The notes: generated from the letters alone by a model not told the origin. Numbered from the stretch's first letter, positions 1 to 64,000 are shown. The stretch is DNA of 64,000 nt from Glycera tridactyla (GCA_965644265.1 OZ286459.1:106144001-106208000); one strand, 5' to 3'. Translations and numbers: made by a program.

Positions 1-13170: not shown

Positions 13171-16100
13171 TTCCTTGACTGATTCCATTAATGTCAGTAC
13201 CTCTCCAGTCTCGACGTGTGAGCATTTGAAATTTGTGTAAATGATGAAAAGTTAAAATCCCACACCATTATTCTGTACCTAGGTCAAATCATATCATACT
13301 TATATCATTCATTATCACCATTCATCTTCATTGATCGTATCATCTCACATCATCATCACATGTTCCCGTAGTTAATCATCATTATCATCATCAGCATCAT
13401 CATCATTATTAACAACAACAACAACAACAACTACGCCCACCAATGCTTACAACATAGAATAATCAATATGTTTACGAAAATACAACTTTGTTGGAGGGCG
13501 GAGGGTGGAGATCAGGAAGGGATGATAGGTTGATATGGTATTATGTATCTGGAATGGGCTGGATCTAATCGTGAGATGGGTTGATGGTGATGGTGAGTGT
13601 GGCACACTACTATCCATATGATACACCATCTATAATGCATAAAGTGTTGTATGGCTGTGATATCGGGCGATAATTAGTGCAGGCGTCCGCACCATCCCCT
13701 CTAATATCAGCCCCCTCCCCCCCCCCCCCCACCTCACTCCAGCATCCCCGTTATTGCCAGCCATTAACTAGTTAGCCAATGGCTAAAACACTCCCCATAG
13801 CTGCCTGTAAAACGCGTGAATACTTTAGCCAAATGGCAAAACGAAGTCGGGGTGCAAATGAAAAAGCGGAATAAAACCTTATATGGGTATTGTCATCATG
13901 ATAGATCCTTGTTTATGTATGATATGGTGGCTAGGGAACATGTTTCTCAAGTTTGGATCCAGATACACAGGTTGAAAATGAGTGATGGCGAAATTGAGGT
14001 GATCTGCCGATGCTCTTGACTGAGTCAGATCCGCAATCGAGTGAAATGGATGCATAAGCCAAATTTCTTACAGGATTAATGCAAATTGGCGAGAGCATTA
14101 TATGGGCGAGAAAATCATCCCCTTATGTAGATGCTGCAGTGATGACAGGTCTGTTTCTATATACGATTCGATGTCTGAAAAATCAGAATTCACGTGTCTG
14201 GATCTTCATATATAATGTCTCGAATGAGTGATGACAAAATCAACAATTTTGACTAAAGTATGAAGAATTCAAATATGAGTGGAATAGAGGCTTCAGCAAG
14301 TTTGTCACAGGAACATTCTAGTGATGCTAACGTTGTATTCCATGCGCATGAGGTCACGTTCATGTAATTCAATGCCAACATGTCAGTCGAGATCGAATAT
14401 CTCAAGCTATCGATACTAGCCTTGTACAAACATTCACTTCAAACGCATGACCCTTTTTTCACGAGTGACTTATATTTCTTTTATGACATTATTTCGATGT
14501 GGATAATGATATACTTTACCTATTTTTCTCAAAGACTCTTTCGACATGTTCCGATACAGCCAAGGAATGTTGTCAATTTCTCGGATGTACTGATCTTCCA
14601 AATGCTGCTCTCATGGGCATCCGTGGACAAGATGTCCAATCTTGGGTGGGCGCAACTCTCTACATGTGATTGATTTTTGCACATTTGATATATTTTGAGA
14701 ATGGGCATTATTGTGGTACGCTTCGATGTGGGATCATCCTGCCTAGGCGATCACCCGATTATGGATGGATTATCGCATCGTTGAGAGATCCGATTTGATT
14801 AGTTGATCACGCATGTTGATAATCAATTACATTTGTGAAACGTTCCAGTACCTGTATTGAGTCATCGTAGAAGATATCACCATCAACATACATTCATCAT
14901 TTCACAAACCACCCGATTTGAAGCTGAATATCTCAGTAAGTGCGTGAAATACAACACAAGTCAGCGTAGCACTTTGATGGCCCCTGCGGGTAGAGTATTC
15001 GAGGCAGGTTTGATAATATACCCTTTTGTTTTTTCCCGCTAAATGCGGGTACAAATACATGATTTCACGGCAGATTTTCCGTTCAGCCAGGTGAGTCTGA
15101 ACGCCGACTATGTGATTCACCATCTTTCGCTGCCGGGTCTGATCAATCGATCAATCCTTCTTCAACCCAGACTGGGCACTTCTAGAGTCTCCATCAGATG
15201 TACTCCGGGCCAGCCTCAGTCATACCAATATTGTATAGAAGGCTCTCAGATTACCTGTTATATATTCAGTATTTTCACCTGTATATCAGTGCATTCTGCC
15301 TCGGCATACGGTGGTATCGCTCCAAAGATGCAGACGCACCTACCAGCAATGCTTCTTGATCATCTAGAGCGTGTATAACTCTGATTACAATATCACATTT
15401 GTGCCATTATATCAAAACCTTGCCGATTTCTACGCCTAGGTTGGGTTGAGGAGCTGCCAAGGATCAATCAATCAAGCAAGCGGCCTTAGCACCTCATTGT
15501 CTCTCCTATGGCGCTAACGCGCTTTGCTTTGAATCGTCAACTTTGCGCAAAAAGATTCGGTCCCAGTTCATATGACATACTGTGGGATACTCCTTGTTTG
15601 ATGATTATGTGAGTAGATAGTCCCCTTTTTATCTTGTCTGGAATATGTTCGATGTCTCGCTTGAGAAAGTTCGTAATATTCCTTCCTGTATTTCCAAAGC
15701 ACGTGTCACTATCAGGGAAAGCCCATCTTATGACGAATGCATCTGTATAAACGCTACAAGTTGGATTAAAAATCATTCAATTTTAATTGTTCGAAAACCA
15801 ATCTCAATTCTATTGCACTGACCTTTCAATAGAAATGAAATTTACCTTAACCTCTCCAACGACTTTCCAACTACAACACAAGGAGGGTTATATCATTCAT
15901 ATGGATGGCTAATCTTACATGGCGGCATTACTTGTGTCTGGATCATGGCAGTAAGCCTTACCTGTGCATGATGTTGATTCGTACCCAGTTTTACCCAGAA
16001 ACCAAGCTATAACCGAATACCCAGTTGTACCTCTGTATGTTCGGGAAATTGGTACATACAATAAGGCATACGATGAGGCATGGCTGGAATCATTCATGCC

Positions 16101-18027
16101 TTTTCCTTCAAGATCCCTGATGGAAGGTGAAACGATATGAAATCCACGCACACTCAACGTGATCAGACGAGATATGCCGAGAGTGCTTCAATCACAAGAA
16201 AGTGAAGGGACAGAGATCTCTTGGATTTCATGCTAGAAAAGCGTGGTATTAAGTTGGAAGTATCTGTGTTGATTCTGTATAATACTGCGTATGAGGAAGG
16301 ATCAACGTGCTAGCATGTGGATTCACAGTAGACTAGAGTCGGTCCACTGGTGGAAAAAGAGGAAGCGCATTGTGGGCTTATTATTACCTGTCCATACTCA
16401 TGAATTATACCACTTGTACAGAGCAAATGACTGCCGAGTGACGTCATATGGAAAGGGCGCATGCCCGGTATACACCCATTCCTCCCCCACATATTCCTAT
16501 TCATTTATTGTTATTTTGAGAGCAATACCAATTCAAATGATATGAGATCAATAGCATGAAATCATACCTGCCTACAGTCACTGCTATTGTTTTCATGAAT
16601 TTAGAGCACACACTTTGTGGGGAATAATGCCTTTGTCCATATTGACAGACATAATCTGCATGGACATTTGCGTTCATTCCGAGGTAGATCAGGCTAGTGG
16701 CCCTAAATGACACTGTTGCCGCCCATACATCAGTCCCACTTGCCTAATTCTTGCATGGCGGCTGGGCTCTTGTCCCCACCGAACCCAATTGAGACAGACT
16801 CTGACGCAGACGGGANNNNNNNNNNNNNNNNNNNNNNNNNNNNNNNNNNNNNNNNNNNNNNNNNNNNNNNNNNNNNNNNNNNNNNNNNNNNNNNNNNNNN
16901 NNNNNNNNNNNNNNNNNNNNNNNNNNNNNNNNNNNNNNNNNNNNNNNNNNNNNNNNNNNNNNNNNNNNNNNNNNNNNNNNNNNNNNNNNNNNNNNNNNNN
17001 NNNNNNNNNNNNNNNNNNNNNNNNNNNNNNNNNNNNNNNNNNNNNNNNNNNNNNNNNNNNNNNNNNNNNNNNNNNNNNNNNNNNNNNNNNNNNNNNNNNN
17101 NNNNNNNNNNNNNNNNNNNNNNNNNNNNNNNNNNNNNNNNNNNNNNNNNNNNNNNNNNNNNNNNNNNNNNNNNNNNNNNNNNNNNNNNNNNNNNNNNNNN
17201 NNNNNNNNNNNNNNNNNNNNNNNNNNNNNNNNNNNNNNNNNNNNNNNNNNNNNNNNNNNNNNNNNNNNNNNNNNNNNNNNNNNNNNNNNNNNNNNNNNNN
17301 NNNNNNNNNNNNNNNNNNNNNNNNNNNNNNNNNNNNNNNNNNNNNNNNNNNNNNNNNNNNNNNNNNNNNNNNNNNNNNNNNNNNTGGCAAAGTGATTGGC
17401 TGTCTGACTGGCTGACTAGTTTGCTATCCTGTCTGATTTTTTTGTCTGTCTGTGAGCGCGTGTGTGTGTATGTTCGCCTTTCTTCTCCCTGCACCTAGCT
17501 TGTTATCATCTCGGAACTTCGCTTCCATCTCAGTGGTATTCCATGATTCAATTTCGATCTGAAAAAGACTGAAGCATGTAGATAGTTCATGAATGTAGCA
17601 GGGCTGTAGTGTCTGTAGTACTAGCCTAGTGGGAGTCTGTCTAGTCTGTGATGCTGGTTTCGGGCGGGAGGGGGGTGGGGGCTCGTAGATTCTTAATTGG
17701 CCTGCGACTATTTGTCTTCATTTGTTGATAGATGCTCGCAGCTATATGGGATCTGTCAGGCCTAACTGCGTCGTATGCATAATGCAAGGGTAGGCGGGCC
17801 TGTGAAATATTGCCATCACATCGTCGCTAACATATATTCCAGCATACTCAGTCGTAGACAGTCGAGTTGCAACCGATTGATTGATTGAAGGGAGGGCGGA
17901 ATGGGTTTGATGTCCTGGTAGCTATGGCAGTATGGGTCTATTCGAAATATGAGAGTGGATCTGGGACAACATCTCAATTTTAGTGGGAACCGACCAGAGT
18001 GAATTGAATGATTTCAGTAGGGTGTCG

Positions 18028-18030
<3 letters not shown>

Positions 18031-18120
<90 letters not shown>
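18031..18120. repeat. (GA)n microsatellite, ~45 units
   Basis: Seen directly. Confidence 0.98.
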
Positions 18121-18121
<1 letters not shown>

Positions 18122-18320
18122 TGGTTGGTTGGCAGTTTGTTATGTCCTCCCTGAATGTCATCTGGACTATTTTGGAACACTTATAAGTATGGCTGGGCCT
18201 CGATGAATGCGATAATTAGAAAACTCCTACCTCCGGCTTCTCAAAGGAAGGTAAACAATCTAAAATGCAAAGACACTCAAGGATCGGGATGGAGATTGAC
18301 AAAGAGAGAGAGAGTGGAAG

Positions 18321-18352
<32 letters not shown>

Positions 18353-20264
18353 TGAGCGTGGTCTATAGTCCTCTTTCTCTGATGAGACAAAGTTCCGAAG
18401 TTGGCTGAGACACTTAAATTACTGTAGAAGGCATTGCTTCAATGCATATGGAGCATCTCGAATATGTGTATGTCAGATTGCACTGCCTAGTATGATCAAA
18501 ATGCATGGTGTTCCATACTATCATGACTGACAATACCACGATTCCGTATTATGGGGTGAAGGCTCAAGTTGAAATCAGAGAAAAGACTAGTGCGCTCGCA
18601 GCATGAATGGACAGCCTAGATTGAAGATAGCGCTTGTCATTGAGGTGGTGAAACCACTGCGATAGGCAGGGCGTTGAGGTAGGACATAGGTCAAAATGAA
18701 GATGAATTGACATGAAAGGTCACATGTCCAATATCAAATGATTCGAGTATGGGACTATTTTCCCGTTCACACAGGACTCACAAGTTGAGTCAGTCAGGGT
18801 GTAGGGATACAACGATGGTACGATGGCACATGTAACATTGTGTAACAGTTCTTCATGCCCGAAGCGGGTTTCCGAAGGTGACATGATCGAAATACAAATC
18901 GAAGGCCCGGTAACTCCCCATTAGAGACATCCATATTAACTGCATTGTGGTCAAACAGTTCCTTCACATTATGGAACAGTTGAACAAGTGTGATTCGCCC
19001 CTCATTTTTGAGACGACAATATTCAATGATTCATCCAATCTTCTTATTGATAAGCCTTGTTAAAACATTTGTCAAATTTTATTCATTGACTCATTCAATC
19101 TTTCTCTCGATACACACTGTTATCATATTTCTTTTTCATTCAATGACTTGATCATTATCTCTATTGATAAATCCTATTATACCCATAGTTATAATGAACC
19201 AGTGATCTCCGTTCCACAAAGGGCAGACTAGCAACAGACTTATGAAAAGGTGTAGAGCTGCAAAATAATGGCAAGGCCGACAAAATGCCGACATTTACAT
19301 ATTACTGCGTGATCAACAATCCGGGATCAGAAAGAGCAACCCCATCGTTACATATCCGGTCAGCTACTTGGATACTGATTCTACAAGGACTCATCAGACT
19401 CAGTTGAGTGATTTCCTTCGAATGGAATCATAGTCTACTCTCCTTCTTTTCCATCATTCAGTTGTGTTGTCTACATTCATAACGTAGAACTACGAGGCTA
19501 ATATCTTCAGCAAATTCAACGTTCTTTTTCCACATCTTTATAATTCAAATTTTACACAATCCTGGTGACTCATCAGGGAATTCTCTTCGCTATAACGCAT
19601 TTTGCAGTATCCTTGCATACACCCTCAATATGTCAGTGTGAACAGACTCCTCTGTGAATAATATTCTGAGCTATGCAGTAGCCTTCTTGGAGAATCAGGG
19701 CTTCTTACGCTTATGCAGCTCGGATGAACTTTTGAGTCACACCTGTGTTGGCTAATGGCGTGGCTTTGAGCTAGCACTATGTTTGTGTGTGGCTGCTTGT
19801 TCGTTAATGTAGCTTCATTAAATAGCAAATTGAATATTAGGATCATCTATCACCTCGGGCCTTCAACAACATTTTTCGGCCCGTTTCACAATGTGTTATA
19901 AAAATAACCGATTCCGGGGTAAGGAAGTATATGTGTGACCGGAGTGTAGGTGTGTATGTGTGTGTGAGTGTTTGTGTGTGTATGTGTGTGTGTCTGAGTG
20001 TGTGTTTGTGTCTCTATGTGTGTGCATGNNNNNNNNNNNNNNNNNNNNNNNNNNNNNNNNNNNNNNNNNNNNNNNNNNNNNNNNNNNNNNNNNNNNNNNN
20101 NNNNNNNNNNNNNNNNNNNNNNNNNNNNNNNNNNNNNNNNNNNNNNNNNNNNNNNNNNNNNNNNNNNNNNNNNNNNNTCTGTATATGTGTGGGGGGAGTG
20201 TTTCTGCTTGTTTGCATCCACGGTTGTAGCTGCCGAGACTGCCTTTGATTCAGAGGAATACATT

Positions 20265-20426
20265 TATATAGAATGTCCCGAGTGCCGTGTATGGGGAGAG
20301 CCCACGTGTCAAGTAGCGGGGCCACGGGGACGCACGAGTGGCCGGAGGCCACGAGTGCATCACTGGGCCCCGCTACGAGACGCGTACACTCTCCCCATAC
20401 ACGGCAGAAGAGATATTCTGTATTTA
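20265..20426. repeat. ~160-bp GC-rich foldback (MITE-like) element
   Basis: 18-bp perfect inverted pair TGCCGTGTATGGGGAGAG (20283-20300) / CTCTCCCCATACACGGCA (20389-20406), plus GTAGCGGGGCC/GGCCCCGCTAC and an inner GTGGCC/GGCCAC stem. Confidence 0.75.
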
Positions 20427-20692
20427 TCATCCAATAAATGAATAGAGGAATAAATTACCTACAATTTGGTGTATAGATTGTGAAAATAGGACCAGCGGTT
20501 GTTGAGTTACAGTGATTTTATTCGAGGCATCTTTCCTAACTTTTGCCGTGACGCTATACAATTGAACCCGCGACGCTGCCAGTTGACCTTTGACCGTGAT
20601 TGTTCTTTGGCCAATCAGCAGTGGCGTGCAAGTGTCGGAATGGTTATACCACAAGGAGTATACCATTTGAGGTTATACGATCGCTTCGTACG

Positions 20693-21992
20693 TACACGGT
20701 GAACGTCGATTATATACATGATACACCCTCAATCGGATGATAATGTCTAAAGCGAGTGTGCTGAGTCCAAGTAACCGATGTGAAGGTTTGTTTGGCACAA
20801 ATCCAAATTCATGTAGCCATCACTTCATCCATGATAGCTTCTTGGAGATTATTGATTCTGTGGAATACCAGGATTTTACATATTCCATCACCTTTGGCGA
20901 AAGACCATTGATATATTTGCGTCCAATTTGGGATGCCTACGGATTTGCCAAATCACCAGTTCCTCCGTCGATACACAGAGATCAAACAAGCATCATTTAT
21001 TGCTTCAACATCAATGTCCGAAAGAGAGAATGGCGAATAAGATGATCAGGGTAAGAGTTGAGAGCAGGCACTCCAGTTCTCATCTGACATTCTCCACAAT
21101 GGGGAGCAGGACTGAGTAACCTAGGCAAAAATGCCCTATCGATACTGGACTATACCATCATACTGATCGATAGAATCAGTACTACTCACCTCTGTTCTTC
21201 CCCATTCCGCTCTCCACCGAGATAGAAAATCAAAAACAAAATACACACAGTTGCTCTGAAGACAGAGCATTTTCGGTGCAGACGAAAAACACAGAGAACA
21301 TCCTTGATCATTATGTACATCCAGTAGATAGCGGTTAATATACTACACAGTGAATGTCAATTATATACATGATACACCCTCAATCGGATGATAATGTCTA
21401 AAGCAAGTGTGCTGAGTTCAAGTAACCAATGTGAAGGTTTGTTTGGCACAAATTCAAATTCATGTAGCCATCACTTCATTCATGATAGCTTCTTGGAGAT
21501 TTTTGATCCTGTGGAATACCAGGATTTTACATATTCCATCACCTTTGGCGAAAGACCGTTAATATATTTGCGTCCAATTTGAGATGCCTACGGATTTGCC
21601 CATTCACCAGTTCCTCCGTCGATACACAGAGATCAAACAAGCATCATTTATTGCTTCAACATCAATGTCCGAAAGAGAGAATGGCGAATAAGATGATCAG
21701 GGTAAGAGTTGATAGCAGGCACTCCAGTTCTCATCTGACATTCTCCACAATGGGGAGCAGGACTGAGTAACCTAGGCAAAAATGCCCTATCGATACTGGA
21801 CTATACCATCATACTGATCGATAGAATGAGTACTACTCACCTCTGTTCTTCCCCATTCCGCTCTCCACCGAGATAGAAAATCAAAAACAAAATACACACA
21901 GTTGCTCTAAAGACAGAGCATTTCCGGTGCAGACGAAAAACACAGAGAACATTCTTGATCATTATGTACATCCAGTAGATGGCGGTTAATAT
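20693..21992. repeat. Tandem duplication, 2 x 651 bp, highly similar
   Basis: Units start TACAC(G/A)GTGAA(C/T)GTC at 20693 and 21344. Paired ORFs 20737/21388 and 20928/21579 are offset by exactly 651. Confidence 0.95.
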
Positions 21993-22410
21993 TCTCAACA
22001 TACAAATTGTTTGCCTAATTTCTACCAAAACTGTGGTCCAGTTCGTATTCTATATATGAAGGGTAGTTCTTCAAGCTGGTCTACTTCCTCTTACAACCTT
22101 GTCTACTTCTGTGAGCTTCGGAGGCTTCGAAAGGATTCAAACAGTTTCAGCACTTCATTGACCGCTTCATCATTGCCGATTAAAACAACACAGCAGATAC
22201 ATTCACATGATACTTATATTCACGAGGTTAATACAAGGCTCACAAATAAATCTCCTTGGGCTGTATGTATTGCATACAAATACCAAATAGAATGTCTGAT
22301 AAGTAGCTTACTCTTTCCAAATGACGAAAATGTGCATATTATAACTCCTGCACTTCATCGTGGCATATAGAATTACAGAAAAAGCTGATACGATGTATTT
22401 TGACCCTCAC

Positions 22411-24900
22411 CTACTGAAAACTACACCGAGTCATGGCATAGAGAACTGCAACTAATCTGATCCCATGATATTCATTTTCCATCCAATGAAAACTACAGCG
22501 CATCATGGCATGTAGAACTGCAACTAATATGATCCCATGATTTTCATCTCCCATCCAATGAAAACTACAGCGCATCATGGCATGTAGAACTGCGACCAAT
22601 CTGATCCCATGATTTTCATCTCCCATACAATGAAAACTACAGCACATCATGGCATGTAGTATTGCAACAAATCTGATCCCATGATTTTCATCTCCCATCC
22701 AATGAAAACTGCAGCGCATTGTGGCATGTAGAATTGAAACTAATCTGATCCCATGATTTTCATCTCCCATCCCATGAAAGTTGCAGCGCATTGTGGCATG
22801 TAGAATTGCAACAAATCTGATCCCATGATTTTCATCTCCCATCCAATGAAAGCTGCAGCGCATTGTGGCATGTAGAATTGCAACAAATCTGATCTCATGA
22901 TTTTCCTCTCCCATCCGATGAAAACTACAGCGCATCATGGCATGTAGTATGGCAACCAATCTGATCCCATGATTTTCATCTCCCATCCAATGAAAAGCTA
23001 CAGCGCATCATGGCATGTAGAATTGCAACAAATCTGATCCCATGATTTTCATCTCCCAACCAATAAAAACTACAGCGCATCATGGCATGTAGAATTGCAA
23101 CCAATCTGATCCCATGATTTTCATCTCCCATCCAATGAAAAGCTAGAGCGCATCATGGCATGTAGAATTGCAACAAATCTGATCCCATGATTTTCATCTC
23201 CCATCCAATGAAAACTACAGTGCATCATGGCATGTAGAATTGCAACTAATCTGATCCCATGATTTTCATCTCCAATCCAATGAAAGCTGCAGCGCATTGT
23301 GGCATGTAGAATTGCAACCAATCTGATCCAATGATTTTAATCTCTCATCCAATGACAACTACAGTGCATAATGGCATGTAGAATTGCAACAAATCTGATC
23401 CCATGATTTTCATCTCTCATCCAATAAAAGCTGCAGCGCATTGTGACATGAAGAATTGCAACAAATCTGATCCCATGATTTTTATCTCCCATCCAATGAA
23501 AGCTGCAGCGCATTGTGGCATGTAGAATTGCAACAAATCTGATCCCATGATTTTCATCTCCCATCCAATGAAAGCTGCAGCGCATTGTGGCATGTAGGAT
23601 TGCAACTAATATGATCCCATGATTTTCATCTCCCATCCAATGAAAACTACAGCGCCTCATGGCATGTAGAATTGCAACCGATTTGATCCCATGACTTTCA
23701 TCTCCCATCCAATGAGGAGCTAAAGCGCATAATGGCATGTAGAATTGCAACCAATCTGATCCCATGATTTTCATCTCCCATCCAATGAAAGCTGCAGCGC
23801 ATTGTGGCATGTAGAATTGCAACTAATCTGATCCCATGATTTTCATCTCCCATTCAATGAAAGCTGCAGCGCATTGTGGCATGTAGAATTGAAACTAATC
23901 TGATCCCATGATTTTCATCTACCATCCAATGAAAGCTGCAGCGCATTATGGCATGCAGAATTGCAACAAATCAGATCCCATGATTTTCATCTCCCATCCA
24001 ATGATAACTACAGTGCATAATGGCATGTAGAATTGCAACTAATCTGATCCCATGATTTTCATCTCCATCCGCTGAAAACTACAGTGCATCATGGCATGTA
24101 GAATTGCAACCAATCTGATCCCATGATTTTCATCTCCCATCCGATGACAACTACAGTGCATCATGGCATGTAGAATTGCAACAAATCTGATCCAATGATT
24201 TTCATCTCCCATCCAATGAAAGCTGCAGCGCATTGTGGCATGTAGAATTGCAACAAATCTGATCCCATGATTTTCATCTCCCATCCAATGAAAGCTGAAG
24301 CGCATTGTGGCGTGAAGAATTGCAACTCATCTGATCCCATGATTTTCATCTCCCATCCAATGAAAACTACAGCGCATCATGGCATGTAGAATTGCAACCA
24401 ATCTGATCCCATGATTTTCATCTCCCATCCGCTGAAAGCTGCAGCCCATTGTGGCATGTAGAATCGCGACCAATCTGATCCAATAATTTTCATCTTCCAT
24501 CCAATGACAACTACAGTGCATCATGGCATGTAGAATTGCAACAAATCTGATCCCATGATTTTCATCTACCATCCGCTGAAAGCTGCAGCGCATTGTGACA
24601 TGTAGAATTGCAACCAATTTGATCCCATGATTTTCATCTCCCATCAAATGAAAACTACAGCACATCATGGCATGTAGAATTACAACCAATCTGATCCCAT
24701 GATTTTCATCTCCCACCCGCTGAAAGCCGCAGCGCATCATGGCATGTAGAATTGCAACCATCTGATCCCATGATTTTCATCTCCCATCCGCTGAAGCTGT
24801 TGCGCATTGTGGCATGTAGAATTGCAACCAATCTGATCCCATGATTTTCATCTCCCATCAGCTGAAAGCTGCAGCGCATCATGGTATGTAGAATTACAAC
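22411..24900. repeat. 72-bp satellite/minisatellite array, ~34-35 copies
   Basis: Unit AATCTGATCCCATGATTTTCATCTCCCATCCAATGAAAGCTGCAGCGCATTGTGGCATGTAGAATTGCAACA; 24-aa periodicity in the minus-strand ORFs. Confidence 0.97.
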
Positions 24901-25384
24901 ATATCTGTTCGGAGGGCTTTCGACCCCCACCCCCACACCTACTCGAAGCTGTCCTCAACTAAATTCACACAGCCAGAATGTAGATGCGTTTGAAGAAGTC
25001 TATTAACAAATGAAAACCTCTGAGATCATATGCACAAGCCCTATTCAATGCATTCAAGTGTTCATGTTCCCTACTCTGATCAAACAGCATCTTTCGTGTG
25101 TTTTGCCATTGCCTTTGAACTCGAGCATAGGCATTCATTTAGAGTCTTTACGTTTGGTACCTTTGAAAAACACATGCATTTCAATGAGAGCGAGACAGTT
25201 TCACCAAGCGGCATGTGATTAACAATTGAAATCTTTGAAAAGAGCATGCATGCCTTGATGATGGTGAAACCGTTCCATTACACTGGCGTCTAATTTTCGT
25301 CTGAAACCTTAGAAAAGCACTTGAATAGCTTGATGATGATGAAACAGGTTCCTCTCTGATGCGCGTAACGCTGAGAATCTTGTG

Positions 25385-25821
25385 AAGTATGTCATGTTCA
25401 ATCGTGGCGGGTACGTCTTTCGCCCTAGCATCGCGAAATCGCATCGGATTGAAATGAAACTCACTGACAGACATTGTTGACCTCTCCGACGACTCTAAAT
25501 GTGGTCTCGGCGAAGTTCCCTTGTAGAATTGACCTTCACGCCCAATGTGTCGAGTTCATGCTGGTTTCACAGGTAGTTCGGCGGCCGTGTCTCCACTGTT
25601 TCACGTACACATATTCGCCGATAATGTCGGATTATCCGCTCTAAAAATGCAATGAAATGATGGCACAATTCTCGTCAAAAGCGTGTAGATTATCCGGAAC
25701 CGGGTTCGATTATCGCCGGAAGACCTACACAACAAATGCGTATCATTAAAACTCAAATCGTACGAAGAATGTCAGATTTGTCGTGTGAAACGTGCCCGTC
25801 ATATTTGGATTTGACAGAGTT
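25385..25821 (+). mobile_element. TA-flanked MITE family, copy B
   Basis: Begins ...GTTCAATCGTGGCGGGTACGTCTTTCGCCCTAGCATCGCGAAATCGCATCGG; ends AAACGTGCCCGTCATATTTGGATTTGACAGAGTT; collinear with copies A and D. Confidence 0.7.
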
Positions 25822-27760
25822 AACAACAATAGCCTGGAGATATTATCAGCGCACACCTGTGTTCTCCAGGATATAACGCTCACCATAGACGAATAACCCA
25901 CTCACATCTCCACCATTTGCCGTCAGCACAATATAAACAACATTACAATATAATCAACATTACAATATGAACAACATAACAATATAAACATAATTACAAT
26001 ATGAACAACATGTAGCTTTTGGAACATCTTTTTCATTTTTCTTTAGGAGTGTATCTCCGACACCCCCCCCCCCCTCCCCCCCCCCCCCCAGGTTGACAGT
26101 ACAAGAATATACATATGCGTACAAAAATAGGCATGTCTTCACATATAATGCAAGATCAGACTTTGTAACTGCAGGTAGTGTCATCACATATGGTACAGAA
26201 ACTGATATTTCAACTGCAGGTAGGTTATCTTCCGATATACTGGTCCATGTTATGGCGATATGGTTTCATGTTGATACAGTTTCACAAGACAGGGCACATT
26301 TGGTTGAAAGTTTGGTGGCATTCACCGAACACTTTCTGACTGGTTCTTTCTGCTTGATTCGTTTACTCACATATATTGACATTTCATAGTTCACACAGAT
26401 AACAAGAATGCCTGAGTTGCTATGTTGAGAGACACACTTGCTGTGTCTCCATACCTGTTTATCTCTCATAATATAGAAGTCCAATGTTATTGATAATAAG
26501 AATATATTATCACTTTAATAGTTTGCAAGCCATATTCATTAAAGCAGTATCGTTACATATTTGTTATTTCATAGGCAATGAATAATTGTATACTGAAATC
26601 TCCTTTCGATGCTATTTCGGGCCATGTTATTGATTTAAAAAAAATGACATACCCTATTTGTTCGACTGACATTACCAACACGTTCCCTTTATAACTAAGC
26701 TATCATTCTCTCATTTCATACTCCTCCTTTTACTTATCTCACTTCCCCAAACCGTACATCAACCGACTCTCTATCACTTCATATTCCCCTTCTTACCCAT
26801 CTCTAGTATTCCTGTTCTCTTTCGGGATAATATAGTCATATTGTATGAACTCTTTTTATGAATTCAAATATAACGTTAGACTGTTACAAATCCATTATAA
26901 ATCGTGAAAATGCGATGTCTCACGTTTATTGATATTACGCTGGGAATATATATATATATGTTCCCAGGACTGGTTTCACCAAGGTTGTACTCAGTATGAC
27001 AAAGGTACTCTCAAATACCATATGTCTCTGTGAATCGAATGGTTAGAAAACCATGGTGATAAAAAGCACCCACGTCACATCGGGAACACTCACCCTTTAG
27101 TGACCAGAACCCTGCAGCTATATACTACCCACAGTCATAAAAGGCAAGGCTGAAAGCATATAAAACGAGCCATTGCATATATGGCCTTGGCTTGCTATCT
27201 GAAATATGCTGATCCATTCTCACACTCCTTACGGACACTCAGGGCTGATACACCTTCGACTATATTGGATGAAAGGACAATAGCACGAAAAAGAATTGAA
27301 TGTGACTTTCCCAAAGTGAGGGTGGATTCGAATAATCACCCTCCCGAATTTCTACATATCAATGAGAAGGCAATACGGCTAAACATGTAATCCAGACTAG
27401 TCATACATGTTCCAATGCTCTGGAATGATAAGTTGAGTACATGAATGACACAAGGTTTTTTCTTGATATTCAGATGCTTATGAAGCACTCAAGCAGTTTG
27501 AATTGAAAATCCCAGATTGGAAAATATCTGAATGAGGTCATCTATAAGTTAATCAATCTCATTGGGAACATGATTTGTTGCCCATCTAGGCAAGAGTATG
27601 GGCTTATATCAGCAGAGTGTTTCACTCGCTTTATCATTGATTTTACAGATTCGATCAAAAAAAAATTGATTTGCTGACGAAAGATGTGTGACAACCAGGA
27701 AATGAGATCTTCTTTCTCTCTAAAAATTGAATGCACAGTCCTCGAAACCAGTCTGTTTGA

Positions 27761-27761
27761 C

Positions 27762-27824
<63 letters not shown>
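27761..27824. repeat. (CTGT)n microsatellite at the edge of a gapped simple-repeat block (CA-rich to ~28745)
   Basis: Seen directly; flanked by three N-gaps. Confidence 0.95.
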
Positions 27825-27825
<1 letters not shown>

Positions 27826-30252
27826 CATCTGTGTGTCCGTCTGTGTTGTCTGACTTTNNNNNNNNNNNNNNNNNNNNNNNNNNNNNNNNNNNNNNNNNNN
27901 NNNNNNNNNNNNNNNNNNNNNNNNNNNNNNNNNNNNNNNNNNNNNNNNNNNNNNNNNNNNNNNNNNNNNNNNNNNNNNNNNNNNNNNNNNNNNNNNNNNN
28001 NNNNNNNNNNNNNNNNNNNNNNNNNNNNNNNNNNNNNNNNNNNNNNNNNNNNNNNNNNNNTTTGTGCGTCTGTGTGTCTGTGCGTGTGTCTGTGTGTGNN
28101 NNNNNNNNNNNNNNNNNNNNNNNNNNNNNNNNNNNNNNNNNNNNNNNNNNNNNNNNNNNNNNNNNNNNNNNNNNNNNNNNNNNNNNNNNNNNNNNNNNNN
28201 NNNNNNNNNNNNNNNNNNNNNNNNNNNNNNNNNNNNNNNNNNNNNNNNNNNNNNNNNNNNNNNNNNNNNNNNNNNNNNNNNNNNNNNNNNNNNNNNNNNN
28301 NNNNNNNNNNNNNNNNNNNNNNNNNNNNNNNNNNNNNNNNNNNNNNNNNNNNNNNNNTGTCTGGCTGTTTGNNNNNNNNNNNNNNNNNNNNNNNNNNNNN
28401 NNNNNNNNNNNNNNNNNNNNNNNNNNNNNNNNNNNNNNNNNNNNNNNNNNNNNNNNNNNNNNNNNNNNNNNNNNNNNNNNNNNNNNNNNNNNNNNNNNNN
28501 NNNNNNNNNNNNNNNNNNNNNNNNNNNNNNNNNNNNNNNNNNNNNNNNNNNNNNNNNNNNNNNNNNNNNNNNNNNNNNNAACAAAAACAGATGCGGAATC
28601 ACCGATGCTTGGACACGGACACTCACACATACTAACATCTCACACACGCACGTTCACACGCACACACACACACACACTCTCTTCCACACACGCACCCCCA
28701 CACACTCACATACATCCACACCCACACACACACGCACACACACGCCGTAGCCTACGTCCACCGACCTAGGACATAATTATTATATCCTGTTCATAAGAAT
28801 CATCTGCTCATTTCCGAGGAATATCTCTGCCCTAAGTATCTGGCGTATTTTACTAAAGATACATGAAACTAGATCAATCAATCAGTTTTGTCCACAAAAA
28901 AGAACAGCCATTGTATGATCTATATAATGGGATGAAACTCTACTAGGCACGTCATCGCCGAGGGTACAAAAGTGATCCTGATATCAAATTGTTCCATCGA
29001 TATCGGTCACCATGGGAACGCATAAATGTCATTCTTTGACATTTATCCGCAAGGGAAATATCCATACGACACCTGTCACGTTCAGCCTGATATTTGCAAG
29101 TGTCCCCTGCCTTCTACCCAAAAACCACATAACAAACATACAGACCAATGATGGTGAGCAGGGACCCGTTTCATCAAAGGTGCAAAGATTTTCCAACTGA
29201 CGTGGGTGATCCTAATTACCACAGTTTTCTGAGAAGAAATCCATCAGAATTTGGAGCAGGTACGCCATGTTGAGTGTCCTCTCTTAGTGAAACGGGCCCA
29301 TTGTGATGCATGAGTACCCGTGCGTGTGCGCATGCATGATATGGGGTTATTATTTCATTTATGAATAATGCGAGTGCGCGAAGGCTCCCTATACTCGCAT
29401 CAGATGTGCTTGTGTCTCACGGCTTCCACATGCTTGAATACAGCTTACTTTCGAGTTAAGTGAGTTGAACTTTCTCATGCCTGACATATATGTTCAACAT
29501 CTTCCATAATCCAATACTGTCTCCAGATACTCCGTACATATATGACTGCTGAACAGTGTCAAAGACGAGTTCACGTAGCAGTCTATCTTGGAATTTCCAA
29601 GGCGCTATAATAGCAAACAGAAGTATTAAGTAGCGGAGTTATGGCGAGATACCTGATAGAAAGGTCGTATGTAAATTTCACGAATTCCCACCATCCACTA
29701 AGGAACCGAGAGGAGGAGTCTTGAATGAACCCACTCATGTCCACCGCATGGGCGTCTCAATATGGGCCAGTTTGTGTACATGGAACGTGAAAAAAACAAC
29801 TTACAAACCGACCATCCTTTATTTGACCCACTCTCCGAAAATGTAAAATATGATAGGCACCCAGTGGGTTCACGACTGATGTTTATTTTGTTTCGGCTTT
29901 ACAAAGAAAATGAAAGATACAGTCGCACGTGCTGGAGAGACCATCACCTTTCTATAAAGGCCACCACGAGCAGCGACCATGATGACATTTCAACAGTGAA
30001 AGCCACATTTTTATTCGACGGAAGGTGGTCCTCATAGACAGGATCGTCTGTATATCGGCCTGGGAGATGAGTGAACGCTAGCTGTGCGTCTTCTTCAAGA
30101 GATCGCGCATTCGCCCGATATATGGCGCCTGTGACACCTGAGATCGAAGTAAGGTCTATACTGACACGGATGACATTTTAGTAGCATCTGTCTGAGATTG
30201 TGACGACCTCAGGTGGCTGATAACCCCGAGGTCTGAGTGTCAGATGTGGCTA

Positions 30253-30640
30253 TACTTCGTCAAATCCAAACGTAGCGGGTATGTCTTACCAGCTAAATTC
30301 CCTAGTCCTGTCCGATTTCAGTATTGATAGCACAAAATGCGAGTTATACGTCTTGCGGCGATTAACCATCCTTGTTTTGGTTGATCTGCATGCTTTTGAA
30401 ACGGATGCACCATCATGTCATTGCATTTTTGAATCCGCCGGTATTAACGGCTGTTCTTCCGTATGCGAAGATACGGTTGCCACTTTTGCCGTGAAAGCAG
30501 CGTGAAATCGACATCTATGGCGCGCTAGGCTTAAATAGACAAGTGAACCCCGTAGTGATCGCCTTTCTAGTCGCCGGAGATGTCAATAAAGTCTGTCAGC
30601 GAGTTTCATTTCAATCCGATGCAGAGTCGTGACGCACCCG
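30253..30640 (-). mobile_element. TA-flanked MITE family, copy C (diverged, one end eroded)
   Basis: Starts CTTCGTCAAATCCAAACGTAGCGGGTATGT. CTAGTCGCCGGAGATGTC and TCTGTCAGCGAGTTTCATTTCAATCCGATGC are reverse complements of blocks in copies A and B. Confidence 0.6.
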
Positions 30641-31585
30641 TCACTAATGGACCCGTAGTTTCTTCAACAACTCCCACACCTGTCGGGGTGTTTTTTTTTC
30701 AGTGTTTTGGGAGCATTCTGGTGGTGAATTCCAACAAACACCAATTGTCCATCCGATGATGGATTCTGTCCAGTTCAAATCTGGTTAGTGGCCTTGTATC
30801 TCTGACTATATAATGGATTGAAATGAAAGTTTCTGCCAGACTTCATTGAAATCACTGGCCAATGAAAAGTGTCCATATTGAAATTCACTTGTGAACAGAT
30901 GACCAATGTGCCAAATATTTAGATTTCACATAGTTTTATAGCGAGGGCGGCGACCGTATGTGTTCGACTTCAACTAATACAGACGTGAGCCGGTTATATC
31001 GGGAGATTCACTGTATATGTGTAATCCTCTCCAAAATCGTGTGGACTATATAGAGTCAGCTACAATGATAATCGGAAATTCATACATTCATCTCCTACCA
31101 TCAGAACTCTTTTTTGCCACTCTTTTCTGACACTCGTTATATTTTCAATGGAGATGAAACACTCATTTCGCGTGAAACTCACATCGCATTAGTGGGTCTT
31201 GTTAAAATTGTTTATCCCGTGAAATCATAAAAACTTACCTCTCCCTGCTTGATAACATGGGCGCTATTCCATATGTACATGAGAAATATGATTTAGTTAA
31301 AAAATTATTTTTGGTGAGAAATTGATCAAATATTTTTAGGACTATGGAACCTAAAGTCGGTTCCTGAAGAGGGCGCTCAAGCTAGCTTTATTCGCTAACT
31401 ATACCAAAGATTGAATTCAATTTTATGACTCGATGGTATGATGAATATTGATTTGAAATATGAGAATTCACTATGCTTTCTATTAATGAAATTATTTCTG
31501 TTATAGGTATGTGGGGAATCCGCAAGATGGCGTGTGTGTTGAGATATAACAAAAGCGCCCAGGTGCGCCGAGAGATCTCCGAGAT

Positions 31586-31897
31586 AGAGAGAGAGAGAGG
31601 GAGAGAGAAAGAAAGAGAGAGAGAGAGAGAGAGAACGACGACGATGACAATGATGACGACGACGACGACGACATCAGCAATGGCAACAGCAACCACCACC
31701 ACCTTCATATCCACCACCTCCACCACCGCCATCACCATGCAACAACACCGCCACCACCACCTTCATACCCACCCCCACCGCCACCACCACCACCTTCATA
31801 CCCACCACCACTACCACCACCACAACCACCACCACCTCACTGAAGATGATAATGACGAAAGAGAGAAAGAGAGAGAAAGAGAGTGAGAGAGAGAGAG
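31586..31897. repeat. Compound simple repeat (GA)n-(GAC)n-(CAC/CAT)n-(GA)n
   Basis: Seen directly. Confidence 0.9.
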
Positions 31898-34800
31898 AGT
31901 CAGGTCGCTAAAGCCAGGTAGGTGTCAAATCCATCTGTAGAGGCATGAGATCAACCATGGATCAAGTGATATTTGGCTGAAGAAACTTCGAATGGCGACG
32001 CTTTGGGCCTTCTGCCCTGGTGCTGATCTCTGATTGGCTGGTTTTACACATGCTATTTACAATTCCATTCATGAATCGGCGCAGTGATCCATGAAAGCCG
32101 GTAATGAGGTGCGAAGAAGAAGCACTACTTTTCATCCCTACAAACTATCATATCAACCAAAACACACACTCACTATTTGTGTGCAGCTATACATATCAGA
32201 GTCACTGAGAACGATAACTGGATAGGTGGATGGATGGATGGATGGATGGATGGATGGATAGATGATTTGGCAAAAGAAGTCCCGGCTACGAACGCAATAA
32301 ACATGTCAACATCGAAGTGGGCGTGTCCAAAGAGCTTGATTGACAGGCACGTGCAGTGCATGCCGACTTGGATAACAAAGGCCGGCCCCGTATGTAGGCG
32401 TCTATTCCTATATGCACGTAAACGAACCACTGCTATCCTCCGCAAAGAGTAGTGATTGACCTGTGGTGCCTGTTCTCTTCAGCATCTTTAGTTTTTCAGT
32501 CTGGTATAACCCAAAAAGATTGAAAGGACGATTAACCCAAACAATGCCTACCTGAAACGACGAGGACGTCACCGCTGCCAGCTCTATAAAAACAACACGA
32601 TATTGTCATACGTGCGGCATGAAGGTTGAATTTACAAGCTAATTTCACCGTGATCATATTTCCAGGCACCGGAGATGCCAACAGGTCATATTCCTAATCA
32701 GACCCAGATTGAGGACAGGAGAACGAACAAGAGCGCCAAGTGCGCTGAATGAGATCTCCGATGAGACACGGAAACATAAACAAACCAATTGCGCGTCTGC
32801 CCTGCCCGTCGACGATATCACCGTGACCCATATAGCCTAAACCAACACGCTGCCTCGCACACACGTACTATATTCATGCGCAATAATACATATCCGAGCT
32901 GCTGAAATCTGTGTTATACGCTTTCCGAGCAACAAAGCCACGCGAAGGGAGAATTGTTTATGATCGGCGGATATCCTTTCTTCAAATAGTCATTTATCAG
33001 ATCAATGGATCATGGCCGAAAAGTGTTAGATTACATGACTTACACTTTTCACACAGCTCCGACCAAGATTCGACGATGTTGGTGCGTGGGTCGATCAGCT
33101 TCATGATTACAAAGACGTACCCATCACCTTTGGCTTTGACAGGATTTAATACTCAAAGATTCCCTGGTGAATAACTCCGATATGAACCTCTTTCCCCGCA
33201 TTTTCCTCGTTTTGTTAGAGATGAAATTCATTTTCGGACCATTTTTCTCTCGTCCACATGACATTTTACTCCTGGCAAATCTGAGAGTTTCAATATTCTG
33301 GTCGGTGCGAGTGTGTCCGAATGTGGTCTTCAGAAAAAGGGGATGCGATCCAAGTTTTCTCAGCCTCTATTGTTAGGTTTGTACATTATTGCTGTACTAG
33401 TACAAAGGCGGACATATGTGAACATGTAAATGATTCAATTATTTGACTGGCTGGACACTTAAACTCATGCTTGATAGCACTTGCTTCATTTTAGGGGAAG
33501 CATAGTACTGCATTTTTCTGGAGAATTTGGAGCAACGGACTCATCAAACATTTATCAAAAACAGTTGGTACCAAACGAACGACCCCTGCTTATAAAGCTA
33601 TTTGTGTCTTTCATTGCGACAACTTGCGGATACTGCTTGAAATCCATGATGATTTGACTATCTGTGCGCGGGCTATATCTGCTTTCGTATTGTCTGGGGA
33701 CCGGGTTCATTTGATTCATCGCATGATTCCTTGAGATGAATACGAGGACATATAGAATGCGACATAAGATGGTGATATCTCCTTTAGGTTTGTCCTTGAT
33801 TTCGTGGTCGAAAAGATGTATTAACCTGCAGCTGTTGGTAATAGCAAAATATCGACTTATCGGGTCTGAATGATATGGCGTAGGTCTTATTTTGGGTCGA
33901 CCTAAAAGGTATTTCTGGTGTTTTGATTCAAGTGTTCTGATTTATTTCGTCTGTCAATTCTTCTATCAATTCACCTCTCAAGGACTCACCAACAAATGGT
34001 CGATTGGTAACCTGTTCACAGCCTTCAGCACCGTCTGGGCTCAATTAGGACACCCATCCGATAGAGTATGGCAGGATCACTCAGAGCTCAACTTTCCGGG
34101 TAGGTGGAGGAAAGTGAAAACCGACTCACCACAAAGGGATGTGCACGGCCCTCCAATAAGCATGCGACAGAACAAAATTAAGCTCATCTAGGAGTAAATG
34201 AACGCAGATGAAATTCATATTCTATCCAAATAGCTTGAAGTAGGGAGGTATTTGCGATCTTGCCAATACCAAAAGACGGAGTAGGTGTCATTTGTGACAT
34301 TGGGCCATCATATTTTGTCAGTGGGGTCAGGAGGTCGGCAGACAGGCAGGCAAGGCTCGCCCATGACGCGATGGCATCGTGTGAGAGCTGGGAGGAGAAG
34401 CCAAGTGGCGACCGGCCATCGTATATTAGAGCCAAACAAGTGGCAATATGCCACTATCAATAAAAACACTGCCCATCACACAAGTGCCGTTATCGTCATA
34501 TTTGTCGACAACGTCCACGACCAGCGATATTGCATCTCGCAGCCGTGTTAACGATGGCCTTGGCCTTCGCTACCACATGGTGCTGTAGAATGTTCTTGGG
34601 CATGATTGGGATCGCTCAATACGCCTTCTCCTGGGTCCCCAACAGAAGCTGGTCCCAGGGGGGGGGGAATCTTGATTGTATCGATGCTCATTGCTCCGGC
34701 ATCTCAGGATAGCCCAGGTGTTGTATTTTCGTGTACACTCATATCTCCACTCACTTGGATGACTGCATTAAAGAGGAGTTGAGCATGCCACTACCTTCAC

Positions 34801-37800
34801 GAGATTAGTCGCAATCCCAGCCATCTAATCATCATTTATTCCATCATCAGTACTATAATCCGAATAAGAGATGGCGATCAGTACTCTCTTGATAGAAGCA
34901 TCTGGAAAAGCTATGTGGAAGATTATCCAAAGTCATATATATACTCGACTAAATACAAGATTCTGTTATATGCTCAATCTGGATTTGGGTACTGGGACGT
35001 GCCTGACCAGCTTCCTCGATAACAATCACAGACATGCTGAGCAGACCCGGATCTGAACAAAACACACACCCGATACGGCCGACCCTGATAGCCTCCTGGA
35101 AGCGTTACAAGAATTCGGTTCTAAATATAGTACAGATCATATCCACCTGACTGACAACAATTACCCGAACTCAACAGCAATATCTTCAAGAAGCAGCCTT
35201 TTGTCTGTGATGCACAGCGACCCTCAATTCTGGGCCCCCTTTCTCTTTGCTGTGAATGTGAACCAACTTCATCCAATCTCACAGAATTGCAAATTCGTCC
35301 TATAGGCTGATCACATGACAATATGAGTAAGTGCTGACAAAGAATACAACCTGCAAGAGAAAATAACTCATGAGGTCGCTCCTAATCCACTGTGTATCTG
35401 TGTATTATTCAACTTCGCCTAACAACAAAATATCTTAGTTCTGGGATCACTTGCGAAGTGTGCAGTCCAGTTTGAGAACCGTCGACAACTGTAGTGGCTA
35501 TGAGCAGGGCCTTCGAGATAATAAGGATAGAATTGCTGTAGAATGGGTGCGACCAAGGCGAGAGCACAGGTGAGATCATCAGGCTCGAGTTATTGCCGTG
35601 GGCGTGCCAGCTAGCATCACGGTCAGAGGGCTCGAAATTAGCCAATCTTCCGCGTCTGCAAGAACATCACAGCTAACAAGAGCAGCTGCTCAATCATTAT
35701 TAGCTTACCTCACCTGTCGTAGAACTACCACTGTGCATCCTCCTCCACACCATTCTCGTTGAGCTTGAGTCAATAATAACAGCACTATAGTGGTTTGTTT
35801 GATTATATCATGCACAGTTGTCATATCACATGCAATCATAATCATGGAACGAAAAAAAAGAAGGGAGGCGAATTTATCCATCTACAAGATGAACAGTGAT
35901 GGGTGTTAAAATGGAGCATGGGGGTACTCTATATGCAATACCTGAACAGGATGACTCCGAGCCAGCAACTTGGATGGAAGGAACATCCTTCATTTCGAAG
36001 CTGATTAGTGGTGATCCCAAAATAAAGTATTGGGGTACTCTATGAGCCATATTAGACCAAGATGACTCCAAGCCAGCAATTATAGCCGTCTGATTGCGCC
36101 AAGACCAATGGAATTCGAACCAACGAATGCTTCGGATTCTGAAACAGCAGACTGTAATTTCTCCACGACGACACTGTGATCCAGAGTGTCGATGGATTGA
36201 TTTGACCTGGTTTGGTTGGGTTTCGCCAGCATATAACAATCCGGGATTGAAAAGGCAGTGGTGGTCCAATAATTGCGGATTGGGGACCCTGGTGTGTGAT
36301 CGAGTGATCAATACTTATAACTGAGGATTGATTTATCAGATTTCGACAGCAAGTATCAAGCCAGAGGATTATGCATGTTGTATGTACCTGACCTACGGAA
36401 CCTAGATGATATGTACCTGCAGACATTACTTTCACAAACTCTGAACACATGATGATGGAGAATTAGGAAGGTTGTCAGGTAGAAGAAACTGACAACTCAG
36501 ACACACCTTCACCCAGCTAACATGAAGTAGACTTGCTACTCGATGATGATCAGCTTATACTTTGCCGTGCCTGCCCTTAGGCTATCATTGTGCACACTAA
36601 CTCTAATCCAACAATGAGACCATGTATGATGTTTGTATACAGGTGACCCATGTTGACATCATTCGACCCAACCGAACAAGCTATTCAATATATGAGTTGC
36701 CTCATCGTAATTTCAGCGTATACAATACTATCATGTGCTGAATCCATTATCTAATGAGATCCCACCTGAATATGATATGGCCGGATACACACGCTGCTCT
36801 CCTCTATACGCCATTTAGCATTGTTGTATCACGAACTAAATATCACAGCTGAATAATGAATGATATTATGCGCGCATGATCCGCATCATTCTCTTTACTG
36901 GGGCCTACCCCCTCCCCCACCCCCACCCCCTCCAGCATGAGTCACTCACCATGTCATTACCATTGCGCTTCATGGCATCACGGAGTCATGTCACAAGTTG
37001 GGGGGGGGGGGTGTTGAGTGAGCAGTGCGAACATGAAATTTTGCATCATCCAGACTTTCGCCTTAAAACAGTTGTCAGTGGGAATGCAGCCCTGGTACAC
37101 TTATTGTAAAACATATTGCCCTTGACCCTGTCTGAAGAAGAGAGAGTTAGTCCATGCATCATAGTTAAAACATGGATGGATGGATAGATGGATCGTTGGG
37201 TGAGCAGATGTACAGAAAGACAGATGGACAGNNNNNNNNNNNNNNNNNNNNNNNNNNNNNNNNNNNNNNNNNNNNNNNNNNNNNNNNNNNNNNNNNNNNN
37301 NNNNNNNNNNNNNNNNNNNNNNNNNNNNNNNNNNNNNNNNNNNNNNNNNNNNNNNNNNNNNNNNNNNNNNNNNNNNNNNNNNNNNNNNNNNNNNNNNNNN
37401 NNNNNNNNNNNNNNNNNNNNNNNNNNNNNNNNNNNNNNNNNNNNNNNNNNNNNNNNNNNNNNNNNNNNNNNNNNNNNNNNNNNNNNNNNNNNNNNNNNNN
37501 NNNNNNNNNNNNNNNNNNNNNNNNNNNNNNNNNNNNNNNNNNNNNNNNNNNNNNNNNNNNNNNNNNNNNNNNNNNNNNNNNNNNNNNNTAGATGGATAAT
37601 GCTGATCACCCAGAAATACTTCTCACTCGGTTCTTGATTGTTCATGACAACACCGGGGTACATGTTGCTCTCGGAAAGAGGGATCAGGATATACCATAGA
37701 TGGCGGAGGCTACTGCTTATGTTATGCTGCCTGTAAGCTAGCAAATTATTCATGAAAGAGAGAGGGGGGGGGGCAAATATGCACTGGCTGACCCTGCATT

Positions 37801-39070
37801 ATTGTACGTAGTTGGTCATCTACTTATAAACAATCAACTACACACCAGCTCAGCCCCCACATCTCGCTTGGCCTTTCTGGCTGATGCAGCAGGTAGACAA
37901 TAAAAACTGCTATCATCCTCTCCTCATCTTCACATAACCATGATCTCTATCCAAAATGTAACATCATTATCAGCGATACATTCTCAAACACCATTAGTAC
38001 CATTCACGTCAATCTAACCATCCATTACTTCTATCAACTCATCCATTCATTCATTGCTTGCTTGAAGGACTGACTTATCCGCTGCTTCCTTGGTCTCTGG
38101 GTATAGCGATTGTATAACTCGATATCATTCGGTGCTTCCTGAATTTATATGCAGTGGAACCTGTACTAGGCAACCACTGTATTCAGCAACTGTCTTAAGC
38201 AGCCACTTGATGATTTCCGCTAGAAAATTTCTCACATTAATTCACCTGTAAAGAGCAACTACATGTTTTCAGTAAACACTTTTTGGTGAAATGCGTATAG
38301 AAGATGATGAAGACATTATCATGACCTAACAAAGTAACAGAATTTTTTTTGTATGCTCTCTCCAATGATCGATTGCTTGCAGTATCCAGGCTCAAGCTAC
38401 GTTACCAGATAGAATATAGGTATACTCTCAAATTTACACTGGAGAAAGTGAGTGGTCTTTTTATCACTGTCTATAGTCAAGTACCCATTCACACCTAGGT
38501 GAAGTGGGGTGGTGGAGTACATATATACATATAAACTCAGGTCAATATGATGCTCTCCGAAGTGATATTGAGGAAGAGCCAAATATCAAGCCGATTCAAC
38601 TTCCATTCATATTTTCCAAAGCACAACTAAATTCAACTACCAGCTGGTAGATATCAGCGTATTGTGTACTTTGAAACCTGCCGACTATCTCTCCAATAAT
38701 GGGATACAATCGTTTGGAGCTAGGCTGTGAAATGTTGAGAAAATCAGCCGGGGGTGGCCCATAATCACGTGCCTTACATCACACGTCGACTTTTGATCCC
38801 CGAGTCACTTGCATAATGGCACCAATAAATTAGACGTCATCACTCAAACCCAGAATGTGCCGCAACACACCAAATCCATCAAATCACACCAAATTCAGCG
38901 ACATCACTAACCGAATTGTGCGTTCAGTACGCGTGATAATGATGGTTTCAAGATTTTTGCAGCCAATAGATGTACTCATTCGTTTCAGGATTTTGTCGGT
39001 TGATTCGTTAAGTTCGGTGTTTTAGTGAGAACCGATAAATTAGACTGGCACCACCAAATATCATTCCAGA

Positions 39071-39126
39071 GGCGTCATGGCAACCGGGGCCAGGGCTTGG
39101 AGCACAGCTCTGGTTACCATGGAAAC
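39071..39126. promoter_or_regulatory. RFX X-box site GTTACCATGGAAAC (39113-39126) plus partial site GTCATGGCAAC (39074-39084)
   Basis: Match to the RFX X-box consensus GTTNCCATGGNAAC. Function is not demonstrable from sequence alone. Confidence 0.4.
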
Positions 39127-41541
39127 AGTGGCAGGTGCTCCGCAAGCTTGCTGAGCTGTGTCATTCTGCCAGAATGCCCCCAACTCCCGCTACTCCTGTA
39201 TTCACCATCACTTGCTCACTCACCACCCCCATCTCAGATCAGGCCTGGGATTCAGCATCCCAGCTGTGCCATTCAACCTCGAGGAGACATGCGAATGTCA
39301 GTGTATGATCTTCACCGAAACGTCGCAGTCTCCGTAGTGTGCAGTGATCAAACCTGAGTTATATCGAATCCGCTTGTCCCAGAAAGCCGAGAACGATATG
39401 TCTGACACAATTCAGAATGAAGCGAGTTGACTCTAATTGGATGGCGTGGGCACACACAGACATAGTCATGTCTCTTGGAGATACTCGAACAATATACAGT
39501 GGCTGTGGCAATGGGTGAGATTGCCTCCAGTCAACCTGCTACCTCTGTGATAAATAGCATGCTGCAATACACATTGGCCTATATAAGCTGTTTTAGACCT
39601 TAACATAGATATACTGTACCCATTTTTTCCTCTTTACCATTCATTCGAGTCCCGGTGGTGATCTCGAAGGGATACTCATTGAAATTACATGACTTGGAGT
39701 TTTGAATTTGACTGAAAACTCCACAAAATTGAGATGAAAGGATTTGCACGCGATCTTCACCCACTTTCCCTTGAATCTATCCAAAAAGAAATGGGTAGAA
39801 TGAAGGCATCATGTAGTCAATGGAAGTAGTCTCCGAACCTCTAAACTCTGAAGTGATTTATTCACCAAGACTGCCATGACTGGCACTGAGATTAGAAGGT
39901 TAATTGATTCGATTAGTGGCTGTGGAAGCAAGCATAGCGCCCCATTTGCTCTCTAATGTAATTAGATAATTAATCTACTAATTAAACATGTTGCGCCAGA
40001 AATGTATCCGTCATCTCATAAACACCACAAACAATGTGTGAAATCTGCTCCGTGATACGCCTTTTTGTCTTTTGTCACCTTCACTGTCGCCGTCGCCTAG
40101 TCGCGATTCCGCATGCGATGAGATTTCTGCCTGTGTGCCCGTCTGTCTCCGGGATGTCTGCAAATGACATGAGATCAATATAGCATGATATCACATAATT
40201 TATAGAACATGAAGGAACACAATATAGAGTTCATAGGGGCAAGTGTAGAATTCAGTTTTGTTGGATTGTTTGATTGATTGATTGAAGTCTGGATTGCACA
40301 ATTTGATTGGCGGATTAGAGTTCAGTGACATGTATCGACTCTAAGCCCATGTAAGCCGAGTCTCTGGTGAAATGAAGGTTAGATGGTCTGTCTCTTGCAT
40401 GCATCACTCGCACAAACCCTGTACATAAGATGATGGGAACCAGTGAGTGTGTTGAGTGAGAGTGGCTGACAGTTCAGACAGCTGCTTGAGAGACCACTTC
40501 TGTACAGAGTCTCTTCTACAAATACCTACTGAATGGTGACATCTATAGTATTTGCTACATTAAACAAGCCCTCTGTTAAGATACGCTATCTCAGGTCAGA
40601 CCTTGATGTGATCGAAGGTGGCTTCAAAATACTGTTCAGGTTGCTTGTGAAATTACCACTGTAATCATAATGATACTTTTTGGAATAGAAAATCCTAAAT
40701 CAACAATCAGTAATCGGCACTGATTCCCACAATATAGTATGTCAAAGATATTCCTGAGCACAATTAACAAACCTTGGCTACCCATTCAGACCGATTCGGT
40801 TTTCCATAATTTTACACCACCTGGATTCCCACGTCGACTTTATCACCATCGTCCAATATCGGGTCCAGCGTGTAGGTAATCGCCGTCTACTGCGCTAGTT
40901 CGCACACATGGTTTCCTGAATCGAAGACGTTTCGCCCTGGTCACGTGATGCGTCCATGCCACAGGTAATTCGCCGCATAACAATCGAGGTCGAAGGTCAA
41001 CGCAGGTTGTGTCACGGCAATGAACGGTCTCTCCGATCCCCATTCTCGGCGGGATTTCAAACTTTGAAGGCTTCCGAATGCCGAATATAATTGTTCAAAT
41101 ACAAATATCGGATGATAGATACACAATGCACCTCGTGCTGGGAACAGGAAAGCCGCACACGCCTCGTAGCGAGACCTGGGAAAGCACTTGTGCGCTGTCG
41201 GGTTCCCGCTAATCGGTGTGCATGGCCTTCACGCACTCGGCACTCGGCGCATTCTTTGTAATGACAAGCTTGAAGATGTATTTGTCCTACTTCATTGCTC
41301 ATCATCATCATGACAGCAGATTGCTGGATACTCCGTCTCTGTAGGTGACTTGAAGCTTGACGATATTTCCAGATAGATAGATAACAATCGCACTCATGAG
41401 ACTATCTCAATTTACTTAATGTGTTGCACACTTGATTGATGATTCGTGTATATCCTCATTGCTACTGTCTTTCGCGAATGTTGAGCTCATTCCACCACTC
41501 TACCTATCATATCAGGTCAGGTACATGTGGCTCGAGTAGGT

Positions 41542-41950
41542 AAAGTCTGTCAACTCCAAATGTGGCGGGTACGTTTTATGCGATAGATTTGTCGTTTTCC
41601 GTCTGATCTTAGTTTCAATGACATGAATGTACTGGATAGGTCTTCCGGCGATTATCGAATCTGGTTTCATGTAATTACGCCCTCGTTTCGTTTCATTCTT
41701 TCGGCGAATCCTCCGGCATCATCGGCGACAATTTGTATATGAAACCGCGGGGTTACGGCCGCCGCACTTGCCGCGAAACCAGCATGGAAGCGACAATCTA
41801 TGGTGAAATATACGCGAGAACTTCACCGTGATCACATTACTAGTCACCAGAGATGTTAGCAATTTTTGCCAGCGAATTTTGTTTCAATCCAATGCGAATT
41901 CGCGATGCTAGGGCAAAGAACGTACCCACCACGATGAATTGACAGACTTT
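41542..41950 (-). mobile_element. TA-flanked MITE family, copy D (cleanest copy, ~410 bp)
   Basis: TIR AAGTCTGTCAACTCCAAATGTGGCGGGTACGTT versus reverse complement of AACGTACCCACCACGATGAATTGACAGACTT; TA at both boundaries (41541-41542, 41950-41951). Confidence 0.75.
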
Positions 41951-42128
41951 AGTCTATTTTTTCAGTCTTCATTGTCACATCGCATCATTTACAATACATA
42001 TAATTACATTGATCCTGTAACATTTCTAGTGAAATGCAATCGATATCAAATCCATATAATATGGAATTACTAGTATAATGATATTCTACCACTTGATCAT
42101 GAATGTTATACCATGTCATCGGAACTGA

Positions 42129-42795
42129 AGCTGTCCTCCCACATCGACGTTTACAGCGACGTTCTACGACGTTTCACGAAGTTCAAGTGGCGGTAGGAAA
42201 AATGGCATTATTTGGCGATCAAGCAACAACGTTCGAGGTAGCGACATTCACGGGACGTTTGCGCGACGTTCAATGGTGATCTCGCCACGTTCTCGCGACG
42301 ATTTCCCGCGCTTGCGCGACGTTCTCATGGCGATAGGCGGCGATGGCGCCACGATGGTGCGAGGATAGTGCGACGATCACCGGCGATGTATGACGTTCGA
42401 AGAAGTTTGCGCGACGATAGGCGGCGTTAGACGGCGTTGGCCGACGATCACCGGCGATCTCCGGCGATGTACGACGTTCGAGGACGTTTGCGCGGCAATC
42501 AATGACGTTTTATGACATTTGACGATGTCTGACGACGTTTGATGACGTTTCTATCGACGTTTTTGCGACGATCAACGACGTTCGAGCCCCGATCACCTTT
42601 CAGCAACGTTCGCGCGACAAGTGTTTTGAACATGTTCAAAACAAACGTTGTACCCGGCGATCAGCGACGTTTTACAACGTTTTACGACGTTTTACGACAT
42701 TCACTGATGTTCGAGGAAGTTTGGGCGACGATCAACGACGTTTGAGCGACGATTTCCTCGAATGTCGTACCGAACGTCGATGTGGGAGGACAGCT
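42129..42795. mobile_element. PIF/Harbinger-like MITE, 667 bp
   Basis: Perfect 23-bp TIR AGCTGTCCTCCCACATCGACGTT (42129-42151 / 42773-42795). Flanking trinucleotides TGA / TAA are consistent with a TWA/TNA-type 3-bp TSD with one change. No ORF with homology. Confidence 0.75.
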
Positions 42796-43806
42796 TAAGT
42801 TGGTTGGTTGTTTGTTTTACGTCACGTGTGCATCAATGGGCTGTGTTTGGATTATCATGGACTTATCACAGAAGGCGATCATTTCTGAAATTCGACGACA
42901 CCCCAGGTGCCATCTCCGGAATTTATCGAGGCTACGGGTCGTGATTTATTGGTGAATGCCTGAAAAATTCAGTCACCATGACATTCTCATTTTGTGCTGA
43001 TAACCATGCTCGAGGGGGGGGGGGGGGCGGGAGGGGGTGCCCTGTCCGATAAACCAATAAAGACTCACGATCAGAATAATTGTTTGCTCGTTTGTTCGGT
43101 TTACATCCCTTGAGCACTAATTGGGCTATATTGAGACTCCCATACAATGGGCACGGCTAGGATATTTTAGGAGTCCTGGTTTCGAGATGCCAGCGACGGA
43201 AGTGATGACATTCACAGACACTCAAGGTGTCATTACTGATTTATGAATTTCACGAAGACGCACTAAACCTTTTGTATTGGGTATTTCACTCCTTCCACCG
43301 CTGTGGAGTATGGAACTCTCATAGAACATGCATGTCTCCTGGGTTAAATATCATTGAGACATCAGCATTGGACCTTTATTATTGATTCCATTCCCGTCCT
43401 CCAATCGGAGAGAAATGTCATCACATAGAATTAGAAATATCTAGATTATAATGACACACAGGGGCTGGAGAATCAATGTACTTCAGGATATATCTACATG
43501 GGCCTATCTATGACAATGCATCTACATGTCCTGTAGTTCATCCTGGAAAGGTTCTGTGATCTTATGCCCCATTAGTGATAGGCATGAATGACGCATCACC
43601 ATGATCATACCCATTCGAGAAGTATTGCGGTGAGTCTGAACTGATAGCCACTCACACTTTCTGCTTCTCCGTCTTCTTGTGTTCAGAGATTATGTGACTG
43701 ATTCCAGCAGGGGTCAGGGAAGGCTGCTCTTATGAACCAGGCAGATACGACATATATAATCTCTCTGACTGATACATGCCCTCGAGCTCAAACATCCGAA
43801 CAACAT

Positions 43807-43832
43807 GGGGAAAGTGAAAAATACGGTCCCCT
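43807..43832 (+). repeat. Left terminal inverted repeat of Merlin element
   Basis: GGGGAAAGTGAAAAATACGGTCCCCT, exact reverse complement of 48418-48443. Confidence 0.95.
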
Positions 43833-44223
43833 GTTTTCGGAGGTTGACAGCACCTATAAAAACGATCCCAAAAATCATTTCTTGGTGTCATTTATTTGTA
43901 ATAATTAATTCCGTCCTTATAGGGCACAGCAAAGTGTAGCATCTTTCAATATTAACGATAGAAATACTGATTTAGAAGCCGTATCTTGGGGAAAAAATCC
44001 CCCGGTTTGGTAGTCTATAAAATGAGAGATGTCAAAGTGTAGCAACAATTGCATCTACGAATTTCAAACGAAATCAGCGTTGACAAGATCATATAAGAAC
44101 ATCATGAGAGAGTGAAGATTGAAAGTAACATGGAAAACCGCAAGAAAGATCTTGAAAACCTGTCATCTCACCTCATTTCATGTAAACTGTCACGGGATCG
44201 CAACTCGCATCTCTCATTGTTGT

Positions 44224-44674
44224 GGCCGCCATTGCTTACCTGTTCACTTCCGGTTCTGAATCCGTGCGCTTGCGCGGACCTCAAAGAGTTCCCTAAGAAA
44301 TCATCGAATAACTCATTAAAAATGTGATAAATACCTTCCTCGATGATTTTTCTGATCTAATTAGCCAATATGGAGAAAAGTTTGGGGTATACAGACTATT
44401 TTGAAGCGTTCGTTGCAAAAACAATGTTGAAATAGCTAACCAAATCACCACCTCGCTAAAAACGTGATCTCGCGCGAGAAGTCCGAATGATATAGTTCTC
44501 ATTTCGTTTTCGATTTACGATATAAATATACGTTACCAGTTGCACCCTTGCGAGCAATTAATGTTATATAAACGTTTTGAAACGATTTATACAAAAATAA
44601 TGAGTTAGAAACGTCTCTGAAATGATTTTAGCGGTGATGCTATGAATCGATGCTATAACGGCCAGTCACGTGAC
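44224..44674. promoter_or_regulatory. Putative internal (possibly bidirectional) promoter of the Merlin element
   Basis: GGCCGCCATT (YY1-like, 44224-44233), ACTTCCGG (ETS, 44246-44253), TGCGCTTGCGC (NRF1-like, ~44265-44275), CCAAT (~44366), TCTCGCGCGAGA palindrome (~44469-44480), GTCACGTGAC E-box (44665-44674). Motif matches only. Confidence 0.35.
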
Positions 44675-45638
44675 CGCCGAGGTTGCTAAGGGCGCGAAAA
44701 TTCAAAAATACTTACACACGGTCGAGGATCGAGGTAGAAGTGGGCATGCGAGAAATGGCCTATTAAGAGAGGGACAGGTATGTGATGTTTGTAATGTGTG
44801 GATGCGCAAGCAGAAGTATGAGCAAAGGCAAGCAGATGGGTATACCTGGAAGTGCCCAGAGTGCAGAGGCAGAAAATCCATACGTACTGGCAGCTTCTTC
44901 GAGAAGCAAAATCTTGATTTACAGACACTTCTCATGGTACTGTATTCATTCTCTCTACAAGTTCAAATTGTGGATGCTGTGAAAACGATTGGGAGTCACA
45001 TGTGTGAGAAGTCCATCATGGACTGGTACAATCTGTTTCGTGACTGTATGTCTCGATGGATGCTGGATCACCCACTCCAACTCGGTGGACCTGGCGAAAT
45101 CGTTGAAATTGACGAGTCCCTTTGGCGTGGTAAGCGTAAATACAACAGGGGTAGAGCGATTGCTGATTCTCCATGGGTGTTTGGCATGCTCTTCCGAACT
45201 ACGAAGAAGGTGGTTCTTGCCATAGTTCCTAACCGCACAAGGGAGGAGCTCGTCAGCCACATCGTTCGGCACATTGTTCTGAGGACGACAATATACTCCG
45301 ACCAGTTGGCAGCCTATGCTCGCTTGGGCCAACAAGAAAACCAGTACGTTCACCAAACTGTCAACCACTCGGACAACTACGTTGATCCTGAAGATGGTAC
45401 GCAAACGCAGTCCATTGAGGGTTGTTGGGGAAACTTGAAGTGCATTTTCAAGTCGATGCATGGTGTGAGAACAGAGAGGCTCCCAGCATACTTGGATGAA
45501 GTCACGTTCAGGTGGAACGCGAAAGGCGAGGACATTTTCGCCAAGCTGGTCAACATAATGGCCCTTCACTACCCTTGTGGCAATGAGCAGGTGGATGTGG
45601 CAATGCGTCAGGCAATGCCGCAGGTCCGTTTCCATTAG
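44670..45638 (+). CDS. Merlin/ISXO2-like DDE transposase (IS1595 family), N-terminus uncertain
   Basis: Zn-ribbon C38-x2-C41...DGYTWKC62-x2-C65...SIRTGSFF; LGGPGEIVEID148ES; GKRKYNRGR; WVFGM; IYSD211; TVNHS; TQSIE250GCW; YLDEVTFR. These are hallmark motifs of ISXO2/IS1595-type transposases. The ORF is called from GTG; the first in-frame ATG is only at codon 45. Confidence 0.92.
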   Translation: MTAEVAKGAKIQKYLHTVEDRGRSGHARNGLLREGQVCDVCNVWMRKQKYEQRQADGYTWKCPECRGRKSIRTGSFFEKQNLDLQTLLMVLYSFSLQVQIVDAVKTIGSHMCEKSIMDWYNLFRDCMSRWMLDHPLQLGGPGEIVEIDESLWRGKRKYNRGRAIADSPWVFGMLFRTTKKVVLAIVPNRTREELVSHIVRHIVLRTTIYSDQLAAYARLGQQENQYVHQTVNHSDNYVDPEDGTQTQSIEGCWGNLKCIFKSMHGVRTERLPAYLDEVTFRWNAKGEDIFAKLVNIMALHYPCGNEQVDVAMRQAMPQVRFH

Positions 45639-46622
45639 GATGCTCGTGCAATAGATACATTTATTTTTATACAGTAACCCAATGAAGGAAGCTGAAAGTA
45701 AAGATTACTGAAGGACAACAAACTGAAAAAAGAGATGTTTCCATTGAATAGGTAAGTAATGTCAATGATTTTATTCAAGTTGAATTTATCTTGGTTGAGA
45801 TGTACACAACAAAAATATAAGTAAACCCAATGCCTAAGCACATTGCATTTACGAAGCCCTAGATCACCATCCCTCCCCTATTCACCCCCCCCCCCCTATC
45901 CACAATCTCACAGGGGAAGATAAAGTGTTAAGTGAACCCGGCCATTTATGACATTGCAGAAATGGAGAAATTTCCCATTCAATTATTAGACTCCACCCAT
46001 TCTGATTTATTGCTCCCCATAAAACCCGGTCGTGATTGACTTTNNNNNNNNNNNNNNNNNNNNNNNNNNNNNNNNNNNNNNNNNNNNNNNNNNNNNNNNN
46101 NNNNNNNNNNNNNNNNNNNNNNNNNNNNNNNNNNNNNNNNNNNNNNNNNNNNNNNNNNNNNNNNNNNNNNNNNNNNNNNNNNNNNNNNNNNNNNNNNNNN
46201 NNNNNNNNNNNNNNNNNNNNNNNNNNNNNNNNNNNNNNNNNNNNNNNNNNNNNNNNNNNNNNNNNNNNNNNNNNNNNNNNNNNNNNNNNNNNNNNNNNNN
46301 NNNNNNNNNNNNNNNNNNNNNNNNNNNNNNNNNNNNNNNNNNNNNNNNNNNNNNNNNNNNNNNNNNNNNNNNNNNNNNNNNNNNNNNNNNNNNNNNNNNN
46401 NNNNNNNNNNNNNNNNNNNNNNNNNNNNNNNNNNNNNNNNNNNNNNNNNNNNNNNNNNNNNNNNNNNNNNNNNNNNNNNNNNNNNNNNNNNNNNNNNNNN
46501 NNNNNNNNNNNNNNNNNNNNNNNNNNNNNNNNNNNNNNNNNNNNNNNNNNNNNNNNNNNNNNNNNNNNNNNNNNNNNNNNNNNNNNNNNNNNNNNNNNNN
46601 NNNNNNNNNNNNNNNNNNNNNN

Positions 46623-47979
46623 CGCTGAACTTGCAGCTGTCTGATATCACAATAACATCATTTTCTTCATCATCAGCAACCACATCATCAGTTGTGGATA
46701 TTTCATAACCATCAGTGAATTCAAGTGCCAGTTCGAATGCCTTTGAATGATCAAACTCGCTCTCAGGTCAATTTCACTGTCACTTAGTAATTTCTTTAGG
46801 AATGATGATACATTGCAGTTATGAGGGGGATAGGTGAAAGTTTGATGATGGAAGCGATAGATATTGTGGAAAGGATGAATGACGAGAACATTAATGACAT
46901 TTTTGCAAATGGGTTTCTGATTTACGCGCTGCTGAAACTTTGGCTCGTAGAGATAGTACATCTGCGACACGTCACCCTCCCCAACAACTTGCTCCCAGTT
47001 TCCTTTGGTTTAAAGGTAATTCCTCACTTTATGTGGAGCCTGTACGGCCAGGAATTTGTAAGCCTCTGCAGACGCAATCGGATTACCACACATCTGGCAG
47101 GAACCACTGTAATTCATCCCTGGTTGTTTCGCATCAACAAACCTATGTTCTTCAGAATTGCATAGGTTCAGAGTCATGTTGGCAAAACCCTGGCGACATG
47201 AGTTTTCACCACAACAAGAATCCATTGCCGAGTGCAGAACAGGTGGTTGGAACAGTTGCTGGTCAGTGCGATCCGGGTAGGCAACAGGAAAGGATGGATT
47301 GAAGTGTGTGCGCACAATCGGGGCAGAGAAGATGGTAGAAAGTAGTCTCGACATCTTCCTGGAAGGAAAGAGAAACTGATCACCAAATGCTATTTGTCAA
47401 GTCAATACTTATGGCTGTAATAAAGATAAAAATGTTAGAACATTGTTAGTTTTTTCAGGGTACTATAAATATTAATATATAATATGAAAGACTGAAAGTG
47501 AAAAGAAATTCCATTGTCAATGAACCATGTCTTACTTGAATGTACCATAAAAAACTGCACTGAACCTGCTGAATGAAAGCAGACCAACACTAACCTCCAT
47601 TAAACATCATCTGTCACATTTCCATTCAAATTCTTCAGCCTATTTGCCTCCCTGTACCAATATTTGTAATTATATATCAATAGATTTGACAGTAACTCAC
47701 CTGAAACTTTGTAGATCTTCTGTTTATCAGGACCCTTTTGGCAGTACTCCTGGTCTTTCACTTTCAGAAAAGTGGCAGCATTCATTTCCCCACCTTCTTA
47801 CATGGAGAGCACAGGTTTGACACACTCACCTGGTACATTGCTGATTCTCACTGTTAATCTGATAGCAGTGGGACTGCATGGATGGGGGGATTCAATCATG
47901 GAACAAGAAGCTGACATGTAATGAGATATGAAGTAGTACCTGCTGTGGGACTGCACTGGTGGAGCGATTTTCGCCTCAT
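46623..47979 (-). pseudogene. Second, convergent, apparently multi-exon gene inside the Merlin element; unknown product, disrupted
   Basis: ORFs 47010-47354 and 46647-46970 are in the same frame, separated by one TAA, giving ~200 codons of near-open frame. Acceptor CTCTTTCCTTCCAG at 47359. Donors CAG/GTGAGT at 47829 and 47700, and AA/GTAAGA at 47535. A -1 shift near 46770 gives an acidic tail PESEFDHSKAFELALEFTDGYEISTTDDVVADDEENDVIVISDS running into the gap. Confidence 0.55.
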
Positions 47980-48417
47980 CACAGGCAACTGTCGTATTAA
48001 TACGCTCACAACAAAAATGGCAGCTACCAGGAAGCAGGTGCTTGTGACACATTTATTAGCGATTTTTAGTCACTAAAACGACCAGACAAGTTAAATCAGG
48101 TATTTGATCAGCGAAATTAGTTTATTTTATTGTTGGATATTGATTGTTTTGGAGGTTTAGTTCGTTTTTGTTGGAAATCAGAGTAGAAACAAATGATGCT
48201 ACACTCTTGTCATGACAGGCTATCCCCAGGGGATTTTTCCCCCTTTGATACGGCTTTTAAACCAGTTGGAAAGACAGAAAATATTAATTTTGTTGAAAGA
48301 TGCTACACTTCGTCGCCACCTAATAGGAATTTTATTGATAGAAACATATTGCTGATATATTCATCAATAAAAAGTAACTATGGGACCGTTTTCTTACATT
48401 CGACAGGTGCTCGAAAT

Positions 48418-48443
48418 AGGGGACCGTATTTTTCACTTTCCCC
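48418..48443 (-). repeat. Right terminal inverted repeat of Merlin element
   Basis: AGGGGACCGTATTTTTCACTTTCCCC. Confidence 0.95.
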
Positions 48444-50342
48444 AACAACCTAGTATGTATGTGCTTCAGAACCCGCCGAAATGATATTCTGGGTGTGTAT
48501 TCATTTAGGTGTGCGTAAGTTGGTTTGGAGTATTTGGAACGTTCCATGGTGGCCATCATCGTCTCCACCATAACTAGGTAAAGCACCACAAGGGCGGCTA
48601 TTGGTTTTTACATTCACTTCTACGCCCCAACCCCTCACCAAGTTTCCATGTAGTCAGAAATATTCTCACCGGTCAGTTTTGAATAAACCTGCCAAAACAA
48701 ATATGTTGATTGAGTAAGGTCTAAATTAACATATTCGATTTGACAGCTTTTGCAGACTTATATGATTGACAGTTGATGAATTCGTCTACATCAAGATTCA
48801 AGACGATTCACCATTAACCCTAATCACATGATTATATACCACATGGAATCTTGGTGAGGAAGTGTGGTGGTTTGGATAGATTGCGAATTGTCTGCAATGC
48901 AACGCAGAGTTGCTATTCCGATATGTATATCATTATTTATTGAGACATATGTTCCAAGGCACACTTTTCAGAATACAAGCAAAAATTTGATTTGAATCGT
49001 TCATCGTAGGAAAATGTCAGTGTTGTGGTTTTGTTCCCATCGAGATATCTCATTAATTAACATGTTTCTCAAGAGTAAGACAGACGTGGATTGATTCAGC
49101 TCATTTTCATATCATGATATTAATGAACACTTATCTGCAGCTTTCCATGATCATTGTTACGAAACATATATTTGGCCGATTGAAGATATACTTTCAATCT
49201 GTTCATTTGAAGTGATATGTTGATACGATTCACACCACTGATGTGCTCAATGTCTTTGTATCGATCAACAAACTGTCTCGAGTAGAATACCATCTAAGAT
49301 TAGTTAGTTGTAGGTCAAACCTCAGTTGTGATATGCGATTAGCTAATATGCACAGCAGGAAGGGTGTAGCAGCTGGTGTCTCCATGAGCAAAACCAGCAT
49401 TCCGTAATTTCTTCATTATTTGAGAATGCTGTTACAGGGGGTCTCTATCAGCTGCATGGAGTCAGGAGCGCCATCTCACATCTTGATGCTTCACCTGCCA
49501 CGTTCAAGCTAGAAAATATCCACGAATGCTCATGACGAACATTACAAAATGTGAAGCTGCCAGAAAGCAAAGGTCAACTCTCGTTCGTCAGCTCAAATGC
49601 ATTGGCGTAGCGTCATCCAGTAAGCTCGCAGTTCACGTGATGCCATGATGAACCGGTGATGACTGTTTTGTTGGTTCTGACTTAACATCACGTAAGCACG
49701 ATAGGTGTTATATTGCGATACCAATGCAAAAATCAGCGGTAGGATTATCCGATACTCCTTCATCTCGGTCTCCTAAGAGAGGTGACAATTAGGTTACAGA
49801 GTTACCCTCGGAAATCAAAATCATTGAACGTGGAAATAATATAGATGGAGGCTCCCCATGGGCCTTGAACAGTGGAATTCACTCTGGGTACACTGTGGGT
49901 ATTTGAGCATCATAGGTTAAATCAGAGACCATGGATAGTGTGATGCGCCACTCACTCTTTGATCATATGTAATCACCGTGGCAGCCGGGTACACTACAGC
50001 ACCCCACCACCCCTTCACTATATATAGAAGTCAATATCTATATCAATATATCTGATGTTTTTTCAGCCACCTCTGAGTGCTTCACTTAAATCTAATTGCC
50101 CCTTCAACAGTATCATATATGTAAGATATCTTGCTGAAAATATAAAGAATTTTATTTGGTGGGGGGATGGGGAGTCGTATAGACTATATCCACAATAAAG
50201 TGAACATGGGACCAGAGGAATATCTTATCACATGGATATGCCATTTTCAGTGAAGAATCGGGTGTTGAGTATTGCGTGTGATACTTCACAGCTGGATGAG
50301 AACTGCTTTTTGATGATTTCCCCTCCTAATCCATGTGATAAA

Positions 50343-50429
50343 AGCAAGACTATATGACCGTGGGACATCCGGTGAAATTCACACCTTGTTTGATATTGCG
50401 TTTTTACTTCACGGTCATATAGTCTTGCT
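50343..50429. repeat. 87-bp hairpin: 20-bp perfect inverted repeat, 47-bp spacer
   Basis: AGCAAGACTATATGACCGTG (50343-50362) / CACGGTCATATAGTCTTGCT (50410-50429). Confidence 0.85.
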
Positions 50430-52599
50430 ATACCATGATGCTGGAGACCAAGGTCTATGCTGGTTCTTGAATGAGATTCATCATGACGAATACAGCTCAT
50501 TCTCAACTCAAATCAAAGTGTATGATATAGCACTTATCATTCATTATTAATTCAGATAAATCTGATGAGAAAACTAATTTGGAATTCACTCATTGACAGT
50601 AATCAATTGCAAAGTATAACATAATATCAAGCAACATAGGATATAAACCCTTAGCTCACAAAATCTCATACTTTTATATATGAATTATATAGCCTCACTG
50701 TGTACAATATTTAAATGCATCAGTACAGTTCAACCTGCTCAAAAGACTACCCTAGCACCTGCATACAGAGGCCACTCGTGGATTCTACTAGCATCGGCAC
50801 AAAAATGGAAACAACATGAAAAATTGCTGACTTCGTTATAATGTTTATGGCTTCCATGACGAGGAATTGATGAGACCATTCAATGAAACCTGTCTTGAGA
50901 ACCACGGAAAAAAGCATATACATTCAAACACTACATATCAAGCTATACAGCAAATTTGTTTGACTATCAGTGAAATCAGTAGTGCATGGTTATAGGTTCC
51001 AACTGGTTCCAAAATAACACCGATGCAAGAAAACCTCCCATCATCTGCAATATTTATCTACAGGGTTTTCGATGAGAACCTCATGAGGTCATTTGAGTTC
51101 AGAATAAATAGTCAGTGGCAACAACGCATGCATGAACACAGGCAGCGGTGGCTGTCCATTCTTTACATTTACGAGAGTGTCTAGTATTTGTTTGTATTGA
51201 TAAAGTTTGAGCATTATTGAATGAATTAGAAGAAGGAAATCTTTAAAACTTGGTGACAGGATCTACCACATTTGTAGGCATCACAGTATAATCACCTGGA
51301 CATCCTCATTGATCAAGACATATTGAGTTCATGCTACCTTACTATAGCTATGACCTCAGAGACTAGAGGGGTAGTAGAGCGAAAGATTAGCTGGTGTGTT
51401 GATAGGTTATCATGGCACAGATGTTCTTGTGACAAATGGTTTTTTTATATGCAGACTTGGCGTGCTGGTACCCTGTAGCATACCAACCGCATGGTGGTGC
51501 TGGTAGCAGGCTGATAGCACTTTTGGCCGGAGTAAAGTTTCTCCCTATCTAAGGTCTCTGCTTCAATGGACTACCGGCCAGTGCTCCTTGCAGTCAACCG
51601 AGCAGGGGGTTTTCCGCATCCCCAGTCTGAACTCCTAGAACCACCATGTATGTGCTGCATGTTCCATATGAAGACAATTCATGCGTCAATGGTGTGTTGA
51701 CTGAAGAGGACATGCAGAATAGAGCCACCTGCACTCTGGAATAAAAAACTACTGCAGTCTCTCATCCTACCCCTGAAAAATGGTAGCGTGGCAATGAGAG
51801 TTTCCCATTGTCAGTAATACCACTCTTCCATCAAGGATAGAGAGAGAGTAGAATTGCTTGATTTGGTTTGATATTACTTTATTTATAGTCGTCTTAGTGG
51901 TACAGTATAGCATGTATCACAACTCAATTACCCCTAATTAGGGCTTCTCCAGGTCGGCGACGAAGATACAAAGAAGATTGACATTCTCGATGTAAATGGT
52001 ATGATATGTTGATAAATAAAATGTGAATATGATATTGTTAGTATGATGTAAGAAAGGAAAAACACTATTTATATGACTCTGTCATTGACAGACCGCTAGA
52101 CCGAGTATCTTTGACTGTTTGCAACACTGTACCGTTTTTGCTTAGAGGCAAAAACCAACAAAATGGCATGAGACAGTAAATACATTTACTGTACATAATT
52201 TGTCTAAATAGTGATTCTTGTATATGACTTAACCAAATGTTTTTATGATATATCTAAGAGAGAGAGAGAATTCACAGAAACTGACAGGAATTGACAGGAA
52301 CTGGCAGGCGCAAGAGAAGAGTTTTATTTACATTCGACACTCACATATGTTCATCAAACATGATTGCCATTATAATTGCCGTACGGGACTGGTGCGAATG
52401 GATTGATCGATTGAGTCTAGTTTAAAATACCTTACACCGCTTGGGTCATTGAATGCTATCGTACTATAAAATTACTATTTATTATACAGACCATTGCGTT
52501 CTGGAAGTTCTGTGTGTGAACCAAAAATTGAACTGAAAACATAATTTCGAGAAATGACTATCCCTTCGTTTGTTTTCAATTTTGGTATTTCCCATTATT

Positions 52600-53820
52600 C
52601 TATGTGGGAAAATAAACTGTTCACTGGATTGAAGAAAGGGGCACCATTGTCGGGTTGGTTGGGGGACTGATGCAGAAGATGGTCACAATTCCTTTCTATG
52701 ATAGTGAATTTGAATGTGTTTTGAGCACTCTCAGTGTTCATGCAGTGTCTCATCTTCATTTCGATCATCGAAAATTGTTTTGATGAACTTGTATCCATTG
52801 TTGAATTTGAATACATCGATAATTCACATAAAAGAAGATTAATGTATATTGTGAATAATGCTGTTTTGATTTAATAAGTCACAAATGAAAATGAATTCTT
52901 GTATACTCCACTTGTAGGTGTGAAGAATTGTAATTTTCCAGGGTTATGCTTGCAGCTTCTTAGATCCTCTATACGGATGTTTTGAGGGCAATCAGTACTG
53001 CTGTGTGATTTGACATTTGAGGAAATACTACTCCCTATTTTTAGAAATTCGATCGAGTGAATTGAATGCAAGTGGCTTAGACAGGCACATCATTTCAATC
53101 GATTGATAACATCTGTGAATATATCATCTCCATAGATATATTCATTCCGTTCTGTGCTCTAGTGCTTTCTCCATGATTATGCCATGATTTTATCATAATT
53201 ACGTACATTAATAAGGATGGACCGGAAGTCATGTGATCCGATTGATCATCCGAACAGTGAGAGCACCTAAATGACCTCATGAAGTCGATGTGTATTCAAC
53301 TCCTGGACTTACTTACATACAGTAATTTCAATATTGGGCAAGTGAATTTGACTCAGTGAATTTGAGTCCTAATGTATGCGATGCAGTGTACCGAGGTGTC
53401 AGTCCGGCATATCCTGTCAAGGTGTTCAGTACTTTTCAAGCTTTTTCCAAGTCTGTAATTGCCAGGACAATTTCTGAAGAATATGAAAATACCCCATCCA
53501 TCTTCGATGATAGTGCATTATTGCCATATCATCCCAATTGAATGAAACTGATTCAGTAAGTGATATTAGATAATTGCCAAAATGTCCTTATCATGACAAG
53601 GCTGGTCTCAATCAGGAATTGCATAGGCCGAGCAATCTTTACAGTGACGAGTAAATCTATAAAATGGCAGGAGTCTACAATAAGCTGGCAAGAAAAGGTT
53701 CAGATCACCAGACAATTCTTGCCACTTTTAAATCATATAAAAATAGGTACGATTGGGCCTCACTTGTGTAGCAAGATATCATCCCAGCTACTGCGAAACC
53801 TTGAGCAGGTGTCTTGCATA
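52600..53820 (-). mobile_element. Probable very degenerate CR1-like LINE ORF2 (endonuclease/linker region)
   Basis: Broken minus-strand frames; RIEDLRSCKHNPGKL resembles the CR1 ORF2 linker motif K.N.KKLW. Many stops; weak. Confidence 0.3.
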
Positions 53821-53844
53821 TCAAATCTATATTCCTTCTGATCA

Positions 53845-54200
53845 GATAAGATAAGACAAGATAAGATACGAAATAACTTTAATGCATAAGATACAACATA
53901 TATACAGAGATATAGTTTTACAAATGACCCCGAAGGGTCATATTAGGTGATTATGCAAACACTCAATCAAATACCATGCAGATAAGTATTCCAGGATTCA
54001 AATGAGTAGTTTAAACAAATGATTGCAGGGATGATACAAGTGGTAATATACAATATGAGGTAATAATTAATCAGTGCATTACGAACAAGTTAAAATGGCA
54101 TCATGAACAAGATATTGTGGCATATGCAGACACTAGCTTGGTACAGTGCAAATGAATATTTTCCCATTACTAGATGGGTCATTTGATACATATAAGAAAG
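53845..54200 (-). mobile_element. LINE/SINE-type 3' end (L2/CR1-like): stem-loop, ATTAAA, (ATCTT)n tail
   Basis: On the minus strand: ATGACCC-TTCG-GGGTCAT hairpin (53924-53941), then ATTAAA (~53878-53883) and degenerate (ATCTT)n (53845-53872). Confidence 0.45.
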
Positions 54201-54899
54201 TGGTAAAATAAGTAGTCATATACGATATAAAGTGAGACCAAGTGGATGGGACATTGGTGAACTCTGTGTACTGTCACAGGATGATGCATTGACGGTCCAA
54301 ACTAACTGGCTGCTGGCCTCGATTCAGGTCACATGTCAGTGTGTCAATTATGCAAAAATTGTGCATCAATGGTGGCATATATCTCCTTGATGGAGAATAT
54401 TCTTACTTTACTGCAGGTGCGTGCGTTGCATAAGTTCATCCTCCGACTATTTATTGGTATATGGTGTACGTGTGCCACTCACTGGTGATGCCAGTCGAGA
54501 AAATGTTCGGTCTTCAGACATGAGATGGTCGAGGCTGAGTGAAAGATTTTCGGAAAAAAGAATCCTTAAGGTTCAAGATTGATTCTGAAGATTAACTTTC
54601 GGTGCTTCTGAAATATTTCTCGGGCATTCAGAGTTCGGTGGCAGCGCCATTCTAGATGGAGAAAATGCGTTGGCACAATGAAAGCCATACATCAAGATTG
54701 CTATGTCAAGAAGAAAGATTCGAAAAATAGGTCATGGTACTGTGGACGAAATGGACGGAAATTGGTGGGCATTATCCGAAATCGAAATATCATGGCACAC
54801 TCCAAATTGCTATGACTGAAGGTCTGAAAGGTGATAGTCTCACGACTTCTCTGCAGAGATACATCTTGAAAACACATTGCAGTACCATGGACAACATTT

Positions 54900-55260
54900 A
54901 TTGACATTCACAGTTGCAATGACATCGTCTTTCAGAACTAAAATATATTCTGATGAAATCTCTGGTATCTCAAAGTGATACAAGGCCCAAATCCCGACCT
55001 GTAACAGAACCCAATGGCTGCCAAAAAATCAGAAAATTCGCCTACATTGGATCTGGCTGGTGAGCACTTCAGAGAGAATTGATGTCTGTTGCAAGAACTT
55101 CTCTGGGCCACAGGTAACGTGGTTGTCATTGTGCAATATGTGGTAACATACCTAAGAGGTGACCTGCAACATACATCGAGGAGAGCTGAGACAGCAGTTC
55201 ATCTTGTAGATCTTGTAGTTCTGCTTCTGCTCTGCATGGATAGATTTGAAACTATTTCAC
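54900..55260 (-). mobile_element. Degenerate dispersed repeat, copy 1 (probable LINE ORF2 C-terminal remnant)
   Basis: DNA similarity to 55550-55900 (TGGGCC.CAGGT.ACGT.GTTGTCAT; GGAGAGCTGA.ACAGCAG; CGTCTTTCAGA.CTA.AATATAT.CTGATGAA). Confidence 0.4.
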
Positions 55261-55549
55261 AGTACTGTGGTCATAATTTACTAGCAGTTCTCCAGACAGA
55301 GTCATTCAAAATCAAAATATATTCCGGCACACTCTTTGAATTTTACATCTAGATTACTGAAGGACAGATGGGTTCAGGTTTTGCCTCTGTTTCACAAAGA
55401 TAGATTTCAAAAATGCATTGCTGTACTGTGGACATGATTAATTCAATTTGAGGTTATTTTTTCTTATCGTCATCGTGAAATGAATGCATGTATTCGTATC
55501 TAATTGTTATGACGATCGGAATTGAAGTAACTTGTCATTTGTGCTCTCA

Positions 55550-55900
55550 ATGGCACCGTCTTTCAGAGCTAGAATATATCCTGATGAAGATTCGAGCAAC
55601 CCATCCATCTCATAGTGGAACAGGGCTCAAACCCTGGTTCGTGAGGTAACGTCCCAAGGGGCCAGAAAATACACCGGCATCCTGGGTTCCCAGACACCAC
55701 ATACAAGGCCAGGCTGACGAGCACCGTTCAAAAATGCTGTCCGATGAAAGGAAGTGGCGGAGAGCTACTCGTTTTTGGGCCCCAGGTGACGTAGTTGTCA
55801 TGGAGATTGTATAAGATGTGGTAAGATACCACATATACAAATCAGGAGAGCTGAAACAGCAGATCACCTTGTGCACTTCCACTGTGTAGGTCATCAATAG
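55550..55900 (-). mobile_element. Degenerate dispersed repeat, copy 2 (probable L1/Tx1-like ORF2 C-terminal Cys region)
   Basis: Minus frame ISMTTTSPG...RHFLSSDSIFERC...PCMWCLGTQDAGVFSGP...DGWVARI aligns with copy 3. Confidence 0.45.
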
Positions 55901-56551
55901 TGGTCTCGGTCGTGCTTCTCAACCCCCCGGATAACATGCGGAGGTAGTTTGCTTTGGTGTTGAAATAAATTTGGTAATCTGAACATCTATATTCCATAGT
56001 ATGTGCTGTATACATAGTTTGTTTGGAAAATACCCTGACAGAAGTAATCATGGGAATCCCGTGTTATTCCGATCAGACTGATAGTTTGTGGTAGATACGA
56101 TGCACCATCCGCGTCAGTTGAGAATTTTTCTACTCTTGCAGTCATGAGATATTTGCTGAGGTAATTACGTTCGAACTGATTCCCAGTAATTATCGAATGC
56201 ATACGTATTTTTGATGTATTTTTCAGCGCCGAGCCAACAACAATGCTGACTCTTGTTCTTACCGTTTGCGAGGAGGAGGTCATGAAGCAGTAATGTCGAA
56301 CGCATGGGAGTGTGGTCAACACTTCCCATGCAGTCTGTGACATACTAGTAGTCGATGTGAGCGTGATTTCTTGTCGTTTGGCGAAACTACATGCCGTAGC
56401 GTAGCCAGGAAAGCATTGGGAATATCTAAAGACTGTTCCTGAATCATGGACATCTGAACTCTATGGAAGTTAGTGGAGATGGACTGAAGACGGAGGCACA
56501 TTGTTCGACTAAGGTCTTACTAGGACGACTGAAAACCGCCATTCGTGGCCG

Positions 56552-58808
56552 AATGTGTAGTGGGGTGAGGTCGGCTTTATTTAGGGAAGACGAAGAATGG
56601 AAAATAGGAGTACCAGAAGAAGGCACAGAATGGTGTCTCCCCAAGACGAATGTGTAGTGGGGTGAGGTCGGCTTTATTCAGGGAAGACGAAGAATGGGAA
56701 ATAGGAGTACCAGAAGAAGGCACAGAATGATGTCTCCTCGAGACAAATGTGTAGTGGGGTGAGGTCAGCTTTATTCAGGGAAGACGAAGAATGGGAAATA
56801 GGAGTACCAGAAGAAGGCACAGAATGGTGTCTCCCCAAGACAAATGTGTAGTGGGGTGAGGTCGGCTTTATTCAGGGAAGACGAAGAATGGGAAATAGGA
56901 GTACCAGAAGAAGGCACAGAATGGTGTCTCCCCAAGACAAATGTGTAGTGGGGTGAGGTCGGCTTTATTCAGGGAAGACGAAGAATGGGAAATAGGAGTA
57001 CCAGAAGAAGGCACAGAATGGTGTCTCCCCAAGACAAATGTGTAGTGGGGTGAGGTCGGCTTTATTCAGGAAAGACGAAGAATGGGAAATAGGAGTACCA
57101 GAAGAAGGCACAGAATGGTGTGTCCCCTAAGCAAATGTGTAGTGGGGTGAGGTCGGCTTTATTCAGGGAAGACGAAGAATGGGAAATAGGAGTACCAGAA
57201 TAAGGCACAGAATGGTGTCTCCCCAAGACAAATGTGTAGTGGGGTGAGGTCGGCTTTTTTCAGGGAAGACGAAGAATGGGAAATAGGAGTACCAGAAGAA
57301 GGCATAGAATGGTGTCTCCCCTAAGTAAATGTGTAGTGGGGTGGGGTCGGCTTTATTCAGGGAAGACAAAGAATGGGAAATAGAAGTACCAGAAGAAGGC
57401 ATAGAATGGTGTCTCCCCAAGACAAATGTGTAGTGGGGGGGGGGGGTCGGCTTTATTCAGGGAAGACGAAGAATGGGAAATAGGAGTACCAGAAGAAGGC
57501 ACAGAATGGTGTCTCCCCAAGACAAATGTGTAGTGGGGTGAGGTCGGCTTTATTCAGGGAAGACGAAGAATGGGAAATAGGAGTACCAGAAGAAGGCACA
57601 GAATGGTGTCTCCCCAAGACAAATGTGTAGTGGGGTGAGGTCGGCTTTATTCAGGAAAGACGAAGAATGGGAAATAGGAGTACCAGAAGAAGGCACAGAA
57701 TGGTGTCTCCCCAAGACAAATGTGTAGTGGGGTGAGGTCGGCTTTTTTCAGGGAAGACGAAGAATGGGAAATAGGAGTACCAGAAGTAGGCACAGAATGG
57801 TGTGTCCCCTAAGCAAATGTGTAGTGGGGTGGGGTCGGCTTTATTCAGGGAAGACGAAGAATGGGAAATAGGAGTACCAGAAGAAGGCATAGAATGGTGT
57901 CTCCCCAAGACAAATGTGTAGTGGGGGGGGGGGGTCGGCTTTTTTCAGAGAAGACGAAGAATGGGAAATAGGAGTACCAGAAGAAGGCACAGAATGGTGT
58001 CTCCCCAAGACAAATGTGTAGTGGGGTGAGGTTGGCTTTATTCAGGGAAGACGAAGAATGGGAAATAGGAGTACCAGAAGAAGGCACAGAATGGTGTCTC
58101 CCCAAGACAAATGTGTAGTGGGGTGAGGTCGGCTTTATTCAGGGAAGACGAAGAATGGGAAATAGGAGTACCAGAAGAAGGCACAGAATGGTGTCTCCCC
58201 AAGACAAATGTGTAGTGGGGTGAGGTCGGCTTTATTCAGGAAAGACGAAGAATGGGAAATAGGAGTACCAGAAGAAGGCACAGAATGGTGTCTCCCCAAG
58301 ACAAATGTGTAGTGGGGTGAGGTCGGCTTTATTCAGGGAAGACGAAGAATGGGAAATAGGAGTACCAGAAGAAGACATAGAATGGTGTCTCCCCAAGACA
58401 AATGTGTAGTGGGGTGAGGTCGGCTTTATTCAGGGAAGACGAAGAATGGGAAATAGGAGTACCAGAAGAAGGCACAGAATGGTGTGTCCCCTAAGCAAAT
58501 GTGTTGTGGGGTGAGGTCGGCTTTATTCAGGGGAGACGAAGAATGGGAAATAGGAGTACCAGAAGAAGGCACAGAATGGTGTCTCCCCAAGACAAATGTG
58601 TAGTGGGGTGAGGTCGGCTTTTTTCAGGGAAGATGAAGAATGGGAAATAGGAGTACCAGAAGAAGGCACAGAATGGTGTCTCCACAAGACAAATGTGTAG
58701 TGGGGTGAGGTCGGCTTTATTCAGGGAAGACGAAGAATGGGAAATAGGAGTACCAGAAGAAGGCACAGAATGGTGTCTCCCCAAGACAAATGTGTAGTGG
58801 GGTGAGGT
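56552..58808. repeat. 97-bp G/purine-rich satellite array, ~23 copies
   Basis: Unit GTGTAGTGGGGTGAGGTCGGCTTTATTCAGGGAAGACGAAGAATGGGAAATAGGAGTACCAGAAGAAGGCACAGAATGGTGTCTCCCCAAGACAAAT. Confidence 0.97.
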
Positions 58809-58829
58809 GACGCAAAGGCTGAGATAGTT

Positions 58830-61800
58830 CAGTGTCACACCCTGAATTACCTGCAACTAAGTGCTATCAATTTAAAAATCCAAATTCCATTTCATCAAAA
58901 CAACCGCAAAAACCTTCTGATCCCATAGTGGCACCACAAAAGCAAGCCAGGGCCAAGGCCTTGGCTTATTTTGTCATAAGTGGAACCTCTTCCAAATGGA
59001 GAAACCTAGGAAAAGAAGATATCAATGATTATAAGAAAAAGAAGATATCAATGATTATAGGCGATACAGCTGCAATTTGGTATGAAGCATTGGAGGAGAA
59101 AGATTTGAACAGAAAATTGTCGGTAGAAAGATCGAGTTGCTGGGACTGCAAGCACAAGTTGTACCCACTAAAACAAAGAAGGGACAGTACGCTTTATTTC
59201 GTATGAAAGGTAATTGTGAAAAGGGAGTATGTGTGTGAGATAGGTCCATAGGAAGATCCGGCTGATCAAGAGGAACAGAGAATGTGTTTCATTATCAGTG
59301 AGTGCAGCGGGCATTTAAGAGCACACGAGAGTTGAAAGTTGTGGAAGCTGCAAGGGATGTCAAAATGGCATAGGAGAACAGAAATTGGTTTATTGACGTG
59401 CCGGTGCCTACTTTGGAGGAAGGTTAAAATCTTCTTCCTGACTCAGCAAATATGTGTGATATTGTCAGCATGGAACTATATTTCATGATAAATTATTGAA
59501 ATGCACAAATTAAATTTGTATGGTTCCGGACCCACATAGCACCAACCACTCAGTCAGTGGAGGAGCAAGTTGACTCACACGCTGAGCTATTTGGACCACT
59601 AAAAAGGGGGCTACTCACCCCAGCCAGGAGCATGCTCGACTCCTCACACAGATAACCAGAGACCCAGTTGACAATCTCGTGAAATTCTCACGCAATGGGA
59701 GATGGTTGGAATAAAACTATATCTCATGGTACACCATGCTGGAGAGAAAGGATTTATATGAAAAAAGGGTTGAATTCTGGTAATGTAATATGTACATTTC
59801 AATAGAGTATCGTGAAGTATAATTTTATTTTGACATGAGTGTTGTTCGGCCTGGTAAAATTATGAGGAAACTAATTTTAGAAGACGACTACTGTCTGCTA
59901 GATGTGATCGACCTTGATGATGAGCTTCTGATACTCATTCCTTTCATTGAGAGTGATCAGTAAACAAATGTGTTGGCAGCTCAAAATTATTTGATATTGA
60001 AAATGCAAATGTGCTCGGGTCAGAAGTGCGTAGCGATCGCATCATTGAGCTATTTGACTAGGCTGAGCTCCTTTTGAAGCCTCTGCAGGTGATTGAATGA
60101 CATAATACACAATAATCGTGACATTTTCGAATCTTTCTCTCATCGGTTAGGGAAGGTCACAAGTGCTGAACATGAAATAGAACCAGAACCTCATGCTAGG
60201 GTCATCAGACCTAGACCAAATAGAGTGAGTCCTGAAAAACAAGAATCTCTTGACAAGAAAGTTCAGGACCCTTTGACTGCCAAATTTTATTGCTGAATTT
60301 GTCAAGTCATGGCATGTCATGTCATGCAGAGAACAAGAATCCTGCGAATAATGGTTCAGTGCTATATTGAGGGATTCAAAGAAATAATCATGATTTTGAA
60401 GACATGAGTTTCTATCAGAGATATGAACCGCCACCAAAAGATCGGCTAGAATGAATTGAGTGCTAAAAGATGCTAGCATTACATTTTGAATGCTATCTTT
60501 CATATACTAGGCTAACAATATTCATGCGACATAGCTTTGCCTGATGGCTCTTTTCAGACAATATGTGAAGGAATGGCTGATCCGTGTGCGCAGCAAAGAC
60601 TACTGACCCAAAATGGCCACAGATATCAGAGCTAGTATCCAAAGCTGTGAAACATGGGGTCGAGTTGAGTGGCCGAACAATCGGAGCTGTGCCAAAGTTG
60701 TCCTTTTTGGTATGCTGTACCTGGATGTATTATCACTTCTGACAGATCCCTGTGCAGGTCATATGGATTCATCAGTGGTGATAGATTCATTTTCCGCGTA
60801 CACACTGACCCAAAATGGCCACAGATATCAGAGCTAGTATCCAAAGCTGTGAAACATGGGGCCGAGTTGAGTGGCCGAACAATCGGAGCTGTGCCAAAGT
60901 TGTCCTTTTTGGTATGCTGTACCTGGATGTATTATCACTTCTGACAGATCCCTGTGCAGGTCATATGGATTCATCAGTGGTGATAGATTCATTTTCCGCG
61001 TACACACTGACCCAAAATGGCCACAGATATCAGAGCTAGTATCCAAAGCTGTGAAACATGGGGCCGAGTTGAGTGGCCGAACAATCGGAGCTGTGCCAAA
61101 GTTGTCCTTTTTGGTATGCTGTACCTGGATGTATTATCACTTCTGACAGATCCCTGTGCAGGTCATATGGATTCATCAGTGGTGATAGATTCATTTTCCG
61201 CGTACACACTGACCCAAAATGGCCACAGATATCAGAGCTAGTATCCAAAGCTGTGAAACATGGGGCCGAGTTGAGTGGCCGAACAATCGGAGCTGTGCCA
61301 AAGTTGTCCTTTTTGGTATGCTGTACCTGGATGTATTATCACTTCTGACAGATCCCTGTGCAGGTCATATGGATTCATCAGTGGTGATAGATTCATTTTC
61401 CGCGTACATAGAGGTTTTTGCTATCCATGAAGAGAAAGCTCAAACAATGATGAAGGCTCTCTTCTGTGAGTAGGTCTGTCGTAATGACATTCTGACAACA
61501 GACAGCTACCAGAGTCTAAGACGCCAAATGATATGAAAGGTGGTGCAGGTTGAGAGAAGGTACTTGTCAGCAAGTCCAAAGGATGGGTCAGTTGTCCGAT
61601 TAAATTCGAATACTTGTGTATCTCAATCTGCTTGCTATTCACCCAGGTTATTTGCTACAGGGGAGGATACAAATATTAGTGATTTGCCATGTTAGAGATT
61701 GAGAGATATTATGTTGGAGTATAGGTCTACCCTAGCCTTGAAGCCATGTGCATGCTATGATGTGGAGCCATACAATAGGGAATAAGTCTTGGGCAAGAGA

Positions 61801-61900
61801 AAGCCCCAATTTCCTCGCTGTGTTTGTGGGACAATCCGCTCTATATTTTCTTTGACCAGCATACCGGATCAGTCGATGCTATTGTGGGAAGACAGATGAC
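58830..61900 (+). mobile_element. Degenerate, internally deleted Ty3/Gypsy LTR retrotransposon (gag - RT N-terminus - integrase)
   Basis: gag-like GDTAAIWYEAL (58832 ORF); RT leader LGKVTSAEHEIEPEPHARVIRPRPNRVSPEKQESLDKKVQ (60093 ORF); integrase PKMATDIRASIQSCET, LYLDVL, VVIDSFSAYIEVFAI, ILTTD, GSVVRLN, MLEYRST. The RT-then-IN order is Gypsy-type. No LTRs recognised. Confidence 0.8.
60602..61408 (+). repeat. 4 x 202-bp near-identical tandem amplification of the integrase zinc-finger/core junction
   Basis: Units start ACTGACCCAAAATGGCC at 60602, 60804, 61006 and 61208. The only difference I found is GGGGTCGAG in unit 1 versus GGGGCCGAG in units 2-4. Confidence 0.95.
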
Positions 61901-63359
61901 TGATCAGGGGGGTCAGCCATTCCAATATGTCCAAAAAGTACGAAGGCGTGCTGAAGAAAGACAATAGAGAAAAAATGAGAAGATGTCAATTAGTAACTGA
62001 GAGAGAAGCTGGAATGGAAAATTGAGCTACCACGTACTTATTGGTGTACAAACATGCATTGGAGTCCCCATGAAATCGAAAATGAACTCACCGCACTCAA
62101 CGACAACGTGGTAGGCGACTTGAATAGGGTGAGACAATCTACTCTGGCTCTCAGTAGTCATAATGTGTCAGCTAAGAAATAGAGACCATGACAGAAGCAA
62201 CAGATAGTTGGGCGAAAACACGCAAATGTCACAATGGCTTTGAAAGCCTGTCTAGATAATATCTACTTGCAGGTTAAGCAGACCAGAGACGATGACTCAC
62301 GTCGATAACTATAGATGTCGCCATGATCGGTGTTCTGGTAATGCATGTGATGATGACTGCTAATGTAGGGAAGCTCTCAGACTGTGCCTTCCCTGAGCGG
62401 GAAGCATCAAAATCGCAAGTGATACCATTGCCCAGCTTGGGAAAGATGGGATTTGAGGCGACAAATTGAGAGCCATGGGTTAGTCAACTGATCACAACCC
62501 TTTTGAGATCTCTCACTGTAGGGTAGTATTGTCACATGATGAGTAATTCTACTTCAGTCTCAGTGTGTTGGAATACGGAGCCTGCTCTGATTGAAGAGTT
62601 GTGGCCAGATCTCAGACCCCATCAACCGCCAATTCTTGGGATAATCCCACGTCTTAGGCACCTAGTCTTGATTCCAAGTAATTGTTGAATCGTACTTGAA
62701 TACATCTTCCGGTTCATCAATAAGCAGCAGATGCAGCAGGAGATGTGATATCTCAATAGACACCAGCGGGGAGTGTTAAAACAGTTGAAATATATGGCTT
62801 CGCATGAACATCCAGCATCTTTTATCTTTTTTGAAGAGTCTGACATGTTTCTCAGCGATTTCAGGCGAGTGTCAGACCTGAGGTGATGTTTTCAAGGTGA
62901 AACGCAAATATTATGCATGGTCTTGAAACGGAGAACTGAAGACGTAGGTGGTCACTCTTATGTTCAAATGAAACCGTAGGGTGGAGATCTTTCTGTCTGG
63001 CGTCCATAGGCGTTAGCAGCGAGGCTAAACGAAATCCACAAAAAAATCAGAATGAAGATAAACTCTGAGTACGGCCGTTCGAGCAAAGATCATCAAGTGT
63101 GGTTTTCTCTGATAAAAGAACTATTCTCTCCGGCCTACATCGCCGCATTTCATGGTCTCATTTCACTGGGATGTGGACATGAACACAGACGACGATGGAA
63201 TTGAATCAGTCTGGTCATGGGTGGGAGTTAGGAATGCTAATCCTGGACTCAATTGAAGATTCTGAATTGCATTTGGTTGGGAAGTCATGTTTTGGGGATC
63301 TTCTCTCTTTATAGGTCAGGAATGGGAATGTAAGTTCATATGATGAATACAGTAGCTAG

Positions 63360-63800
63360 CCGGGGCCCACATCTCGCACAAGCCATGAATAGAGTGAAAT
63401 ATTTTCCCTACCAGCCTCCTCTATGAGAGCATTCCTTTTTATGGTCATCTTTATGGCTCTAGATAAAGACTGGAAGTGGCTCGGCCAGCAGCTGTCATTG
63501 CTATAATTGTTTTGAGGGCAACCTGGCAGATATAGGATCCCACCATAAACAATTCTGGTGAGCCATCCATCTATGCCATATGGAACCGTGCTGACACGCC
63601 TGTATTCCAAGTAGGGGCCTGAAAATAAGGTAGAATCTCCACCTGCATTGAGCGTTTCCAGACACTAAAAACAAGGCTCAGCTATTAGGCACCTCTAGGA
63701 AACACACTGTCTGATGCAAGATAGTGGCGAAAAGGCCACCCTTCCCCTGGTGATGTTGTCACCATGGAGATTATACAGGATTTGGGTGTGATATCGTCGT
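63360..63800 (-). mobile_element. Degenerate dispersed repeat, copy 3 (probable L1/Tx1-like ORF2 C-terminal remnant)
   Basis: Minus frames ISMVTTSPG...RHYLASDSVF...PCF*CLETLNAG...LFSGP...DGWLTRI...KRNALIEE; homologous to copy 2. Confidence 0.45.
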
Positions 63801-64000
63801 TCGTACTGCTCAGCGCGGGGACTTTTGCATTTATGCGACATTCAATCTAATTTCTTCCTTCTGAATTGATCCTGTTTTTGTCGTTGATCTTCTTCACTTT
63901 TCTTTGTGGAGGGTGTCCTGACAACATGCATCTTCATGGTTGTTTACCTCTCAATCTCACTGGTCCCCCATCTTACAGAACATCAAGTTCATATATCATC

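What the first reader, a model, noticed from the sequence alone, without database searches (positions are those of the whole stretch)
43807..48443. Merlin DNA transposon carrying a second, convergent, intron-containing gene of unknown family
Seen: inside intact TIRs and an 8-bp TSD, the + strand transposase is faced by a - strand coding region. It has strong splice signals (donors GTGAGT at 47829 and 47700, GTAAGA at 47535; acceptor at 47359) and several small phase-1-compatible exons (e.g. VKDQEYCQKGPDKQKIYKVS, 47760-47701). A ~200-codon Cys-containing exon reads SCCGENSCRQGF...PGMNYSGSCQMCGNPI...KGNWEQVVGEGDVSQMYYLYEP. An acidic tail ends in DVIVISD, which resembles a SUMO-interacting motif. 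One in-frame TAA (47010-47012) and at least one frameshift show decay, and the 3' end lies in the gap 46044-46622. Knowledge: described Merlin elements are generally characterised by a single transposase gene, whereas bacterial IS1595-family members can carry passenger genes and Harbinger, Mutator and CACTA have accessory genes. Inference: a two-gene Merlin subfamily with an accessory (regulatory or anti-silencing) protein, or a captured host gene. This is the best candidate for an undescribed system here.
Basis: partly seen in the sequence, partly recalled or inferred. Interest (0 to 1): 0.75.

Follow-up and report, generated by a model that had tools for sequence, protein, structure and literature searches.

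The report
Two-gene Merlin transposon, decayed copy
This Merlin-type jumping gene carries, besides its transposase, a broken copy of a second gene from an undescribed zinc-binding protein family that also sits inside related Merlin elements of another genome, so this Merlin lineage has a helper gene the superfamily was not known to have.

Summary
The element is real. It has perfect 26-nt TIRs, a 7/8 target-site duplication, symmetric subterminal motifs and an open IS1595/Merlin transposase frame that keeps its DDE triad.

The minus-strand coding region is also real. Window 47354-46716 is a member of a roughly 215-residue Cys/His-rich protein family (profile E about 1e-20 for each of the two pieces). 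The family has no Pfam match, no PDB sequence match and no recognisable fold.

An independent genome holds a Merlin family whose transposase is 47% identical. Two of its copies, with different exact 8-bp TSDs, carry a homologue of the same gene inside their TIRs. This supports a two-gene Merlin lineage rather than a one-off capture.

The acceptor at 47359 is supported, because all five family genes examined for it have an acceptor 2-7 nt before the ATG. The coding sequence, however, is one exon that starts at Met 47354. The small upstream "coding exons" are unsupported and are 5'UTR at most.

The window copy is a pseudogene. It has a TAA at 47010-12, a 9-bp deletion, lost motif residues and a probable frameshift, and its 3' end is lost in the gap.

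Function is unknown. My best guess is a DNA- or chromatin-binding transposition cofactor. Two unverified first-reader notes report similar Merlin elements elsewhere in this genome.

The parts
43799..43806 (.). Left target-site duplication, AACAACAT
   Evidence: Read directly from the sequence. It matches the right copy at 7 of 8 positions.
43807..43832 (+). Left terminal inverted repeat, 26 nt, starting GGGG
   Evidence: exact match, and the only other match in the window is the inverted copy at the right end.
43932..44044 (+). Left subterminal region with two AAGTGTAGCA motifs (43932-43941 and 44035-44044) and a GGGGAAAAAATCCCC palindrome between them
   Evidence: (I2, I3, I5, I6). The motifs lie about 126 and 229 nt from the element end and are mirrored at the right end.
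44670..45638 (+). Merlin/IS1595 transposase reading frame: 322 codons open, DDE triad kept, no in-frame ATG before the zinc finger
   Evidence: PF12762, E 2.4e-24; D148, D211 and E250 are invariant columns; closest relative is 47% identical.
46044..46622 (.). Assembly gap of estimated length. It hides the 3' end of the second gene
   Evidence: The gap was not filled, and continuity across it is untestable here.
46623..46715 (-). Acidic tail read in a different frame from the domain. It has two hydrophobic cores flanked by acidic residues (DDVVADD and DVIVISDS) and runs into the gap
   Evidence: frame 1 translation. One search shows a similar tandem arrangement at the C-terminus of the closest homologue in L003. 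The frameshift between domain and tail is inferred.
46716..47354 (-). Conserved domain of the second gene, about 213 codons, starting at Met 47354. In-frame TAA at 47010-47012
   Evidence: Profile E is 8.9e-22 for 47354-47013 and 1.9e-20 for 47009-46740.
47010..47012 (-). Premature stop codon (TAA) inside the conserved domain
   Evidence: The homologues read through this position.
47360..47378 (-). Polypyrimidine tract and AG acceptor 4 nt upstream of the ATG, marking the end of a 5'UTR intron
   Evidence: The same arrangement is found 2-7 nt before the ATG in L003, L004, L005 and L006.
47535..47829 (-). Candidate donor sites for the 5'UTR intron or introns, at 47829, 47700 and 47535
   Evidence: consensus matches only. 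No RNA data were available, so which donor is used is unknown.
48197..48310 (-). Right subterminal region with two motif copies (48197-48206 and 48301-48310)
48418..48443 (-). Right terminal inverted repeat
48444..48451 (.). Right target-site duplication, AACAACCT

Best explanation
Shown: window 43807-48443 is one insertion of a Merlin (IS1595-like) cut-and-paste transposon from a lineage that carries a second gene.

The second gene starts near one TIR and reads inward. It has an intron in its 5'UTR that ends a few bases before the start codon, and a single coding exon. The product has a roughly 215-residue domain followed, in most members, by a low-complexity tail. Across the whole family the domain keeps about eight conserved Cys/His positions: CC-x4-C, FC-x2-C, a His in the RFHH strand, and a terminal C-x-C. 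From these I infer two zinc sites. In this lineage the tail is acidic with tandem SUMO-interaction-like motifs.

The window copy of this gene is dead. It has a premature TAA, a 9-bp deletion, loss of the first Arg of the RRN motif and of both terminal Cys, and a probable frameshift before the tail. The transposase frame is still open. This copy could therefore move only with gene products supplied by other copies.

Inferred (about 0.3 likely): the protein is a transposition cofactor that binds element DNA, for example the symmetric subterminal motifs, or chromatin, and works with the DDE transposase in the way the Myb-like protein does in PIF/Harbinger. The structural claim, that this is an element-borne gene of a Merlin lineage, is what the confidence figure refers to.
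For: A real family:
- The full HMMER search found six proteins at E 1.6e-8 to 4.8e-4.
- They match back over 47354-46716 in one frame at E 1e-25 to 1e-30.
- A profile built from four members scores the two window pieces at 8.9e-22 and 1.9e-20.
- Thirty-seven columns are invariant among the four full members.

Inside the element:
- Perfect TIRs, mirrored subterminal motifs and a 7/8 TSD.

Linked to Merlin in an independent genome:
- L001 and L010 are two copies, 98-99% identical, of a Merlin whose transposase is 47% identical to the window's.
- They lie on different contigs and have different exact 8-bp TSDs, GTTTTATT and CCGAAAAG.
- L010 holds an uninterrupted 177-codon homologue at 7281-7814 (profile E 3e-20; blastp 7e-16 to P0123).
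- In L001 the same gene is cut by a reverse-transcriptase insertion.

Conserved gene structure:
- An acceptor lies 2-7 nt before the ATG in all five genes examined (window and L003-L006).

Other copies are less decayed:
- Two contigs of run X1 cover only the coding domain, at 96-97% identity.
- They show 5 synonymous and 5 non-synonymous changes over about 78 synonymous and 300 non-synonymous sites. By hand this gives dN/dS of about 0.26 and a binomial p of about 0.04.
- One change restores the family's Arg in the RRN motif.
- The contigs also have 9 extra in-frame bases that fill exactly the 3-residue gap the window shows against the family.

Not an ordinary host gene:
- No named or annotated protein matched, only metagenomic ones.
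- No relative was found in bacterial or archaeal genomes, in IMG/VR or in JGI contigs.
Against: - Gene order differs between the two Merlin families. In the window the gene is downstream of and convergent with the transposase. In L010 it is upstream and on the same strand.
- A third related Merlin (L009) shows no homologue in the 1.45 kb available downstream.
- The four intact metagenomic homologues lie on contigs of 1-2 kb with no Merlin sequence on them. Three of them are preceded by an unrelated conserved ORF that is absent from the window.
- Only one copy of the window's own family could be read, plus two short contigs from one run of unknown type.
- There is no RNA evidence.
- Nothing supports the proposed mechanism directly. 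There is no Pfam or PDB match. The whole-domain model was poor (pLDDT 42). The C-terminal-half model (pLDDT 74) matched no known fold.
Confidence: 0.72

Rival explanations
1. The segment is a host gene or gene fragment that was captured (transduplicated) by Merlin elements and has no role in transposition.
For: - The position and orientation relative to the transposase differ between the window and L010.
- The intact homologues on metagenomic contigs show no Merlin sequence nearby.
- The window copy is decayed although its transposase frame is open.
Against: - The same rare family sits inside the TIRs of two Merlin families whose transposases are only 47% identical. The first lies in the window's genome and the second in a different genome.
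- What is carried is the whole gene with its 5'UTR intron and start codon, not a fragment.
- No annotated host protein was found in a 1.84-billion-protein library. That query was a decayed 114-residue piece, so sensitivity was limited.
Confidence: 0.12
2. The gene belongs to a different mobile element or gene cassette that inserted into, or recombined with, Merlin copies. One candidate is the unit seen in L004-L006, where an unknown conserved ORF ends just before the gene's intron.
For: - Three homologues are preceded by a conserved unknown ORF (tblastx E about 3e-34 between L004 and L006, and about 2e-25 to 6e-25 for the pairs with L005). Its stop codon lies at, or 3 nt before, a donor-like site in L005 and L004.
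- Neither that ORF nor Merlin sequence accompanies the homologues on those contigs.
Against: - In L001 and L010 the gene moved together with the Merlin. The two insertions have different TSDs but share the same internal gene at 98-99% identity.
- No second set of repeats or TSD brackets the gene in the window or in L010.
- The upstream ORF is absent from the window, L001 and L010.
Confidence: 0.1
3. The protein is a nuclease of the His-Cys box / His-Me finger type, like the convergent second gene of KolobokP transposons.
For: - KolobokP has the same layout: a transposase on one strand and a downstream Cys/His-rich gene on the other strand, with eight conserved His/Cys that form two zinc sites (PMC9587614).
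- This family also has about eight conserved Cys/His, and a beta-hairpin followed by a helix in its C-terminal half.
Against: - The family profile finds nothing in the PDB even at E up to 10, so it does not find I-PpoI or I-HmuI.
- Neither Foldseek nor the wide structural search lists a His-Me finger nuclease.
- The His of the HPY motif is lost in the uninterrupted L010 gene.
- No conserved Asn or His is present in the helix.
Confidence: 0.05

Closest known systems
Canonical Merlin / IS1595-like eukaryotic DNA transposons (Feschotte 2004, cited from my own knowledge; survey in PMC8101967)
   Same: DDE_Tnp_IS1595 transposase, TIRs that start with GG, and an 8-bp target-site duplication.
   Different: Described Merlin elements encode the transposase only. 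The 2021 survey mentions extra ORFs only as overlapping ORFs, one judged probably generated by chance and others possibly derived from Merlin itself. Here a second gene with its own intron, and with homologues in other genomes, lies between the TIRs.
KolobokP transposons with a convergent His-Me finger (His-Cys box) nuclease gene (PMC9587614)
   Same: A DDD/E transposase is followed by a second Cys/His-rich gene on the complementary strand. The elements are found in marine invertebrates.
   Different: The transposase superfamily differs. The second protein here has no detectable sequence or fold similarity to I-PpoI-type nucleases. There are no long terminal direct repeats.
PIF/Harbinger Myb-like accessory protein
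   Same: A two-gene cut-and-paste element in which the second protein is not a transposase. This is the functional analogy I propose: a DNA-binding cofactor that acts at subterminal sites.
   Different: No Myb/SANT domain was found (Pfam). The superfamily and the TSD differ. The function here is untested.
Bacterial IS1595-family elements with passenger genes
   Same: A related transposase, and elements that can carry extra genes.
   Different: Those passengers are prokaryotic cargo genes. This gene has a spliceosomal intron and no relative in 185,579 bacterial and archaeal genomes.

Membership tests
Merlin superfamily of DNA transposons | Transposase with the DDE_Tnp_IS1595 (PF12762) domain and an intact DDE triad | tested here: met
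   E 2.4e-24, 86.5 bits against a cut-off of 27. D148, D211 and E250 are invariant columns.
Merlin superfamily of DNA transposons | Terminal inverted repeats flanked by an 8-9-bp target-site duplication | tested here: met
   26/26 TIR; 8-bp TSD matching at 7/8 in the window, and exact 8-bp TSDs in the related elements L001 and L010.
Merlin superfamily of DNA transposons | A single gene (transposase only), as described so far | tested here: not met
   A second, homologue-supported gene lies inside the TIRs. The element is therefore a variant, not a typical member.
His-Cys box / His-Me finger nucleases (I-PpoI type) | Sequence or fold similarity to solved His-Me finger nucleases, and a conserved catalytic His...Asn | tested here: not met
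   no PDB sequence match at E up to 10; no such nuclease among the structural matches, though only the C-terminal half could be modelled with confidence; the HPY His is absent in L010.
Harbinger-type Myb-like accessory proteins | Myb/SANT DNA-binding domain | tested here: not met
   no Pfam family at E up to 1, for the window's conserved-domain pieces or for the four full-length homologues.
SUMO-interacting motif proteins | A hydrophobic core (V/I-x-V/I-V/I) flanked by acidic or Ser residues that binds SUMO | tested here: inconclusive
   The pattern is present in the window tail and at the end of the L003 gene. It is absent in P0123, P0124 and P0125. Binding cannot be tested with these tools.
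New family: Merlin-associated Cys/His-rich protein | CC-x4-C, FC-x2-C, RRN-x2-N-(I/V)-L, an RFHH strand and a terminal C-x-C over about 215 residues, with the start codon directly after a 5'UTR intron | tested here: met
   The window copy has lost the first Arg of RRN and both terminal Cys, and it carries a stop codon.

The most novel reading that the evidence does not exclude
A clade of Merlin transposons in marine animals depends on a second, element-encoded protein of a previously unseen two-zinc fold. The protein binds the element's subterminal repeats or host chromatin, in some lineages through SUMO-interaction motifs, and is needed for, or regulates, transposition. This would be the first accessory gene known for the Merlin superfamily.
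Probability: 0.35. Interest if true: 0.75.

Novelty: new variant of a known kind. Interest (0 to 1): 0.6.

Why it matters
Merlin is treated as a one-gene superfamily descended from bacterial IS1595-like insertion sequences. A conserved second gene with a spliceosomal intron would change that picture for at least one lineage. It would show that this lineage acquired a helper after entering eukaryotes, as Harbinger, CACTA, Mutator and KolobokP did.

It would also add a protein family with no Pfam, PDB or fold match to the short list of transposon cofactors. And it would supply natural material for testing what the protein does: an uninterrupted gene (L010) and a broken one (this window).

Tried and rejected
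- **Word-index search.** The search with the 114-residue piece found nothing, because of the tool's length limit.
- **Family and structure libraries.** Pfam gave nothing for the window's conserved-domain pieces and four full-length homologues. PDB sequence searches with the pieces and with the profile also gave nothing.
- **Structure prediction.** AlphaFold of the whole domain with a 10-row alignment was too poor to use (pLDDT 42). The C-terminal-half model (pLDDT 74) gave only generic sheet-plus-helix matches, with best Z 6.8 and Foldseek E no better than 0.2.
- **Collection scans.** JGI metagenome, IMG/VR and GTDB scans found no relatives.
- **A false hit.** The single JGI hit, L007, is a bacterial mur operon with a chance RRNxxNILVIHP string in a non-coding frame. 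I rejected it.
- **Origin from the transposase.** I tested whether the accessory protein derives from the transposase's own zinc finger. hhalign gave probability 0.2%, so I rejected the idea.
- **Upstream coding exons.** I tested whether the upstream region holds conserved coding exons. No similarity to the homologues' upstream regions was found.
- **Other ORFs.** Neither the 179-residue ORF of the L001 family nor the upstream ORF of L004-L006 exists in the window.
- **Other checks.** No tRNA gene is present in the element. No RNA run holds the stretch, so splicing and expression could not be tested.
- **Missing DNA.** Three look-ups for related transposases returned gene lists without DNA.
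Full report
**The element**

The 26-nt sequence starting GGGGAAAGTG occurs exactly twice in the 64-kb window, at 43807-43832 and inverted at 48418-48443. Both copies have no mismatch, and none is expected by chance. The 8-mers outside the ends are AACAACAT and AACAACCT, a 7/8 match. I put the chance of this at about 4e-4, calculated by hand.

Further inside, both ends carry two copies of AAGTGTAGCA at mirrored distances, about 130 and 235 nt from each end, plus a short G/C-flanked palindrome.

The + strand frame 44670-45638 is open for 322 codons and matches PF12762 (DDE_Tnp_IS1595) at E 2.4e-24. It keeps the invariant D148, D211 and E250. It has no in-frame ATG before its zinc finger, so the start is either in an upstream exon or lost. 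Its closest relatives in a 5.8-billion-protein collection are only 47% identical. The window holds no second copy of the element.

**The gap**

Window 46044-46622 is 579 N. I cannot test whether the two sides are continuous or in frame, and I did not try to fill it.

What can be said is that the two sides are the two ends of one insertion. The evidence is the identical TIRs, the mirrored subterminal motifs and the TSD. The minus-strand gene is therefore inside the element whatever the gap holds. The 234-residue "ORF" that the ORF list draws through the N stretch is an artefact. The element's true length and the gene's 3' end are unknown.

**The second gene is real**

Pfam and the PDB gave nothing, and the word-index search found nothing.

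The full HMMER search of 1.84 billion representatives, with piece 47013-47354, found six proteins at E 1.6e-8 to 4.8e-4. All come from marine metagenome assemblies and none is named.

Searched back, they cover 47354-46716 in a single frame, running through the TAA, at E 1e-25 to 1e-30. A profile of four full-length members scores the two window pieces at 8.9e-22 and 1.9e-20.

The family has a domain of about 215 residues with 37 invariant columns among the four members. These include CC-x4-C, FC-x2-C-x2-P, RRN-x2-N-x-L-x2-HPY-x-N-x2-R-x2-H and a terminal HC-x-C. A low-complexity tail of variable length follows. About eight Cys/His positions survive in every member, including the most divergent one. 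From this I infer two zinc sites.

**Gene structure**

Five of the six homologues begin with a Met that aligns with Met 47354. The sixth has an N-terminal extension.

In the window and in all four homologue contigs, a polypyrimidine tract and an AG lie 2-7 nt upstream of that ATG. The distance varies (4, 6, 7, 2 and 7 nt), so the phase is not conserved. In L004 an in-frame TGA lies between the acceptor and the ATG.

It ends a 5'UTR intron, and the coding sequence is one exon.

The donor-like sites at 47829, 47700 and 47535 exist, but nothing shows which is used. The small "phase-1 exons" have no counterpart in the homologues. No RNA run holds the stretch.

**State of the window copy**

- It has a TAA at codon 115 (47010-47012).
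- It has Cys where the family has the first Arg of RRN.
- It has Ser and Trp where the family has the two terminal Cys.
- It has a 3-residue gap after FPV.
- The acidic tail (DDVVADD, then DVIVISDS) is in another frame, so a frameshift near 46716-46700 is likely.

The closest homologue gene, in L003, ends with a similar pair of acid-flanked hydrophobic cores. The last, VITV followed by SDSDDE, lies beyond one in-frame TGA. This supports the acidic tail as the true C-terminus in this lineage.

One public run of unknown type (X1) holds two short contigs that cover only the coding domain, at 96-97% identity.
- They differ by 5 synonymous and 5 non-synonymous changes over about 78 and 300 sites. 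By hand, dN/dS is about 0.26 and the binomial p is about 0.04, which is weak.
- They restore the Arg of the RRN motif.
- They carry 9 extra in-frame bases that fill exactly the 3-residue gap.

Less decayed copies therefore exist.

**Link to Merlin beyond this window**

The closest transposase, P0001, lies on a 317-kb contig of an ENA assembly (L001). That assembly comes from a different genome. Its ORFs are in the protein collection, yet the window's transposase finds nothing above 47% identity there.

The L001 element runs from 313 to 9752. Its TIRs start with GG and it has an exact 8-bp TSD, GTTTTATT.

A second copy on another contig (L010, 6603-13941) is 98-99% identical and has a different exact TSD, CCGAAAAG.

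L010 carries an uninterrupted 177-codon homologue of the second gene at 7281-7814, near the left TIR and reading inward (profile E 3e-20; blastp 7e-16 to P0123). In L001 the same gene is cut by a reverse-transcriptase insertion.

The gene was therefore carried along when this Merlin transposed. Two Merlin families with 47% identical transposases both contain it, and the second proteins are about 30% identical.

The order differs. In the window the gene is downstream of and convergent with the transposase. In L010 it is upstream and on the same strand. In both, the gene starts within about 0.7-1.1 kb of a TIR and points inward.

Two first-reader notes (s1-322457 and s1-340391) report Merlin elements with a convergent second gene elsewhere in this genome. 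I could not check them.

**What argues for caution**

- A third related Merlin (L009) shows no homologue in the 1.45 kb downstream that the contig offers.
- The intact metagenomic homologues sit on contigs of 1-2 kb with no Merlin sequence.
- Three of those homologues are preceded by a conserved unknown ORF whose stop codon lies at, or 3 nt before, a donor-like site in L005 and L004. That ORF is absent from the window, L001 and L010.
- No relatives were found in JGI metagenome contigs, IMG/VR or bacterial and archaeal genomes. The one JGI hit was a chance match in a bacterial operon.

**Function**

- The family profile finds nothing in the PDB.
- The whole-domain model was unusable (pLDDT 42).
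- A model of the C-terminal half (pLDDT 74) shows three long antiparallel strands and a long helix. It matches nothing beyond generic folds.
- The protein is unrelated to the transposase's own N-terminus.

The closest published parallel is KolobokP, which has a convergent His-Cys box nuclease gene downstream of its transposase (PMC9587614). I found no sequence or fold support for a nuclease here.

The papers I could search describe no Merlin accessory gene. A 2021 survey mentions extra ORFs only as overlapping ORFs, one judged probably generated by chance and others possibly derived from Merlin itself.

My working model is a zinc-binding DNA- or chromatin-binding cofactor acting at the subterminal repeats, with SUMO-interaction-like motifs in this lineage. 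This is an inference by analogy, and I rate it at about 0.3.

**Verdict**

The "two-gene Merlin subfamily" reading is supported. The window copy is a pseudogene. The family is new to the databases I could reach. I class the finding as a new variant of a known kind, with interest 0.6.

Noticed in passing
window 44670-44800: The transposase frame is open from 44670, but the first in-frame ATG lies inside the CxxC zinc finger (Met 45). The start codon is either in an upstream exon or lost. The N-terminal 30 residues also differ from all relatives.
   Followed up: partly
L001:4968-5507, L010:8968-9507, L002:113-649, L009:3-437: A conserved ORF of about 179 residues with no Pfam match lies directly upstream of the transposase in two related Merlin lineages (tblastn 6.6e-18 between them). 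This may be a third gene or an N-terminal exon of that clade. It is absent from the window.
   Followed up: partly
L004:740-1021, L005:2-202, L006:1-276: The C-terminus of a conserved unknown protein (tblastx E about 3e-34 between L004 and L006, 53-58% identical across the three pairs) ends just before the 5'UTR intron of the second-gene homologue. After the predicted splicing, its stop codon would lie only 2 nt (L005) or 10 nt (L004) from the next ATG. This looks like a bicistronic or re-initiation arrangement. It has no Pfam or PDB match.
   Followed up: partly
L001:994-3420 (minus strand): A non-LTR-type reverse-transcriptase gene (RVT_1, with a weak PHD match) is inserted in the Merlin copy and removes the N-terminal part of the second gene. 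The sister copy L010 lacks this insertion.
   Followed up: yes
L001:7999-8797 and L010:12187-12977: A dense array of direct and inverted repeats of about 74 nt lies downstream of the transposase in the L001/L010 Merlin family. A tandem duplication of about 280 nt lies between the second gene and the 179-residue ORF.
   Followed up: no
contig of P0137 (ENA ERZ26168041, no DNA available): A transposase 41% identical to the window's is followed 1.7 kb downstream by a convergent 281-residue gene with no Pfam hit. The layout and size match the window's second gene. The sequence could not be read.
   Followed up: no
L009:2054-2521: An ORF with a faint GDSL/SGNH-lipase match lies 0.6 kb downstream of a related Merlin transposase, possibly as part of a neighbouring retroelement.
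   Followed up: no
window 46764 (run X1, loose end): The X1 contig stops matching the window at 46764, just before the terminal Cys motif. The window copy, or that contig, may carry a rearrangement there.
   Followed up: partly
window, whole: The window has nine N gaps of 149-579 letters. The Merlin transposase frame is by far the longest ORF not created by a gap; 22411-22986 (191 aa) also lies clear of the gaps.
   Followed up: no
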